From Dehalococcoidia bacterium (lineage in GTDB: Bacteria; Chloroflexota; Dehalococcoidia; UBA2979), in NCBI GenBank assembly GCA_964291495.2, contig OZ219871.1, positions 1,440,001 to 1,504,000 of the forward strand: a stretch of DNA of 64,000 nt, read 5' to 3'. The position numbers were made by a program, and so were the translations under genes. This document shows positions 1 through 64,000 of this stretch, one piece after another. How positions within the stretch are numbered: the first letter of the stretch is position 1; each line of letters starts with the position of its first letter. The notes under the pieces were generated by a model. That model had not been told where the DNA came from, searched no databases, and was given only the letters and a program-made list of their open reading frames with translations.

Positions 1-2
1 AC

Positions 3-182
3 GTCGCCGTCGATGTCTCGCAGGCCGCGCAGCAGCTGCACGGCGGCTGGGGCTACTCGGAGGAAGACCCGATCGCCCGCTACGTCTCCGACGCGCTCGT
101 GCTCCCGATCTTCGAGGGCGTCAAGCCGATCCTCGAGCTGAAGGTCGTCGGCCGCCAGCTGCTCGCGGCCGCCGCGCGATAG
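3..182 (+). CDS. Acyl-CoA dehydrogenase family protein, C-terminal fragment (gene begins before the window)
   Basis: Manual translation gives ...AQQLHGGWGYSEEDPIARYVSDALVLPIFEG...*, matching the ACAD C-terminal Q-x-x-GG-x-GY and IxEG motifs. Confidence 0.85.
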   Translation, partial: VAVDVSQAAQQLHGGWGYSEEDPIARYVSDALVLPIFEGVKPILELKVVGRQLLAAAAR

Positions 183-193
183 CAGGGCCGCCG

Positions 194-643
194 ATGCGGA
201 TCGCGCTCGCCTCCGACCACGCGGGGTTCCTCTATAAGGAGGCGATCAGCGCCTTCCTCGCGGGCGAGGGGCACGAGGTGGTCGACTTCGGTACGGACTC
301 CGAGGAGGCGTGCGACTACCCGCTCTTCATCCGCCCGGCGGCGGAGGCCGTCGCCCGCGGCGAGTGCGAGCGCGGCATCGTCCTCGGCGGATCCGGGAAC
401 GGCGAGGCGATCACCGCGAACCGCGTGGCGGGTGTGCGCTGCGCGCTCTGCTGGAGCGTCGAGTCGGCGGAGCTGGCGCGCCGCCACAACGACGCCAACG
501 TGATCTCGATCGGCCAGCGCATGATCAGCGAGGAAACCGCCCTCGCGATCGTGCGCGCGTGGCTCGAGGCGCCCTTCGACGGCGGCCGCCACGCCCGCCG
601 CATCGGTCAGATCGACGCGCCGCCGGGCGGACACTCCTCGTGA
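194..643 (+). CDS. rpiB: Ribose-5-phosphate isomerase B
   Basis: ASDHAG, DYP, GGSGNGE, ARRHNDANV and FDGGRHARR motifs. Confidence 0.95.
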   Translation: MRIALASDHAGFLYKEAISAFLAGEGHEVVDFGTDSEEACDYPLFIRPAAEAVARGECERGIVLGGSGNGEAITANRVAGVRCALCWSVESAELARRHNDANVISIGQRMISEETALAIVRAWLEAPFDGGRHARRIGQIDAPPGGHSS

Positions 644-894
644 GCGCCGAGGCGCAGCCGTGCGCGCACGAGCACGGCGAGGAGTGCGACGCGCTCTACG
701 TCGAGTGGCGGCGCTACCACGCGGCGGTGATCGACCCGGCAGGCCGCTACTCCCGCCAACAGCAGCTGCTCGCCCGCCACGAGCGCGAGCGCTTCGAGCG
801 CCAGCTGCGTGCGATCGGCTGCTCCGGCGAGGCGCGGCGGGAGGTGGAGCGCGACGCTGAGATCGCCGAGCACGGCCACCCCACGCTGGCCTGA
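640..894 (+). CDS. Small hypothetical protein (84 aa, Cys/His-containing)
   Basis: GTG overlaps the rpiB stop (GTGA); MSAEAQPCAHEHGEECDALYVEW...; typical high-GC codon usage. Confidence 0.7.
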   Translation: MSAEAQPCAHEHGEECDALYVEWRRYHAAVIDPAGRYSRQQQLLARHERERFERQLRAIGCSGEARREVERDAEIAEHGHPTLA

Positions 895-907
895 GCGGGC
901 CGCCCTC

Positions 908-1861
908 GTGTCCGAGCCGCGCAGCCCGCAGATCCCCGGCCCCGGCGAATGGCCGACCTGGACGCTGATCGAGCGCGAGCGGCTGGAGGTGACGCGCGAG
1001 GAACGCCCCTTCCTCGAGGCCGCCGCGGGCCTCGTCACGGAGTTCGGCGAGCTGGCCGCCCTGCTCGTGCGCGCCTGGTCGCCGCCGCCCGCGGGCGCTC
1101 GGGCATCCGCGCGCGACGAGGCGATCCTCTGCGCGCTCGCGGTGCGCATCGTGAAGCTGACGCGCCGCCTCGCGGCCGAGACCTACGAGGGCCGGGCGGA
1201 GCTACAGCTGCTGCTCGACCGTGAGATCTTCGTCTCCACCTCGGCGATGGCCTACCTGCTGCGCGGCAGCGGCGAGCGCTTCGAGGCGTTCGTGCGCGAC
1301 AGCCTGCGCGCCGACCGCGCCGTCTGGGCGCACCTCGACGGCAACCGCGAGCTCCGCGAGGGCGAGGTACTGCCGATGGAGCAGCGCATGCGCGACCGCC
1401 TCGCGCGATCGTTCGAGCTCGCGGGCGTCGGCCCGGAGGAGAGTGCTGAGGCCGAGTCCGGCTGGCCCTCGCTCGACGAGCAGCTGGCGGCGATCGGCGA
1501 GCCGGCCGCGCACCGCATGCACCAGCTTGGCGCGGACAGCATCCACGGCCTCTGGAACGAGCTGCACACGCACCACCTGCGCGCCGGAGGGCCGGACGCG
1601 GGAGGCCTCGAGCCGCGGCTGGAGTGGACGGCGGCGCAGGTGCAGCCGCTCACGGCCGTCGCGATCCAGGCAAGCCGAGTGATGGCGGCCTGGTCGCGCC
1701 GCATCGGCCACGAGGCAGCCGAGGCGTTCCGGGACAAGTTCCTCGATCTCGCGGGGCGCGCCGCGCTCGTCGATCGCTTCCACGAGGAGTACCTCGCGCG
1801 ATCGGCGCGCCCGGGGATGGACGACCTCGCAGCGGGCGGCTCGGAGGGCGCGAGCGGCTGA
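908..1861 (+). CDS. Hypothetical protein, DUF5677/HEPN-like helical family
   Basis: Long ORF in operon; L-x-R-x-I-F and S-I-H-G-x-W pattern resembles DUF5677; start chosen at GTG 908. Confidence 0.55.
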   Translation: MSEPRSPQIPGPGEWPTWTLIERERLEVTREERPFLEAAAGLVTEFGELAALLVRAWSPPPAGARASARDEAILCALAVRIVKLTRRLAAETYEGRAELQLLLDREIFVSTSAMAYLLRGSGERFEAFVRDSLRADRAVWAHLDGNRELREGEVLPMEQRMRDRLARSFELAGVGPEESAEAESGWPSLDEQLAAIGEPAAHRMHQLGADSIHGLWNELHTHHLRAGGPDAGGLEPRLEWTAAQVQPLTAVAIQASRVMAAWSRRIGHEAAEAFRDKFLDLAGRAALVDRFHEEYLARSARPGMDDLAAGGSEGASG

Positions 1862-1868
1862 GCCGCGG

Positions 1869-2375
1869 CTACGCCGGGGGCGTCACCGCGGGCGGCGGCC
1901 GGGTGGCCACGTAGTCCTCGACGTAGAGCAGGTTGTCGCCGGCGCGGCGCACGACCTTGAGGAGGTCGTCCATCGTCGAGACCTCCTCGAGCTGTTCGTC
2001 GACGAACCACTGGAGGAAGCCGCGCGCGAGGTGGTCGCGCTCCTCGATGGCGAGGTCCATGAGGTCGTCGAACGCCTTCGCGACGCGCAGCTCGGCGTCG
2101 AGGGCGAGCTGGACGGCCTCCTCGACGGAGCCGAAGTCGGCTTCGCCCTGCGGCACCGCGGGCACCTCGGCGACGCCGCCTGCCTCGGTGACGTAGTCGA
2201 CGATCTTCTGGGCGTGCATCAGTTCCTCGGCGACCTGGGTGCGGAAGAGGCCGGCGAGCTGGGGCAGCGCCTCGCGGCTGAAGTAGGAGGAGATCATCGT
2301 GTACTGGATGGCGGCCCAGTACTCGTTGGCCAGGTGATCGCTAAGCGCCTTCGCCATCCGTTCGGAGATCAGCAC
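1869..2375 (-). CDS. Ferritin
   Basis: NE..A...Y, EELMHA and FLQWFVDEQLEE ferroxidase motifs. Confidence 0.92.
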   Translation of the reverse strand: MLISERMAKALSDHLANEYWAAIQYTMISSYFSREALPQLAGLFRTQVAEELMHAQKIVDYVTEAGGVAEVPAVPQGEADFGSVEEAVQLALDAELRVAKAFDDLMDLAIEERDHLARGFLQWFVDEQLEEVSTMDDLLKVVRRAGDNLLYVEDYVATRPPPAVTPPA

Positions 2376-2456
2376 GGGCGTGGTCCTCTCTGAGTCTGTG
2401 TATCCATTTTACCGCTGCGGGGTGCGGAGGAGGACGTAAGCGTCCTTGACAGGCGC

Positions 2457-2753
2457 TCAGCCCACCGGGAACAGCTCGCGCGCACGGTCCGCGAACTGAG
2501 GTCCCGTCATGGGGCAGCGCACGAGATCGTCGAACTCGTCGGGCGAAAGCCGCGTTGCCTTGAGGAGTGAGCGTTGCACCGGCTTGCTCCAGTTGCGATG
2601 CGCTTTCGGGAGGGTCACATAGAACAGCGCCTCACCGCCCGGCAGGCGATACCAGCCAGTGCGATGCTTGCCTTCGCGGAAGTCGATGTCGAGTTTGCGC
2701 TCGAAGGCGCGATTGAGGTCGCGGGGACTGTAGTCAGGCAGCCGGCGCGACAT
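2457..2753 (-). CDS. HicA-like toxin (putative)
   Basis: 98 aa basic protein; EGKH..GWY...VTLPKAH and L..DEF pattern of HicA-like dsRBD-fold mRNases; overlaps the upstream acidic partner. Confidence 0.55.
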   Translation of the reverse strand: MSRRLPDYSPRDLNRAFERKLDIDFREGKHRTGWYRLPGGEALFYVTLPKAHRNWSKPVQRSLLKATRLSPDEFDDLVRCPMTGPQFADRARELFPVG

Positions 2754-3123
2754 AGGCCTCGATCACCGAGAGCATCCGCCGCGCGTTCCCGGAAAGGTGG
2801 GCGTCGTCGGAGCGCAACTCCGTCCACACCTCCACGATGACTTCTGCCAGGCTCTCGACGGCCTCGCCTTCACTGCGGCCGAGTCCCGTGATTGCGGGCT
2901 CAATCCAGCGAGCGACCACGTCGTCTGCGCTCTCCTCGACGACGATCGGGATCGGGCGGCGCAGTTCCAGCCCCGGGAGCACTGACAACTCCGCCGGATA
3001 GATGGCCTGATCGGCGAGATCACCGACCTGGCGTCCGAGATCCTCGACCGCGCGTGCAAGTTCGGCCAGCCGTTCCTCGACTGGCGTCGTCGGCGTGTTC
3101 GCGACCCGCGTCTCAGTCGTCAC
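2734..3123 (-). CDS. HicB-like antitoxin (putative)
   Basis: Acidic 129 aa; V-V-E-E...VVA.W....ITGLGRSEGEAVESLAEVI matches the HicB G-x-T/S-x-x-E-A motif. Confidence 0.6.
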   Translation of the reverse strand: MTTETRVANTPTTPVEERLAELARAVEDLGRQVGDLADQAIYPAELSVLPGLELRRPIPIVVEESADDVVARWIEPAITGLGRSEGEAVESLAEVIVEVWTELRSDDAHLSGNARRMLSVIEAYVAPAA

Positions 3124-3246
3124 GTTGCGCCTCCAGGGCTGCGTGTCGTGCGCGCACCATGAGGATCATACGCGTTCGGTGGGCGTACCGCGCGGCGTCG
3201 GCAGGGGCAATCGGCCAGTGTCGCGTGATGACCTGGCCCCGTGCGC

Positions 3247-3462
3247 CTACTCCTCGTAGAGCTTGACCACCCGCACGGCGTCGCCGGCGGCCTCGATGCA
3301 GAGGTCGCAGAGCGTGCACTCGTCGAGGTTGGACTCGACGGTCTCGAGGCGCTCGCCGTCGAGGGCGAAGATGTCGACGGGGCAGATCTCGGCGAGGCGG
3401 GTGCGGAGGCCGGCGTCCTGCTGGACGGAGTCGTCGATGTCGACGCGGATGAACATCGCCAT
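3247..3462 (-). CDS. Small 4Fe-4S ferredoxin
   Basis: EICPVDIF and ECTLCDLC motifs; last gene of the sucC-sucD-like operon. Confidence 0.85.
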   Translation of the reverse strand: MAMFIRVDIDDSVQQDAGLRTRLAEICPVDIFALDGERLETVESNLDECTLCDLCIEAAGDAVRVVKLYEE

Positions 3463-3464
3463 GG

Positions 3465-4370
3465 CTATGCCACCCCTTCGATGCGCTCGCGCAGCAGCGC
3501 CGGGATCTCCTCGATGCGCTCGGCGACGGCAATTCCGGCCGCCTCGAGGCGCGCGATCTTATCGGCGGTCGTGTCGGCGCGGCCCTCGACAATCGTGCCG
3601 GCGTGGCCGAAGCGCATGCCCGGCATCTCGTCCATGAAGCGTCCCGCCATGAACGCCACCACCGGCAGGCGCGATCCGTGCTCGGCCATGTGCGCCGCCA
3701 GCTGCGCCTCCATCGGCCCGCCCGGCTCCGAGTAGATCGCGATGCCCTGCGTCTGCTCGTCGGCCTCGAAGAGCGGCATCAGCTCGGCGTAGGTGGAGCC
3801 GATCATCGCGTCCCCGCCGATCGAGACGGCGGTCGAGACGCCGAGGCCAGCCTCGGACAGCGCGTTCGCGATCTCCGTCGTCATGCCGCCCGATCGCGAC
3901 ATCACGCCGACGACGCCGGGGACGAAGGCGCGTCGCGTCGCGTCGGCCGCCCCGCCGATGCCGCCCATCTTCGACTTGCCCGGCGAGATCACGCCCAGGC
4001 AGTTGGGGCCGATGATGCGCGCCCCCTCCTGCGAGGCGTACTCGATGGCGCGCGCGACCTGCGCGCGCGGGATGCGCTCGGTCACGACCACGATCAGCTT
4101 CACGCCCGCCTCGATCGCCTCGAGCACGGCGTCGGCAGCGAAGGCCGGTGGGACGGCGACGATCGAGCCGTCGACGTGCAGCTGCTCGGTGAGCGCACGC
4201 ACGGTGTCCTCGACGGGCACGCCGTGTACATCGCGGCCCTTGCGGCCCGGCGTCACGCCGCCCACGACGCGCGCGCCGTAGTCGAGCAGCTCGCGCGTCA
4301 TCGTCACGGCCTCGCGGCCGGTGATGCCCTGGATGATGAAGGTGCTCTCGGCGTCGATCAGGATCGACAC
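3465..4370 (-). CDS. sucD: Succinyl-CoA synthetase alpha-subunit family (ADP-forming acyl-CoA ligase)
   Basis: IQGITG, GGVTPGRKG, IIGPNCLG, SRSGGMT, IGGD and FGHAG phospho-His motif. Confidence 0.85.
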   Translation of the reverse strand: MSILIDAESTFIIQGITGREAVTMTRELLDYGARVVGGVTPGRKGRDVHGVPVEDTVRALTEQLHVDGSIVAVPPAFAADAVLEAIEAGVKLIVVVTERIPRAQVARAIEYASQEGARIIGPNCLGVISPGKSKMGGIGGAADATRRAFVPGVVGVMSRSGGMTTEIANALSEAGLGVSTAVSIGGDAMIGSTYAELMPLFEADEQTQGIAIYSEPGGPMEAQLAAHMAEHGSRLPVVAFMAGRFMDEMPGMRFGHAGTIVEGRADTTADKIARLEAAGIAVAERIEEIPALLRERIEGVA

Positions 4371-4372
4371 GG

Positions 4373-5590
4373 CTAGCCGCCCCCGTTCCCGCCCGCGGCC
4401 TTCTCGACCGCGCGCTGCGCCGCCTCGTGCATCGAGACGGAGCGATCCACGTACTCGACGCCGTAGCGCTCGAGGATCTTGACGCCCTCGTCCTCCCAGG
4501 AGCCGGGGATGCGGAAGATCGCGATCGCCTCGGCGGGGTCGTGCCCGGCCTCGATCACGCCCTTGATCACGCCGCGCGCCATGATGTCGACGCGGGTGTT
4601 GGAGACGACGTTCATCATCACGGCGATCTTCTCGACGCCGGGCTTGGACATCACGAGCTTCGTCAGCGCCGCGGCCTTCGCGACCGAGGGATTGCCGCCG
4701 ATCTCGCAGTAGTTCGCCGGATCGCCGCCCGCACCGCGCACGGCGTCGAAGAGTGTCAGCGAGCCGCCGCCGGCGCCGATGATCAGCCCGAGGTTGCCGC
4801 CGAACTCGACGACGCGGCCGGCGACGCCGCGCGTGTCGGCGGCGTCCACCTGCGCGCCGGCGATCTCGAACTCCGTGGGCGGGCGCGCCTGGCGCGTGTC
4901 CTCCTCGGGGATGCCGAGCTCGGCGAGGAGCCGCGCGTGCGGCCCCCGAGCCTCCTCCTCCATGTCGATGTGCGAGTCGAGGGCGACGAAGGCGCCGCCC
5001 GCGAGGCGGCCGATCGGGTTAATCTCGGCGAGCGTCAGGTCGTAGGCGAGGAAGACCTGCACGAGCGCGCCGACGATGCGGCTCAGCCGGTTGAGTTCGT
5101 TGCCCGTGACTCCGGTACGCGAGACCGCCAGCTTCGCCTCGAAGTCCGAGAACGGGCGCAGGTTGGAGAGGTGCGTGCGCGAGAGGTGCTCCGGGTGCTG
5201 CTCGGCGACCTCCTCGATGTCGATCCCGCCCATGTCGCTGAAGATCACGACGGGACGGCGCACGGCGGCGTCCCAGGTCACGGCGGCGTAGTACTCCTGC
5301 TCGACCTCGCCGCGCTCCTCGACGAGCACGCCCATCGGTTGCAGCCCGTTGATCTCGATGCCGAGGATCGCCTCGGCGGCCTCGGCGGCCTCCTCGGGCG
5401 TGTCGGCGAAGCGCACCCCGCCGGCCTTCATGCGCCCGCCGCTGAGCACCTGCGACTTGAGCACGACGGGCCCGCCGAGGTCGGTCGTGGCTGTGGCGGC
5501 TTCCCCCGGCGTGAGGGCGACGCGGCGCTGCGGCAGCGGCACGCCGTGCCGCGCCAGCAGATCCTTCGCCTCGTGCTCGTAGAAGCGCAT
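4373..5590 (-). CDS. sucC: Succinyl-CoA synthetase beta-subunit family, divergent
   Basis: YEHEAK, KSQVLSGGRMKAGGV, GGIDIEEVA and EINP ATP-grasp motifs; C-terminal motifs are non-canonical. Confidence 0.8.
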   Translation of the reverse strand: MRFYEHEAKDLLARHGVPLPQRRVALTPGEAATATTDLGGPVVLKSQVLSGGRMKAGGVRFADTPEEAAEAAEAILGIEINGLQPMGVLVEERGEVEQEYYAAVTWDAAVRRPVVIFSDMGGIDIEEVAEQHPEHLSRTHLSNLRPFSDFEAKLAVSRTGVTGNELNRLSRIVGALVQVFLAYDLTLAEINPIGRLAGGAFVALDSHIDMEEEARGPHARLLAELGIPEEDTRQARPPTEFEIAGAQVDAADTRGVAGRVVEFGGNLGLIIGAGGGSLTLFDAVRGAGGDPANYCEIGGNPSVAKAAALTKLVMSKPGVEKIAVMMNVVSNTRVDIMARGVIKGVIEAGHDPAEAIAIFRIPGSWEDEGVKILERYGVEYVDRSVSMHEAAQRAVEKAAGGNGGG

Positions 5591-5676
5591 CGCTCGCCCT
5601 CGCCTCCGCGCGCACTATGCCACGGCGCGGGCTACGGGGGCAGGGGGCGATGCGCGCGCGTATCATCCCTCGGGAG

Positions 5677-8088
5677 ATGTCCTCCGAGGGCCCCGATCGA
5701 TCTCTGCCAAACGGCGACGGCGCACCGACCGGTGCACTGACCGGCGTCGTGGTCGTCGACGCGAGCGAGGGCGTGGCGGGCGGCTACGCCGGCCGGCTGC
5801 TCGCGGACCTCGGCGCGGAGGTCGTGAAGGTCGAGCCGCCCTCGGGTGATCGCCTGCGGGCGCTCGGACCGTTCCCCGCCGACAAGCCTGACCCCGAGGC
5901 CGGCGGCCTGCACCTTGCGCTGAACGCCGGCAAGCGCTCGCTGGTGCTGGACCTCGAGTCCCGCGAGGGGCGTGAGCGGCTCCGCGCGCTGGCGGCGCGG
6001 GCCGACATCCTGCTCGAGAGCGCCGGTCCCGGGGTGATGGAGGGCCGGGGGCTCGCCCCGGACCGGCTGCTCGAGGCCAACCCGCAGCTCGTCTACGCCT
6101 CGCACTCTCCGTTCGGGCTGAGTGGCCCCTACGCGGGGCGGGTGACGAGCGAGATCGTGGACTGGGCGATGGGCGGCTACATGTACTTCGGCGGCGACCC
6201 CGGGCAGCGGCCAATCATGGTGCACGGCCACCAGGCGGAGCTGCATGCGGGCATGCAGCTCGCCGCGGGAGCCCTCGCGGCGCTGTGGCACGCGCGGCGC
6301 ACGGGCACCGGGCAGCACCTCGAGGTCTCGACGTTCGAGGCGATGCTGAACGCCCACGTCTGGCTGACGACGATGTGGACGCACGAGGGCCTGATCCAGA
6401 CGCGCGAGCCCTCGCTGCTCACCCCCTGTGCGGACGGGCACGTGATCTGGATGGGGATGCGCAACCTCGATGTCTTCGTCCTGATCGAGCGCCCGGACCT
6501 GATCGACGACCCGCGCTGGACGCCCGAGAACTGGCGAGCATCGGTGCCGGAGTTGCGCGCCCTCTTCGCGGAGTGGGCGGCTGACCGCTCCCGCGCCGAG
6601 ATCTGCGAGAAGGGACAGGCGCTGCGGCTGGCCGTCACGCCCGCCAACACCATCGAGGAACTCGCCCGCGCGGTGCAGCTCCGGGAGCGGGGCTGGTGGC
6701 GAGAGACGGCGCACCCGCAGCTCGGCGCACTGCTACTGCCCGGTCCGCCCTGGCTGATGTCCGGTACGCCCGCCGGCCCGCGCTCCGCCGCGCCGCGGCT
6801 CGACGCCGACGCCGGGTACGAGCCCCCGCCACGCGAGCGCGTGGAGCGCGGGCGAGGCGACCCCGACGCGCTGCCCCTCGAGGGCGTCAGGGTCATCGAG
6901 GTCACGGGCAACTGGTCGGGGCCGCTGGCCGCGCGGCACCTGGGCGACCTCGGGGCGGAGGTGGTCAAGATCGAGCTGGCGCGCCGGCCGGCCACTCGCG
7001 TCAGCCATCCGCCGGGAAACGAGGGCTGGGAGACGTTCTACAACCGCTCCGGCTACTTCAACCTGCTCAACCGCAACAAGCGCGACCTCTGCCTCGACAT
7101 GGGGACCGAGGGCGGCCGCGAGCTGTTCCTGCGACTCGTCGACGACGCCGATGTCGTGCTGGAGAACAACAGCGCGCGCGTCTTCCCCCAGCTCGGCCTC
7201 GGCTACGAGACGCTCGCCGAGCGCAATCCGCGGATCGTGATGTGCTCGATCTCCGGCTACGGCGCGACCGGTCCGGAGCGTGACTACCTCGCCTACGGCT
7301 CGAACATCGAGGCGTCGTGCGGGCTGGCCGCACAGACCGGGTACGGCGACGGAGAGCCGCGCGGCACCGGCTCCTACTACGCAGACCCGATCACCGGGGC
7401 GCACGCCACCGTCGGCATCCTCGCCGCGCTGCACGCGCGCGAGCGCACGGGCCGGGGGCAGCACCTCGACATGGCGCTCCAGGAGTCCGGGGCGGCGTTC
7501 ATGGTCGAGTCGATCATGGACTACCGGCTGAACGGCCGGATCGCGAGCCCTCGGGCGAACCGCTCGCCGCGCATCGCGCCGCAGGGCGCCTACCGCTCGC
7601 TCGGGAGCGACTGCTGGCTCGCGATCGGCGTCGAGAGCGACGAGCAGTGGCGCGCGCTCTGCACGGTGATCGAGCGCCACGAGCTCGCCGATCGCTTCCC
7701 CACGGTCGAAGACCGCCTCGAAGCCCACGACGAGATCGATGCGGCGATCGAGGCCTGGTCCGAGACGCGCAACCACAACCACGCCACCGTGCTGTTGCAG
7801 GAGGCAGGCGTCCCGGCGGGGCCGGTGCTCGCGAACTGGGAGATCATGAGCGACCCGCACCTCTTCGATCGCGGCTACTTCGTCGACGTCGTGCACCCCG
7901 ACGTCGGGCACCAGCGCTGGGAGGGCTTCCCGTGGCGGCTCTCGCGCACTCCGGGGCGCGTCCGCCGCCCCGCGCCGCTGTTCGCCGAGCACAACGACGA
8001 GATCCTCGGCGAGCTGGGGCTGAGCCCCGAGGAGATCGGCCGCCTGCGCGACGACGAGGTGATCGACTACGAGCCGCAGTACGGCTGA
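5677..8088 (+). CDS. Double-domain CaiB/BaiF (family III) CoA-transferase
   Basis: Two LxDLGAEVVK repeats, NAGKRS and NRNKR motifs; about 800 aa. Confidence 0.92.
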   Translation: MSSEGPDRSLPNGDGAPTGALTGVVVVDASEGVAGGYAGRLLADLGAEVVKVEPPSGDRLRALGPFPADKPDPEAGGLHLALNAGKRSLVLDLESREGRERLRALAARADILLESAGPGVMEGRGLAPDRLLEANPQLVYASHSPFGLSGPYAGRVTSEIVDWAMGGYMYFGGDPGQRPIMVHGHQAELHAGMQLAAGALAALWHARRTGTGQHLEVSTFEAMLNAHVWLTTMWTHEGLIQTREPSLLTPCADGHVIWMGMRNLDVFVLIERPDLIDDPRWTPENWRASVPELRALFAEWAADRSRAEICEKGQALRLAVTPANTIEELARAVQLRERGWWRETAHPQLGALLLPGPPWLMSGTPAGPRSAAPRLDADAGYEPPPRERVERGRGDPDALPLEGVRVIEVTGNWSGPLAARHLGDLGAEVVKIELARRPATRVSHPPGNEGWETFYNRSGYFNLLNRNKRDLCLDMGTEGGRELFLRLVDDADVVLENNSARVFPQLGLGYETLAERNPRIVMCSISGYGATGPERDYLAYGSNIEASCGLAAQTGYGDGEPRGTGSYYADPITGAHATVGILAALHARERTGRGQHLDMALQESGAAFMVESIMDYRLNGRIASPRANRSPRIAPQGAYRSLGSDCWLAIGVESDEQWRALCTVIERHELADRFPTVEDRLEAHDEIDAAIEAWSETRNHNHATVLLQEAGVPAGPVLANWEIMSDPHLFDRGYFVDVVHPDVGHQRWEGFPWRLSRTPGRVRRPAPLFAEHNDEILGELGLSPEEIGRLRDDEVIDYEPQYG

Positions 8089-8097
8089 GGCGGGCCG

Positions 8098-9159
8098 CTA
8101 CTCCAGCCCGTAGGCCTCCGCCAGCTCCGGATCCTTCGAGGCCAGCAACGCCGCCAGGTCGAGCATGACCAGTGCCTGCTTGTAGGTCGCGTCGTCCTGC
8201 ATCTTGCCGTCCAGCATCACCACGCCGGAGCCGTCGCCCATGTGCTCGACGATGCGGCGCGCGAAGGCGACCTCGTCCGGCGGGGGACTGAAGACGCGCT
8301 TCGCGATCTCGATCTGGCTCGGGTGCAGCGTCCAGGCGCCCACGCAGCCCATCAGGAAGGCCCCGCGGAACTGGTCCTCGCAGGCGAGCGGGTCCGCGAT
8401 GTCGCCGAACGGTCCGTAGTAGGGCAGCGCGCCCGCCTCGACGCAGGCGTCGACCATGCGCGCGAGCGTGTAGTGCCAGAGGTCCTGCTGCGCGGTGGGG
8501 CGGGGCGCTTCGTCGTCATCGGGGACGGGGTCGCTGCGCACGAGGTAGCCGGGGTGGCCGCCTCCGACGCGCGTGGTCTTCATCCGCCGCGAGGCTGCGA
8601 GGTCGGCGGGCCCGAGGCTCATCCCCTGCACTCGCGGGCTCGCCTGCGCGATCTCCTTGACGTGGTTCACCCCTCCCGCGGTCTCGAGGACGGCGTGGAT
8701 AAGGTAGGGCCGGCTCAGCCCGTGCCGCGCCTCCAGCTGCGCGAGCAGCTGGTCGGCCCAGTGGATGTCCCACGGCCCGGTCACCTTGGGCAGCATGATC
8801 ACCTCGAGGCGCTCGCCCAGCGCCGCGGTCAGCTCGATCAGGTCGTCCAGCACCCAGGGGCTGTCGAGGCTGTTGACGCGCGTCCACAGCGCCGTCTCGC
8901 CGAGGTCGCCGCTCTGGCCGACCTCGATCAGCCCGGCGCGCGCCTCCAGCTTCTTGTCGGACGGGATCGCGTCCTCGAGGTTGCCGACCAGCACGTCGAC
9001 CTGCGCGGCCATCGAGGCGACGCGCGCGCGCATACGCTCGTTGGAGGGGTCGAAGAAGTGCAGCATCCGCGTCGGCGTGACGGGGATCTCCTCGGGCGGC
9101 GCAGGTGCGCCGAGGGCCAGCGGCTTGCGCCATTCGCGGGGCGTGCGTGTCGCGCTCAT
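8098..9159 (-). CDS. mcl: Malyl-CoA/beta-methylmalyl-CoA/citramalyl-CoA lyase, Chloroflexus-type (HpcH/CitE family)
   Basis: [53 protein letters not shown] and DGKMQDDAT closely recall Chloroflexus aurantiacus Mcl. Confidence 0.85.
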
Positions 9160-9274
9160 CGGCAGCTCCCGGTGCTCACGGCTGTCGTTCCGTCCAGGCG
9201 CCGGACCGGCCGGCGCGTGCGCAGCCTAGCCGGGGCGGCGACGCCACGCCAGCGCCCGCCTCGTGGCGGCGAGC

Positions 9275-10198
9275 CTAGCGATCGAGGTTGGCCGCGCGAC
9301 GGGCGGCGCGCCGGTCGGAGCTTTCGAAGAGGCGGCCGAGCGCGAGCGCGGGCAGCAGGATCGCGGCGCCGCCGATCGCCATCAGCAGCCCGTTGCGGAT
9401 CGGCCCGCTGGCGAGCGTGCTCATGATCGAGCGCGCCTCGTTGCCGATCGCGCCGTCGTCGGCGAGGACGCCGAACATGAAGCGGATCAGCACCGCGCCG
9501 ATCAGCACGAGCGCGCCCGCGATCAGGGTCGCGCCCCCGAGGCGGATCAGCCGGCCAAAGCCCACGCCGAGCAGCATCACCGCGGCCGCCAGCACCACGG
9601 CGGCGTAGCCGAGCGGCGTCACGAACGAGCTCCAGCGGTCGTGCTCGCTCGCCCGCAGGCGCGTGATCAACTGGTCCAGCAGTCCCGCGCTCGAGAAGCG
9701 CGAGGGCGGGGTGATCGCGCCGCCGGGGTCGCGGAAGGCGGCGAGGCCCTCCTCGCGGAGGAGCAGCGCGCTGCGCTCGACCAGCGCCTCGCGCAGCAAT
9801 CGAAGGTCGAACGCGCCGTCGTTGCCGGTCGCCTCGGCAGTCGGGACGGAGACGTTGAGGGGGTAGCCGGGCACGTCGATCAGGTCGCCGGCGAGCGCCT
9901 GCTCCTCGAGGTTCTCGGCGTGCACGTCGAGCAGGGCGTCGACGCCGCTGAGCACGATCGCGGCGCGGGTGATGGCGGGCAACGCTGACTCGGGGGTGGT
10001 GGCCTGCGCGAGGCTGAAGGCGGAGAGCCAGGCGGTGAGCACGACGGCGAGCAGCAGGCTGGCGGCGGCGAGGGCGAAGTCGCGGAGGCCGGCGGCGGCG
10101 TTGAACTCGTCGAACGGATCGGGGATCACGTCCCAGGGGCCGCTCCGGCTCACCACCGGCGCCGGCCGCCGCCCAACAGGAGGGTCAATGCGACTCAC
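9275..10198 (-). CDS. Hypothetical membrane protein (1 N-terminal and about 3 C-terminal TM helices)
   Basis: GTG start overlaps the RDD stop; hydrophobic segments. Confidence 0.7.
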   Translation of the reverse strand: MSRIDPPVGRRPAPVVSRSGPWDVIPDPFDEFNAAAGLRDFALAAASLLLAVVLTAWLSAFSLAQATTPESALPAITRAAIVLSGVDALLDVHAENLEEQALAGDLIDVPGYPLNVSVPTAEATGNDGAFDLRLLREALVERSALLLREEGLAAFRDPGGAITPPSRFSSAGLLDQLITRLRASEHDRWSSFVTPLGYAAVVLAAAVMLLGVGFGRLIRLGGATLIAGALVLIGAVLIRFMFGVLADDGAIGNEARSIMSTLASGPIRNGLLMAIGGAAILLPALALGRLFESSDRRAARRAANLDR

Positions 10199-10737
10199 GA
10201 GTGGCGCACCAGGCGCGTGCGGGCGAGCCAGTCGTGCGGCAGGCGCCCGTGGCGCCACTCGCTCCCGCGCGCCACGCTCACAAGGAGCGCTCCCACCCAG
10301 AGCAGGATGATCACGACGGCGGCGTTCACGATCGCGAGCAGCAGCCAGATGGGCGGCGCGCCCGCGAGCAGCAACGTGATCAGCACCCAGCCCCAGAGCA
10401 GCAGCGAGATCGGGTGCAGCAGCAATCGCAACGCACGCCTCCAGCGCGCTCCCTCGACGGTGAGACCGAGGCGTGCCTGGCCGAACGTCGCGCCGAGGCG
10501 GTAGAGGCGCGTCGCCTGCCAGGCCGTCCATGCGGGCGCAATCGCTCCGATCAGCGTGGCGGCGATCAGCGTATCTCCCGTCCCGGCGTCGTAGCGGCCG
10601 GCCGAGCTGCTGATCAGCAGCCAGACGAACGCGACGGCCGCCCCGCCCAGCAGCAGCAGCAGCAGCGACGCGGCGTCGATCAAGACGGCCAGCAGCCGCA
10701 CGCGGCCTCGAGGCCGCCGGACGCCTTCGCTGCTCAT
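10195..10737 (-). CDS. RDD family membrane protein
   Basis: R..A.LID, G.T.G...LGL.V and LPHDWLART motifs. Confidence 0.8.
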   Translation of the reverse strand: MSSEGVRRPRGRVRLLAVLIDAASLLLLLLGGAAVAFVWLLISSSAGRYDAGTGDTLIAATLIGAIAPAWTAWQATRLYRLGATFGQARLGLTVEGARWRRALRLLLHPISLLLWGWVLITLLLAGAPPIWLLLAIVNAAVVIILLWVGALLVSVARGSEWRHGRLPHDWLARTRLVRHS

Positions 10738-10787
10738 CGGCTCCGACTATACGACGGCGCGCCGCCAACGATTACGCTGGATCCACG

Positions 10788-11978
10788 GTGAGATCGAGTG
10801 CCCGAACGTCGGCGGCCGCCGTGAAGCGGCGAGCGAGGGATGCAGTGCCCTCGCTCGCTGCGTTCGTTGCCGGCCTGCTCGCCGCCGTCCTGCTCTGGAG
10901 CGGGCTGTTCGCCCTTCGCGGCGACACGAACGAGGAGTTCGGCGTCGCCCAGCTCGTGCGCTGGGAGTTCGGCGCCCTCGCGAACAAGTGGCTCTTCGCC
11001 GCGGGTGCGCCGCTGCGCGACGACCCGGCGGCCGACGAGGCGATCGCCGCCTGGTTCGCCCTCGGCGACCGTGGTGGCGAGGAGGGGCGGGAGCTCGAGA
11101 ACGTCGTCGAGTCCGCCATCGAAGGCCGCGTCGACGCCGCGATCCGCGAGCAGGGCCTGAGTTTCCCGCTGCGGCTGCCGGGGCCCCTCGCGGTCTGGCC
11201 GCCGCTGGACATCGAGCTGACCCCCTCGCCGCATGTGCTGGTGATCTCGCCCCGCAGCGAGATTCAGCGCCAGGAGGAGCGCATCCTGCAGTTCGACCTC
11301 AGCCTCGACGAGCTCTACCGCATCGAGCGGGAGGCGGAGGAGCGAGACGGCTCGATCGCGTCGTTCGTGGCGCCGACCGGGGGCATTGCTTTCTATCCGG
11401 CGATCGTGGACGCGCGCAGCTACCGTGGCGCCGTCTCTACCGCCGCCCACGAGTGGGTGCACCACTACCTCATCTTCTATCCGCTCGGCCGCGCCTACTT
11501 CGCGGACGCCGACGCCCGAACGATCAACGAGACGGTCGCCAGCCTCGTCGGCTGGGAGTTGCGCGACGCGGCGCTCGAGCGCTTCGGGGATCCGACGGCG
11601 TCCGCGAGGCCGGCCGCCGCGCCCTCCGCCGCTCGCGCTGAAGGCATCGATCGCAACGAGGTGCTGCGCGAGTTGCGCCTGGAGGTCGACGCGCTGCTCG
11701 CCGAGGGCAGGGTGGAGGAGGCCGAGCGACGCATGGAGGAGGTGCGGCTGCTGCTCGCCGATCACGGCTTCGCGATCCGCCGCATCAACCAGGCGTACTT
11801 CGCGTGGTACGGGACATACGCGGCGCGCGCCGACGCCGTCGATCCGCTCGGCGGCCAGCTGCGCGAGCTGCGGGAGCGAGCAGGGTCGCTCGCCCGCTTC
11901 CTGGAGCTCGTGCGCGGCATCACCACCCGCGCCGAGGTCGAGGCGCTGCTTGTGAGCACGGAGAGCGCGGGCGGCTAG
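10788..11978 (+). CDS. Membrane-anchored putative zinc metallopeptidase (HEXXH)
   Basis: N-terminal TM, AHEWVHHY plus downstream NETVA (gluzincin-like) and INQAYFA. Confidence 0.65.
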   Translation: MRSSARTSAAAVKRRARDAVPSLAAFVAGLLAAVLLWSGLFALRGDTNEEFGVAQLVRWEFGALANKWLFAAGAPLRDDPAADEAIAAWFALGDRGGEEGRELENVVESAIEGRVDAAIREQGLSFPLRLPGPLAVWPPLDIELTPSPHVLVISPRSEIQRQEERILQFDLSLDELYRIEREAEERDGSIASFVAPTGGIAFYPAIVDARSYRGAVSTAAHEWVHHYLIFYPLGRAYFADADARTINETVASLVGWELRDAALERFGDPTASARPAAAPSAARAEGIDRNEVLRELRLEVDALLAEGRVEEAERRMEEVRLLLADHGFAIRRINQAYFAWYGTYAARADAVDPLGGQLRELRERAGSLARFLELVRGITTRAEVEALLVSTESAGG

Positions 11979-12016
11979 GCAAGCCTTGCGGCTGGCGCTG
12001 CGAGTGACGGCTCCGA

Positions 12017-15000
12017 TCACGGCGCGCCGTTGTCGACGCGAACGCGCACCGTGGCGACCGCGTCCCCGAACTGCCCGTCGCTGACGGTCAGGCGGATCGT
12101 GTAGAGGCCGTTGTCGTACCCGGTCGTGTCCCAGGAGGCGATCGCGCCGCTGGTTGCCGGCTCCTCCGAGCGGCGGATCTCCGTCCAGCTGTCCGGCTCG
12201 ACGCCGGCGCCCACTTCCAGGCGCAGCTCCTCGAACCGGCCGGAGGAGGCGAAGCCGTCGATCGGCACGTTGCCGCTCAGCACCTGGTCCGTGATCGGCC
12301 GCGTGATGCGCGCGATCGGAGGCGTGTTGCTGTTGGAAGCGGCCTCGCCGTTGGCGATCACCACCGGGACGGCGTAGCGCCACCTGCCCAGCTCCGAGTC
12401 CTCCAGCCGCACGCGCAGCGTGTACGCGCCGTCCGGCAACTGTGTCGTGTCCCAGCGCGCCAGCACGCCGGCGTCGATCGCCTCTGTCGAGGCCGCGAAG
12501 GCGACCCAGGCGGACGGGTTGGTGCCGCGCCCCCACTCCACCACGTAGCGCTCGAGGGTGGGCGAGTCCGCGCGCCCGATCACGGCGACCGATCCGGAGA
12601 GCCGCTTGCCTGCGGTGGGCGAAGAGACCTGCAGGAGATCCGCGCCGGCGGCGCTGTCCAGACGGGGGGCGAGCAGGTGCAGGACGCCGTAGCGCTTGCC
12701 CCACTCCTCGATGTCGTCCCACTCCTCGATCTCTTCCTCGGGCAGCACCAGCAGTACCTCGCGCCGGACGAAGGCGGGCGGGGTGTCCTCAGTCGCGCGC
12801 AGCCCGGTGCGTGAGTCGAGCTGCACCTCCTGCCACCACGTGTCCTGCAGCTCCTCGAAGTCGTAGGTGGCGAGCACGTCGAAGGCGTAGAGGCCGTTGT
12901 AGCGGTGGATCTCGGGGCAGAGCTCGCTGGGTAGCCGCCCCGAGGGCCAGCACAGTTCGCGGGACTCGATGCCCGAGGGCTGGAGGAAGTTCCTGGGCTC
13001 CAGCCCGTAGTAGTCGTGCGCGTACTCCATGAAGTCGCGCCAGGCCTTCCAGGCGATTGTCGTCGAGTAGAGGCGCGCGACCTCCGGGTCGTGGATCATC
13101 GGCGTGTTGTCGGAGTTGCCCGCCCAGATCCCCGCTACGAGGTCCGGGGTGTAGCCGAAGGTCCAGGTCTCGCCGATCTCGTCCGGATCCTCGAAGGGTT
13201 CGCTTGTGCCCGTCTTCTTCCCGGATGGCCGGTCCTCCAGCTCCAGCGCGCCGCAGCTGCTGAAGATGATGCATTGCGTGTCCGGGTCCGAGATGATCGA
13301 GGTCACGAGGTAGGCGTAGTTCTCCTCGACCACGCGCCGTTCGACGGGCGCCTGGAAGTCATAGAGCACGGTGCCCTCGGCATTGGTGACGCGCAGCAGA
13401 GCGACGGGGTCGAGCGTGCGCTCGCCGGCGCCATGCGGCTCCAGCGCATCCTGGCCGCGCATCACGCCGCCGGTGGCGAGCACGCTGTAGGCGTAAGTCA
13501 GATCCTCGAGGGTGATGTCGGCGCCGCCGAGCGTGAGCGCCGGTCCGTAACCGCGCGGCGAGTCGAGGGTCGTCAGCCCCACCCGCCGCATGAGCGTGGT
13601 GGTGTTGCCGACGCCGGCGAACTGGATCGTCTTGAAGGCGGGGATGTTGAGCGAGTTGCCGAGGGCGTTCGCGGCGCTGATCGTGCCGGTATAGAAGTCC
13701 TCCGGACCCGGGTTGGTCGGCTCGAAGAACTCGCCCGTGGCCGGATCGATCACCTTCGTCGGGACGTCGAGGATGCCCGCGCCCGTGCTCCAGCCCCGCA
13801 TGAACGCGGACATGTAGGTAAACGGCTTCAGCGTCGAACCCGGCGAGTTCTCCGCGATCACGTTGTCGTTGCGGCCCTCGATGTCGTCGCGGAAGTAGTC
13901 GCGGCTCCCGACGTAGACGAGGATCTGCCCCGTGTGCGGGTCCAGCGCATAGAAGCTGCCGTTGTGTCCCGTCACTCCGGCGTACAGGATGCTGGCGTCC
14001 TCCAGCACATCGGATTCGTAGTCGGAGATGCGCCGCTCGAGGATGCGCTGCGCCTCATGCTGCAGGCCGAGATCGAGCGTCGTGATCACCTCGAGGCCGT
14101 CCTCGTAGAGGGCGCGCTCACCGAAGCGCAGGGCGATCTCCTTCGCGACGCGCCCGAGCACGAAGTGCGGCGCCTCGATGTCGAAGCGGTTGGCCTTGAA
14201 GACCAGCTGCTCGCGACGCGCGGCGGCGGCCTCGCCGGCGGTGATGAAGCCGTGGCGCACCATCAAGTCCAGCACGACGCGCTGCCGGATGAGCGCGCCG
14301 GACGGATTCTCCAGCGGGTTGTAGAGCGAGGGTGACTGCGGGATGCCGGCCAGCAGCGCGGCCTCCGCCAGCGTCAGCTCGCTCGCCTGCTTGCCGAAGT
14401 AGCCCTCGGCGGCGGCCTGGATGCCGACGTAGATGCCGCCGTAGGAGATCGAGTTGAGGTACCACTCGAGGATCTGGTCCTTCGTGTAGCGCTCGGTCAG
14501 CTCGATCGCGATCGCCGCCTCGCGCAGCTTGCGCTCCACCGTGCGCGCGGCGCGCTGCTCCTTGGGGATGTAGACGTTCTTCGCCAGCTGCTGCGTGATC
14601 GAGGATCCGCCCGTCCCCTGGAGGAAGTCGGTGTCGCCGAAGGGCGTCAGATTCTCGATGCCGGCGCGGGCGAGGCCGCGCACGTTGAGGCCGTTGTTCG
14701 TGTAGAAGCTCGCGTCCTCGGTCGCGATCGTCGCGGCGATCACCCACTCGGAGATCCCGTCGATCGGCACCGGTCGCCGCAGTCCGCCGAACTCGTCGAT
14801 GAACTCGTAGAGCAGCACGCCGTTGCGGTCGTAGATGCGCGCTCCGCCGCGCGGCAACGACGCAAGCAGCTCCTCGGGCGGCGCGACGTAGGCGATGAAC
14901 TCGTCGTACTTCTGCTTGCCGTAGAGCGCGCCCGTGGCCGCGGCCGCGCTGCTCGCGACGAGCAACACGCCGAACAGGCCGACGAGCACCAACACGAGGC

Positions 15001-15085
15001 GGCCGAGGCGTCTGCCGTCGCCGTTCGCCGGCGCCTGCCGCCGCCGCCGTGCGCGCTGTCGCCGCGCGCGCTGGCTGACCGTCAC
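12017..15085 (-). CDS. Class A penicillin-binding protein (transglycosylase-transpeptidase) with C-terminal Ig-like repeats
   Basis: EDASFY, GGSSITQQLAKN, RKLRE, YLN; STLK, SLN and KTG transpeptidase motifs; two WDTT...G.YT.RL repeats. Confidence 0.93.
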   Translation of the reverse strand: MTVSQRARRQRARRRRQAPANGDGRRLGRLVLVLVGLFGVLLVASSAAAATGALYGKQKYDEFIAYVAPPEELLASLPRGGARIYDRNGVLLYEFIDEFGGLRRPVPIDGISEWVIAATIATEDASFYTNNGLNVRGLARAGIENLTPFGDTDFLQGTGGSSITQQLAKNVYIPKEQRAARTVERKLREAAIAIELTERYTKDQILEWYLNSISYGGIYVGIQAAAEGYFGKQASELTLAEAALLAGIPQSPSLYNPLENPSGALIRQRVVLDLMVRHGFITAGEAAAARREQLVFKANRFDIEAPHFVLGRVAKEIALRFGERALYEDGLEVITTLDLGLQHEAQRILERRISDYESDVLEDASILYAGVTGHNGSFYALDPHTGQILVYVGSRDYFRDDIEGRNDNVIAENSPGSTLKPFTYMSAFMRGWSTGAGILDVPTKVIDPATGEFFEPTNPGPEDFYTGTISAANALGNSLNIPAFKTIQFAGVGNTTTLMRRVGLTTLDSPRGYGPALTLGGADITLEDLTYAYSVLATGGVMRGQDALEPHGAGERTLDPVALLRVTNAEGTVLYDFQAPVERRVVEENYAYLVTSIISDPDTQCIIFSSCGALELEDRPSGKKTGTSEPFEDPDEIGETWTFGYTPDLVAGIWAGNSDNTPMIHDPEVARLYSTTIAWKAWRDFMEYAHDYYGLEPRNFLQPSGIESRELCWPSGRLPSELCPEIHRYNGLYAFDVLATYDFEELQDTWWQEVQLDSRTGLRATEDTPPAFVRREVLLVLPEEEIEEWDDIEEWGKRYGVLHLLAPRLDSAAGADLLQVSSPTAGKRLSGSVAVIGRADSPTLERYVVEWGRGTNPSAWVAFAASTEAIDAGVLARWDTTQLPDGAYTLRVRLEDSELGRWRYAVPVVIANGEAASNSNTPPIARITRPITDQVLSGNVPIDGFASSGRFEELRLEVGAGVEPDSWTEIRRSEEPATSGAIASWDTTGYDNGLYTIRLTVSDGQFGDAVATVRVRVDNGAP

Positions 15086-15364
15086 CGGGAGCCCTCGGGC
15101 CTGCTGTGTCGGATCATGCTGCTCGCAGGTGCGTTCGCGATCGGGTCGCCTCCCGCCCGGCCGCCGAGGCGCGGGCGCGACCTCCCGCCGGCCTCGATCG
15201 TATCCGCTCGGCTCGCCTCGCCGCCACCGAGGCCGCCGCCCGTATGGTGCGAGCCGCCCGACCGCACATATAGTGCGTACTCATTGGGCAAACAGCGGGC
15301 GACACGGCCCGCGAGGCGCAACCGCGCTACTCATCCAGACGTCAGACGGCGCCCGGAGGTTCCC

Positions 15365-15664
15365 GTGGATCTGAGCAGCGACGAGGTCCGGCACATCGCA
15401 CGGCTCGCCCGCATCGCGCTCACGGACGGGGAGACGGAGCGCCTCCGCGGCGAGCTGTCGAGCATCCTCGGCCACTGCCAGGCGCTGAGCGCGATCGATA
15501 CCTCCGGCGTGGCGCCGACGGCGCAGTCCTTCTCCCTCGTCAACGTCGAGCGCCCGGACGAGCCCCGGCCCTCCGAGCCGGTGGCCGAGGTGCTCGCCAA
15601 CTCCCCGGCCCGCGAGGGCGACTACATCCGCGTCCGCGCGGTGCTCGACCAGCCCGATGGCTGA
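15365..15664 (+). CDS. gatC: Asp/Glu-tRNA amidotransferase subunit C
   Basis: DEVRHIARLARI, DTSGVAPT and N.P....Y.RV; overlaps the gatA start. Confidence 0.93.
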   Translation: MDLSSDEVRHIARLARIALTDGETERLRGELSSILGHCQALSAIDTSGVAPTAQSFSLVNVERPDEPRPSEPVAEVLANSPAREGDYIRVRAVLDQPDG

Positions 15665-17165
15665 CTCCACACGGTCTCCCGGAGCGGCGATCGACCTCGA
15701 TCGCAGCGCGCACGAGCACGCAGCGGCGCTGCGCGCGGGCGAGTACGGCGCGCGCGCCCTGGCCGAGGCGACGCTCGCGCGCGTGGAGGCGCAGGAGCCT
15801 GACCTCAACGCTTACATCCGCGTGACCCCCGAGCAGGCCCTCGCCCAGGCCGACGCCGCCGACGAGCGGCTGCGCGCCGGCGAGGCGGCGCCCCTGACCG
15901 GCATCCCCGTCGGGCTCAAGGACGTGCTCTCCACCCAGGGCGTGGAGACCACCGCCGGCTCGCGCATCCTCGAGGGCTTCACGCCGATCATCGACTGCAC
16001 CGTCGTGGCGCGGCTGCGTGAGCAGGGCGCGGTCTTCGTCGGCAAGACCAACCTCGACGAGTTCGCGATGGGCTCCTCGACGGAGCACTCCGGCTACGGC
16101 GCGACGAGCAACCCCTGGGACCTGACGCGCGTGCCGGGCGGCTCGTCCGGCGGCTCGGCGGCGACCGTGTCCGCCCGAGGCGTACCGATCGCCCTCGGCA
16201 CGGACACGGGCGGCTCGATCCGCCAGCCGGCCGCGCTGACGGGCATCGTCGGCCTCAAGCCCACCTACGGCCGGGTCAGCCGCTACGGCGTCGTCGCCTT
16301 CGCATCCTCGCTGGAGCAGGTCGGGCCGTTCGCCCGCGACGCGCGCGACGCGGCGACGCTGCTGCAGGCGATCGCGGGACACGACCCCAACGACGCGACC
16401 ACCGCCCCGGAGCCCGTCGCCGACTACACCGAGCGCTTCGATCGCGGCCTCGAGGGCCTGCGCGTCGGCGTCCCCGGCGAGGGCCTCGTCGCGGGCCTCG
16501 AGGACGGCGTGCGCGAGGCGTTCGAAGGTGCCGTCGCGCTGTTCGAGCGGGAGGGCGCGGTCGTCGATCGCTCCGTCGCGCTGCCCTCGCTGGAGGTGGC
16601 GCTGTCCGCCTACTACATCATCGCGCCCGCCGAGGCGTCGGCGAACCTCGCCCGCTACGACGGCGTCAAGTACGGTTATCGCTTCAGGGGCGGCGAAGGC
16701 ATGTGGGACGAGATGGAACGGACCCGCGGCAACGGCTTCGGCGATGAGGTAAAGCGCCGCATCATGATCGGCGCCTACGCGCTCTCGGCCGGCTACTACG
16801 ACGCCTACTACCGCAAGGCGCAGCAGGTGCGCACGCTGGTCCGCGCCGAGTTCGAGACCGCCCTCGGGGCCAACGACCTGCTGCTCACCCCGACGACGCC
16901 GACCGTCGCCTTCCCGCTCGGCGCGAAGCTCGACGACCCGCTCGCGATGTACCTCAACGACCTGCTGACGATCCCCGTCAACATCTCCGGCAACCCGGCG
17001 GTCAGCATCCCCGGCGGCTTCTCCGAGGGCCTGCCCGTCGGCATCCAGCTGATCGCCCGGCCCTTCGAGGAGTCGACGCTGCTCGGCGCCGCGCACGCCT
17101 GCGAGGCGCTGACCGACTGGGCCGCGCGGCGCCCGCCGCTCGCGGAGATCGGAGCGCCCTCGTGA
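15657..17165 (+). CDS. gatA: Asp/Glu-tRNA amidotransferase subunit A
   Basis: GKTNLDEFAMGSSTE, PGGSSGGSA, DTGGSIRQPA, NLARYDG and EVKRRIMIG. Confidence 0.97.
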   Translation: MADSTRSPGAAIDLDRSAHEHAAALRAGEYGARALAEATLARVEAQEPDLNAYIRVTPEQALAQADAADERLRAGEAAPLTGIPVGLKDVLSTQGVETTAGSRILEGFTPIIDCTVVARLREQGAVFVGKTNLDEFAMGSSTEHSGYGATSNPWDLTRVPGGSSGGSAATVSARGVPIALGTDTGGSIRQPAALTGIVGLKPTYGRVSRYGVVAFASSLEQVGPFARDARDAATLLQAIAGHDPNDATTAPEPVADYTERFDRGLEGLRVGVPGEGLVAGLEDGVREAFEGAVALFEREGAVVDRSVALPSLEVALSAYYIIAPAEASANLARYDGVKYGYRFRGGEGMWDEMERTRGNGFGDEVKRRIMIGAYALSAGYYDAYYRKAQQVRTLVRAEFETALGANDLLLTPTTPTVAFPLGAKLDDPLAMYLNDLLTIPVNISGNPAVSIPGGFSEGLPVGIQLIARPFEESTLLGAAHACEALTDWAARRPPLAEIGAPS

Positions 17166-18396
17166 CGACCGACGGGCACAGCGGATATCCGGCGGGCGGC
17201 TCCGGCGGGCACCAGGCGCGGCGCGGGCTGCACTCGGAGACGGTCGCCGGCCTCCCGGCTTCCGGCATCCGTCGCTTCTTCGAGCTGCTGGACAGGGCGC
17301 AGGGCGTGATCTCGCTGGCCGTCGGCCAGCCGGACTTCGCGACGCCCGCGCAGATCACCAACGCCGCCGCCGAGGCGATGCTCGCCGGCCACACCGGGTA
17401 CACCAGCAACTACGGCCTGCCCGAGCTGCGCGAGATGCTCAGCAGCCAGCTCGAGCGCCTCTACGGCGTCCGCTACAACCCGAAGAACGAGCTGATGCTC
17501 ACCACCGGCGTCTCCGAGGCGCTGGACATCGCGATGCGCGCGCTCATCGACCACGAAGACGAGGTGCTCACGCCCGAGCCCTGCTACGTCGCCTACCAGC
17601 CGGTGGTGCTGATGGCCGGCGCGCGCTACGTGCCCGTGCCGACCTACCCCGAGGACGCCTTCATGGTCACCGCCGAGGCGATCGAGGAGCGCATCACCCC
17701 GCCACCAAGGCGATCCTGCTCGGCTACCCCTCGAACCCCACGGGGGCGGTGCTGGACCGCAAGACGATGGAGGAGATCGCGGACGTGGCGCGGGCGCACG
17801 ACCTGTTCGTCATCTCCGACGAGCTCTACGACCGCCTGACCTACGACGCCGAGCACGTCTGCTTCCCGACGATCGAGGGCATGCACGAGCGCACGATCCT
17901 GCTCGGCGGCTTCTCCAAGGCCTACGCGATGACGGGCTGGCGGCTCGGCTGGGTGGCGGCGCCGCCGCACCTGCTCGAGGCGATGATGAAGATCCACCAG
18001 TACGTGATGATGAGCGCCCCCACCGCCGCCCAGTACGCCGCCGTCGAGGCGCTCGCCTCGGCCGAGGAGGACGTGCGCGGGATGGTCGCCGAGTACGACC
18101 GCCGCCGCCGCATGGTCGTCGCCCGGCTGCGCGCGATGGGCCTCCCCACGGTGGAGCCGCGCGGCGCCTTCTACGTCTTCCCCGACATCAGCCCGACCGG
18201 CCTCGACGACCTCGCCTTCGCCGAGGCGCTGCTCGAGGAGGAGCACGTCGCGATGGTGCCCGGCTCCGCCTTCGGCGAGAGCGGGCGCGGCTTCGTGCGC
18301 ATCTGCTACGCCGCCGACTACGACGACATCGCGGAGGCGATGGACCGCACCGAGCGCTTCGTCGCACGGCGGCTCGCGGCGGCGGGCCCGAAGTAG
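17162..18396 (+). CDS. Class I/II PLP aminotransferase; one frameshift near 17700 (probable sequencing error)
   Basis: SGIRRFF and GQPDF in one frame; PSNPTG, SDELY and FSKAYAMTGWRLG in the next; one C appears missing in a C-run. Confidence 0.88.
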
Positions 18397-18412
18397 CACG
18401 GGCCGGGCGGCG

Positions 18413-19107
18413 GTGAGCGAGTCCGCCGCCGGCAGTCCGGACGACCTCGTCCTCTCGATCCGCGACGTGCGCGCGCAGCCCGGCGAGGAGCCCGGCGAGC
18501 TGGCGCTGGAGATCGACACCTCGCGCGGCACGATCCTCGCCGCGCTCCACCCCTGCGAGGGCAAGACCGGCTGCGCCGTCTTCCTCGGCGGCGCGATGGG
18601 CGGCGGCGACGGGCCGGCCGGGGGCGTCTACCTGCGCCTCAGCCGCGAGCTGGTCGCGGCCGGCGTCACCTCGCTGCGCGTCGGCTACCGCCACCCGGGC
18701 GGAGTTCGACGAGTGCGTGCTGGACGCGCTCGCCGCCTGCTCGTTCCTGCGCGGCATCGGCGCGGAGCGTGCGGTGATCATCGGGCACTCCTTTCGGCGG
18801 GGCGGTGGCGATCCGGGCGGGCGAGCTGGCCCCGCTCGCGAACGCCGTCGCGGCGCTCTCGCCGCAGCGCTTCGGCACGCAGAACGTCGAGCAGCTCGGC
18901 AAGCCGCTGCTGCTGATCCACGGATCCGACGACACCGTGCTGCTGCCCCAGGCCTCCGAGGACATCTACGAGCGCGCCCAGCAACCGAAGCGTCTCGTGA
19001 TCCTCGATGGCGGCGGCCACTCCCTGCGCGAGGTCGCCGCCGACGTCCACACCCTGCTCACGCAGTTCATCAGCGACGCCGCGGGGGATGTCGAGGAGCC
19101 GGAGTAG
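18413..19107 (+). CDS. Alpha/beta hydrolase; two frameshifts (about 18700 and 18795)
   Basis: Joined frames give GHSFGG nucleophile elbow, LLLIHGSDD and GGGH triad. Confidence 0.8.
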
Positions 19108-19130
19108 GGGGGCGGGCGGCTATCCCCTGA

Positions 19131-19290
19131 GAGACCGTTGCGAAACTCCCGCAAGCCCGATCCGGCTCACCTCTCCTGCGTGTTCGGGAGAGCGCGCGGG
19201 GGTCCAGTCCGGGGAGGACCTCCCGCGCCGCCTCCGAGCCGGCATCCGTCGATCGGCGCACCACGCGAATTCCCGGAGGGCGGACCCTCC
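19131..19290. repeat. Degenerate copy of an approximately 160-bp REP/MITE-like element (second copy at 33118-33282)
   Basis: GAGACCGTTGCGAAACTCCCRCAAGCCCGATCCGGCTC and ATTCC..GAGGGCGGACCCTCC are shared with the 33118 locus. Confidence 0.8.
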
Positions 19291-19304
19291 GCGAGCCAGC
19301 CCGC

Positions 19305-19503
19305 CTAACCCTGCTCTCTTCTGGGATGGCCGTAGAGGTAGTGCTTCTTGTTCCTGGCGAGGTCGGGGAGCTCGTCCCGTGCGTCCGGGGGCGTTCGCTG
19401 GCCCTGCGATGGGGAGACCCGTCGGGATTTCGCGACAGCGTCAGGTCTCCTCCGAGGGGCTCCGAGGGCGAGACGCCGTTGGCGTAGACACGGTGGTCGT
19501 CAC
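19305..19503 (-). pseudogene. Frameshifted antitoxin remnant, AF2212/DUF104-like
   Basis: Fragments MTTTV / VYANGVSPSEPL / DELPDLARNKKHYLYGHPRREQG* in shifting frames; GAGGGT RBS. Confidence 0.6.
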
Positions 19504-19523
19504 CGTACCCTCGCTGCCGCTAT

Positions 19524-20277
19524 CTAGACGCCGGCCCCTAAGCCCCCGAGCGCGATCGCCTCGGGCGACGGCACCACGATCCACGTCGCACGCACGATTG
19601 CGACCGCGCGCCCGTCCGCCGCGAGCAGCGCCGACTCCGCGTGGCGGCGGTTGCCCTCGGCGCCGGTCCGGCGCGCCACGGCGACGTACTCCTCGCCTGC
19701 TCGCACCGGCTCGAGGACGCGCGCGGCCATCCGCCCCAGCACCGCGCTCAGCCGGTCGTTCACGTGCGCCCAGCCGGTCGGGCAGTCGATCGCGGCCCAG
19801 ACGATGGGCTCCGCCACGACGCCATCCGCACCCGCGAGGTCCGCCGAGGGCGTCCACGGCGCGGCGACGACCTCGGAGCCGTCGGAGACGGGGCCCGTGA
19901 AGATGCGCAGGCCGTCGCCGGGTGCGCGTTCGGTGCCGCACGTGAAGCAGCTCGGGAACGGATGCTGCTCGAATCCGCGGAAGCGGCTCACCGCCTCGAT
20001 GGCCTCGGCCGGACTCACCCGCGGCGGCCCCGCCGGCTCGAGCGAGGTGGGCGCGGCCTCCGCCACCAGGTGCTCGCCGTCGAACAGCAACACGCGATCG
20101 CCCTCGTGGCGAACGTCCATCGCCCGGTCGAGCGGGGGCGGGCTGCGCAGCGTCACCTCGGCCGTGGGCTCGTCGACGTGCCGCGCGAGCAGCGCGCAGG
20201 TGTAGCCGCCGTTGGCGGAGTGCGGCGGCCCGCGAAAGCGCCGGGGGATGGACGATCGTCGCCTCGTTGCCGGCCAC
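19524..20277 (-). CDS. Double hotdog-fold thioesterase-like protein; frameshift near 20250
   Basis: IPRRFRGPPHSANGGY, HPFPSCFTCG and WAAIDCP motifs. Confidence 0.75.
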
Positions 20278-20368
20278 CGGGCCTGTCCTCCTCGATCGCG
20301 CCGCAACGATACCTGCGGGACGGGGCGCTGCTAAGGTCGTGAGCGCCGATGCGGAATGGGGCGGAGCG

Positions 20369-21281
20369 ATGGCGGATCTCGGCGTGTGGACGGTTGCGCG
20401 ACGCGCCGAGCGTTAGCGCGACCAGGTCGATCTGGAGGACGCAACTCGAGGACTGGATCGCCAACGACTCGTCGCTGCTCGCCGACGGGCTCACCATCGT
20501 CGCCAGCTGTGGTTCGAGGGCGGACCGCTCGACCTGCTGGCGATCGACGAGCAGGACCGCTGGGTAGTGATCGAGCTCAAGCGCGCGCGGCTCTACCGCG
20601 ACGCGATCACCCAGGCGCTCGACTACGCGTCGACGAATGGACTCCGAGGATCTCGAAGCCCTGCTGCGGGTCTCGCCGTCGGCGACGCGGAGGAGCTGTC
20701 GCGCGGTGCGGCGGCAACTGGTAGACCTGAGGAGGCCCCCGCGAGGTGGCCGTGCTGCTCGCCGGTCTCGGCGTCGATGCCGGGCTGGAGCGCATCGTCG
20801 CGCACCTCGGCGGCTACGGCGCCGATCAGCATCGTCACATTCGAGGCCTTCGAGGTGTGACGGTCCCCGCCTGCTGATCCGCGAGGTCACCGAGGAGCAC
20901 GCGTCACGAACGCGACGGCCCGGCCAGCGTCGATGAGATCCGCCAGCTCGCTGAGAGCTGGTGTCGAGGCGCAGTTTACGAGCGCTTCCCAGATGTCGCG
21001 GACCTCGATGCTCGTAGTGCGTTCCTTACGAGCGGGCGTCTCGATCGCCCCCGCTCGGACGCGAGGCTGATTGACGCACCGCGGGACGCATGGCATGTCA
21101 TCGCGGTCCACCCGGAAGTGTTCGCCGAGTTCTTCCCGCCGCTGACCGAAAGCGAGCGAAGCCTTCGGCCCGCCGGGTCCTTTCCGGGCACTTCACCGGC
21201 GCCGACCTCGACGCGCGGCTCGACCAGATCGAGGCGTTCCTGAAGAGCCTGCCGCGCCCTGACGACGACGAACCGGAGTAG
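20369..21281 (+). pseudogene. Heavily frameshifted NucS/DUF91-like PD-(D/E)XK endonuclease
   Basis: Fragments QLEDWIANDSSLL, GPLDLLAIDEQDRWVVIELKR and AITQALDYAS across several frames. Confidence 0.75.
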
Positions 21282-21290
21282 CCCCAGCCG

Positions 21291-22364
21291 TCACCCGTCG
21301 AGGTAGTTGAGGCCGAGGGCGGAGCGGACGTCCGCCATCGTGTCCTGCGCGACGCCGCGGGCGTGCTCCGTGCCGCGGGCGAGCGCCGCGCGGACCTCGG
21401 CGGGGTTCGCCTCGTAGTGGGCGCGGCGCTCGCGGATCGGGTCGAGGAAGGTGTTGAGCGCCGCCGCCAGCTTGCGCTTCACCTCCACGTCGCCGACGCG
21501 ACCCGTGCGGTAGCGGTCCTTGAGGTCGTCGACCTCCTCGGTGTCGGGGTTGAAGGCGTCGTGGTACATGAAGACCGGGTTGCCCTCGACGTGGCCGGGG
21601 TCGGTGGCGCGCAGCCGCGTCGGGTCCGTGTACATGCGCATCACCTTGCGCTCGACCGTCTCGGCGTCGTCCTTGAGGTCGATCGTGTTGCCCAGCGACT
21701 TGCTCATCTTCGCGTTGCCGTCGATGCCGACCAGGCGCGGGATGCGGCCGACGAGGCCGTCCGGCTCGGGGAAGACGTAGCCGAAGCGGCGGTTGAAGCG
21801 GCGTGCGACCTCGCGCGTCATCTCGATGTGCGGCAGCTGGTCCTCGCCGACGGGCACGAGGTGCGCGCGCGGCATCAGGATGTTGGCGACCTGCATGATC
21901 GGGTAGGTGAAGAAGGCGACGGGCACGGCCCCGCGCTCGCGCACCACCTGCCGCTTGCCCTCGCGCTCGGCCTCCTCGAAGGACATGCCGCGCTCCTCGA
22001 GCTCCTCCATCTCGGCCTTGAGGGTCGGGTTGCGTTCGAGCCGTCCCATGCCGATGAACCAGCTGAGCAGCGTCGTCAGTTCGGCGTGCTCGGGCACCAG
22101 GCTCTCGATCACGAAGTGCGAGCGATCGGGGTCGAGCCCGACGGCGAGCCAGTCGGTGGCGACCTCGATCACGGCCTCGCGGACGCGATCGATGTCATCG
22201 GCGTGGTCGGAGACCTGGTAGTCGGCGATGAGGAAGAAGCACTCGTACTCGTCCTGCAGCCGGAGCCAGTTCTCGAGCGCGCCCGCGTAGTGCCCGAGGT
22301 GCAGCGCCCCGGTGGGCCGCACCCCGGTCAGGATCCGCTGTCGCTCCTCGCCTGCCTCGCCCAT
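21291..22364 (-). CDS. trpS: Tryptophanyl-tRNA synthetase
   Basis: TGVRPTGALHLGH, VPVGEDQLPH and KMSKS. Confidence 0.97.
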   Translation of the reverse strand: MGEAGEERQRILTGVRPTGALHLGHYAGALENWLRLQDEYECFFLIADYQVSDHADDIDRVREAVIEVATDWLAVGLDPDRSHFVIESLVPEHAELTTLLSWFIGMGRLERNPTLKAEMEELEERGMSFEEAEREGKRQVVRERGAVPVAFFTYPIMQVANILMPRAHLVPVGEDQLPHIEMTREVARRFNRRFGYVFPEPDGLVGRIPRLVGIDGNAKMSKSLGNTIDLKDDAETVERKVMRMYTDPTRLRATDPGHVEGNPVFMYHDAFNPDTEEVDDLKDRYRTGRVGDVEVKRKLAAALNTFLDPIRERRAHYEANPAEVRAALARGTEHARGVAQDTMADVRSALGLNYLDG

Positions 22365-22500
22365 CGCTCCGTGCCTCCTCGCGTCGAGGGTATCGCGAGT
22401 GGGGGAGGGGGGCGAGGGATGGGTAGACTACGGAGGTGGTACGCTCGATACCGCGAGGCCACAGTCGGCGCGTGGTGCGCAGGGTTTGAGGAGTGGAAGC

Positions 22501-22803
22501 ATGGTTGCCGGGGCGCCCGAGCAACTGCGCGACGATGCGCTTGCCTTCTTTCGGAGCGAGGATCTTCCCGATTCGCTGTGCTGGGTCGAGGAACTCACGC
22601 CCCTGCAAATGCGCCTGTTCGCGGTTGAGCTCTCTGACGCGCTGAAGGACTGCCTCATCACGGGCGACTACCGGCAGTTGGTTACAGTCATAGAGGGCTG
22701 GGAGGCTACTGCCGAGGTCATGCGCTCGCCAGAGATGATGGCAGCGATTAAACGGCCGGTGGATCTCGACGAATACACCTCGTTGTCCGAGCTCACGGAG
22801 TGA
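22501..22803 (+). CDS. Acidic 100-aa putative antitoxin
   Basis: GAGGAG RBS; lower GC; W...L.......F..EL and WEATAEVMRSPEMMAAIK resemble the C-terminal toxin-binding part of Phd/YefM-type antitoxins. Confidence 0.55.
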   Translation: MVAGAPEQLRDDALAFFRSEDLPDSLCWVEELTPLQMRLFAVELSDALKDCLITGDYRQLVTVIEGWEATAEVMRSPEMMAAIKRPVDLDEYTSLSELTE

Positions 22804-23095
22804 TGTAGCCGGGTCGGCTCCGCTCCCAGTCTGGATGCGGACCCACGTAGATGACCAGCACCAGACCCTGGTCCTCGTCGATACGGTAGATCAGTCTGCG
22901 CCGACGACTCACCACGACCTGGTAGTGGTCCGTAAACGGCTCTCTGAGCGCCTTGAGCCTGCCCGGAATGGCCGCTGTCGGTGTCTGCCTGACGTGACCA
23001 CCCAGGAGAGCGAGCAACCGATCGCGGACACCCTGATCCCATGACTCGATCTCTTTGAGGTGGTCTGGACGGAACCGGACATCGTAGAGCGGCAG
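22793..23095 (-). CDS. RelE/ParE superfamily toxin (probable CTG start)
   Basis: Frame is open upstream of the TTG ORF: (M)PLYDVRF...LKAL...HYQVVVSRRRRLIYRIDE...VLVIYVGPH, the RelE pattern. Confidence 0.75.
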   Translation of the reverse strand: MPLYDVRFRPDHLKEIESWDQGVRDRLLALLGGHVRQTPTAAIPGRLKALREPFTDHYQVVVSRRRRLIYRIDEDQGLVLVIYVGPHPDWERSRPGYITP

Positions 23096-23104
23096 ATCGG
23101 GCCC

Positions 23105-24767
23105 CTACATCCGCTCCGGCGCCGAGATGCCCATCAGGCCGAGCGTGCGCGCGAGGGTGAGGCGGGTGGCCTCGAGGAGCAGGAGGCGCGCGCGGCTCAG
23201 CGCCTCGTCGTCGCCGAGCACGCGGCACTGCGTGTAGAAGACGTGGAACGACTGCGCCAGCTCCTGCGCGTAGTGCGGCAGGCGGTGCGGCGCCAGCTCT
23301 TCGACGACCTCCTCGATCACCTCGGGCAGCAGCAGCAGCTTGCGGATCAGCGCCTGCTCCGCCTCGTGCGTCAGCAGCGAGGGCTGCGCGCCCTCGGCGG
23401 ACAGGCCCTGCTCGTCGGCGTTGCGGAGCACGCCGGCAATGCGCGCGTGCGCGTACTGCACGTAGTAGACCGGGTTGTCGTCCGACTGCCGCTTCGCCAG
23501 CTCCAGGTCGAAGTCCATCGCCGAGCCCGCCGAGGAGAGCAGGAAGAAGAAGCGCGCCGCGTCGCGGCCGACCTCGTCGACGACCTCGCGCAGCGTCACG
23601 ATCTCGCCCGCGCGCTTGGAGAGCGGCACGACCACGCCGTTCCGCTTGAGCGTCACGAGCTGGTAGAGCAGCACGTCGAGGGCGTCGCCGTCGCCGCCCG
23701 TCGCCGTCACGCCGGCCTTGACGCGCGAGACGTGGCCCTGGTGGTCCGCGCCCCAGACGTCGATCACGCGGTCGAAGCCGCGCTCGATGAACTTGTCGTA
23801 GTGGTAGGCGATGTCCGTGGCGAAGTAGGTCGGCTGCCCGTCCGAGCGGATCAGCACGTTGTCCTTCGACTCGCCGAGCTGCGAGGAGGCGAACCAGACC
23901 GCGCCCTCGCGCTCGACGACGTGACCGTCCTCGCGCAGCAGCGAGAGCACGCGGTCGTAGGGGCCGCCCTCGACCTGCAGCGAGCGCTCGGCGAACCAGC
24001 GGTCGTAGCTCACGCCCATCGCCTCGAGGTCCTCGCGGATCTGCTCGACCATGAGGCGGATGCCCTCGTCGCCGAGTTGGGCGTCGGGCTCCTCGCCCTC
24101 GGGGCGCAGGAGGGCGTCGCCGTGCTCGCCGCTGGAGGCGGGCGGCGACGTCGCGCACGTACTCGCCGGGGTAGCCGTTCTCCGGGATCTCGGCGTCGCG
24201 GCCGAACAGCTGCTGGTAGCGGGCGTAGAGGGTGCGCGCGAAGATCGCGACCTGCTGGCCGGCGTCGTTGATGTAGTACTCCTCCTCCACCTCGTGCCCG
24301 GTCGCGCGCAGCACGGCGGCGAGCGTGGAGCCGATGGCGGCCCCGCGCCCGTTGCCGACGTGGATCGGCCCGGTCGGGTTGGCGGAGACGTACTCGACCT
24401 GCGTCTTGCTGCCGCCGCCGAGGTCGAGCTGCGGCCAGGCGTCACCTTCCTCGGCGATCGCGCGCGCCTGATCGGCGGCCCAGGCGGGGTCGAGGTAGAG
24501 GTTGAGGAAACCGGGCGGGGCGACGCGCACCTCGCCGACGGCGGGGTGGTCGGGCATGCGCGCGCGCAGCGCCTCGGCGACATCGAGGGCGCGCATGCGG
24601 GCGAGGCCCTGGATACGCAGTGGGAGGTTGGCGGCGAAGTCGCCGTGCTCGGGGCGCTGGGGGTGTTCGAGGGTGACCTCGGGCGCGGCGAACGCGGGCA
24701 GGTCGCCCGCCTCCTGCGCGGCGGCGAGTGCGCGTTCGACCAGTTCCCGCAGCTCTTCGCGAATCAC
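23105..24767 (-). CDS. argS: Arginyl-tRNA synthetase; frameshift near 24135 (probable sequencing error)
   Basis: EYVSANPTGPIHVGNGR, YYINDAG, WGADH, LSKRAG and NPVYYVQYAHAR split over two frames. Confidence 0.95.
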
Positions 24768-24874
24768 GTCACGCCCAGTCTATCGCGCGTGGCGTCGCGC
24801 GCGAGGGGTGGGCGGCGCTGCGGGGGAGGGGTATCCGTAGTCGAGGGTGCGGCGCGGACTCCCTCGGCATCCCG

Positions 24875-25399
24875 TCAGAAGGCCAAGATGACCGTCAGTG
24901 CGATAAAGGCGACATCGATCTCCAAGACAACCATAAGGGCGAGAAGCTGATATCTGCCCTTCTTTATCCGTAGCTTCTCCGCATTTTCTTCCACGAGTTG
25001 GTAGATCGCCTCAGTTAACCGGTACTTTGCAGGCAACTCCTCATTGTCGGCGGCGATCCTGAGCACATTCTCTCCGCCTAGATCCAGACCCAGTGCGATC
25101 CGCTGAATGCGCCAGAAGAATAAGAAAACTAGAAGAAACAGGCATAGGATGGCCACGGCGGCCGCGACAGCCCAATAGGGCAGTTCATCCATGTCGCCAA
25201 GTCGGAACACAACGGTGCCGGGGAACACTGCGAGGATCGCGAGGGCTAGCGTCAGCATTCGCTCTGCCTTCGCCTCGACCCTGCTGCTCTCTTGCGACTG
25301 CCCGTCGAGTGTTCGAGTGGCTTGGTCGTAGGCGACGTTTGCCGCCTCGTAGTGAGGTTCCCCGTTCGTCTCACCAGTCGAATCAGAGGCACTCTTCAA
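24875..25399 (-). CDS. Low-GC 3-TM membrane protein, Pycsar-effector/DUF5706-like topology
   Basis: E-x-K-A..ML-TM-TM-loop-N...L..KK..Y-TM; visibly lower GC than flanks; start uncertain. Confidence 0.55.
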   Translation of the reverse strand: MKSASDSTGETNGEPHYEAANVAYDQATRTLDGQSQESSRVEAKAERMLTLALAILAVFPGTVVFRLGDMDELPYWAVAAAVAILCLFLLVFLFFWRIQRIALGLDLGGENVLRIAADNEELPAKYRLTEAIYQLVEENAEKLRIKKGRYQLLALMVVLEIDVAFIALTVILAF

Positions 25400-25513
25400 T
25401 GGGTTGTTCCCCGTTCCGTAGGAAGTAGCGGCCAGCGCCGGATCGTGTAGATGATATCAGAATATGTGTTCGCTTTGCGAGGTGCGCACCGCAGGGGGGT
25501 AGGCGACTCCCGC

Positions 25514-26800
25514 CTACCCCCCGATCACCCCGTCCCGCCGCAGCGCCGCGATCGCCGAGGGCGCAAGGCCCGCCTCGGCGAGCACCTCGGCGGTGTGCGC
25601 GCCGATCGGGGGCGAGGCGCGCTCGATCGAGGTCGGGGTGGCGGAGAGCTCGACGACGGGGGCAACGACGCGCTGCGGGCCGGTCACCTCGTGCTCGATC
25701 TCGCGCATGTGGCCCGCCGCGACGACCTGCGGGTCGTCGGCCAGCTCTTCCGGGAGCAGGACCGGGGCGATCGGGACGCCATCGGCGCCGAGCGTGTCCA
25801 TCCACTCGCCCGTCGTGCGCTCGGCGAAGCGCGCCGCCATGTAGGCGACCCGCTCGTCGCCGTAGGCGATGCTCGCGGGGTCCGAGGCGTCGTAGTCCGG
25901 GTCGTCGGCGCGGTCGTCCGTGATCTCGAGCGCCTCGCGCACAAGCGCGCGCGTGCGAGGCGTGATCGCGCCGAGCATGATCAGCCCGCCGTCCGCGGTC
26001 TGGTAGGCGTGGCTGAAGCCGCGCAGCGCCGCCGTGTCCGACTGCCGCTGCCCCGCCCGCACATCGAGGATCTCCTCGTAGCTGCCGCCGCGCGCGCGGA
26101 TCGCCCGCACCTCCTCGATCATCGGGTCGCGCGTTGCGGCGTCGCTGACCGGCTCGCGCATCACGACGGTGTCCTGGATCGCCAGCGAGGAGCGCAGCAG
26201 CGAGGCCTCCACGCGCTGGCCCTCGCCCGTGCGCTCGCGGTGGAAGAGCGCGGCGAGGATGCCCGCCGCACCGGAGAAGCCCGCCGAGTAGTCGGCCAGC
26301 GCGGTGGCCGCGAGGTGCAGCGGTTCGCCCTCGGGGCCGACCTTGGCGCCGCCGACGATGATGCCGGCGAAGGCGGTCATCGTCGGGTCGGTCGCGGTGC
26401 GGTCGCTGAGCGGGCCGCCGTGGCCCCAGCCCGTGATCTCGCAGTAGACGAGGTCCGGGCGCAGCTCGCGCAGCGTCTCGTAGTCGAGCCCGTAGCGCTC
26501 GGCTGCGCCGGGCCGCAGGTTCTGCGTCACCACGTCGAAGTGCGGGACGAGCCGCCGCGCGAGATCCCTCCCGGCGGGCTGACTCAGGTCGATCGCGATG
26601 CCGCGCTTGTTGCGGTTGAGCGACTGGAAGCGCTTGCCCTCGTTGGGAACGATCGCGCCCCAGCGGCGGTGCTGATCGCCGTCCGGCGGCTCCACCTTGA
26701 CCACGTCCGCCCCGAGGTCGGCCAGCACGCAGCCGAGAAACGGCGCGGCCACCACCTGCGAGAACTCGAGGACGCGGACACCCTCGAGGGCGCCGCTCAC
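25514..26800 (-). CDS. CaiB/BaiF CoA-transferase
   Basis: LADLGADVVKVEPP, NRNKRG, NLRPG and catalytic D in ALADYSAG. Confidence 0.92.
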   Translation of the reverse strand: MSGALEGVRVLEFSQVVAAPFLGCVLADLGADVVKVEPPDGDQHRRWGAIVPNEGKRFQSLNRNKRGIAIDLSQPAGRDLARRLVPHFDVVTQNLRPGAAERYGLDYETLRELRPDLVYCEITGWGHGGPLSDRTATDPTMTAFAGIIVGGAKVGPEGEPLHLAATALADYSAGFSGAAGILAALFHRERTGEGQRVEASLLRSSLAIQDTVVMREPVSDAATRDPMIEEVRAIRARGGSYEEILDVRAGQRQSDTAALRGFSHAYQTADGGLIMLGAITPRTRALVREALEITDDRADDPDYDASDPASIAYGDERVAYMAARFAERTTGEWMDTLGADGVPIAPVLLPEELADDPQVVAAGHMREIEHEVTGPQRVVAPVVELSATPTSIERASPPIGAHTAEVLAEAGLAPSAIAALRRDGVIGG

Positions 26801-27579
26801 GCGCCGCCCTCGGAGCGACCGCGCCAGGGCTCGTGCTGCTTGGCGCTGCCGCGTGTCTGATAGAGCATCATCTGGCGGAACAGGTCCGCCTGCTCGGTCG
26901 CCGCGAGGCCGGCGTCGTAGCCGTAGCGCAGCGACTCGCGCGCGAGGCGCAGCGCCTGCGGCGGGTAGGAGATGATCTCCTGCATCGTCTCGCGCGCCGC
27001 CGGCAGCAACTCGTCCGGCTCGTGCACGGAGACGACGAGGCCGATGCGTTTCGCCTCCTCGGCGCTGACGGCGCGCCCGGTGAGCGCCATGTGCAGCGCG
27101 TTGCCGCGCCCGACGAAGCGCGCGAGGCGCAGCGTGCCGCCGTAGGCGGGCAGGATGCCGAGGCTGGTCTGCGGCAGCCGGAAGCTCGCCTCGCTGCTGG
27201 CGAGGATGAAGTCCGTACAGCAGCACATCAGGCAGCCGACGCCGATCGCGTAACCGTTGACGGCAGCGATCACCGGCTTCGAGTAGGCCCCGAGGACGTC
27301 GAAGATCGGGCTGCCCTGGTGCTCCTCCAGGTAGGACTCGGCGTCGTCGACGTTGTGCGTCGACTCCTCCTTGAGGTCGGCGCCAGCGCTGAAGGCGCGT
27401 CCCGCGCCGGTGAGGATGACGCCGCCGACTTCCGGGTTGGCCTCGGCGGCGATCAGCTCCTCGACGGTGTGCGCGCTGACCTCGCTGCCCCAGGCGTTGA
27501 GGCGGCTCGTGCGGTCGATCGTGACGACGGCGACGCCGTCGCCGACCTCGGTGCGGGCGTAGCGGGGAGAGTCGCTCAT
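26797..27579 (-). CDS. Enoyl-CoA hydratase/isomerase family protein
   Basis: GRAFSAGADL and KPVIAAVNGYAIG. Confidence 0.92.
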   Translation of the reverse strand: MSDSPRYARTEVGDGVAVVTIDRTSRLNAWGSEVSAHTVEELIAAEANPEVGGVILTGAGRAFSAGADLKEESTHNVDDAESYLEEHQGSPIFDVLGAYSKPVIAAVNGYAIGVGCLMCCCTDFILASSEASFRLPQTSLGILPAYGGTLRLARFVGRGNALHMALTGRAVSAEEAKRIGLVVSVHEPDELLPAARETMQEIISYPPQALRLARESLRYGYDAGLAATEQADLFRQMMLYQTRGSAKQHEPWRGRSEGGA

Positions 27580-28181
27580 GCGTCGCCTCCCCAGCGCTCC
27601 CAGTGCAGCACCTCGTCGATCGGCTTGCGGCCGAGCGGGCCGAAGCGGCCCATCGGCCAGCCGACCGGGATAGTCGAGCCGATGTAGACGTCGTCGGGGA
27701 TGCCGAAGTGCGCCTTGATCTCGTCCTCGGCGCCGGCCTGGAACGTGGTCATCGCGGCGCCGAGGCCGAGGCCGCGCGCGGCGAGCAGCAGGTTCTGGGT
27801 GGCGGGGAAGATCGTGGACCACATCGTCGCGCGGATCGGGCGTTCGGCAGTCGGGTAGGCGTTGCGGACGCAGCAGAAGATCACGGCGGGCGTCTCGTGG
27901 AAGTGAGTGATCAGGTAGCGCACCGCGCGCATCATCCGCCCCTGCGCGTCGTCCTCGGGAGGTCTGCTGAACTGGCCCATGCGGCGCTGCAGGATGTCCG
28001 CGAGGAACTGCATGTCCTCGCGGTTGGTGACGACGACGAAGCCCCAGTGCTGCGTGTTGCCCGCCGAGGGCGCGCGCGTCGCCGCATGCACCAGCTTCTC
28101 GAGCAGCTCGCGCGGGACGGGGTCCGGCTTGAGCCGCCGCATCGCGCGGTTCGTGTCCATCGCCTCGAAGAGGTCCATCAC
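27576..28181 (-). CDS. Nitroreductase family protein
   Basis: RAMRRLKPDPVP, RAPSAGNTQ.W and QNLLLAARGLGLG. Confidence 0.92.
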   Translation of the reverse strand: MMDLFEAMDTNRAMRRLKPDPVPRELLEKLVHAATRAPSAGNTQHWGFVVVTNREDMQFLADILQRRMGQFSRPPEDDAQGRMMRAVRYLITHFHETPAVIFCCVRNAYPTAERPIRATMWSTIFPATQNLLLAARGLGLGAAMTTFQAGAEDEIKAHFGIPDDVYIGSTIPVGWPMGRFGPLGRKPIDEVLHWERWGGDA

Positions 28182-28213
28182 GTCTCCTTCCGGTGGTCGC
28201 GCGCTGTCGGGGT

Positions 28214-29095
28214 CTACCCGCGGTAAGCCTCGATGAAGCTGGTGATCGCGTCGATGTGCTGCTGGGGCGAGGTCAGGCCCGCGTTCATCGTGTTGAACGA
28301 GAGGTGCGTCGCGCCCGCCTCTTCCCAGCTCTCGGCCATCGCGAGCTGCGCGTCGAGGTCGCCGTCGAGGACGGCGGCGCGGGTGCAGAGCGCGATCGCG
28401 TCGGGGTCGCGGCCCGCCTCGCGCGCGTGCTCCCTGATCCGCCCGAAGCGGAAGAGGATGTCGTCGCGGTTGCGCTCGTGATCGTCGGGGAACTGGTCGC
28501 GCGGGATGAAGCCGGAGCCGTAGCGGCCGCAGCGGCGCAGCACGGGGCTGGACATGCCGCCGAACCAGATCGGGATCTCGCGCTCAGGCCGCGGGTTGAT
28601 GCCGGCGTGGCGCACCGTGTCGAAGCGGCCCTCGAAGGTGACGAGCTCCTCGGTCCAGAGCCGCTGCAGCAGCTCCAGCTGCTCCTCGGTGCGGCGGCCG
28701 CGGCGGTGGTAGTCCTCGCCCAGCACCTCGAACTCGACCTGGTTCCAGCCCACGCCGACGCCGAGGATCAGCCGCCCGCCGGTGAGCAGATCGACCTCGG
28801 TGGCCTGCTTGGCGACGAGGGCGGTCTGGCGCTGCGGCAGGATCAGGATGCCCGTGACGAGGTCCAAGCGCTGCGTGATCGCGGCGAGGTAGCCGAACAG
28901 CACGAACGGCTCGTGGAACATCGACTCGTGCGTGTAGGGACCGATCAACGTGTGCTTCGAGGGGTCCGCGCCGATCACGTGGTCGAAGGCGACGAAGAAG
29001 TCGTAGCCGAGCTCCTCGGCGGCGACGGCGAAGTCGCGGACCGGTCCGGGATCGCTGCCGATCTCCGTCTGTGGGAACACCGCGCCGAGTTGCAT
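28214..29095 (-). CDS. LLM-class (probably F420-dependent) oxidoreductase
   Basis: MQLGAVFPQTEIG, DHV, FHEPFVLFGYLAA and LPQRQTALVAKQA. Confidence 0.92.
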   Translation of the reverse strand: MQLGAVFPQTEIGSDPGPVRDFAVAAEELGYDFFVAFDHVIGADPSKHTLIGPYTHESMFHEPFVLFGYLAAITQRLDLVTGILILPQRQTALVAKQATEVDLLTGGRLILGVGVGWNQVEFEVLGEDYHRRGRRTEEQLELLQRLWTEELVTFEGRFDTVRHAGINPRPEREIPIWFGGMSSPVLRRCGRYGSGFIPRDQFPDDHERNRDDILFRFGRIREHAREAGRDPDAIALCTRAAVLDGDLDAQLAMAESWEEAGATHLSFNTMNAGLTSPQQHIDAITSFIEAYRG

Positions 29096-29166
29096 CGTCA
29101 CCCGCCTTCCGGCTGCCGCAGCCCGAGCCGCGCTGTGCGGCGCCCCGGCGGGCGCCTCGGTGGGGG

Positions 29167-30846
29167 CTAAGTGTACGCGTCGCCCGCGCCGGGCAGATCG
29201 GCGAGCGAGATGATCGGCGAGGCGTCCTGCGCCGTGAGCGCATCGATCAGGTACGGCCCCGGCGTGGACAGCGCCGTCTGCAGCGCCACCTCGAACGCCT
29301 CGAGGTTGGTGACGCGCTCGCCCTGTCCGCCCATCGCGCGCGCGACGCCGGAGAAGTCGACGTCGGAGAAGAGCGAGCGCAGCGGCTGCTCGCGTCGCGC
29401 CTCGATGTGCGTGATCCAGGCGAGCGCGGCGTTGTTGAGCACGATGTAGGTGAGGTCCAACCCGAGCCGCGCGGCCGTCTCGAACTCGCTCAGGCAGTAG
29501 CCCCAGGCGCCGTCGCCGGTGAGCAGCACCATGCGCCGCTCGGGCGGCGTCGCCAGCCGCGCGCCGACCGCGCCGCCGCCGCCCCAGCCGATGCCGGCGA
29601 GGCCGCGCGGCGCGATGAAGGAGCGGGGCCGGCGCACGGGCACGAAGGCCGCGCCCCAGCCCGAGGAGAGCGAGGCGTCGCAGACCAGCACGTCGTCCTC
29701 GCGCAGCGCCTCGCCGAGCACGTCGGCGAGCAGGTGCGGCGGGATCGCGCCCGCCGGGTCGGGCTGCGCCGCCCCGCCCTCGCCCTCGAGGGAGTCGAGC
29801 CAGTTGGCGCGCGGTGCGCGGCCGGCGAGGGCTTGTGTGAGGGCGCTCGCGGTCTCGCGCGCGTCGGCGACGATGCCGACGGCGACGGGGCCGGTGCGCC
29901 CGAGCTCCTCGCCGTCCACGTCGGCGTGGATCACGGCCTGGCCGGGTCCGGGCAGCTGCCAGGAGTGCGTGGTAAGCGAGCCGAGCTTGCAGCCGAGCAC
30001 CAGCACCACGTCGGCCGCCCGGAGCGCGGCGTTGCCGCGCACCGTGCCGAACTGGCCCGCCGCTCCGGCGGCGAGCGCGCTCGTCTCGTCGATCGTGCCC
30101 TTGCCGCTGATCGAGGTGGTGACCGGGATCTGCTGCGCCTCGGCCAGCTCGCGCACGGCCAGCGAGGCGTCGCTGAAGGTCACCCCGCCGCCGGCGAGGA
30201 TCAGTGGCCGCTCCGCTCCGGCAATCAGCGCGGCGGCCTGCTCGACGGCGTCCGGCGGCGGCGCGCTGCGGTGGCGCGGGTAGGCGAAGTCCGCCGGGCT
30301 CCACTGCAGCGGCCCCGAGGGCGGATCGGCCGCGTCGGCGGAGAAGACGTCCTCGGGGATCTCAAGGACGACGGGGCCGGGCCGACCGCCGGTCGCGACG
30401 CGCAGCGCCTGCGCGAGCACGGGCTCGAGGCTGTCCGCCGTCTCGACGCGGCCGACCCACTTCGTGACCGGCGCGAGCAGCGCGGCCTGGTCGAGCGCCT
30501 GCGAGGCGGCGGCGCGGCGCCGCAGGTGCGCGCGGTCGCGCCGGATGTCGGCGACGATCGCGATCACGGGGATCGAGGAGCCGTGCGCCTCGGCAAGGCC
30601 CGAGACCAGGTTCGTCGCGCCCGGTCCGACCGTGGCGTCGCAGAAGCCGACGCTGCCGGAGAGGCGCGCGTGGGCGTCGGCGGCGCAGGCCGCGGCGCGC
30701 TCGTCACGCATCAGCACGTGCTGGAGTCCGGCGTCCTCGACGGCGGCGTAGAACGGCAGCGTCTGTCCGCCGGGCACGCCGAAGACCGCGCCGACTTCGC
30801 CGGCGGCGAGGATGCGCGCGAGGCGTGCGCCGACGGTCTCGCTCAC
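29167..30846 (-). CDS. Thiamine-diphosphate-dependent enzyme (acetolactate synthase-like)
   Basis: FGVPGG, RDERAA, GPGATN, RPGPV and GDG...NN TPP motif. Confidence 0.9.
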   Translation of the reverse strand: MSETVGARLARILAAGEVGAVFGVPGGQTLPFYAAVEDAGLQHVLMRDERAAACAADAHARLSGSVGFCDATVGPGATNLVSGLAEAHGSSIPVIAIVADIRRDRAHLRRRAAASQALDQAALLAPVTKWVGRVETADSLEPVLAQALRVATGGRPGPVVLEIPEDVFSADAADPPSGPLQWSPADFAYPRHRSAPPPDAVEQAAALIAGAERPLILAGGGVTFSDASLAVRELAEAQQIPVTTSISGKGTIDETSALAAGAAGQFGTVRGNAALRAADVVLVLGCKLGSLTTHSWQLPGPGQAVIHADVDGEELGRTGPVAVGIVADARETASALTQALAGRAPRANWLDSLEGEGGAAQPDPAGAIPPHLLADVLGEALREDDVLVCDASLSSGWGAAFVPVRRPRSFIAPRGLAGIGWGGGGAVGARLATPPERRMVLLTGDGAWGYCLSEFETAARLGLDLTYIVLNNAALAWITHIEARREQPLRSLFSDVDFSGVARAMGGQGERVTNLEAFEVALQTALSTPGPYLIDALTAQDASPIISLADLPGAGDAYT

Positions 30847-32081
30847 GCGCCGCCACCGTCCGCGCTCGCCGGGGCCTTCGACTCTTCGAAGCGCTCCGCA
30901 CGCGAGCGTAGCTCCTCGGGGAGCTCCTGCCCGGCGTCGGCGTAGGCGCGGCGTGCGGCGGCGCCGCCGCGGCTGAAGGCGTGCTCGAAGCTGCCCTCGA
31001 ACCAGTCGCGGCTCTGCAGCACGCGCGGCAGCTGGCCCTGGAAGTGCGGCATCACGTAGCGCGCGAGCAGCTCGTAGCTGCGGAACGTCGCCTGCGTGTC
31101 GGCCCACTCGTGCGCGAGGCAGAGGATGCCGCCGAGCCCGCCCGAGCGCTCCTGCACGCCCTCGATCTGCTCGATCACGTCGTCGGGCGTGCCGATCGCG
31201 AGCCCGCCCTCATCGATTGCCGCACTGACATCGAGACCGGTGGCGCCGAACGCCTCGCCGAAGGCCTTGCTCTGGTGCTCCTCCGCGAGGTCGCCGATGT
31301 AGGCGCGGCGGCTGTAGCCGTCCTCGACCTCGGCGATCGCCTGCTCGCGGGTGGTCGCGATGTGGATCGGCAGCACCACGCGCCAGGTTCCGCGATCGGT
31401 CGGTCGGCCCGCCGCCTCGGCAGCCTCCTCGACCCAGCCCCAGGTGCGGGTGAAGCCGTCGTGGCTGGCCCCGGCGACGGAGAGCAGGCCGATGCCGTAG
31501 CGGCCTGCCGCCGTTGCGCCCGAGGGCGTGAAGGTGGTGGTGACGGCCACCTCGAGGTGCGGCTTCGTGAAGTTGGGCATCTGCAGGCGCGCCTCGTTGA
31601 GCGTGAACCAGTCGGTCTCCATCGTGACCGGCTCGTCGCCGCGCAGCAGCGCGAGGATCGCCTCGATCGACTCGTACATCATGCGCCGCTGCTCGGTCGG
31701 GTCGATGCCCAGCATGTAGGCGTCCGAGGTGAGCGCGCCGGGGCCGACGCCGAGCATCGCGCGGCCGTGCGTGAGGTGGTCCAGCATCAGCATCCGGTCG
31801 GCGACCATCAGCGGGTGGTGGTAGGGGAGGCTCAGTACGCCGGTCCCGAGGCGGATGCGGCGCGTGCGCTCGGCGGCGGCGGCGATGAAGGCGACGGGGT
31901 CCGCGATCGTCTCCCGCGCGCCGCTGTGATGCTCGCCGATCCAGGCCTCGTCGAAGCCCAGCTCGTCGAGGTGCTCGATCAGCCGCAGGTTGCGCTGCAG
32001 ACCGAGCGTGAGGTTCTCGCCGACCCGGTGGAAGGGGGCGAGAAAGATGCCGAACTTCATGTGTTCCGGCCGGTACGCCAT
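30843..32081 (-). CDS. LLM-class flavin-dependent monooxygenase (LimB-like)
   Basis: FGIFLAPFH, AWIGEHHS, SLPYHHP, GPGALTSDA and SYELLARYVMP. Confidence 0.92.
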   Translation of the reverse strand: MAYRPEHMKFGIFLAPFHRVGENLTLGLQRNLRLIEHLDELGFDEAWIGEHHSGARETIADPVAFIAAAAERTRRIRLGTGVLSLPYHHPLMVADRMLMLDHLTHGRAMLGVGPGALTSDAYMLGIDPTEQRRMMYESIEAILALLRGDEPVTMETDWFTLNEARLQMPNFTKPHLEVAVTTTFTPSGATAAGRYGIGLLSVAGASHDGFTRTWGWVEEAAEAAGRPTDRGTWRVVLPIHIATTREQAIAEVEDGYSRRAYIGDLAEEHQSKAFGEAFGATGLDVSAAIDEGGLAIGTPDDVIEQIEGVQERSGGLGGILCLAHEWADTQATFRSYELLARYVMPHFQGQLPRVLQSRDWFEGSFEHAFSRGGAAARRAYADAGQELPEELRSRAERFEESKAPASADGGGA

Positions 32082-32200
32082 AGCCGCCCGCCTTCCGGTT
32101 CGTGCTCCGGCGCGCATCATAGCCTGCGCCGCCGCTACCATCGGCCCCGACGCAGGCCCGCCGCCCGGCGCGAGGGCGGGCGAGGGATGGAGGCGAGACG

Positions 32201-33109
32201 ATGCTGCAGCTTGGCGCGCACCTTCCGCAGAACGAGTTCGGCGACGACGTACCCGCCCTGCGCGACTACGTCGTCGGCGCCGAGGCGATCGGCTACGACT
32301 ACATGATCATGGGCGAGCACATCCTCAGTCACGACGCCTCCACGCAGGCGCCGCAGACGCGCGAGGAGCCCCGGCCCTACACCCCGGACTGGGTCTGGCA
32401 CGAGCCAATGGTGCTGTTCGGCTACCTCGCGGCCGTCACCGAGCGCATCAAGTTCATGCCGAGCGTGCTGGTGCTGCCGCTGCGCCAGGCCACGCTGCTC
32501 GCGAAGCAGGCCGCCGAGGTCGACGTGCTCTCCGGCGGCCGCCTGATCCTCGGCATCGGCGTCGGCTGGAGCGGGCTGGAGTTCGAGGCGATGAACGAGG
32601 ACTTCCGCACGCGCGGGCGCCGCGCCGAGGAGCAGATCGCGCTGATGCGGCGGCTCTGGACCGAGCCGCTCGTCGAGTTCGAGGGCCGCTTCCACCGCGT
32701 GGCGGGCGGCGGCCTCAACCCGCGCCCCGCCGCGTCGATCCCGATCTGGGCCGGCGGCATGAGCGAGCCCGTGCTCGACCGCATCGGCCGCGTCTGCGAC
32801 GGCTGGAGCATCCAGCGCACCTTCTACACCGAACTCTCGCCCGAGGACGCCGACGCGCACTTCGCGGAGCGGCTGGAGCAGGTGCACGCGGCCGCGCGAT
32901 CGGTCGATCGCGACCCCTCGGAGATCGATCTCGGCGCGGCGATCGACGTGGTCGGGAACACCGTCGAGCAGCAGGTCACGCTGGCGCGCCAGTGGGAGGC
33001 GCGCGGGGCGACGCACCTGGCGCTGCGCACCACGCGCGCGGGCCTGGCGGAGCTCGACCAGCACCTCGAGGCGTTGCGCGCCTTCCACGAGGCGTACCAC
33101 GCCGGATAG
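32201..33109 (+). CDS. LLM-class (probably F420-dependent) oxidoreductase
   Basis: HEPMVLFGYLAA, LAKQAAEVD and GIGVGW; paralogue of 28214-29095. Confidence 0.92.
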   Translation: MLQLGAHLPQNEFGDDVPALRDYVVGAEAIGYDYMIMGEHILSHDASTQAPQTREEPRPYTPDWVWHEPMVLFGYLAAVTERIKFMPSVLVLPLRQATLLAKQAAEVDVLSGGRLILGIGVGWSGLEFEAMNEDFRTRGRRAEEQIALMRRLWTEPLVEFEGRFHRVAGGGLNPRPAASIPIWAGGMSEPVLDRIGRVCDGWSIQRTFYTELSPEDADAHFAERLEQVHAAARSVDRDPSEIDLGAAIDVVGNTVEQQVTLARQWEARGATHLALRTTRAGLAELDQHLEALRAFHEAYHAG

Positions 33110-33117
33110 CCCCGGGT

Positions 33118-33282
33118 GAGACCGTTGCGAAACTCCCACAAGCCCGATCCGGCTCCCTCTCCCTGGGGAGAGGGCGGGGGTGAGGGGGGGCTCTCGCGCG
33201 CCTCCGAAAGCCGCGATGGCGCAACGCCATTCCTGAGGGCGGACCCTCCCTCACCCTAACCCTCTCCCTCGGAGGAGAGGGA
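33118..33282. repeat. REP doublet / MITE-like element with inverted CCCTCTCCC..GGAGAGGG hairpins
   Basis: 33155-33186 and 33248-33282 are oppositely oriented copies of the CCCTCACCC-N-CCCTCTCCC-N-GGGAGAGGG repeat. Confidence 0.85.
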
Positions 33283-33353
33283 ACCGGAAGGGATGCGCTC
33301 GTGAGGGGCATCAGGCTGGACTGAACCCGACGGGGCTGTGTGTACTGTGTTGC

Positions 33354-33581
33354 ATGCGACGCATAAGCGTATACGTGGATGAAGACGTCGACGAGGCACT
33401 GACTGCCGAGGCCTCGCGTCTGGGCACGTCTCGGTCGGCCCTGGTGCGCGACGCCGTGCGGAGCGCGCTCGCAGCGTACTTCGCGGACGCCGCCGACCCG
33501 CTCGAGGAGATCGTCGGCTCCGTTGTCGATGTCGACCCAGTGGACGACATCGATGCGATCGTCTACGGCCTCGGCGCGTGA
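33354..33581 (+). CDS. Ribbon-helix-helix (CopG/VapB-like) antitoxin, orphan
   Basis: RISVYVDEDVDEAL...G.SRSALVRDAV and acidic tail ending IDAIVYG. Confidence 0.8.
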   Translation: MRRISVYVDEDVDEALTAEASRLGTSRSALVRDAVRSALAAYFADAADPLEEIVGSVVDVDPVDDIDAIVYGLGA

Positions 33582-33666
33582 GGTTCGCGGCGGCCAGGCT
33601 GCGCCGAGCCGTCGCGCGTGTATCATCCGCGACCGGACGCGCGAAGCCCGAGGGACGGATAACGGC

Positions 33667-34440
33667 ATGCCCGTCGCCGAAGTCAACGGCATCGAGCTGT
33701 ACTACGAGGAGCAGGGCGAGGGCCCCGCGCTCGTCTTCCTGCACGGCGCGGCGGGCAACCACATCATCTGGTGGCAGCAACTGCCCGCCTTCCGCGACCG
33801 CTTCCGCTGCATCTCCATCGACCACCGCGGCTTCGGCCGCTCGACGGACCCCGCGGGCGAGAGCGCCGCGCGCTTCGTCGACGACCTCGAGGCGCTGCTC
33901 GACGTGCTCGGCATCGAGCGCACGGCGCTCGTCTCGCAGTCGATGGGCGGACGTACGGCGCTCGGCTTCGCCGTGCGTCACCCGCAGCGCGTGAGCGCGC
34001 TGGTGCTGGCCGACACCTCGGCCTCGGTCGACTGGCCCGAGTTCAACGAGGAGCTCGAACGGCAGCGCGCCGCGATCGGGCTCGCGAGCGGACCGCTCGT
34101 GGTGGCGGCGCTGGGCGAGAAGTTCCAGCAGCGCGACGTGGAGCGCGCCTTTCTCTACCGCCAGATCTCCGGCCTCAACCCGCCCGACGCCGCGGCGACC
34201 GCGCGGAGCGTGCCGCGCGGCCCGGCCACCCGCGCCGACCTCGACAGCTTCGGCGTGCCGACGCTGCTGATCGTCGGCACGGACGACCCGCTGACGCCGC
34301 CCGCCTCGATGCGCCGGCTGCACGAGGCGATCCCCGGCTCCGAGTACCGCGAGTTCGCGGACTGCGGCCACTCCGTCTACTTCGAGGAGCCCGGGGGCTT
34401 CAACGCCGCCGTCGCGGACTTCCTCGCACGGCATCCGTAG
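33667..34440 (+). CDS. Alpha/beta hydrolase
   Basis: VFLHG, DHRGFGRS, SQSMGG and GHSVYFE. Confidence 0.92.
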   Translation: MPVAEVNGIELYYEEQGEGPALVFLHGAAGNHIIWWQQLPAFRDRFRCISIDHRGFGRSTDPAGESAARFVDDLEALLDVLGIERTALVSQSMGGRTALGFAVRHPQRVSALVLADTSASVDWPEFNEELERQRAAIGLASGPLVVAALGEKFQQRDVERAFLYRQISGLNPPDAAATARSVPRGPATRADLDSFGVPTLLIVGTDDPLTPPASMRRLHEAIPGSEYREFADCGHSVYFEEPGGFNAAVADFLARHP

Positions 34441-34461
34441 GGGACGAGAGGGAGGACGCCC

Positions 34462-35304
34462 GTGGGCCTGCTCGACGGCAAGACCGTGCTCGTGACCGGC
34501 GCCAGCCGCGGCATCGGCCAGACGATCGCCGAGCACCTCGGCGCGGCGGGCGGCCGCATCGCCTGCGCCGCGCGCACGCTCAGCGAGGGCGATCACATGC
34601 TCGAGGGCTCCCTCCAGCGCACCGTCGGCAACATCCGGGAGGCGGGCGGCGAGGCGACGGCGCTGACGGCCAACCTCTCCGAGCCGGAGGAGTGCGCCGG
34701 CCTCGTCGAGCGCGCCGTCGAGGCGTACGGGCCGATCGACGTGCTGGTCAACAACGCCGTGCTGACCTACTTCACGCAGCTCGTGGACTACCCGCCGCAC
34801 CGCTGGATGCGCGCCTTCCAGGTCAACGTCCACGCGCCGTTCATGCTCTGCCAGGCCGTGCTGCCGTCGATGATCGAGCGAGGCGGCGGGGCGATCGTGA
34901 ACATCTCCTCCGGCTCGGCGATCGGGCCCGGGCGCGGGCCCTACCCCGGCCCGCCGCCGAAGGGCCGCGTCGAGTACGGCTCGACGAAGGCGGCGCTGGA
35001 GCGCTTCACGCAGGGCCTGGCCGAGGAGGTGACGCGCTTCGGCGTCGCCGTCTCCGCCGTCGCGCCCTCGCTGCCCGTCGCGACGCCCGGGACCGTGCTG
35101 CACAACGTGATCGCCGAGGGCGATCCGGACTCGGAGCCGGGCAGCCTGATGGCGGAGTGCGTCCTGCTGCTCGCGACCGAGCCCGTCGAGCGCGTCGCCG
35201 GGCGGGTCTGCTACAGCCAGCAGTTGCTCGCCGAGTACGGGCGGCTCGACAACCCTCGAGGACACATGATCGACGAGCCCGGCTCGGGCTACGCACAGAT
35301 CTAG
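34462..35304 (+). CDS. Short-chain dehydrogenase/reductase
   Basis: TGASRGIG, NNA, NISS and YGSTK. Confidence 0.93.
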   Translation: MGLLDGKTVLVTGASRGIGQTIAEHLGAAGGRIACAARTLSEGDHMLEGSLQRTVGNIREAGGEATALTANLSEPEECAGLVERAVEAYGPIDVLVNNAVLTYFTQLVDYPPHRWMRAFQVNVHAPFMLCQAVLPSMIERGGGAIVNISSGSAIGPGRGPYPGPPPKGRVEYGSTKAALERFTQGLAEEVTRFGVAVSAVAPSLPVATPGTVLHNVIAEGDPDSEPGSLMAECVLLLATEPVERVAGRVCYSQQLLAEYGRLDNPRGHMIDEPGSGYAQI

Positions 35305-35331
35305 CGGGTACGCCAGCGAAGGAGGCAGGCA

Positions 35332-36222
35332 ATGGACATCCAGCAGGACAACGGGCTCTCGGCGCTCTTCGTCTCGGCCGAGGAGGAGCGAGTCTGCACG
35401 GGCTTCGTCTTCACCGAGGGCCCGGTCTGGATCGCGAGCGACAACTGCCTCGTGTTCAGCGACATCCACTCCAACCGCACCCACCGCTGGCGGCCGGGCA
35501 ACGACACCGCCGAGGTCTTCCGCGAGCCGAGCAACCACGGCAACGGCAACACGCTCGACCTCGACGGCAACGTGCTCACCTGCGAGCACTTCGGCCGCCG
35601 CGTCGCGAAGACCGCCTACGGGGGCGGCACGGAGACGCTGGTCGACTCCTTCGAGGGCAAGGCGCTGCACAGCCCGAACGACGTCGTCGTGCACAGCTCC
35701 GGGGCGGTGTACTTCACGGACCCGGACTACGGCTACGCCCGCAACCCGGAGCCGGTCGTGCGCGAGCTGGACTTCCAGGGCGTCTACCGCGTTGCGCCGG
35801 ACGGCTCGGTCAGCCTCGTCGAGGACCAGATTGAGAAGCCGAACGGGCTCACCTTCTCGCCCGACGAGTCGCTGCTCTACATCGCCGACTCGAGCGCGCA
35901 GCGCAAGATCTGGCGCTACGAGGTCAACGCCGACGGCAGCCTCGGCGACCGCACGCTCTTCGCCGACATGGAGCGCGACGAGCGCACAGGCGTCCCGGAC
36001 GGGATGAAGGTGGACAAGGACGGGCGGCTCTGGAGCACGGGCGCCGGCGGTGTTTGGGTCCTCACCCCCGAGGGCGAGCTCCTCGGCGTCGTCGAAACCG
36101 CCGAGCACGCCGCCAACCTCGCCTTCGGCGGCCCGGACTGGTCGACGCTTTACCTGACGGCGAACACCTCGGTCTACCGCGTGGAGACTGCCGTCACGGG
36201 CATCGCCCCGCACTCGAGGTAG
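35332..36222 (+). CDS. SMP-30/gluconolactonase family protein
   Basis: FTEGPVW, SPND, FTDP, PNG and PDGMKVD. Confidence 0.93.
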   Translation: MDIQQDNGLSALFVSAEEERVCTGFVFTEGPVWIASDNCLVFSDIHSNRTHRWRPGNDTAEVFREPSNHGNGNTLDLDGNVLTCEHFGRRVAKTAYGGGTETLVDSFEGKALHSPNDVVVHSSGAVYFTDPDYGYARNPEPVVRELDFQGVYRVAPDGSVSLVEDQIEKPNGLTFSPDESLLYIADSSAQRKIWRYEVNADGSLGDRTLFADMERDERTGVPDGMKVDKDGRLWSTGAGGVWVLTPEGELLGVVETAEHAANLAFGGPDWSTLYLTANTSVYRVETAVTGIAPHSR

Positions 36223-36310
36223 CGGCCCTGGGGGCGCGCACTCTTTCGAGGCTGCGCGCGCCGCCGCTGGTCTCGCACTCCGGCGCCGCCGGAGTGGCGG
36301 GCTGCGCCCC

Positions 36311-36781
36311 CTCCCCCTCACCCCCGCCCTCTCCCTCCAGGGGAGAGGGGGCCGGATCGGTGCTGCGCGCCGGGTGGATTCCGGTCCCTTCCCGTCATTC
36401 CGGCGAAAGCCGGAATCCAGGCACGCCGGCGGTGCTGCCGCCTCGATAGGTTGTTGCGCCCTCGGAGCTTCGGCGTGCGCCTCCCTCACCCTCCGCCCTC
36501 TCCCGCGGGGAGAGGGGACCGGATCAGCCCTCGGGGGCCGGTGCACCCTCGGAAGTTCCGGGTGGGGGCGTGGGGGCGCAGCCCCCACATGAAGAAAAAC
36601 TCCGGGGTGGGTGGGCGGGTTCGAGCGGCGCGCAGCGCCCGCTCGTCCGGGATGGGGGTGTGGGGGGCGCAGCCCCCCACGGCAGACTCGGGCCTGGCGT
36701 CGGGGCGCTCGTCGGCTCTTGGAGCTTCGGCGCGCGCCTCCCCTCACCCTCCGCCCTCTCCCTCGGGGAGAGGGGACCGGA
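36311..36781. repeat. Mosaic cluster of three palindromic repeat families
   Basis: CCCTCACCC..CCCTCTCCC..GGGAGAGGG at 36315, 36483 and 36741; CGTCATTCCGGCGAAAGCCGGAATCC at 36393; GTGGGGGCGCAGCCCCCAC at 36570 and 36660. Confidence 0.9.
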
Positions 36782-38321
36782 AGTCGAGCCAGACGCGGGC
36801 GATCTGGAGGCCGAGGTCGCCGGTGGCGTCGTAGAGGCGGAGGTTGCGCAACCACGGCTGGTAGACCTCGAAACGCAGCGCGCCCACCTTCTCGACCCGG
36901 TAGGCCCGCTCCAGCACGCGGTCCCAGATGCGCCGCAGCAGCTCGCGGCGCGCCTCCGGGTCCAGCTCGCCCGACTGGCGCTCCGCCCAGCCGTCGATCT
37001 GCGGGTCGCTGATGCCCCAGCGGTTGAGCGCGCCCCCCGTCACCAGCGAGTCGTGGAAGTAGGCGTCGGTGGTGAAGCCGGCGGGCGCGTAGCCGTCGGC
37101 GGCTGCGCCGTAGTCGTTGCCGCTCCAGGCGCGGTTGAACTCTGCCATGTCCAGCTCGCGCAGCGTCATCGACACGCCGAGGGCGGCGAACTGCTCCGCG
37201 ATCCGCTCGTTGGCGCGGCGGTTCGTGACGTCGTGGTAGTTGCGATAGCGCAGCTCGAAGGCGAGCGGCAGCGCGTCGGCGGCCTCGAGCATGCGTTGCG
37301 CCTCCGCCGGGTCGTGGCGCAGCCACGGCCCAAGGGCATCGCCCTGCGGCTCCTCGTCGAAGGCGAAGATCCAGGGCGTGCTCGGCAGCACCTTCGCGAG
37401 GCCCTCGTGCAGCTCCTCGGCCAGCGCCTCGCGGTCGATCGCCAGCATCAGCGCCTGGCGCACGCGCTCGTCGGCGAAGCGCGCGTTCGCGAGGTCGAGC
37501 GCGATGCCCCACTGCGAGGCGAACGCCGGCACGAGGTGCAGCCGCGTCTCCGGCAGCTCCTCGAGCAGCGCCTGTGCCTCGCTCAGCCGCTCCAGCGGGT
37601 TGCTGACGTACCCGAACTCGCCGCTGCGGAAGCCCTCGAGGCGGCGCGCCGGGTCCGGCTCGATCACCACCTCGAGGCCGTCGAGGTGGGCGGGGCCCTC
37701 CCAGTAGTCCGGGTTGCGGCGCAGCCGCAGGAGCTCGCCGGGCGTCGCCTCCTCGAGGATCAGCGGGCCGCTGCCGGCGAGGCCGCGCATTGCCTCGAGC
37801 GCGCCGCTCTCGTGCAGCTCGCGCGGGTAGATGCAGAACGAGCGGCTGCCCAGTGGCAGGTCGAAGTCGGCCTGCGGGCGGCGCAGCGTGATCTGCAGCG
37901 TGTGCGCGTCGAACGCCTCGCAGCGCGCCATCGCCGCGAGGTAGCCGCGGTGCGCGCCCTCGCGCGCGTAGCGCTCGATCGCCCAGCGCGCGTCCTCGGC
38001 GAGCAGCGGGCGACCGTCCAGCGGCGGGACGTCCTGCCAGCGCGCCTCGTCCGTGAGGTGGAAGGTGTAGGTGAGCCCGTCCGGCGAGCGCTCCCAGGAG
38101 CGCGCCAACTCCGGCTCCAGCCGCCGCTCGAAGGGATCGAAGGCGGCCCCGCCCGCGAAGCGCAGCAGCCGGTTCGCGACGAGGTTGGGCAGCATCAGCG
38201 TGCCCGCGCTGGTCGAGAACGTCGGGTCGAACGAGACGAGGTCCTGGTGCCAGCCGATGCGCAGCACGCCGCCCTCGCGCGGCTCGCCCGGCGGCTCGTC
38301 GAGCACGTAGGGCAGCGGCAA
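36744..38321 (-). CDS. ABC transporter substrate-binding protein, family 5 (orphan; start uncertain)
   Basis: EPELARSWE.SPDGLTYTFHL, GSGP, RNPDYW and DERVRQAL..AIDRE. Confidence 0.88.
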   Translation of the reverse strand: MPLPYVLDEPPGEPREGGVLRIGWHQDLVSFDPTFSTSAGTLMLPNLVANRLLRFAGGAAFDPFERRLEPELARSWERSPDGLTYTFHLTDEARWQDVPPLDGRPLLAEDARWAIERYAREGAHRGYLAAMARCEAFDAHTLQITLRRPQADFDLPLGSRSFCIYPRELHESGALEAMRGLAGSGPLILEEATPGELLRLRRNPDYWEGPAHLDGLEVVIEPDPARRLEGFRSGEFGYVSNPLERLSEAQALLEELPETRLHLVPAFASQWGIALDLANARFADERVRQALMLAIDREALAEELHEGLAKVLPSTPWIFAFDEEPQGDALGPWLRHDPAEAQRMLEAADALPLAFELRYRNYHDVTNRRANERIAEQFAALGVSMTLRELDMAEFNRAWSGNDYGAAADGYAPAGFTTDAYFHDSLVTGGALNRWGISDPQIDGWAERQSGELDPEARRELLRRIWDRVLERAYRVEKVGALRFEVYQPWLRNLRLYDATGDLGLQIARVWLDFRSPLPEGEGGG

Positions 38322-38368
38322 GTCCGGGTCGTTGCGCCAGAGCGGCGCGGCCGCCGCAGGCTCGCCGG

Positions 38369-40819
38369 CTATTCGAGCACCCCCGCCTCCTCGAGCCGCC
38401 GCACCTCCGCCTCGGACATGCCGAGGTACTCGCCGAGCACCTCGACGTTGTGCGCGCCGAAGACGGGCGAGGGCAGGCGCAGGCTGGGCGGGGCCTCGGA
38501 GAGGCTCCAGGCGTTGCCGTTGAGCAGCTCACCGGCGGGGTAGTCCGCGTGGAGCACGAAGCGTTGGCGCCGCTCGGCGAGGTGGGGGTCCGTGATCGCC
38601 TCGGTGGCGTCGAGGACGGGGAACGCCGGCACGCCGTTTGCCTGCAGGGCTTCCGCCAGCTCGCGCTTGTCGTGCGAGGCCGTCCAGTCGTTGATCTCGC
38701 GGTCCAGCTCCGTGCGCGCCGCGATCCGCCCCTCTCGCGTCGCGAAGTCCTCACGCGCGAGCCAGCCCTCTCGGCGAGCGAAGCGGGCGAGTGCGCGCCA
38801 CTCGCCCTCCTCGCCGCAGGCGATGGCGATCCACTGGTCCTCGCCGGCGCAGCGGTAGATGCCGTGCGGCGCGTAGTAGCGGTGCGAGTTGCCGACGGGG
38901 CCGGTGTCGCGGCCGTTCCAGCTGTAGTCGATCACCGCCTCGGCAAGACCCGCGAAGCCCGCCTCGCCCTGCGCCAGCTCGATGAACTGGCCGCGCCCGG
39001 TGCGGGAGCGCGAGGCGAGCGCGGCGAGGATCGCGAGCGTCCCGTAGGCGGAGGCGATCGGGTCCAGCTCGGCCGCTTCTTCCATCACCTGCCCGTCCTC
39101 CGGGTAGCCGTTCAGGCTCTTCATCCCGAACAGCGCCGCCAGCGACGGCCCGTAGGTGATCAGGTCCGCCCATGGCCCGTCGAGGCCCGCCGAGGGCATC
39201 GCCAGCATGATCAGCCGCGGGTGCTCGGCCGTCAGGCGGGCGTAGTCGACGCCGAACGAGCGCATCACCCTCGGTGCGTAGTTGTCGACCACCACGTCGA
39301 CGACGCCGCAGAGCCGCTCGAACAGCTCGAGGCCGTCGGGCGTCGTGAGATCGAGGGCGATCGATCGGCGGTTGCGCAGGATCCACTCCCAGGCGAGCGG
39401 CTCTGCCGGATCGAAGCTGCCGGGCACGCCGGAGCCCCAGGGGCGCTTCGTCGTCTGCACCTTCACCACGTCCGCGCCGTAGTCGGCGAGGTAGCGGCTG
39501 ACGAGCGGCCCCGCCCAGACCTGGCCGAGGTCGAGCACGCGCAGCCCGGCGAGCGGGCCGTCGGCGGGATCGGCCGCGCCCGGGAAGTCCGAGGCGGCGG
39601 CCGGTCGCCAGGCATCTGCGCGCGCGGGTGGCCGAGGCGGCGCCGTCCAGCCCTCGGCGTTCGGCTCGTCGAGGCGTGGCGGCGAGCCGGGCGGGATCCA
39701 GGGCGTCCCGGCCATGCGGTAGGGCGCGCCGGGGACGCGCGGCGGCGGCTCGACTCCCGGCGCCTCGACGAGCAGGCCGCGCTCGGCGGCGTAGTCCGAC
39801 TCGCAGACCTCGGGGACGGTGAGCACGGGCTGGAAGGGGATGCGCTCGCGGCGGGTGATCTCCCACAGCTCGGTCTTCGTCAACCGCGCGAGGTGCGCGA
39901 CCATCTCGCCGCGCAGCACGCGCTGCACCCGTTCCGCCTGGTCCGGATCGAGGTTGCGGCGGACCTGCGCCTCGCCGAGGCCTCGGATCAGCTCGTCGCG
40001 CGCCCACTCCGGGTTGCCGAGGCCGTCGAGGAACGCGGTCCAGTGCCGCCCCATGTGCGTCATCGTCGAGAGGTGGCCGTCCTTGACGGGGTAGACGCCC
40101 CAGACGCCGCCGCTCAGGTTCTGCCCGTTGCGCTGCGGGATTGCCTGGCCGAGGTAGGCGACCTGCGGGATGCCGTGCCCCCAGACCGCAACGTTGACCG
40201 CCTCGAGCGCGCTGATGTCGACGAACTGCCCGCGCCCGATGCGGTCGCGGTGGTGCAGCGCGATCAGCGTCGCCAGCGCCGCCTGCACCCCGGCGTGCTG
40301 CACGTCGGCGGCGTCGAGCGGTGCGGTCAGCGGCTCGCGCTGCGGGTCGCCGAGGCGGTAGGCGACGCCCGCGCCGCAGTAGGCGAGCAGTGGCGCGCCC
40401 TTCCACCCGGCGTAGGGCCCGCTGTGCCCGAAGGTGGTGACGGCCGTCAGCACCAGACCCGGATGCGCCTCGCGCAGCCGCGCCTCGTCGAGGCCCAGCG
40501 CCCGCGCCTCCCGCGGGTGGAAGGAGTGCAGCAGCACGTCGGCGTCGGCGAGCAGCGCCTCGAGGGCGGCGCGGCCGTCCTCGCTCGCCAGGTCGAGGCG
40601 CGCGCCGGCCTTGCCGCCGTTGAGATAGACGAACTGGCCGCTGTGCTCGCGGTCGCGCTCAGCAGCGGGGAAGGGGCCGTGCTCGCGGATCGCGTCGCCC
40701 TCGGGCGGCTCGATCTTGATGACGGTGGCGCCGAGGTCGCGCAGCAGCTTGCCCGCGTAGGCGATGGCCTTGCCTCCGCCGGCCTCGACGATGCGCAGGC
40801 CGGCGGAGGCGCCTGTCAT
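38369..40819 (-). CDS. Double-domain CaiB/BaiF CoA-transferase
   Basis: LRDLGATVIKIEPP and LADYGADVVKV repeats; 816 aa. Confidence 0.92.
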   Translation of the reverse strand: MTGASAGLRIVEAGGGKAIAYAGKLLRDLGATVIKIEPPEGDAIREHGPFPAAERDREHSGQFVYLNGGKAGARLDLASEDGRAALEALLADADVLLHSFHPREARALGLDEARLREAHPGLVLTAVTTFGHSGPYAGWKGAPLLAYCGAGVAYRLGDPQREPLTAPLDAADVQHAGVQAALATLIALHHRDRIGRGQFVDISALEAVNVAVWGHGIPQVAYLGQAIPQRNGQNLSGGVWGVYPVKDGHLSTMTHMGRHWTAFLDGLGNPEWARDELIRGLGEAQVRRNLDPDQAERVQRVLRGEMVAHLARLTKTELWEITRRERIPFQPVLTVPEVCESDYAAERGLLVEAPGVEPPPRVPGAPYRMAGTPWIPPGSPPRLDEPNAEGWTAPPRPPARADAWRPAAASDFPGAADPADGPLAGLRVLDLGQVWAGPLVSRYLADYGADVVKVQTTKRPWGSGVPGSFDPAEPLAWEWILRNRRSIALDLTTPDGLELFERLCGVVDVVVDNYAPRVMRSFGVDYARLTAEHPRLIMLAMPSAGLDGPWADLITYGPSLAALFGMKSLNGYPEDGQVMEEAAELDPIASAYGTLAILAALASRSRTGRGQFIELAQGEAGFAGLAEAVIDYSWNGRDTGPVGNSHRYYAPHGIYRCAGEDQWIAIACGEEGEWRALARFARREGWLAREDFATREGRIAARTELDREINDWTASHDKRELAEALQANGVPAFPVLDATEAITDPHLAERRQRFVLHADYPAGELLNGNAWSLSEAPPSLRLPSPVFGAHNVEVLGEYLGMSEAEVRRLEEAGVLE

Positions 40820-40880
40820 TGCGGCCGTACCCGGTCCCGCCTGGCCGTCCGAATCGGCCCCGGCTGTGCGCGCGTCGCCC

Positions 40881-42209
40881 TCAGTTCATATCCGCGAACA
40901 TCGGGTCGTCGTCGACCGAGTACTCGTAGGGCTTGAGCTCCTCGGGCGGGGTCGTGGCGAGGCTGATCGGCACGTCGACCTCGAAGGGGCCCTTGAGGTC
41001 GAGCTCCTCGGCCATCTCGCGCATGGCGGGGATGACGTGCTTCCCGATCAGCTCGATGTTGCGCATGTTGTCGCGGTGGCTGATGTGGCCGTCGGTGGCG
41101 TAGAAGCTGACGATGCCGGGCCGCGTCTGCTCGAGGACCTTGCGCAGCTGCGCGATCGCGTGGTCCGGGTCGCCCATGATCCAGGTCAGGTCGTCGAGGT
41201 GCTTCTGCAGCGTGGCCCCGGTGTCGGCGCCGCCGCCGGCGGAGCGCAGCCCCTTGGCGCCGGCGCGCTGGTTGTTGCGGGCCACGGCGCCGCGCCGCCT
41301 GGCGAGCGCGGCCGGCGAGTCCGGCGCGCCCCAGAGGTAGCCCGAGGGCGAGCTCCAGACCGGGTGGCCGAGGCCGGTGAACTCGCCCGCCATCCACATG
41401 AACTCGCGCGCGTTGCGCATCGCGTGCTCCATCGTGTCCTGCACGTGGAAGTGGATGGTCTGGCCGAAGTTCCAGGTGCCGACCTCGTAGCCCTTCTCGG
41501 CGGCGACCTCCTTGTAGGTGCCCATGATCCGCTTCTGCGCGCGCTCGTCCGTGCCGAGACCGATGTAGGGGTAGCGGTGCGCCGCCGCCCACTGCACGGT
41601 CTCGAGGCTCGACGTGCCGGGCACCCAGATGCGCGGGTGCGGCTTCTGCATCGGCAGCGCCCATGGGTTGACGACGCGGAAGTGGTACTGGTCGCCTTCC
41701 CAGCGGAACGGTCCGGGCGTGGTCCAGGTCTTGATGATCAGGTCGTGCGCCTCCTCGAGGCGGTCACGGTTGTAGGCGGGGTTGGCGTTCATCGCGAACT
41801 GCTCGGTGCCGCCGCCACGGATCAGGCCGGGCACGAGGCGACCCTGCGAGATCATGTCGATCATGCCGAGCTCCTCGGCGGTGGCGACGGGGTTGTCGCG
41901 CAGCGGCAGCGGCACGCCGAGCAGCACGATCTTCACGTTGTTGGTGACGGCCGCGAGGATCGAGGCCCAGATCTGGATTTGCGGCTGCATGCAGAACGGC
42001 GCGTTGTGGTGCTCGTTGAGCATGATGCCGTCGAAGCCGACCTCGTCGACGAGCTGGTACTCGGCGAGGCGGTCCTGGTAGATCTGGCTGCCCGCATCGG
42101 AGTCGTAGAACTCGTTGGAAAAGCGCAGCACGGTCAGGCCGTCGCGCTTGCGGGCCTCCTCCTCCGGATAGGCGGACATCGGCTGCTCGGTGAAGTACAT
42201 GATGAACAT
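40881..42209 (-). CDS. LLM-class flavin-dependent oxidoreductase
   Basis: GFDGIMLNEHH, AEELGMIDMISQGR and PMQKPHPRIW. Confidence 0.92.
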   Translation of the reverse strand: MFIMYFTEQPMSAYPEEEARKRDGLTVLRFSNEFYDSDAGSQIYQDRLAEYQLVDEVGFDGIMLNEHHNAPFCMQPQIQIWASILAAVTNNVKIVLLGVPLPLRDNPVATAEELGMIDMISQGRLVPGLIRGGGTEQFAMNANPAYNRDRLEEAHDLIIKTWTTPGPFRWEGDQYHFRVVNPWALPMQKPHPRIWVPGTSSLETVQWAAAHRYPYIGLGTDERAQKRIMGTYKEVAAEKGYEVGTWNFGQTIHFHVQDTMEHAMRNAREFMWMAGEFTGLGHPVWSSPSGYLWGAPDSPAALARRRGAVARNNQRAGAKGLRSAGGGADTGATLQKHLDDLTWIMGDPDHAIAQLRKVLEQTRPGIVSFYATDGHISHRDNMRNIELIGKHVIPAMREMAEELDLKGPFEVDVPISLATTPPEELKPYEYSVDDDPMFADMN

Positions 42210-42365
42210 CGGCGGTTCCCCGTTCGGTGCTCGCAGCGCGCCGCTCCGGCGCATCCGGGGGAGCATACCAGCACAACGCCTTTCGATCGGCGATGCCGGA
42301 GCGGCCGAGGTGGTGAAGCGTCCCTCGCGCGGTACCCTTCCTACGGACGCGATTCGGGGTGCGGT

Positions 42366-42632
42366 GTGTCGAAGGTCTGGCAGGGGGTGCGCCGAGCCGT
42401 CGTCGACCTACTCGTGGGCTTTCGCACCACCTACCTCAACTTCCGCAACTACGATGCGCCGCTGTCGGTGAAGTGGCGGCTCGTCTGGCGTAACAACTGG
42501 ATCAAGGCGCGCACCTTCTCCCTGTGCTGCGGCAACCTCGGCGAGCCCGGCTGCTGACGGGACGTCGAGGAGCCCCGTGAGGGCTCGGAAGACCACCACC
42601 ACGATCATCCGGACCACCCGCACCACCACTAG
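42366..42632 (+). CDS. Putative small selenoprotein copy 1 (CCGNLGEPGC-U plus His-rich tail; in-frame TGA at 42555-42557)
   Basis: 63 codons to the TGA, then RDVEEPREGSEDHHHDHPDHPHHH-TAG; paralogous to the next gene. Confidence 0.75.
42570..42586 (+). promoter_or_regulatory. Candidate bacterial SECIS hairpin
   Basis: GAGCCC-CGTGA-GGGCTC starts 12 nt after the TGA; loop follows 18 nt after it with G at loop position 2. Confidence 0.7.
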
Positions 42633-42695
42633 CGACGCCGAATCCGGGGGTCGAGGCGCTACCCTGTAGGGGCGAGGGCCGACCGGAGGTACCGC

Positions 42696-42953
42696 GTGCT
42701 GAACCCCTGGCGTTGGCTACGCCGCCTCGTCGCCGGCACCGTGAGGAGTTGGCGCACGACGTACGTCAACTTCCGCGACTACGACGCGCCGTTCCTCGTG
42801 AAGGTCGGCCTCTTCGCCCGCAACAAGTGGACGATGGCGCGCACGCTCTCGATGTGCTGCGGCAACCTCGGCGAGCCCGGCTGCTGAAGCGACTCCGGCG
42901 AGCCCCGTGAGGGCTCGGAGCACCACCACCACGACCATTCGCACCCGCACTAG
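42696..42953 (+). CDS. Putative small selenoprotein copy 2 (in-frame TGA at 42885-42887)
   Basis: GGAGG RBS; 63 codons ending CCGNLGEPGC, TGA, then SDSGEPREGSEHHHHDHSHPH-TAG. Confidence 0.78.
42900..42916 (+). promoter_or_regulatory. Candidate bacterial SECIS hairpin
   Basis: Identical GAGCCC-CGTGA-GGGCTC, again 12 nt after the TGA; extendable by CTCC/GGAG pairing. Confidence 0.7.
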
Positions 42954-42972
42954 CCCGCGCTGGCGCGCGGCG

Positions 42973-43158
42973 CCCCGCACCCCCACCCTCTCCCGCGAGG
43001 GGAGAGGGGGCCGGATCCCCTCCCCGTCATTCCGGCAAAGAGCCGGAATCCAGTTGGCCCGCCGGCCTGGCTGCCGCCTCGCTGGGTCGGCGCCCTCGGA
43101 AGCTCCGGCGTGCGCCTCCCTCACCCCCACCCTCTCCCTCGGGGGGAGAGGGGGCCGG
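42973..43158. repeat. REP cluster (two CCCTCTCCC..GGGAGAGGG units and one CGTCATTCCGGC unit)
   Basis: Units at about 42973-43017, 43025-43053 and 43118-43158, in the same order as the 36315-36525 cluster. Confidence 0.88.
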
Positions 43159-43251
43159 AGGGTGCCTCGCGCCGGCACGCCGTGTGGCAGCGGCGGCTGG
43201 GGTCGTGTAGCGTCCGCTCGCGCCCGATCGCGCGCATCGAGGGGGTACGAG

Positions 43252-44337
43252 ATGAAAGCAGCAGTCTTCCACGGCGTGCACCAGCCGCTCACCATCGAGA
43301 ACATCGACGTCGACGAGCCGCGTGACTACGAGGTGCTGGTGCGCACCACCGCGGCGGGCGTCTGCCACTCCGAGCTGCACATGGTCGAGGGCCACTCGCC
43401 CGTCCCGCCGCCCGCCGTGCTCGGCCACGAGTCCGCGGGCGTCGTCGAGCGCGTCGGCAGCCGCGTGAGCTACGTCCAGCCGGGCGATCACGTGATCGCC
43501 CGCGGCACGTTCTGCGGCCACTGCGAGATGTGCCTGACCGGCCACCTCAACGTCTGCACGAACCGACCCGGCCGCGCCAGTGACGACGATCCGGTGATGT
43601 CCTGGAACGGCCAGCGCCTCAACCAGTGGGGCTCCAACATCTTCGGCTGGTCGGAGCAGATGCTGCTGCACGAGAACGGCGTGGTGAAGATCGCCCCGGA
43701 GATGCCGCTCGACGCCGCCGCGCTGCTCGGCTGCGCCGTGATCACCGGCTTCGGCGCCGTCATGCGCACCGCGCAGGTCGAGGCGGGAACCTCGATCGCC
43801 GTCTTCGGCTGCGGCGGCATCGGCCTGTCCGCCATCCAGGGCGGCCTCGTCTCCGGCTGCCAGCGCGTGATCGCCGTCGACCTGCTCGACTCCAAGCTCG
43901 AGGTCGCCCGTGAGTTCGGCGCGACCCACACCGTGAACGCCTCGAACGAGGATCCCGTCGCCGCGATCCGCGCGATCGCGGACGGCGAGGGTGTGCACTA
44001 CTCGTTCGACGCGATCGGGCTGGCGACGGTGGCGATGCAGGCCCTCGACTGCCTGCGCCCGCAGGGGACCGCGACGCTGATCGGCGTGATCCCGGAGGAG
44101 ACGCCGCTTACCTTCGGCTGGCGGCGGCTTGGCGGCGAGAAGCGCATCCAGGGCTGCATGATGGGCTCGAACCGCTTCCGCATGGACCTGCCAATGCTCG
44201 TCGACCTCTACATGCAGGGCCGGCTCAAGCTCGACGAGATGATCACCACGCGCGGCTCGCTCGAGGACGTCAACGACTTCCTGGAGATCATGAAGGGCGG
44301 CGCCGTCACCCGGCAGGTGATGATGATGGACTCGTAG
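43252..44337 (+). CDS. Zn-dependent alcohol dehydrogenase
   Basis: GVCHS, LGHE, CxxCxxC, LLGCAVITG and GCGGIG. Confidence 0.95.
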   Translation: MKAAVFHGVHQPLTIENIDVDEPRDYEVLVRTTAAGVCHSELHMVEGHSPVPPPAVLGHESAGVVERVGSRVSYVQPGDHVIARGTFCGHCEMCLTGHLNVCTNRPGRASDDDPVMSWNGQRLNQWGSNIFGWSEQMLLHENGVVKIAPEMPLDAAALLGCAVITGFGAVMRTAQVEAGTSIAVFGCGGIGLSAIQGGLVSGCQRVIAVDLLDSKLEVAREFGATHTVNASNEDPVAAIRAIADGEGVHYSFDAIGLATVAMQALDCLRPQGTATLIGVIPEETPLTFGWRRLGGEKRIQGCMMGSNRFRMDLPMLVDLYMQGRLKLDEMITTRGSLEDVNDFLEIMKGGAVTRQVMMMDS

Positions 44338-44343
44338 CGCCCG

Positions 44344-44384
44344 TCCGGTCCCCTCTCCCCGAGGGAGAGGGCGGAGGGTGAGGG
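44344..44384 (-). repeat. Single REP copy between convergent genes
   Basis: Reverse complement of the 36741-36781 unit. Confidence 0.85.
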
Positions 44385-44442
44385 CCAGTCCCGTCCCCGA
44401 CGAGGAGGCTGGCGGCGGACCAGAATCGGGCGGCCCCGTGAC

Positions 44443-45732
44443 CTACCGTTCCGCCGCCCGCTCACAGGCGCGCGCGATCCGCGCCGCGGCTTCCTCGAGG
44501 TCCTCGACGCTCGCCGTCGACCAGGCGAGGCGGATGCAGTCGCCGCCGGGGTCGTCGCCGCGCTCCGCGTGGTCGGGGAAGAAGGCGCGGCCGACCGGGA
44601 ACACGACGCCCTCGGCGAGCGCCTCGCGCTGCACGGCGTCCGCGCTCAGGCCGTCGCGCAGCCGCACCCAGAGGAAGAACCCGCCTCGAGGGCTGCGGAA
44701 CTCGGCATACGGCTCGGCGAACTCACGGAACCCGCGCTGCAGCGCCTCGGCCTTGCGCGCGTAGAGCGGGCGCATGCGGGCGACATGGTCCGCGTAGCCG
44801 CCGTCCTCGATGAACGCGGCGATCATGCGATGCAGCAGCGGGCTGCCGCCCATATCGAAGCGCATGCGCGTGAAGCGCTCGATCAGCTCCGGCTCCGCCT
44901 GTACCCAGCCGACGCGCAGCCCTGTCGCGATCGTCTTGGAGAACGTGCCGACGGTGATCACGCCGCGCCCGCCGGCCAGCGCAGCCAGCGAGGGCAGTCG
45001 TGCCTCGTCGAAGTGGATCTCGCCGTAGGGGTCGTCGTCGAGCAGCAACGCACCGTGCTCCGCGGCGAGCCGCACCAGCTCGCGTCGCCGATCGAGCGCG
45101 AGCGAGGCGCCGGTCGGGTTGTGGAAGTTGGAAATGGTGTACACCAGCTTGGCGCGCTGGCCCTCCGCCTCGATCCTCGCCAGCGTCGCGGCGAGGGCGT
45201 CCGTACGCCAGCCGTCCTCGTCCACCGGCACGGTCACGATCGAGGCTCCGTGGCCGCGGAAGGTGCGCATCGTGCCGGAGAAGGTCGGCGACTCGCTGAC
45301 GACGATGTCGCCGCGGTCGAGCAGCGCGGCGCAGACGAGCGCGATGCCACCCGCCGAGCCGTTGGTGAGCATGAAGTGGTCGGCAGTAGCAAGCAGGCCC
45401 GGCTCGCTCGCCGAGCGCTCCGCGAGCTGCTCGCGCAGTCCTTCGAAGCCGAGCCCGCCGCCGTAGGTGAGCGCGCCGTCGTCGTCGCTCGTGAGCGCCC
45501 GGCCGAGCGCTTCGCGCAGCGCCGCCTTCGGGAGCGTCACGGGGTCCGGGATGCCGCCGGCGAGGCTGATCGCCTCGCCGCGGCTGGCGAGTTCCCAGGC
45601 GCTGGCCGGGAGGCCCCAGTCGGTCGCCGTGCCGGGGCTGAGTTCGCGCGCGCCGCTGCTGAGCAGCGCCTCGGGGTCGCGTCCGGCCCAGAGGCGCGCC
45701 GCCGCCGCGGCGACGTCGCCCTCGCGGCTCAC
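44443..45732 (-). CDS. PLP-dependent aminotransferase (LysN/MocR-type, no HTH)
   Basis: ISLAGGIPD, NFHNPTG, DDPY and TFSKTIATGLRVGW. Confidence 0.9.
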   Translation of the reverse strand: MSREGDVAAAAARLWAGRDPEALLSSGARELSPGTATDWGLPASAWELASRGEAISLAGGIPDPVTLPKAALREALGRALTSDDDGALTYGGGLGFEGLREQLAERSASEPGLLATADHFMLTNGSAGGIALVCAALLDRGDIVVSESPTFSGTMRTFRGHGASIVTVPVDEDGWRTDALAATLARIEAEGQRAKLVYTISNFHNPTGASLALDRRRELVRLAAEHGALLLDDDPYGEIHFDEARLPSLAALAGGRGVITVGTFSKTIATGLRVGWVQAEPELIERFTRMRFDMGGSPLLHRMIAAFIEDGGYADHVARMRPLYARKAEALQRGFREFAEPYAEFRSPRGGFFLWVRLRDGLSADAVQREALAEGVVFPVGRAFFPDHAERGDDPGGDCIRLAWSTASVEDLEEAAARIARACERAAER

Positions 45733-46265
45733 GAGGCCGCGTCCTCCTCGTCGTCGAAGACGAGCGAAGGCTCGTGCACGCCGAGCACGACGATCTCGTC
45801 GCCGGCGGAGATGCGCCCGCCCTCGAGCACGCGCGCGCGGATCCCGCCGCGCCCGACGAGCGCGCGCAGCAGCCCCGGCCGCTCGAGCAGATCCTGCAGG
45901 TAGTTGCAGGGGTCGCAGGGCAGCATCCCCGCCAGCCGCGCCTCGCCGATGCGGAACTCGAGGCCGAGCAGGCCCTGCAGTTGCACGCCGCGCGTCACCA
46001 GGTTGCGGCGCAGCAGGTGCGGCTCCAGGCCGAGGTCGTCGGCCGTCTCCGCCTCGATGATCGTCAGCTGCTGCTCGCGCCAGCGCGGGTCGCTCCAGTG
46101 ACCGCGGCGGGTCGCGTAGCGGTCGCCGAGGATGCCGACGCCGGGAATGACCTCGACCCGGTCGCGCCGTTGCATCGGCGCGCCGGCCTCGGTCGCCACG
46201 AAGATGCCGATGATGCCCGGCTGGTCGCTGTCGCTGCTCGCGGGGCCGCGTTCGGCGGTGGTCAT
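45729..46265 (-). CDS. MOSC domain protein
   Basis: G..GDRY, RRNLVTRG, CDPC and RGGIRARVL.GG.I..GD. Confidence 0.9.
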   Translation of the reverse strand: MTTAERGPASSDSDQPGIIGIFVATEAGAPMQRRDRVEVIPGVGILGDRYATRRGHWSDPRWREQQLTIIEAETADDLGLEPHLLRRNLVTRGVQLQGLLGLEFRIGEARLAGMLPCDPCNYLQDLLERPGLLRALVGRGGIRARVLEGGRISAGDEIVVLGVHEPSLVFDDEEDAAS

Positions 46266-46331
46266 CGCCGCTCCTTCGCGCCTGCGAATGCTACACCCGC
46301 GGCGCGCTGTGGAAGACGCGGCGACGCGGCC

Positions 46332-47282
46332 CTACGGCGAGCCGGAGGCCGCCTCGCTCGGCGGGTGTTCGCTGTCCTCGGAGCCGCGCAACTGGCGCAG
46401 GAACGACTCGACGTCCTCGACCAGCTCCGGCGCGGCGGGCGCCTCGCTCGTGTCGATCGAGTCGAGCGGCGGGTGCATGTCGTCGTAGTTCTGCTCGAGC
46501 GTGTCGATGAAGCGGCCGAACTGGTCCGAGCGGACCCGCGCATCCTCGGCCTCGTCGTAGAGTTCGGCGATCTGCTCGTCGTAGACCGCGCTGTCGACCT
46601 CGGCGCCGAGGCCTTCGCCGATCGCCTTGATCAGCGCGCGTGAGGCGAAGGGGTGCGGCTCGACGGCGACGTAGAAGGGGGCGGCGGCAAGCAGGCTGGA
46701 GCTGCGCCAGCCGCGCTCCTCGCAGGCCACGGCGAGCGGCGTCGTGATCCCGGCCGGGCCCTCGTAGCTCCACGGCAGCGGCACGAGCCCGAACTGCGTC
46801 GCCAGCGCCGAGTCGCGCGAGTAGAGCTGCACGGGCAGCGGGCGCGAGTGTGGCGTCGCCGCGCGGTAGGCGCCGAGCATCAGCGACTCGCTGAGACCGA
46901 ATCGCTCCATCGCTGCGATGACCGCCTCGATGAACTCGCGCCAGCGCAGCTGCGGCTCCGAGCCCACGAGCAGCACGAGGTCGCGCTTCGCGCCCTCGGG
47001 ACGCGCGAGGTAGAACTCGTTGGCCGGCCAGTCGATGGCGCGCGTGCCCGGTGCGGCGTCCTCGTCCTCGAGGACGCGCACGCGCGGGCGGCGCACGGTG
47101 AAGTCGAAGAACGGCTGCGGGTCGACTACCGCGAGGGGCTCCGCCTCCCAGTGCTCCACGAGCTCGCGCAGCGCCTCGGCGGCGCTCGTGCCCCACGAGC
47201 CGCCAAAGCCGGCAATCAGCAGCGGATCGCGCAGCCCGGCCAGGTCCGGCAGTTGCTCTTCATAGCGGATGAGGTCGCTCAT
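46332..47282 (-). CDS. PAC2 family (proteasome assembly chaperone-like) protein
   Basis: FFDFTVRRP, WP.NEFY, GSEPQLRW, PHSRP, YEGPAGI and VESFLR. Confidence 0.88.
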   Translation of the reverse strand: MSDLIRYEEQLPDLAGLRDPLLIAGFGGSWGTSAAEALRELVEHWEAEPLAVVDPQPFFDFTVRRPRVRVLEDEDAAPGTRAIDWPANEFYLARPEGAKRDLVLLVGSEPQLRWREFIEAVIAAMERFGLSESLMLGAYRAATPHSRPLPVQLYSRDSALATQFGLVPLPWSYEGPAGITTPLAVACEERGWRSSSLLAAAPFYVAVEPHPFASRALIKAIGEGLGAEVDSAVYDEQIAELYDEAEDARVRSDQFGRFIDTLEQNYDDMHPPLDSIDTSEAPAAPELVEDVESFLRQLRGSEDSEHPPSEAASGSP

Positions 47283-47291
47283 GCATCGAGT

Positions 47292-47318
47292 TTAGCACTC
47301 TCACCGCGAGAGTGCTAA
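47292..47318. promoter_or_regulatory. CIRCE element (HrcA operator)
   Basis: Perfect TTAGCACTC-N9-GAGTGCTAA, 9 nt upstream of the PAC2 start codon. Confidence 0.95.
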
Positions 47319-47334
47319 ACAGCGCGTGGCGCGG

Positions 47335-48048
47335 CTACGGCTCAGCCGCGCGCCCTCCCTGCGCATGGAGGAAGAACTCCGCCGTCGTGCGCACCTCGAA
47401 CTCCCAGCCGAGCGCGGCCAGCCGCTCACGCAACGCTCGAGGCTCGTAGTAGCGCTTCACGATCTCGAAGCGGCGGCCCCCGGCGATCTCGCGCAGCTCC
47501 GTCTCCGCCGCCTCGCCGGCGGCGCTCGCGCCGCTCGAACCGGTCGCCGCGGCCGAGTCGACGAAGAAGGCGCGCCCGCCCGGCATGAGCGCCGCATCGA
47601 CCAGCGCCCAGAAGGCGTCGAACCGCTCCTCCGGGACGTGCGAGAGCCAGAACCCGAAGAACACCTCGTCGTAACGGCGCTCCGGCGTCCACTCCCAGAG
47701 GTCGGCCTGGACGTAGCGCACGCGCTCCGCGCCCAGCCCGGCGGTCTCGACGCGCGCGCGGCAGCGCTCGAGCATCTCGCTCGAGGCGTCGACGGCCGTG
47801 ACCTCCTTCGCGCCCTCGGCGAGCTGCTGCGTCCACCAGCCGGTGCCGCAGGCGATCTCGAGGATGCGGCCGTGGGCGCCGAAGGCGGCGAGGGCGGCGC
47901 GCACCTCGTTCGTCTCGGCGATCCAGCGGCTGCGGAACTCGGGGCCGCGATCGTGGCGGCCGCTGCGCAGCCACCAGTCGTCGTACTCGGGCGCGCGGGC
48001 GTGGTAGTAGGCCTTCTGCTCTTCGAGGAGCCGGGTGGCGTCGGTCAT
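47335..48048 (-). CDS. Class I SAM-dependent methyltransferase
   Basis: YYHARAPEYD, LEIACGTG and FGFWLSHVP. Confidence 0.9.
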   Translation of the reverse strand: MTDATRLLEEQKAYYHARAPEYDDWWLRSGRHDRGPEFRSRWIAETNEVRAALAAFGAHGRILEIACGTGWWTQQLAEGAKEVTAVDASSEMLERCRARVETAGLGAERVRYVQADLWEWTPERRYDEVFFGFWLSHVPEERFDAFWALVDAALMPGGRAFFVDSAAATGSSGASAAGEAAETELREIAGGRRFEIVKRYYEPRALRERLAALGWEFEVRTTAEFFLHAQGGRAAEP

Positions 48049-48064
48049 CGGCGGCCTGCGGGGA

Positions 48065-48862
48065 CTAGGCCGCGCGGCGCTCGCGCACGGCCGCGACGAG
48101 TTGCGGCAGCACCTCGCCGGACGGTCCGCGCAGGATCACCGTCGCCCAGTCGCTCAGCGCCGTCGGCTCCGGGTCGATCTCGATCAGCGGCACGCCGCGT
48201 TGCGCGGCGAGCTGCGGGTAGTAGGCGACGGGATAGACCACCGCCGAGGTGCCCGCGAGCATGAACACGTCCGCGCGCGCGGTCTCCAGCTCGCAGCGTT
48301 GCAGGTGCGCCCCCGGAACCGGCTCGCCGAAGCCGACGCTGTCCGTCTTCACGGGGCTGCCGCAACCGGGCTCGGGGCACCAGGGGGGCAGCGCCTCCGG
48401 GTCGACGGCGAGGTCGTCCTCGTGCCAGCGCCCGCCGCAGGCGGGGCAGCGCAGCCAGTAGATGTTGCCGTGCACCTCGGTCAGCGAGGTGGTGCCCGCC
48501 TGGCGATGCAGGTCGTCGCCGTTCTGGGTGATGACGTGGCGCAGGATGCCCATCGCCTCGAGTTCGGCCATCGCGTAGTGGCCGGCGTTGGGCTCGGCGG
48601 CGTGGAGCTTGTCCATCAGGTCCTGGATGTCGGGGTCGCGCTCGCCGAAGAGCCGCTCTTTCCACCAGCCCTCCGGGTCGCTGAGGAAGCGCTCGAAACC
48701 GTCGGCGCGCGGCTCGCCGATCTTGGTCCAGAGTCCGCTCTTGCCTCGGAAGGTGGGCACGCCCGATTCGTGCGACACACCCGCGCCGGTGAGCGCGACC
48801 GCGTAGGAGGAATCGGCGAGGAGATCGGCGGCTCGCGCCAGCGCTGCGGGATCAACTGTCAT
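48065..48862 (-). CDS. cobB: Sir2-family NAD-dependent deacylase
   Basis: TGAGVS.ESGVPTFRG, TQN, HGN, Zn-binding Cys pairs and GTSAVVYP. Confidence 0.92.
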   Translation of the reverse strand: MTVDPAALARAADLLADSSYAVALTGAGVSHESGVPTFRGKSGLWTKIGEPRADGFERFLSDPEGWWKERLFGERDPDIQDLMDKLHAAEPNAGHYAMAELEAMGILRHVITQNGDDLHRQAGTTSLTEVHGNIYWLRCPACGGRWHEDDLAVDPEALPPWCPEPGCGSPVKTDSVGFGEPVPGAHLQRCELETARADVFMLAGTSAVVYPVAYYPQLAAQRGVPLIEIDPEPTALSDWATVILRGPSGEVLPQLVAAVRERRAA

Positions 48863-49039
48863 GGGCGCTATCGTAGCCGCTTTGCGCAAGTCGTGCAGTG
48901 GCTCCGAAACGCGGTATCAATCCTGCTGGATAGCGTGGTGTTCGCAGCAGAACTTGATGCATGGTCTGGATCGATCCATTGGATGCGAGTAGGATATGCA
49001 CATTCGGGAGATGAACTGTTAACGAAAGGTGTGTTGCAG

Positions 49040-49294
49040 GTGGCGATCTTTACCCCGAAAGAAGCGTCCGAGGTGCTCATTGGTCGCGAGCGTGCATCGG
49101 CTCGTGAACGCCAGATGTACGTTGAGGCGTTGCAGGGTTCCGAAGCAGGCATGATCGAGTTGTCCCGAGGCGAGAAGGCGTCGCGCGTCAAGCGCCTGCT
49201 TGCCGAGGCATCGAAGGAGACCGGGATTCGTGTCCGCTCCACGTGGGAGGACAAGAACCAGAAGGTGCTGCTCTGGAAGCGAGTCGGCAGCTAA
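49040..49294 (+). CDS. Small basic hypothetical protein (84 aa)
   Basis: GAAAGGTG RBS, GTG start, AT-rich upstream region and own terminator. Confidence 0.75.
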   Translation: MAIFTPKEASEVLIGRERASARERQMYVEALQGSEAGMIELSRGEKASRVKRLLAEASKETGIRVRSTWEDKNQKVLLWKRVGS

Positions 49295-49356
49295 CTCCCC
49301 GCTCTCCGTGCAGCGGGCCTTGAACGCGCCCTGACCGGCGCTTGAGGACACAAGAA

Positions 49357-49392
49357 GAACCGGCCACCAATCGGTGGCCGGTTCCTTTGTTT
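49357..49392 (+). terminator. Intrinsic terminator, probably bidirectional
   Basis: 12-bp stem GAACCGGCCACC-AATC-GGTGGCCGGTTC followed by CTTTGTTT; lies between convergent genes. Confidence 0.85.
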
Positions 49393-49424
49393 CCAGTGGC
49401 CCGCGAGGGCCTGTCCGGATTCGG

Positions 49425-50204
49425 CTAGCGGCCCTTGAAGACCGGCGTCCGCTTCTCGGCGAAGGCCTTGGCGGCCTCCATCGTGTCGTCCAGCTTGCGC
49501 AGGTCGGCCATCGCCTGCGGGAAGCTGATCGCGGTCTGGTAGGTGTTCGGGCGCGGGCGCGCCATCATCAGCTGCTGCTTGGTGACGCGCACGTGCACCG
49601 GCGGCAGCCCCGCGATCTCCTCGGCGAGGTCCATCGCCGTCGACTCCAGCTGGTCGGCCGGGACGACGTGGTTGGCGAGGCCCAGCTCGTAGGCGCGCTG
49701 CGCGTCGAACTGGTGGCCGCGAATCACGATCTCCGAGCCCGGCAGCCAGGGCAGGTTGTTGAGGATCGGGAACAGCGCCGGCCCGATGATGCCCGTCGGA
49801 ATCTCCGACATCGCGAAGCGCGCGCCCTCGGCGGCCACGCAGATGTCCGAGGCGCAGACCATGTAGAAGCCGAGGCCCCAGGCCCCGCCCTGCACCGCCG
49901 TGATCAGCGGGATGTCGGTCTCCGGCACGCTGTAGAAGCCGAGGTCGGCGACCGGCTCGTCCGCACCCACGATGTCGGGGGCGCCACCGGCCTGCTCGCG
50001 AATGTCGCGGCCCGCGCAGAAGATGCGGCCCTCGCCGGAGAGCACCACCACCCGCACGTCCGGGTCGCTCATCGCCTCGTGCCAGGCGCGCCGGCGGTCC
50101 CAGCTGATCTGCGCGCCCTGCGCGTTGAGGCGCTCGGGGCGGTTGAGGATCATCCGGAAGATGTGACCGATCTTCTCGGTCTTCACGTACGTGTACTCGG
50201 TCAT
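49425..50204 (-). CDS. Enoyl-CoA hydratase/isomerase family protein
   Basis: LNRPERLNA, FCAGRDI and AFAEKRTPVFKGR. Confidence 0.92.
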   Translation of the reverse strand: MTEYTYVKTEKIGHIFRMILNRPERLNAQGAQISWDRRRAWHEAMSDPDVRVVVLSGEGRIFCAGRDIREQAGGAPDIVGADEPVADLGFYSVPETDIPLITAVQGGAWGLGFYMVCASDICVAAEGARFAMSEIPTGIIGPALFPILNNLPWLPGSEIVIRGHQFDAQRAYELGLANHVVPADQLESTAMDLAEEIAGLPPVHVRVTKQQLMMARPRPNTYQTAISFPQAMADLRKLDDTMEAAKAFAEKRTPVFKGR

Positions 50205-50379
50205 GTGGTTCCTTACGCTGTCCCGTGTCGGCTGGCGGAATCTAGCACATCCTGCGCGCTGGCACGACCACCCCCGCGAGCGGCCGGCGACGGGCTTGTC
50301 AGCACGGCGACCGTCGTACCATCCTCGCGAGGGCTCGAGGCCGCCCTGAGCGGTCCGCAGGCGGCGTTGCGGAGGCGAG

Positions 50380-51138
50380 ATGATCAACAAGGTCGTCGAC
50401 TCGTTCGACGAGGCCGTGGCGGACGTGCCGTCGGACGCGATGATCCACTTCGGCGGCTTCGCGAACCCGCACAACACGCCCAACTACCTCATGGCCGCGC
50501 TCGCCCGCCAGGGCGCGGACCAGTTGACGGGCGTGAGCACCTTCGCCGGCTACGGCGAGGAGGTCGTGCGGGCGCTGTTCGAACGCCGCGGCCTCGATCC
50601 CCTGTCCGATGGCTGGGATCTCGGCCTGATCGCCGGCCTCGGACGGCTGCGCAAGCTGATCACGAGCTTTCCCGCGGGTAACTCGCGCGAGCTGCTCTAT
50701 CCCTTCGAGCACGTGCTGCGACGCCGGGAGGCCGAGGTCGAGGTGCTGGGTCAGGGTTCGATCGCGGAGCGCATCCGCTGCGCCCGCGCCGGCATTCCCG
50801 CCTTCTACACCCCCGTCGGCGTCGGTACCTTCGTCGCCGAGGGCAAGGAGGTGCGGGAGTTCGATGGCGTCCCGCACATCCTCGAGACCGCGCTCAGGGC
50901 GGACTTCGCGCTGATCCGCGCGCACCGCGCGGATCGCTTCGGCAACCTCGTCTTCCGCGGCCCGCGCACCTTCAACCAGACGATGGCCGGGGCCGCCGGG
51001 GTCACCGTCGCCGAGGTCGACGAGGTCGTCCCCCTTGGCGAGCTCGGTCCCGACGCGATCCACACGCCCGGCATCTACGTGCAGCGGGTCGTGGTGCGGC
51101 CCGCGACGCCGCACGACGACTGGAGGACGCCCGCATGA
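50380..51138 (+). CDS. 3-oxoacid CoA-transferase subunit A (PcaI/ScoA-like)
   Basis: GGF, QGSIAERIR, GIPAFYTP, DRFGNL and IHTPGIYV. Confidence 0.9.
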   Translation: MINKVVDSFDEAVADVPSDAMIHFGGFANPHNTPNYLMAALARQGADQLTGVSTFAGYGEEVVRALFERRGLDPLSDGWDLGLIAGLGRLRKLITSFPAGNSRELLYPFEHVLRRREAEVEVLGQGSIAERIRCARAGIPAFYTPVGVGTFVAEGKEVREFDGVPHILETALRADFALIRAHRADRFGNLVFRGPRTFNQTMAGAAGVTVAEVDEVVPLGELGPDAIHTPGIYVQRVVVRPATPHDDWRTPA

Positions 51139-51812
51139 GCGATAGCCCGGAGTTCCTCGACGAGTCCGTGATGGCGATGGTGGCGGCGCGCGACCTGCCG
51201 GACGGCGCGGTCGTGAACCTCGGCCTCGGCCTGCCGCTCGCGATCGCGGACCACATCCCCCCGGACCGCGAGGTGCTGCTGCACTCGGAGCAGGGCATCC
51301 TCGGCTTCGGTCCGCGCGCCAGCGATCCGGCCGATGTCGACCCGCTGATCATGAACGCGGGCGGCGAGCCGGTCACGCGTCCGCCGGGCATCTGCTACGT
51401 GAGCCACGACGAGTCGTTCGCGATGATCCGCGGCGGCCACCTCGACGTCTCCGTGCTGGGCGCGCTGCAGGTGGACCAGGAGGGCAACCTCGCGAACGCC
51501 CAGATTCCCGGGAAGCCCGCGCCCGGCCTGGGCGGCGGCCAGGATCTCGCCACCTGCGCGAAGCAGGTGCTGGTGGTGATGAAGCACCTCGCCCCGAACG
51601 GCTCGCCGAAGATCGTCGAGCGCTGCGACATGGTGCTGACCGCTCTCGGCTGCGTCGATCGCGTCGTGACGGACGTGGGGCTGTTCGAGATCGCGGACGG
51701 GCGCGTCACGCTGCTGGAGTACGCGCCGGGCTGGAGCGTCGAGCAGATCCAGGCGATCACCGGCGTCGAGCTGGCAGTCGCCGAGGATGTACGCGAGATC
51801 GCACTGAGATAA
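51135..51812 (+). CDS. 3-oxoacid CoA-transferase subunit B (PcaJ/ScoB-like)
   Basis: VNLGLGLP, SEQG active Glu, SFAMIRGGHLD and GLGGGQDL. Confidence 0.92.
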   Translation: MSDSPEFLDESVMAMVAARDLPDGAVVNLGLGLPLAIADHIPPDREVLLHSEQGILGFGPRASDPADVDPLIMNAGGEPVTRPPGICYVSHDESFAMIRGGHLDVSVLGALQVDQEGNLANAQIPGKPAPGLGGGQDLATCAKQVLVVMKHLAPNGSPKIVERCDMVLTALGCVDRVVTDVGLFEIADGRVTLLEYAPGWSVEQIQAITGVELAVAEDVREIALR

Positions 51813-51837
51813 GATCGCAAGTAGCAATCAAACCGCG

Positions 51838-52755
51838 GTGAGAAGGACCGACCTCGTGATTGATCGTCTGCGCAGGATTCCGCTGTTCCGAGGTGTCGCG
51901 TTCGCGGCGGCGCTGCTGGCGCTGCTGCTTGCGACGGCCTGTGGCGACGATGCGCCCTCGAAGGACGATCCCGACGCCTACACCAAGCACGTCGTGCAGG
52001 AGGCGCTCGACCGCTACGAGGACGACGGCCGCCAGGCGGTGATCGATTACTACAACACGACCGAGAGCGTGGACGGGCAGTGGTACGTCTTCATCGCCGA
52101 CGAGGACAGCGTGATCATCTCCCACGCGCCCACCCCGGGGAACATCGGGCGGTCGCTCTACGACGACCTCGGCGTCGACATCACCGGCTATGCGTTCGGG
52201 CCGCACATGGCCGCGGCAACCGGGAGCGGGCGCTGGATCAGCTACGTCTTCCTCAACCCGCAGAGCGGCGCGGAGGAAACCAAGCACGCCTGGGTGGTCC
52301 GCCGCGACGGGCTGCTCTTCGGCTCCGGCTGGTACGAGGTCACCCCGGGCGCCGGCGAGACGCCTGCTTCCCGGGCCCAGCCCGACGTCTACACGAAGTA
52401 CTTCGTCCAGCAGGCGCTCGACCGCCTCGACGCGGAGGGGGCGCAGGCGACGATCGACTACTACAACTCCCCCGAGAGCGTGGACGGCCCCTGGTACATC
52501 TTCATCTTCGACGCGGACGGGATCATGGTGGCGCACCCGACCCGGCCGGAGCGGATCGGGACGCACATCCAGGATCGCGAATGGCGGACCGACGTGACCG
52601 GGTACTACTACGGCGATGTGCTCGCGAGCACCTCGGAGACCGGACGCTGGCTCACGTACGTCTTCAACAACCCGGCGACGGGCGAGGAGCGGACCAAGCA
52701 CAGCTGGGTGATCCGTCGCAACGGCATGCTCTTCGGCGCCGGCTGGTACGAGTAG
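51838..52755 (+). CDS. Lipoprotein with two tandem Cache-like domains
   Basis: Lipobox LATAC; two repeats of PD.YTK..V..A...DG.WY.FI.D...D.TGY..G...W..Y.F.NP....K.....FG.GWYE; start uncertain. Confidence 0.8.
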   Translation: MRRTDLVIDRLRRIPLFRGVAFAAALLALLLATACGDDAPSKDDPDAYTKHVVQEALDRYEDDGRQAVIDYYNTTESVDGQWYVFIADEDSVIISHAPTPGNIGRSLYDDLGVDITGYAFGPHMAAATGSGRWISYVFLNPQSGAEETKHAWVVRRDGLLFGSGWYEVTPGAGETPASRAQPDVYTKYFVQQALDRLDAEGAQATIDYYNSPESVDGPWYIFIFDADGIMVAHPTRPERIGTHIQDREWRTDVTGYYYGDVLASTSETGRWLTYVFNNPATGEERTKHSWVIRRNGMLFGAGWYE

Positions 52756-52771
52756 CGAGGACGCGACCGGC

Positions 52772-53713
52772 TCAGGACTGCCGGCGGAACCACTCCACCG
52801 TGCGCGCCATCCCTTCCTCGAGGCTGGCGCGCGGCGTCCAGCCCCAGACCTCGCGGGCGCGTGAGGCGTCGAGGTAGATCGCCGCGTGGTCGCCGGGGCG
52901 CTCCGCGGCGTAGACCGGCGGCCGCCCGTAGCCCGTCAGCTCGGCCAGCGTGTCGAAGATGCGCTGCGTCGAGACACCCTCGCCGGTCCCGATGACGCAG
53001 GTGGCCGGCTCGCGCTCGGCGGCGAGCAGGGTGGCCTCGATCACGTCGTCGACGTAGACGTAGTCGCGCTGCTGGCTGCCGTCGCCGAAGATCGTCACCG
53101 GCTCGCCGGCGAGCATGCGTGAGCTGAAGATCGCGACCACGCCGGATTCGCCGGCGGCGTCCTGCCCCGGCCCGTAGATGTTCCCCGGCCGCAGCACCGA
53201 GAGCTCGAGGCCGAGATGGCGGCAGAGCGCCCCCAGCTCGTGCTCGGCGGCGATCTTCGAGGCGCCGTAGACGGCGTCCGGAGCGATCGGGGTGTCCTCG
53301 TTTGCCGGGAGCACGCGCGGCGCCCCGTGGAGCGCGCCGCCGGTGGAGAAGAAGACGATGCGTCGCGTCCCCGCTTCCGCGGCGGCCTGCGCGACGTGGA
53401 CGCTGCCCAGCACGTTGGTCAGCACGTCCGTCGCCGGGTCGCGCATCGAGACCGGCACCGAGGCCTGCGCCGCGAGGTGGAAGACCACCTCCGGCTGCGC
53501 CTCGGCGACGATCGACCGCGTCGAGGCGGGGTCGCGGATGTCACCGAGGTACTCGGCGACGCCCTCGGGAGGCGGGTCCGCGGGACCGCCGGGCGGGGCG
53601 AGCGAGAGGCCGCTCACGCTCCAGCCGTCGCTGGCGAGCCACCGTACGAGGTGGCGACCGACGAAACCCGACGATCCGGTGACCAGTGCACTCCCTGGAC
53701 GCTGCGTGCTCAC
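52772..53713 (-). CDS. NAD-dependent epimerase/dehydratase (GalE-like)
   Basis: TGSSGFVG, HLAAQASV, YGASK, NIYGP and RDYVYV. Confidence 0.92.
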   Translation of the reverse strand: MSTQRPGSALVTGSSGFVGRHLVRWLASDGWSVSGLSLAPPGGPADPPPEGVAEYLGDIRDPASTRSIVAEAQPEVVFHLAAQASVPVSMRDPATDVLTNVLGSVHVAQAAAEAGTRRIVFFSTGGALHGAPRVLPANEDTPIAPDAVYGASKIAAEHELGALCRHLGLELSVLRPGNIYGPGQDAAGESGVVAIFSSRMLAGEPVTIFGDGSQQRDYVYVDDVIEATLLAAEREPATCVIGTGEGVSTQRIFDTLAELTGYGRPPVYAAERPGDHAAIYLDASRAREVWGWTPRASLEEGMARTVEWFRRQS

Positions 53714-53892
53714 GGCTCCTCCCCGGTCCTCAACTCGCGGCATTCGTGTTCGCGCCGGGCGGTCGCTACCCTGTGGCCGCCGCGGCGTCGAGGCGCCTCA
53801 TCGCGCCTTATAGCGTCGTGGACGGGACGCGAACAGGGTACGGTGTCGCGCGCGGCGCCGCGCGGCGCCGCGCGGCAGGAACGAGGGCGGAC

Positions 53893-54954
53893 ATGCTCGA
53901 TGACCCGGTCCTCCGTGATCGCGTCGATCCGAGCGGCTTCTGGCGGCTGATCGCCGATCTGCCTCGGCAGGCGCGGGCGGCCCGCGAGCTGGGCCGCGAC
54001 TGCCCGCTACCCGGGCACTTCACCCGTCCCAAACGCGTCGTGATCCTCGGGATGGGCGGTTCCGCCATCGGCGGCGACGTCGTCGCGACCATCACCGAGC
54101 ATCTCGGCTCGATCCCGGCCGAGGTCGTGCGCGACTACGCCGCGCCGCCGGTCGGCGAGGGCGCGCTGCTGGTGGCCTGCTCTTTCTCCGGGGATACCGA
54201 GGAAGTCATCTCGGCCTTCTCGGCGCAGCTCGGCGGCCCCGGGATGCGGCTCGCACTGACCACCGGCGGATCGCTGGCGGCCATCGCCGAGGCGCACGAG
54301 GTCCCACTGATCGCCTACGACTTCGACGGCCCGCCACGCACCGCGCTCGGCTACAGCGTGCTCCCCTTGCTGGAGGTGCTGCGCCGGCTGGGCGCCGTGA
54401 CCCTCGACGACGACGCAATCGAGCACGCGTTGAGCGGCCTCGAGCGCTGCGCCGAGGCGTGGGGCCCGCAGCAGCCGACAGACTCCAACGCCGCGAAGCA
54501 GATCGCGCTGCGCCTGCGCGACCGGCTGCCCTACATCGTGGGCGGCGACGTGCTGGCGGTGGCGGCGCGGCGCTGGGCGGGGCAGCTCGCCGAGAACGCG
54601 AAGCAGTGGGCGTTCGCCGGCGCTCTCCCCGAGGCCGACCACAGCACGATTGTCGCCCTCGAGCGGCAGCAGGAGGCCTCGCGCGCGCTCCACGTCGTGC
54701 TGCTCGACGGCCCGGCGATGGACGCGAGGAACCGCCGCCGCGCGCAGTTGACCGCGCGGGAGCTCGGCGCCGCGGGCGTGGAGCACGAGATCGCGGCCAT
54801 CGAGGCGCCGGACCCGCTGGTCGCAGTCCTCGAGGCCTGCCAGCTCGGCGACTGGGTCTCGTACTACGTCGCGCTGCTGCACGGCGTGGACCCGCTGCCG
54901 ACGCCGATCCTCGATCGCGTCAAGGCCGCGATGGCCGACGGGGTTGGGGAGTAG
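53893..54954 (+). CDS. Bifunctional phosphoglucose/phosphomannose isomerase
   Basis: GMGGSAIGG, SFSGDTEE, PR, ENAK, PE..H and DWVSYY. Confidence 0.9.
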   Translation: MLDDPVLRDRVDPSGFWRLIADLPRQARAARELGRDCPLPGHFTRPKRVVILGMGGSAIGGDVVATITEHLGSIPAEVVRDYAAPPVGEGALLVACSFSGDTEEVISAFSAQLGGPGMRLALTTGGSLAAIAEAHEVPLIAYDFDGPPRTALGYSVLPLLEVLRRLGAVTLDDDAIEHALSGLERCAEAWGPQQPTDSNAAKQIALRLRDRLPYIVGGDVLAVAARRWAGQLAENAKQWAFAGALPEADHSTIVALERQQEASRALHVVLLDGPAMDARNRRRAQLTARELGAAGVEHEIAAIEAPDPLVAVLEACQLGDWVSYYVALLHGVDPLPTPILDRVKAAMADGVGE

Positions 54955-55148
54955 GCCCTTCGGGATCCTCCCGAGTGCCGCCCTCTTGCGGCTGCTCACC
55001 ATGTGAACGGCGCCTGACACGGCCGAGGGCTGGACACGTATGGCACTATGCCCCGGAAGGAACCGGAGGCCCTCGCGGCATGGGCGTCCGGCGTCCGAGT
55101 CCATGGGTCTGCCTATGGCGGGCTGATGCATCGTGCGAGGGGGCGCGG

Positions 55149-55337
55149 ATGACATCAGAGGCGAGGAATGGGACCGGCACGGCTCACGTCCATCACTGGA
55201 TGCTATCCGAGCCGTCCGGAGGCGAGGTGCCCGGCCGGTGTAAGGGCTGCGGCGAGGAACGCGGATTCCCCGCGAACCCGTCCAACCCGTACCTGCGCGG
55301 TCTGGCCAAGAAACGCCCGACGGGCCGCCAGAGCTAG
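55149..55337 (+). CDS. Small putative Zn-ribbon protein (62 aa)
   Basis: HVHHW...G.CKGCGEER.F pattern; GAGGGG RBS; basic tail. Confidence 0.7.
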   Translation: MTSEARNGTGTAHVHHWMLSEPSGGEVPGRCKGCGEERGFPANPSNPYLRGLAKKRPTGRQS

Positions 55338-55477
55338 CGAGCCCGCGAACGCCCGGACCCGCGAGGCGTCCCCAGCGCCGATCGCGGAGTCCGTCCCCAA
55401 ATCGAGGCGCCTCGCGCGCCTCTTCCTGCTGCCCTGAAGAGGGGACAGGACGGACGCCGCTCCATATCCGCCTCCCT

Positions 55478-55508
55478 CCGTCATTCCGGCGAAAGCCGGA
55501 ATCCAGGC
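55478..55508 (+). repeat. CGTC-tagged REP, left flank of the GIY-YIG gene
   Basis: CCGTCATTCCGGCGAAAGCCGGAATCCAGGC. Confidence 0.9.
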
Positions 55509-55549
55509 GGGTCGGCGGCGGTCACTGTTGGCGGAGCGAGGTCATAGCG

Positions 55550-55857
55550 CTAGAGGATCTCCCGATACAGATCCCGCCAGGTCGGGTTCTCTTTCTCAAT
55601 CAACTCCAGCTTCCAGGCGCGCTCCACTCCTTCAGCCGCTTCTCCCGGACAATGGCGCTCTCCATCGTCTCGTGGCGCTCGAACCAGACCAGCAAGTGCG
55701 TCCGATAACGCTCCGAGAAGCCGGCCACGAGGTCGTTCCTGTGCTCCCATACACGACGAACGAGGTCGGACGTGACTCCTGTGTAGAGCGTGCCGTTGCG
55801 CTTGCTGGCGAGGATGTAGACGCACGGGGTCCTCGAGGCTTGGCGCTTCCTGGTCAC
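55550..55857 (-). CDS. Small GIY-YIG nuclease (UPF0213-like); one frameshift near 55624
   Basis: VYILASKRNGTLYTGVTSDLVRRVWEH...AIVREKRLKEW, then next frame RAWKLELIEKENPTWRDL. Confidence 0.88.
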
Positions 55858-55976
55858 TCCCACCCCGCCCCATGTGTCATCCGCCCGCACCGTGGTCGTT
55901 GCTCGCAGGATAGGGCAGCTCCGGTGTTGACCGCCTCGTGTCATGCCCGGCTTGGCGCAAGGCGATGGGCTGGCGT

Positions 55977-56007
55977 GCCTGGATTCCGGCTTTCGCCGGA
56001 ATGACGG
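55977..56007 (-). repeat. CGTC-tagged REP, right flank (perfect 31-bp inverted copy)
   Basis: Exact reverse complement of 55478-55508. Confidence 0.9.
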
Positions 56008-56083
56008 GGAAGAGTCCGGACTGGCGGAGGGCGGGGACGCAGTTCCGCCGACAGCGCTGGCCGATGGTCGGGCTGGAATCCGG

Positions 56084-58414
56084 CTAGTCGAAGCGCAACG
56101 CGCGCGCCCGGATCTCGTCGATCGAGAGCACCGGCGCGTCCGGCGCCAGCTCGCCCGGCGTGTAGGTGACAGAGGCGAGCCGCCCGCTGTAAGGGAACGG
56201 GCCGTGCCGCTCGTACAGCTCCCACGAGACCGGCGAGCGGCGGTCGATGCCGATGTCGATCCCCTCGAAGGGCGCGAGCGGGTGGAGTTGCACGAGGTCA
56301 TCGAGGACGCCGCGTGACTCGCCGTTGACGCGCAACTCGACGGCGCCGCGGTTCCTCGGCAGCGCCGTGAACTCGAACACCACTTCAAGGTCGCCCTCGG
56401 GCAGCGCGCCGCCGGCGAGCTCCGATATGTCGCTGTAGGCGTTGTACACGAAGCGGATCGCCCCGCCCTCGACGTACAGCACGTAGCCGCCGCCCTGCGC
56501 GCCGTGAGCCACGATCACGCCCTCGTCGCCCGCCTCGTAGTGGAGGCGCGAGCTGACCGTGAACGAGCGCCGGAAGATCAGCTGCAGCGAGCGATCGCGC
56601 TCGAGGGTCGGCGTGCCGGGGTAGATGGTGATCGGCTCCGCCAGCAACTCGTCCTCAGGAGGGCGCAGCAGCTGCTTCAGGCCGCTGTGGTCGTCGAGCG
56701 GGTAGACCTGGTTGTCGAGGGCGGCCTGCTCCCAGGCGTCGGCCAGCTCGCGCAGCTTCTCGGGGTGCTCGCCGGCGAGGTCGCGCAGCTCCGTGGGGTC
56801 GTCGCGCAGATCGTAGAGCTCCCACTCCTCGTCGCTGTAGGGCGCGCCGCGCTGGTGCAGCGTGACGGCGCTCCAGCCGTCGCGGTAGTAGCCGCGGTTG
56901 CCGACCATCTCGTAGAGCTGTTCCGGGTGCGCCGAGGCGGCCGACTCGTCCGCCAGGCTCGCCGCGAAGCTGGCGCCGGCGCGTTCGGGCAGGGATTCGT
57001 CGCCGGGCTCGGGCGGCGCCCCGGCGCCCGCGAGCTCGAGGATTGTCGGCAGGACGTCGGTGACGTGGGCGTACTGCCGCCGCTGCTCGCCGCCGCCGGC
57101 GATGCCCTTCGGCCACGAGATGATGAACGGCACCTGGTGGCCGCCCGCGTGCGTGGTGCTCTTGTAGAGCCGGAACGGCGTGTTCCCGGCCATCCCCCAG
57201 CCGCGCGGGTAGTGCGGCCATGACTGCGGCCCGCCCAGCAGGTCCAGCTTCGCGTAGTCGCGGTCGATGTCGGCGGCGGCCCGCGCGAAGGCGGCCAGGT
57301 ACTCGGTCGTGCCGGCGGTCTCACCCTCGCGCGAGGCGCCGTTGTCCGAGGTAAAGATCACGACAGTATTGTCGCGCTCGCCCAGCTCCTCGAGGGCGGC
57401 CATCAGCCGGCCGAAGTTCTGGTCGATGTTGTCGACCATTGCTGCGTACAGCTCCTCGTAACGTGCGAACAGCGTCTGCTCGCGAGGGTCGAGCTCGTCC
57501 CAGGCGGACACGTCGTAGCCGCGCTCGTGGTTCCTCGGCGCCAGCGCCGTGCCCTCGGGAATCACACCCAGCTCGAGCTGCCGCCGGTAGCGCGCCTCGC
57601 GCACAGCGTCCCAGCCGCCGTCGAAGACCCCCCGGTACTTCGCGATGTCCTCGGGCTTGGCGTGCAGTGGGGCGTGGGGCGCGCCGTGGGCGAAGTAGAG
57701 GAAGAACGGCTGGCGTGGGTTCGCGGCCTTCTGCTCGCGGATCATGCGGACCGCGCGGTCCGTCGCGTCGTCCGTGAAGTAGTAGCCGTCCGGGTAGCGA
57801 TCGATCTCGACGCGGGCGTTGTCCTCCATCAGCTCGTTGGGCATGTGCAGGTTGGTGAACGGCCCGAGGAACCCGAAGTAGCGGTCGAAGCCGCGCTGCA
57901 CCGGCCAGGAGTGCATCCGCTGGAAGGGCGAGAGCGCGGTGTCCTTCGAGAGGTGCCACTTCCCGACCATCATCGTCGCGTAGCCGGCGTCCCGCAGGAT
58001 CTCGGCCATCGTCGGCACGTTCGAGGCGAGCTCCATCGCGTAGCCGGGGAAGCCCGGATCCGCGTGCGCCACCCAGCCGACGCCGACGGCGTGCGAGTTG
58101 CGGCCCGTCAGGAGCGCCGCGCGCGTCGGCGAGCACATTGGCGTGACGTGGAAGTTCGTGTAGCGCAGGCCCTCGGCGGCGAGGCCGTCGAGGTGTGGCG
58201 TCTCGATCTCGGAGCCGTAGCACCCGAGGTCGGAGAAGCCGAGGTCGTCGGCGAGCACGATCACGACGTTCGGCGCGCCCTCGGGCGGCGTGGGGCGCGG
58301 CGGCCACCACGACTGGGAGGCGGCGATCGTGCGGCCGATCGTGCCCTCGAACCCCGCGTAGGCGCTCGCCCGCGGACCGGCGCCCGGTTCTGTCCGGAGA
58401 TCCTCGGTCGCCAC
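56084..58414 (-). CDS. Arylsulfatase (Cys-type)
   Basis: [27 protein letters not shown] and SDNG. Confidence 0.94.
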
Positions 58415-58428
58415 GGTCGCCTCCTCCG

Positions 58429-58953
58429 CTACGCCCGCCGGCGCGCTGCGCCCGCACCCGCCTCGCAGAGGCGGCGCAGGCTCCACATCGCCTCCAGGTC
58501 GCGCTCGTTGATCTCGTGGACGAACTGGTCGAGGGGCATCTCGCCGCGGTGGCGATGGACGCCGCGGTGCTCCCAGGCCGATCCCGCCCACTGCAGCGTC
58601 CACAGCAGCTCCTCGCGCAGCGAGGCGAACCCGTACAGCAGATCCCGGAACTCCTCGAGGCGGTAGCGGCGCTCGCCCGGGCCCAGGTGCGCACGGCGCT
58701 CGGGGAGCGGCGCGCCGGAGCGATCGCAGATCGCCTGCACGGCGCGCAGGTCTTCCGCCTCCGAGTCCCGCAGGAAACCGACGATCTCGAGGATCGACCA
58801 GTCCTCGCGCAGCCCCGCCTCGGGCGGCGGGCGGCGCGTCAGGATCGCGTCGTCGAGTCCCCAGGTGAGTTGCTGGACCTCGTGAGCGACCTCGCGCAAG
58901 GCCTTGAGCAGCCAGCGCTGGTTCGAACCGTAGCGCCTCGACGAGGTCGGCAC
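58429..58953 (-). CDS. DinB-like family protein (metal-ligand His residues appear substituted)
   Basis: [14 protein letters not shown] and W...GVH...G. Confidence 0.7.
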
Positions 58954-59071
58954 CGCGCGATCGTTGGCCGCGCCGATCGGCTTGTCAACCGCGGGAGCCG
59001 CCGGGCGGGGTGGCCCGCGCGTTGACCGCGGAGGAGATTCGGGCGAGGCTCGCGCACGGGGCCCCAACGAC

Positions 59072-59905
59072 GTGAGCGCGGACTCGCTGCCCTACACGGT
59101 CCTGATCCTGATCGCCGAGTTGGCCATCGGCTCGCTCGTCTTCGTCACCTGGTTCGACGGGCGCGGGATGGTCACGCGCGGCTACGTGCAGACCGGCGCG
59201 GCGATCGTCGTGCCCTCGGCGGTGCTCGCGTTGCTGATCGCCTTCAACCTCGATCCGGAGGCGGGGATCGATGGCTACACGCTGCGGGGCGGCGCGCTCG
59301 ACGGGCTGCGCGTCGTGCTGGTGCTGTTCTCCGTCGTTGCGGGTCTGCACCTGGTGATGGCGTTCACGGAGCGCGCCGGAGCGGCGCGCCTGCTCGGCTG
59401 GGCCGGCGGCGCGGTGGGGCTGGCCGCGCTGGTGCTGCTCGCGGCGCTGGTCTCGGCGCCGGCCTGGTCCTACGCCGGGGTGCTGGCGAGCATGCTCGTC
59501 TCTGCGCTCGTGCTGGGCGGCTCGCTAATGGCGATGAGCTGGGGGCACTGGTACCTCACCAACTCCGGGCTGCCCAAGGAGCCGCTGGAGCAGATGTCGC
59601 TGCTGGTCCTCGGGGCGCTGATCGCGCAGGTGCTGCTCGTCGTCGCCGGCGCCGCCGCGCCCGTGCGCGAGACGCCGCTGACGCAGGGCGCCTTCGGCGT
59701 CTCACTGGGCGAGAATCCGGCCTTCTGGTTCCGCGTCGGCGTCGGGTTGCTGTTCCCGCTCGTGCTCGCCTGGCTCGCCTGGAAGGCGGCGGCGATCCGG
59801 GGAATGATGTCCGCCACCGGCCTGCTCTACATCGCCGTCGGCGCGGTTCTCGCGGGGGAGGTGCTCGCGCGCGGCCTGCTCTTCGCGACCGGCGCCGCCG
59901 TCTAG
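59072..59905 (+). CDS. Polytopic membrane protein (about 8 TM, DmsC/NrfD-like anchor fold possible)
   Basis: Hydrophobic helices; GHWYL and SATGLLY motifs. Confidence 0.7.
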   Translation: MSADSLPYTVLILIAELAIGSLVFVTWFDGRGMVTRGYVQTGAAIVVPSAVLALLIAFNLDPEAGIDGYTLRGGALDGLRVVLVLFSVVAGLHLVMAFTERAGAARLLGWAGGAVGLAALVLLAALVSAPAWSYAGVLASMLVSALVLGGSLMAMSWGHWYLTNSGLPKEPLEQMSLLVLGALIAQVLLVVAGAAAPVRETPLTQGAFGVSLGENPAFWFRVGVGLLFPLVLAWLAWKAAAIRGMMSATGLLYIAVGAVLAGEVLARGLLFATGAAV

Positions 59906-59969
59906 CACCCCGCGACTCCGGCGCTCCGAGGGGTCTCGCCGCCTGCTGGGCGGTCATACAATGATCGGG

Positions 59970-60644
59970 ATGCCCGGCAGCCGATCGGAGGGGCTTCCCT
60001 TGGCCGACGCACACGCCGGCAGCGAGCCAGTTCCCCTGCGGCTTGGCCGCGCGGAGGCGACGCGCCCGCAGGACGCGTCCTACGCGGAGGCCGTCGACGA
60101 TTCGCTCATGGAGCGGATGGCGCTGGGCGACGGTCGGGCGCTCGAGCTGCTCTACGACCGCTACCACGTGCTCGTCTACTCGGTGGCGTTGCGCGTCGTG
60201 CGCGACGAGATGCTCGCGGAGGACATCGTGCAGGAGGTCTTCGTGCGGCTCTGGCGCCGCCCGCAGTCCTACGACCCGGGGCGCGGGCGCTTCCTCAGCT
60301 GGTTGATGTCCGTCACCCGCAATCGCGCGATCGACGAGGTCCGGCGCGTCACCCGCCGCCTGCGCATCGAGGAGCGCCGCGAGGGCGCGGCCGAGCAGGT
60401 GCGGAGCACGGACCGCCTCGATGCCCCTGAGCTGGCGGCGGCGATCGGCGACGAACGGCGCGAGGTGCGCGCCGCACTGGCCACGCTTCCCGAGGCGCAG
60501 CGGCGCGTGCTGGAGCTGGCCTACTTCGACGGACTGACGCAGTCTGAGATCGCGGCGCTCACCGATACGCCGCTCGGCACCGTGAAGACGCGAACCCGGC
60601 TGGCGATGGACAGGTTGCGCCAGCGCCTTGGAGGCCGACCGTGA
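59970..60644 (+). CDS. ECF sigma factor (SigK-like)
   Basis: LYDRY, AEDIVQEVF, RNRAID, LAYFDGLTQSEIA and PLGTVKTR. Confidence 0.93.
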   Translation: MPGSRSEGLPLADAHAGSEPVPLRLGRAEATRPQDASYAEAVDDSLMERMALGDGRALELLYDRYHVLVYSVALRVVRDEMLAEDIVQEVFVRLWRRPQSYDPGRGRFLSWLMSVTRNRAIDEVRRVTRRLRIEERREGAAEQVRSTDRLDAPELAAAIGDERREVRAALATLPEAQRRVLELAYFDGLTQSEIAALTDTPLGTVKTRTRLAMDRLRQRLGGRP

Positions 60645-61474
60645 CGTCCGAAGAGCGCGACGCGCAGCTCGCCGCCTACGCGCTCGGCAGCCTCAGCGGG
60701 CCCGAGGCGAATGCCGTCGAGGAGCTCGCGCGCAGCGATCCCGCGGCGGCGCGCCAGCTCGCCGAGTACCAGGAGGTCGCCGACCTGATCGCGCTCGATG
60801 CGCCGCTGCAGCGGGCCGACCCGGCGTTGCGCGCGCGCGTGCTGCGCGCGGCGCGGCAGGCGGACCGCCCCGGCCTCCGCCGCATCCCGATCGTGCAGAC
60901 GCTCGCCATCGCCGCGTTGCTCGCCGCGGTCGCCGTCGCCGCCGGCTGGGGCGTGCGGCTGCAGGGGGAGCTCGACTCGTTGCGGCAGGAATCGACGGAA
61001 CTCCAGGTTGCGGTCGCCTCGGATTCGAGACGGATCGACGTGCTGGACCGCGAGCTGGTTGCCGGCGGCGACCAGGCGCTGCGGGCGGAGTTGCAACGGG
61101 TCCGCGACACGCACGAAAAAACCGTCGCGATCCTCGCGGCCCGCGATGTCTGGACGGCCGAGCTGGCCAGCGCCGAGGGCGGCCACGGCGCGAGCGGGCG
61201 CTGTGTCTGGAGCGCCGCGCTGAACTCCGGAGTGCTGGTTGCGCAGGGGCTCCCGCCGCTCCCGCTCGGCGTCCTCTACGAGGTGTGGCTCGATGACGGC
61301 GAGCAGCTCATCTCCGCGGGCACCTTCCTGCCTTCGACGGACGGCGAGGCGCAGGTGCTGATCGAGCTGGATGCGCCGTTCGAGCCGCGCTCGGTCACCA
61401 TCGCGACCGGGCCGCCGGGCGGGGCGGGCTCGTTGCAGCCGCCGATCGTGCTTGGCGGGGACGTGATTCGCTAG
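60641..61474 (+). CDS. Anti-sigma factor (RskA-like)
   Basis: AAYALG N-terminus, one TM, LPPL...YEVWL; coupled to the sigma gene. Confidence 0.85.
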   Translation: MTSEERDAQLAAYALGSLSGPEANAVEELARSDPAAARQLAEYQEVADLIALDAPLQRADPALRARVLRAARQADRPGLRRIPIVQTLAIAALLAAVAVAAGWGVRLQGELDSLRQESTELQVAVASDSRRIDVLDRELVAGGDQALRAELQRVRDTHEKTVAILAARDVWTAELASAEGGHGASGRCVWSAALNSGVLVAQGLPPLPLGVLYEVWLDDGEQLISAGTFLPSTDGEAQVLIELDAPFEPRSVTIATGPPGGAGSLQPPIVLGGDVIR

Positions 61475-61510
61475 CCCGTACGCCGAGCGTGAGTCCGCGG
61501 GAGGGGCGAG

Positions 61511-61831
61511 ATGGAGGCAGGCAACGTAGTGGCGATGTTCCTCGAGGAGACCCGCTTCAGCTCGCGGGAGGAGTGGGAGCAGGCCTGCGCCGGCGTGTGG
61601 GACGAGGCGCTGGCGGAGCTGCGTACGAACCCCGGCTTCCGGGGGCTCGCCGCGTTCTGGGCCGACGACGACACGGCGCGTGGCGGTGTCATGGGCCTGT
61701 GGGACTCGCTGGAAGACCGGCTTCGCTACGAGGCCCGGTCGGCGGGCGCCGTGCGTGCGCTCTTCGATCCGTTCTTCACGCGCGCCCCAAGCCGCCCCCG
61801 GCTGCACGTTACCAACGCCACGATGGAGTAG
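61511..61831 (+). CDS. Hypothetical protein, dimeric alpha/beta barrel (ABM-like)
   Basis: PGFRG and LWDSLE motifs. Confidence 0.6.
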   Translation: MEAGNVVAMFLEETRFSSREEWEQACAGVWDEALAELRTNPGFRGLAAFWADDDTARGGVMGLWDSLEDRLRYEARSAGAVRALFDPFFTRAPSRPRLHVTNATME

Positions 61832-61844
61832 GCGGGCCGCGCAG

Positions 61845-63065
61845 CTACGACGCGCCCCCCTGGTCCGAAGACGCCGTCGCGGCGCCCTCGCCGTTCGCGG
61901 GCTCGGCGCCGGTTGGCGGCTCCGGCGCCTCGTCGGGTGGTTTGCGATGGAAGTGGCGGGCGGCGTGCGATTGGGCGAGGGCCTCGTCCGGTTCGAGGCC
62001 GCGCAGGCGGCTGTCGGCATACCAGAACAGCTCTCGCAGCAGCGCGGTCAGCGGCACGATCACCAGCAGCCCGATGAACCCGAAGACCGCGCCGGCGGCC
62101 ACCAGCAGCAGGATGATGATCGCGGGGTGCAGGTCCACGGCCTGGCTCTGGATGCGCGGCACCAGCAGGTTGTTCTCCAGCTGCTGGACCATGACGAAGA
62201 GCAGCGCCACCCACAGGATCTTCTCCGGATCCCCGCTGGCCGCCGCCATCAGCAGCGCGGGCAGCGCACCGATCCACGGCCCGATGATCGGGATCAGCTC
62301 GGTGACGCCGGCGAAGATCGCGAGCGCGATCGACAGCTCCACGTCGATCAGGGTCAGACCGAAGAACGTCAGCACGCCGACCACCGCCCCCAGGATGAGC
62401 TGGCCGCGCAGGTAGCGGCCGAGCAGCGCGTCGGCGATGCGAAGGCCGTTGAACATGTCGGGCCGCACGGCGGTCGGCACCGCGGCTCCGAAGTTGTCCT
62501 CGAAGCGGTGGCGGTCGCGCAGTGCATAGAACAGCCAGAAGGGGACGATCAGGAAGCCGAAAATCACGCCGAGCGTCCGCGTCAGGAAGGAGAACGAGTC
62601 CGTCGTGTGGCTCGCGATCTCCACGCCCAGCTGGTCGGCGTTTTCGGCGATGGTGTTGTCGATACGTTCGCGAACGTTTTCCGGGACGCGGTCGCGGTAC
62701 TGGTTGAGCCAGGAGTTGATCTGGTCCTGCGCGCGCTGGCGCAGGTCCGGGAAGGAGTCGATGAACTCGGTGGCCTGATCGATCGCAACGGGGGCGATCA
62801 GCAGGCCGAGCCCGACCAGCACGCCGAGGATCACGAGGTAGACGAGCAGGACCGCCAGGCCTCGGGAGATGACGTTCTTTTCGGGCGTGCCGCCCGGCAG
62901 GAACGAGGCGAGCGAGGCGATGTGGTCCACCGCCGGCGTGAGCACGTAGGCGAGGAGTCCCCCGACCGCGAACGGGAAGAGCGCCCAGCGCGCGCTCCAG
63001 GCAATCCAGAGCACGACCCCTACCATCAGCAGCCAGAGCGAAACCCGCACCCGGGATCTGGTCAT
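61845..63065 (-). CDS. AI-2E family transporter
   Basis: LAYVLTPAV, YLRGQL, IPIIGP and QQLENNLLVPRI. Confidence 0.92.
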   Translation of the reverse strand: MTRSRVRVSLWLLMVGVVLWIAWSARWALFPFAVGGLLAYVLTPAVDHIASLASFLPGGTPEKNVISRGLAVLLVYLVILGVLVGLGLLIAPVAIDQATEFIDSFPDLRQRAQDQINSWLNQYRDRVPENVRERIDNTIAENADQLGVEIASHTTDSFSFLTRTLGVIFGFLIVPFWLFYALRDRHRFEDNFGAAVPTAVRPDMFNGLRIADALLGRYLRGQLILGAVVGVLTFFGLTLIDVELSIALAIFAGVTELIPIIGPWIGALPALLMAAASGDPEKILWVALLFVMVQQLENNLLVPRIQSQAVDLHPAIIILLLVAAGAVFGFIGLLVIVPLTALLRELFWYADSRLRGLEPDEALAQSHAARHFHRKPPDEAPEPPTGAEPANGEGAATASSDQGGAS

Positions 63066-63187
63066 GACGTGCTCGCCCGCCCTCGTGCGTCGGTGGAGCG
63101 GCGGGGATCGCCGCTCCGGCCGCCCATTGTGCCTGATACACGCGGCGCATGGAGACGCTTCACGGATCCTCGACCATCCACTCGCCA

Positions 63188-63216
63188 TTGACATCTCATG
63201 GTGCGGACCGGACGAT
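63188..63216 (+). promoter_or_regulatory. Candidate sigma70 promoter of the Fur-family gene
   Basis: TTGACA-17 bp-GACGAT. Confidence 0.5.
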
Positions 63217-63258
63217 GTCTCCAGCGGGGCTCCCCGCCCCCAGGCACGAGGGAACGCG

Positions 63259-63687
63259 ATGGTTTCCAAACAGACGCTTGAACGACGAATCGCCGACAGC
63301 GGCCGCCGCCTCACCGAGCCGCGGCGCCAGCTCATCGAAACGATGCGCAACCTCGGCGACCACTTCACCGCCGACCAGGTCGTGCAGGCCGCCCCCGGCG
63401 TCGGTCGCGCCACGGTGTTCCGCACGATGCGGCTGCTGCAGGAAGTCGACGTGCTCTGCCAGGTGGTGCTGGACGACGGCGCCGTCGGCTACCGCCTCAC
63501 CGACAATGCGCGCCACCACCACCACCTGATCTGCTCCCAGTGCGGCGCCACCGACGACTTCGCAAGCGGCGGCATCGAGGACCAGCTCGCCGAGCTGGGA
63601 CGCCAGAGCGGCTTCGACATCCACGGCCACCGCCTCGAGATCTACGGCCTCTGCGCCGACTGCAACCAGGAACTCGGCTGCCACTGA
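63259..63687 (+). CDS. Fur-family regulator (probably Zur-like)
   Basis: RLT.PR, ATVFR, HHHHLICSQC and EIYGLCADC; precedes a metal ABC lipoprotein. Confidence 0.92.
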   Translation: MVSKQTLERRIADSGRRLTEPRRQLIETMRNLGDHFTADQVVQAAPGVGRATVFRTMRLLQEVDVLCQVVLDDGAVGYRLTDNARHHHHLICSQCGATDDFASGGIEDQLAELGRQSGFDIHGHRLEIYGLCADCNQELGCH

Positions 63688-63763
63688 CGTAGCCCGCCCT
63701 GCGCGCTCCCACCCTGACGCCCCCGCGTGATGCATTTGAGATCAAGTCTCTTGCATGCCCCGC

Positions 63764-63825
63764 TGATACCGGGTATCGTGCCGCCGATCTGATAGGACAA
63801 CTTAGCAGATCGATACCAGGTATCA
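63764..63825. promoter_or_regulatory. Two palindromic operators GATACC-N-GGTATC
   Basis: 63765-63777 and 63812-63824, upstream of the metal ABC binding-protein gene. Confidence 0.75.
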
Positions 63826-63843
63826 ACAAGAAGAGAGGTTGTG

Positions 63844-64000
63844 ATGCGCGACCTGTTCCCCGCTACGAATGCTCTGGAGCACGTTGCTGCTCGCGCTCGC
63901 GCTCGCCGTCGCGGTGGCGTGCACGGGCGACGACGACGATGACGAGGACGGGGACGAGCGTCTCCAGGTTGTCGCGTCCACCGGCATCATCGCCCACTTT
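63844..64000 (+). CDS. Metal ABC transporter substrate-binding lipoprotein (ZnuA/TroA-like), N-terminus only
   Basis: Signal peptide, lipobox VAC, acidic linker, LQVVASTGII; the RBS-linked ATG at 63844 is out of frame by 1 nt at a C-run (alternative ATG 63869). Confidence 0.8.

Follow-up and report, generated by a model that had tools for sequence, protein, structure and literature searches.

Tandem genes of a Dehalococcoidia bacterium probably encode members of a widespread, so far unnamed family of small selenoproteins with Cys-Cys and Cys-Sec pairs

A 2026 catalogue contains 119 prokaryotic selenoprotein families, each listed by a Pfam or NCBIfam model or by another domain identifier. KCU-star/DUF466 (YbdD/YjiX; PF04328, NF033934), which appears with the motif CU in Table 1 of PMC13188914, resembles the proteins described here in being a small bacterial protein of similar size (61 positions in the Pfam model) and unknown function, in having Cys directly followed by Sec at, or close to, its C-terminal end, and in being usually truncated in databases. 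A Cys-Sec dipeptide is also present in SaoC (NF040734), MbdU (NF045648), SaoL and HgcA of Haft and co-workers; Table 1 of PMC13188914 and bioRxiv 10.1101/2022.07.06.499078 name MbdU a metal-binding selenoprotein and assign SaoL and HgcA to the biochemistry of organometals and mercury. Discovery of selenoproteins in bacteria relies on plentiful Cys homologues. Two further groups of proteins share features with the genes described below: high-Mr thioredoxin reductase has a C-terminal Gly-Cys-Sec-Gly redox tail, i.e., a flexible ...G-C-U end with vicinal Cys and Sec able to form a selenenylsulfide, and the Ni/Zn metallochaperones HypB, UreE, SlyD and CooJ combine a Cys motif with a flexible His-rich tail (His/Asp/Glu-rich).

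The locus described here was found in a Dehalococcoidia bacterium, within a window of 64,000 nt (the whole stretch of DNA that was analysed), and consists of two ORFs, tandem paralogues, that very probably belong to a widespread and hitherto undescribed family of small selenoproteins of bacteria, the insertion of Sec being predicted from sequence. When both window proteins and ten relatives were scanned against Pfam and NCBIfam (release 20.0), no model was matched and the two rows returned were at chance level (E about 0.3), in line with the original prediction, which had recognised no named family. A profile search of the PDB yielded nothing beyond a chance match (E = 0.86), and the ESM Atlas returned only unnamed Chloroflexota/Actinomycetota clusters (scores 0.84), with structure rows below the useful bar. 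A search for longer, fused forms found none, which is weak evidence, and the database entries for the family are only truncated "hypothetical proteins". The family thus appears to be unnamed and undescribed so far; the supplementary lists of BSepDB and deep-Sep (Table S2) may hold families absent from the main texts.

The family differs from KCU-star/DUF466 in that HMM similarity was not detected (0 matches at E<=1 for both window proteins and the ten relatives), that a predicted translated tail of 3 to >80 residues follows Sec, that an invariant CC lies seven residues upstream, and that the taxa are different (Chloroflexota and Actinomycetota); a six-frame search of the whole genome with PF04328 gave 0 matches, with a positive E. 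coli control. SaoC, MbdU, SaoL and HgcA differ likewise, with 0 matches in the NCBIfam release 20.0 scan and no conserved Sao-type or mercury gene neighbourhood in the loci examined here; a search of this genome with NF040734 also returned nothing, and since its control was positive nowhere this single search is weak. The family differs from thioredoxin reductase in lacking a flavoprotein disulfide reductase domain (the window proteins have a full length of 85-88 aa and match nothing in Pfam), in possessing a second vicinal pair (CC), in being bacterial, and in having the SECIS element inside the coding region. Compared with HypB, UreE, SlyD and CooJ, the proteins of the family carry no chaperone domain, whether GTPase, PPIase or another, some members can do without the tail, and hydrogenase, urease or CODH genes were not found as neighbours in the loci examined.

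The features of the two copies are listed in Table 1. By direct reading, both copies run from a GTG (at 42366 and 42696) through 63 codons to ...CCGNLGEPGC and then TGA, forming ORFs at 42366-42557 and 42696-42887 whose starts are exactly 330 bp apart. With TGA translated as U, copy 1 continues for 24 codons (RDVEEPREGSEDHHHDHPDHPHHH) to a final TAG at 42630-42632 and copy 2 for 21 codons (SDSGEPREGSEHHHHDHSHPH) to a final TAG at 42951-42953. Copy 2 shows 62% identity to copy 1 and contains a single in-frame TGA, and the start of copy 1 aligns with the ATG start of an orthologue, L026 (MAKAW... in the orthologue, VSKVW... in the window). The hairpin is composed of GAGCCC (42570-75), the loop CGTGA (42576-80) and GGGCTC (42581-86) in copy 1, and of the same elements (42900-05, 42906-10 and 42911-16) in copy 2, where the stem is lengthened by one C-G pair (42899/42917). 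The spacer from TGA to the stem is 12 nt in both copies, with different sequences, and the MFE of the hairpin alone is -9.8 kcal/mol in copy 1 and -12.2 kcal/mol in copy 2. The original prediction had described a paralogous pair of ORFs, each with CCGNLGEPGC-TGA and an in-frame His-rich tail, and an identical GAGCCC-CGUGA-GGGCUC hairpin 12 nt past each TGA behind diverged spacers; on re-reading of the sequence all of this was found correct to the base. The annotation almost certainly shortens both mini-genes at a UGA "stop", their products being 88 and 85 aa and not the 63 aa of the gene caller.

Table 1. Features of the two gene copies (window coordinates)
Feature	Position	Strand	Description
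Gene copy 1	42366..42632	+	GTG start, 63 codons, Sec-UGA, 24-codon tail, TAG stop; 88-aa selenoprotein if read through
Sec-UGA of copy 1 (predicted)	42555..42557	+	Aligned TGA in homologous genes; Cys in L095 and database Cys forms
bSECIS hairpin of copy 1 (predicted)	42570..42586	+	6-bp stem GAGCCC/GGGCUC, loop CGUGA, UGA-to-apical-loop = 18 nt
Tail coding region of copy 1, RDVEEPREGSEDHHHDHPDHPHHH	42558..42629	+	Overlaps SECIS hairpin
GGAGG Shine-Dalgarno-like motif	42685..42689	+	6 nt upstream of copy 2 GTG; candidate, from sequence reading
Gene copy 2	42696..42953	+	GTG start, 63 codons, Sec-UGA, 21-codon tail, TAG stop; 85-aa selenoprotein if read through
Sec-UGA of copy 2 (predicted)	42885..42887	+	Aligned TGA in homologous genes
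bSECIS hairpin of copy 2 (predicted)	42899..42917	+	7-bp stem CGAGCCC/GGGCUCG, loop CGUGA, MFE -12.2 kcal/mol

The original prediction had read the UGA as selenocysteine and had pointed to the Sec machinery, the other SECIS elements of the genome, the codon after the motif and covariation of the hairpin among homologues as means of checking this. All four components of the machinery are present in this genome above curated cut-offs (selA, 523.6 bits; selB, 301.7 bits; selD, 368.3 bits, with an in-frame TGA of its own; tRNA-Sec, 77 bits). The hairpin style and spacing of the two copies are shared by fdhA of this genome (TIGR01591, 653.7 bits), with an 11-nt spacer, an 8-bp stem and the loop GUC, and by its four UGSC-family genes (NF041046), in which a G+C-rich stem of 6-8 bp with a GUG apical loop lies 11-13 nt past the UGA. 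The UGSC-family selenoproteins themselves are unrelated proteins, with Sec inside a mid-protein UGSC motif and with an existing NCBIfam model. In the consensus bSECIS model (PMC13188914, section 5), a loop of 3-9 nt with G within its first two positions, a stem of 4-16 bp, a distance of 16-37 nt from UGA to loop and an MFE <= -7.5 kcal/mol are specified, and both window hairpins satisfy it (loop CGUGA, stem 6-7 bp, spacing 18 nt). We propose that the UGA after ...CCGNLGEPGC would be decoded as selenocysteine via SelB and tRNA-Sec, that the bacterial SECIS, a short G+C-rich hairpin 11-15 nt downstream whose apical loop contains GU, would recruit these two, and that translation would continue across this hairpin to produce a variable tail, usually rich in His, Asp, Glu and Pro.

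The four published bSECIS constraints were satisfied together by 94 of 108 distinct homologous TGA-downstream sequences and by 171 of 2160 mononucleotide shuffles. The family hairpins begin 11-15 nt downstream of the UGA, and the loop G and U are each conserved in at least 90% of members. Two-sided, compensatory changes were detected at 8 of 8 tested pairs of the stem, which is the covariation that had been looked for; paired cells amount to 80.9% in the family stems and 65.8% in shuffles, none of 500 shuffles matched the observed value on any of the covariation measures, and slid controls were lower. The hairpin is kept where the frame closes early, lying beyond the final stop in L125 and containing the stop within its loop in L126, and it is also kept in L144-L146 beyond a 4-codon tail. 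On this comparative evidence the hairpin is a constraint at the RNA level in the family, and the EPREGSE-type peptide that follows Sec is dictated by the RNA hairpin, not by the protein.

Such a hairpin could also be an mRNA-stability, processing or termination element behind a TGA that is a true stop, in which case a 63-aa peptide ending in ...GEPGC would be produced and the tail would not be made; we consider this very unlikely. The whole 56-nt stretches fold unremarkably (z = -0.46 and -0.58), as this alternative would allow, but the position and loop of the hairpins are those of the SECIS elements of fdhA and the UGSC genes, the promoter/terminator scan gave 0 sites, terminator-like ones included, a U-tract is absent, and a scan of the single Cys form L095 detected no hairpin downstream of its Cys codon. 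An Rfam scan of 42300-43000 detected no SECIS or other relevant family, the sole row being a chance CRISPR-repeat (E = 5.5). The open frame past the TGA is uninformative in this GC-rich DNA, where open frames are common (+1 frame median 49 codons vs 18), and to that extent the true-stop explanation is not disfavoured by it.

Across 118 homologues drawn from two phyla, ...PGC is followed by TGA 117 times and by a Cys codon once. A first set of homologues had the motif followed by TGA in 34 of 34 cases, and a second scan, in which the pattern did not fix the following codon, found 84 instances, 83 with TGA and 1 with Cys; such raw counts overstate the evidence because related genomes are not independent. 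If the TGA were a true stop, its exclusive use at the motif position of the TGA forms would contrast with the final stops, which are mixed (TAG 19, TAA 8 and TGA 7 in the 34-gene set; TGA 38, TAG 37 and TAA 9 in the 84-gene set). A variant genetic code in which TGA would be a sense codon was rejected, TGA being the final stop in 38 of the 84 family genes.

The family occurs in Chloroflexota and Actinomycetota. It was matched in 156 of 401 genomes of the class sample, where all match rows but four contain TGA (among the matches listed), and comprises at least 476 confirmed stretches among species-representative genomes of the two phyla and 468 cluster representatives in a library of 1.8 billion proteins; the Sec form makes up about 90-95% of it. 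In a database set of 155 proteins (5 proteins plus the best 150 of the 468 representatives), 140 end exactly at the Cys preceding TGA, a gene-caller choice that would agree with a true stop, while 7 carry on with Cys and a tail, mostly His-bearing, 4 with W and 1 with R; the W continuations are probably TGA rendered as Trp by the gene caller. Other Cys forms were found at L095, at L140 and L141, and at L148, L150 and L151, some Cys forms end in CCE or CCD, and at L149 (G304) and L154 (G017) the motif was not found with the regular expressions used. Natural Cys forms bear tails, the long ones usually with His, and therefore the region beyond the U position is translated, contrary to what a true stop would entail. 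The selA gene was found in 140 of the 156 family-positive genomes; four TGA-form genomes without a selA match have selB above cut-off, and five Cys-form genomes of the class sample have neither gene above cut-off, which again argues against a true stop. Cys forms also occur outside Sec-less genomes, since the L095 genome (G409) has selA, and one 98%-complete genome (G365) has the TGA form and the hairpin, yet no selA and no selB was found above cut-off, a case that would suit a true stop. The reading of UGA as selenocysteine is strongly upheld by the Sec machinery, the SECIS style of the genome, the aligned TGA, the covariation and the Cys forms with continuing tails, and each of the computational checks suggested in the original prediction had a favourable outcome.

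His accounts for 17.7% of the frame-0 tail residues and about 1% in the other two frames, and this enrichment, confined to the reading frame, is a further point against a true stop; 57 of 108 tails contain at least three His. The His-rich tail claimed in the original prediction is present in both copies and common in the family but not essential, as tail lengths range from 3 to >80 codons and some forms end in CCE, CCD or CU-ETSK. In one sponge metatranscriptome, whose library may contain DNA, contigs of a relative were found over 42200-42558 and none over 42572-42943, at most a weak sign of transcription in that relative and no sign of its absence. Sec decoding is below full efficiency and dependent on selenium supply, which favours a special case of Sec insertion, the selenium-dependent switch put forward in the original prediction: insertion would compete with termination, and the proportions of tail-less Cys3 peptide and full-length, His-tailed Cys3Sec protein would follow the selenium supply. 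The truncated product would keep both helices and three of the four ligands, because Sec is near the C-terminus, a further point in favour of such a switch. We nevertheless judge it unlikely: in many members the tail is very short (CU-ETSK; 3 codons in L125) or the protein is a Cys form that stops at CCE or CCD, and a general switch therefore cannot hinge on the tail.

In the AlphaFold2 model (mean pLDDT 66.9), residues 2-28 and 33-50 form helices and the Cys/Sec loop and tail are unstructured. The protein is accordingly modelled as two N-terminal basic helices and a flexible C-terminal loop, in which the vicinal pairs CC and CU, seven residues apart, would form a Cys3Sec tetrad. The homodimer prediction on a natural Cys form gave a score of 0.01, counting neither for nor against binding. 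The N-terminal helices are conserved as strongly as the C-terminal motif, a point against the ORFs being precursor peptides of a ribosomally made, post-translationally modified product with the Cys/Sec-rich C-terminus as core and the helices as leader. Small size, tandem duplication and the Cys-rich C-terminal part would fit such a precursor, and Table 1 of PMC13188914 does include selenobacteriocin precursors among its selenoprotein families. We give this explanation almost no credence, since no conserved maturase-type neighbour is present: the commonest neighbours are leuD, leuC, leuB and genes for a CoA-transferase, an alcohol dehydrogenase and a luciferase-like oxidoreductase, and the neighbourhood analysis of the loci examined revealed no universal or conserved partner gene. 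Nor was a conserved small partner ORF found, the apparent clusters being alternative frames of the gene itself. The family is also near-universal in some lineages (24 of 25 genomes of f23; 9 of 10 of genus g1), and therefore fits a housekeeping role rather than a natural product.

That a widespread selenoprotein family has stayed truncated and unnamed may be because about 90-95% of it is in the Sec form and because it is very short. Naming the family would correct hundreds of annotations and enlarge the known selenoproteomes of Dehalococcoidia, which BSepDB places among the richest (PMC13326102). With its compact natural Cys3Sec motif, the family would also allow one to study why a probable metal or redox site prefers selenium to sulfur.

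As to function, we rank first, tentatively and from motif logic, the binding or hand-off of a thiophilic metal ion aided by the His-rich tail; a disulfide/selenenylsulfide redox relay, by analogy with the GCUG tail of thioredoxin reductase, is ranked second and is more doubtful. In a more specific proposal, which we regard as rather improbable, the family would act in Chloroflexota and Actinomycetota as a selenium-dependent chaperone or sensor of soft metals (or one related to Fe-S), with a link to leuD: the Cys3Sec tetrad on a two-helix stalk would capture a metal and pass it on, a gene within the leu block could assist or shield the labile [4Fe-4S] isopropylmalate isomerase, and, because Sec just precedes a dispensable tail, two isoforms would be made in proportions governed by selenium supply. 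Selenium status would then be coupled to metal homeostasis. In many Chloroflexota the gene directly follows leuD, within a leuC-leuD-X-leuB block.

Copy 1 and copy 2, two tandem paralogous ORFs each carrying an in-frame TGA, are very probably genuine selenoprotein genes, a reading supported by the selenocysteine (Sec or U) machinery of the genome, the conserved UGA, a covarying hairpin and the occurrence of Cys forms (coordinates are listed in the table below). The original prediction had claimed the ORFs, TGA codons, tails, TAG stops, hairpins and their spacing, and every detail matched the sequence and the translations with TGA read as U. The starts are exactly 330 bp apart, the proteins are 62% identical and their last ten residues before the TGA are the same. 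One extra C-G pair lengthens the stem in copy 2, and the 12-nt spacers between TGA and hairpin are unlike in sequence. The frame of copy 1 is also open upstream for 597 codons, running antisense over a luciferase-like oxidoreductase gene; a single long protein was rejected here, the open frame being a high-G+C artefact, and the GTG is regarded as the true start because alignment with relatives places it there. A G+C-rich palindrome (CCCTCTCCC...GGGAGAGGG) lies just downstream of copy 2 and has a second copy nearby. It is heavily repeated in metagenome assemblies (summed contig depth up to 2879, flanks approximately 6), adjoins many different sequences in metagenome contigs and resembles REP or MITE repeats.

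Features of the two genes and other elements discussed (window positions, except C5 positions in the same genome, G000)
Feature	Position	Strand	Description	Basis
Copy 1	GTG 42366; TGA 42555-42557; TAG 42630-42632	+	63 codons to ...CCGNLGEPGC, TGA, 24 codons (RDVEEPREGSEDHHHDHPDHPHHH)	Sequence, translation with TGA = U
Copy 2	GTG 42696; TGA 42885-42887; TAG 42951-42953	+	63 codons, TGA, 21 codons (SDSGEPREGSEHHHHDHSHPH)	Sequence, translation with TGA = U
Hairpin, copy 1	42570-42586		GAGCCC-CGTGA-GGGCTC, 12 nt past TGA	
Hairpin, copy 2	42900-42916		GAGCCC-CGTGA-GGGCTC, 12 nt past TGA	
Open frame upstream of copy 1	40764-42557	+	Rejected as one long protein	
Luciferase-like oxidoreductase gene	40881-42266	-		
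Palindromic element	42973-43067			
Palindromic element, second copy	near 43120-43160			
Thiolase-domain gene L138	C5:687169-688416			
Thiolase-domain gene L139	C5:1035172-1036407			

The organism is able to make selenoproteins: in the whole assembly (3.08 Mb, 93.7% complete) selA (523.6 bits), selB (301.7), selD (368.3) and tRNA-Sec (77) were all found above the curated cut-offs. The selD gene (L010) itself contains one in-frame TGA, followed after approximately 27 nt by the hairpin GCGCAG-GUG-CUGCGC. A whole-genome scan for coding-like frames in which a TGA precedes a G+C-rich hairpin whose loop contains GU gave 22 candidates, among them copy 2, fdhA (L133; TIGR01591, 653.7 bits; context ...CNRT-U-HAPS...), four UGSC-family paralogues (L134-L137, confirmed by NCBIfam NF041046) and two thiolase-domain genes. 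The fdhA and UGSC genes share one SECIS style, with a spacer of 11-13 nt past the UGA, a stem of 6-8 bp and a GUN triloop (GUC or GUG), and the hairpins of copy 1 and copy 2 agree with them in position, size and loop signature.

On the evidence of an alignment of 108 distinct sequences downstream of the TGA in family members, the hairpin is constrained at the RNA level. Both partners vary in all eight stem pairs (pair 26-40 occurs as AU in 44, CG in 33 and GC in 19 sequences), 80.9% of cells are paired compared to 65.8% in shuffles, the observed value was reached by 0 of 500 shuffles on every measure, and every measure drops when the 3' arm is slid. In the loop, conservation of G and U is 90% or more; the commonest loops are CGUGA (36), GUC (20), GUU (19), GUG (9) and CGUGC (6), besides rarer variants. 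The four published constraints for bacterial SECIS elements (PMC13188914, section 5) are all satisfied by 94/108 sequences versus 171/2160 mononucleotide shuffles, and most of the 14 failing sequences narrowly miss the energy threshold. The peptide encoded over the hairpin varies with the stem (EPREGSE, EPGAGS, ERLGQS, PSGSEG, PPREGG and others), and the hairpin is kept where it is untranslated: 3' of a stop closing the frame after three codons (L125), with the loop UGA as an in-frame stop (L126), or after a four-codon tail and a second TGA (L144-L146). L095, the one Cys form scanned for the hairpin, showed none downstream of its Cys codon, and neither U-tracts in the hairpins nor terminator-like sites were found.

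A database search with one protein returned five relatives of 59-63 aa; the four of 63 aa stop at the Cys preceding the TGA, and the only informatively sourced one is a "hypothetical protein" of a Chloroflexi MAG. Among 401 genomes from the class of this organism, searched in six frames with stops read through, 156 had a family match, and TGA was present in all but four of the matches listed. The peptide pattern CCG[NH]xG[EQ]PGC, scanned with the next codon left free in one genome per species, matched at least 600 stretches, of which at least 476 were confirmed; the best 80 loci, all but one in records labelled MAG, comprise 45 labelled Chloroflexota (Dehalococcoidia, Anaerolineae, Chloroflexia, Tepidiformaceae, Thermoflexus), 33 labelled Actinomycetota (Acidimicrobiia, Thermoleophilia, "Actinomycetes"), one Hyphomicrobiales MAG and one unclassified. 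TGA follows ...PGC in 34/34 instances (L021-L052) and in 83/84 (L053-L132), the remaining one being the Cys codon of L095, while the final closing codons are mixed (TAG 19, TAA 8, TGA 7 in the first set; TGA 38, TAG 37, TAA 9 in the second). When 1.84 billion cluster representatives were searched with a profile, 468 matched at E <= 0.001, and no name read in the cluster look-up was more specific than "hypothetical protein". Among 155 proteins compared at the Sec position (the five database relatives and the best 150 of the 468), 140 terminate exactly at the Cys before it, seven have Cys and a continuing tail (e.g. ...GEPGC-C-ISSGSHASGDAHPHDHQH), four have W, in our reading a TGA that a gene caller translated as Trp, one (P0082) has Arg, and three lack the motif.

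When selA was searched in the same 401 genomes, 140 had both selA and a family match, 16 the family match without selA, 161 selA alone (including G244, flagged unpublished) and 84 neither, counts that are not independent because the genomes are related. Of the 16 genomes with the family match but no selA hit, G266 and G011 carry Cys forms ending CCE or CCD and G097, G352 and G388 Cys forms ending CCE, with selB also not above cut-off in any of them; G053 has variants ending GGCE and GYCE. TGA forms are found in G071, G052 and G385, and G017 has a match with one TGA whose motif was unconfirmed by regular expression; selB exceeds the cut-off in all four, where a gap in the assembly probably accounts for the missing selA hit. 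G365, 98% complete, has a TGA form with hairpin (L152) and neither selA nor selB was found in it, an unexplained exception. The others are G304, G018, G040, G106 and G107, the last four with weak matches (E 0.002-0.004). The genome of L095 has selA, which speaks against a strict rule of Cys form without selA.

The His-rich tail, proposed to bind metal, held up in composition. The +1 frame past the TGA is open longer than the tail frame, so openness alone is no evidence of translation. His makes up 17.7% of tail residues in frame 0 but 1.3% and 1.0% in the two alternative frames, with at least three His in 57/108 tails, evidence which points to translation; tails of natural Cys forms, not expected to be SECIS-constrained, mostly bear His too. 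The tail is not essential to the family: it can be as short as 3 codons or exceed 80, and certain lineages end CU-ETSK, CCE or CCD.

Invariant or nearly invariant residues are N25, P32, K36, N43, W45 and the block C54-C55-G56-x2-G59-x-P61-G62-C63-U64. An AlphaFold2 model (120-row alignment, mean pLDDT 66.9) places helices at residues 2-28 and 33-50 and leaves the C-terminal part unstructured. Gene neighbourhoods are lineage-specific. In 22/110 loci (including L058, L060, L063, L064, L068, L070, L074, L080, L081 and L109) the family gene lies directly downstream of an Aconitase_C (leuD-type) gene on the same strand. Eighteen loci have an Aconitase (leuC-type) gene close by and 15 an Iso_dh (leuB-type) gene, and many Chloroflexota have a leuC-leuD-X-leuB block with the family gene as X. 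Other groups adjoin class I fumarase (an Actinomycetota group carries the family gene behind it), malate dehydrogenase, undecaprenyl diphosphate synthase or flavin reductase-rubredoxin, and the window's own genus has luciferase-like oxidoreductase, Zn alcohol dehydrogenase and CoA-transferase. The leuD-type enzyme and class I fumarase are both [4Fe-4S] hydro-lyases, and the adjacency could be mere synteny. Because no sequence or structural relatives outside the family, no fused forms and no conserved small partner ORF were found, and neighbours differ by lineage, a function can only be inferred. Two vicinal chalcogen pairs seven residues apart would lie on a flexible Gly/Pro-rich loop, usually followed by the His/acid-rich tail, and on these features we tentatively put first a possible thiophilic-metal site; a disulfide/selenenylsulfide relay comes second, as a somewhat less likely reading.

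We file the family as new, within the well-known kind of bacterial selenoproteins decoded via an in-frame SECIS. The original prediction recognised no named family, and NCBIfam (release 20.0) and Pfam at E <= 1 agreed, leaving both window proteins and ten relatives, Cys forms included, unmatched except for two chance-level hits. PF04328 (DUF466, KCU-star small selenoproteins) had no match in this genome, with a positive E. coli control. A 2026 review enumerates 119 prokaryotic selenoprotein families and subfamilies, every one tied to a domain identifier from Pfam, NCBIfam or elsewhere (Table 1, PMC13188914). The GOS paper left its families GOS_A to GOS_C without names and counted 125-312 Cys homologues for each (PMC2398784); two of them, GOS_B and GOS_C, are by now covered by NCBIfam models (Table 1, PMC13188914). 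BSepDB compiles only families reported before (PMC13326102). Full-text searches brought up no description of the family in the selenoprotein literature on SAR202, Dehalococcoidia, Chloroflexi and new families, although supplementary tables may list it.

In the two thiolase-domain genes, L138 and L139, a TGA lies in frame 18 codons short of the end (...LCLVNG-U-GG...), and 28 nt downstream of it comes a 9-bp hairpin whose loop is GUU. Thiolase is absent from Table 1 of PMC13188914 and from the BSepDB text (PMC13326102), and the pair could represent another selenoprotein family not yet described. Their alignment to NCBIfam PRK06158 passes through the TGA to the profile end, and among 31 relatives many paralogues have one TGA and others none.
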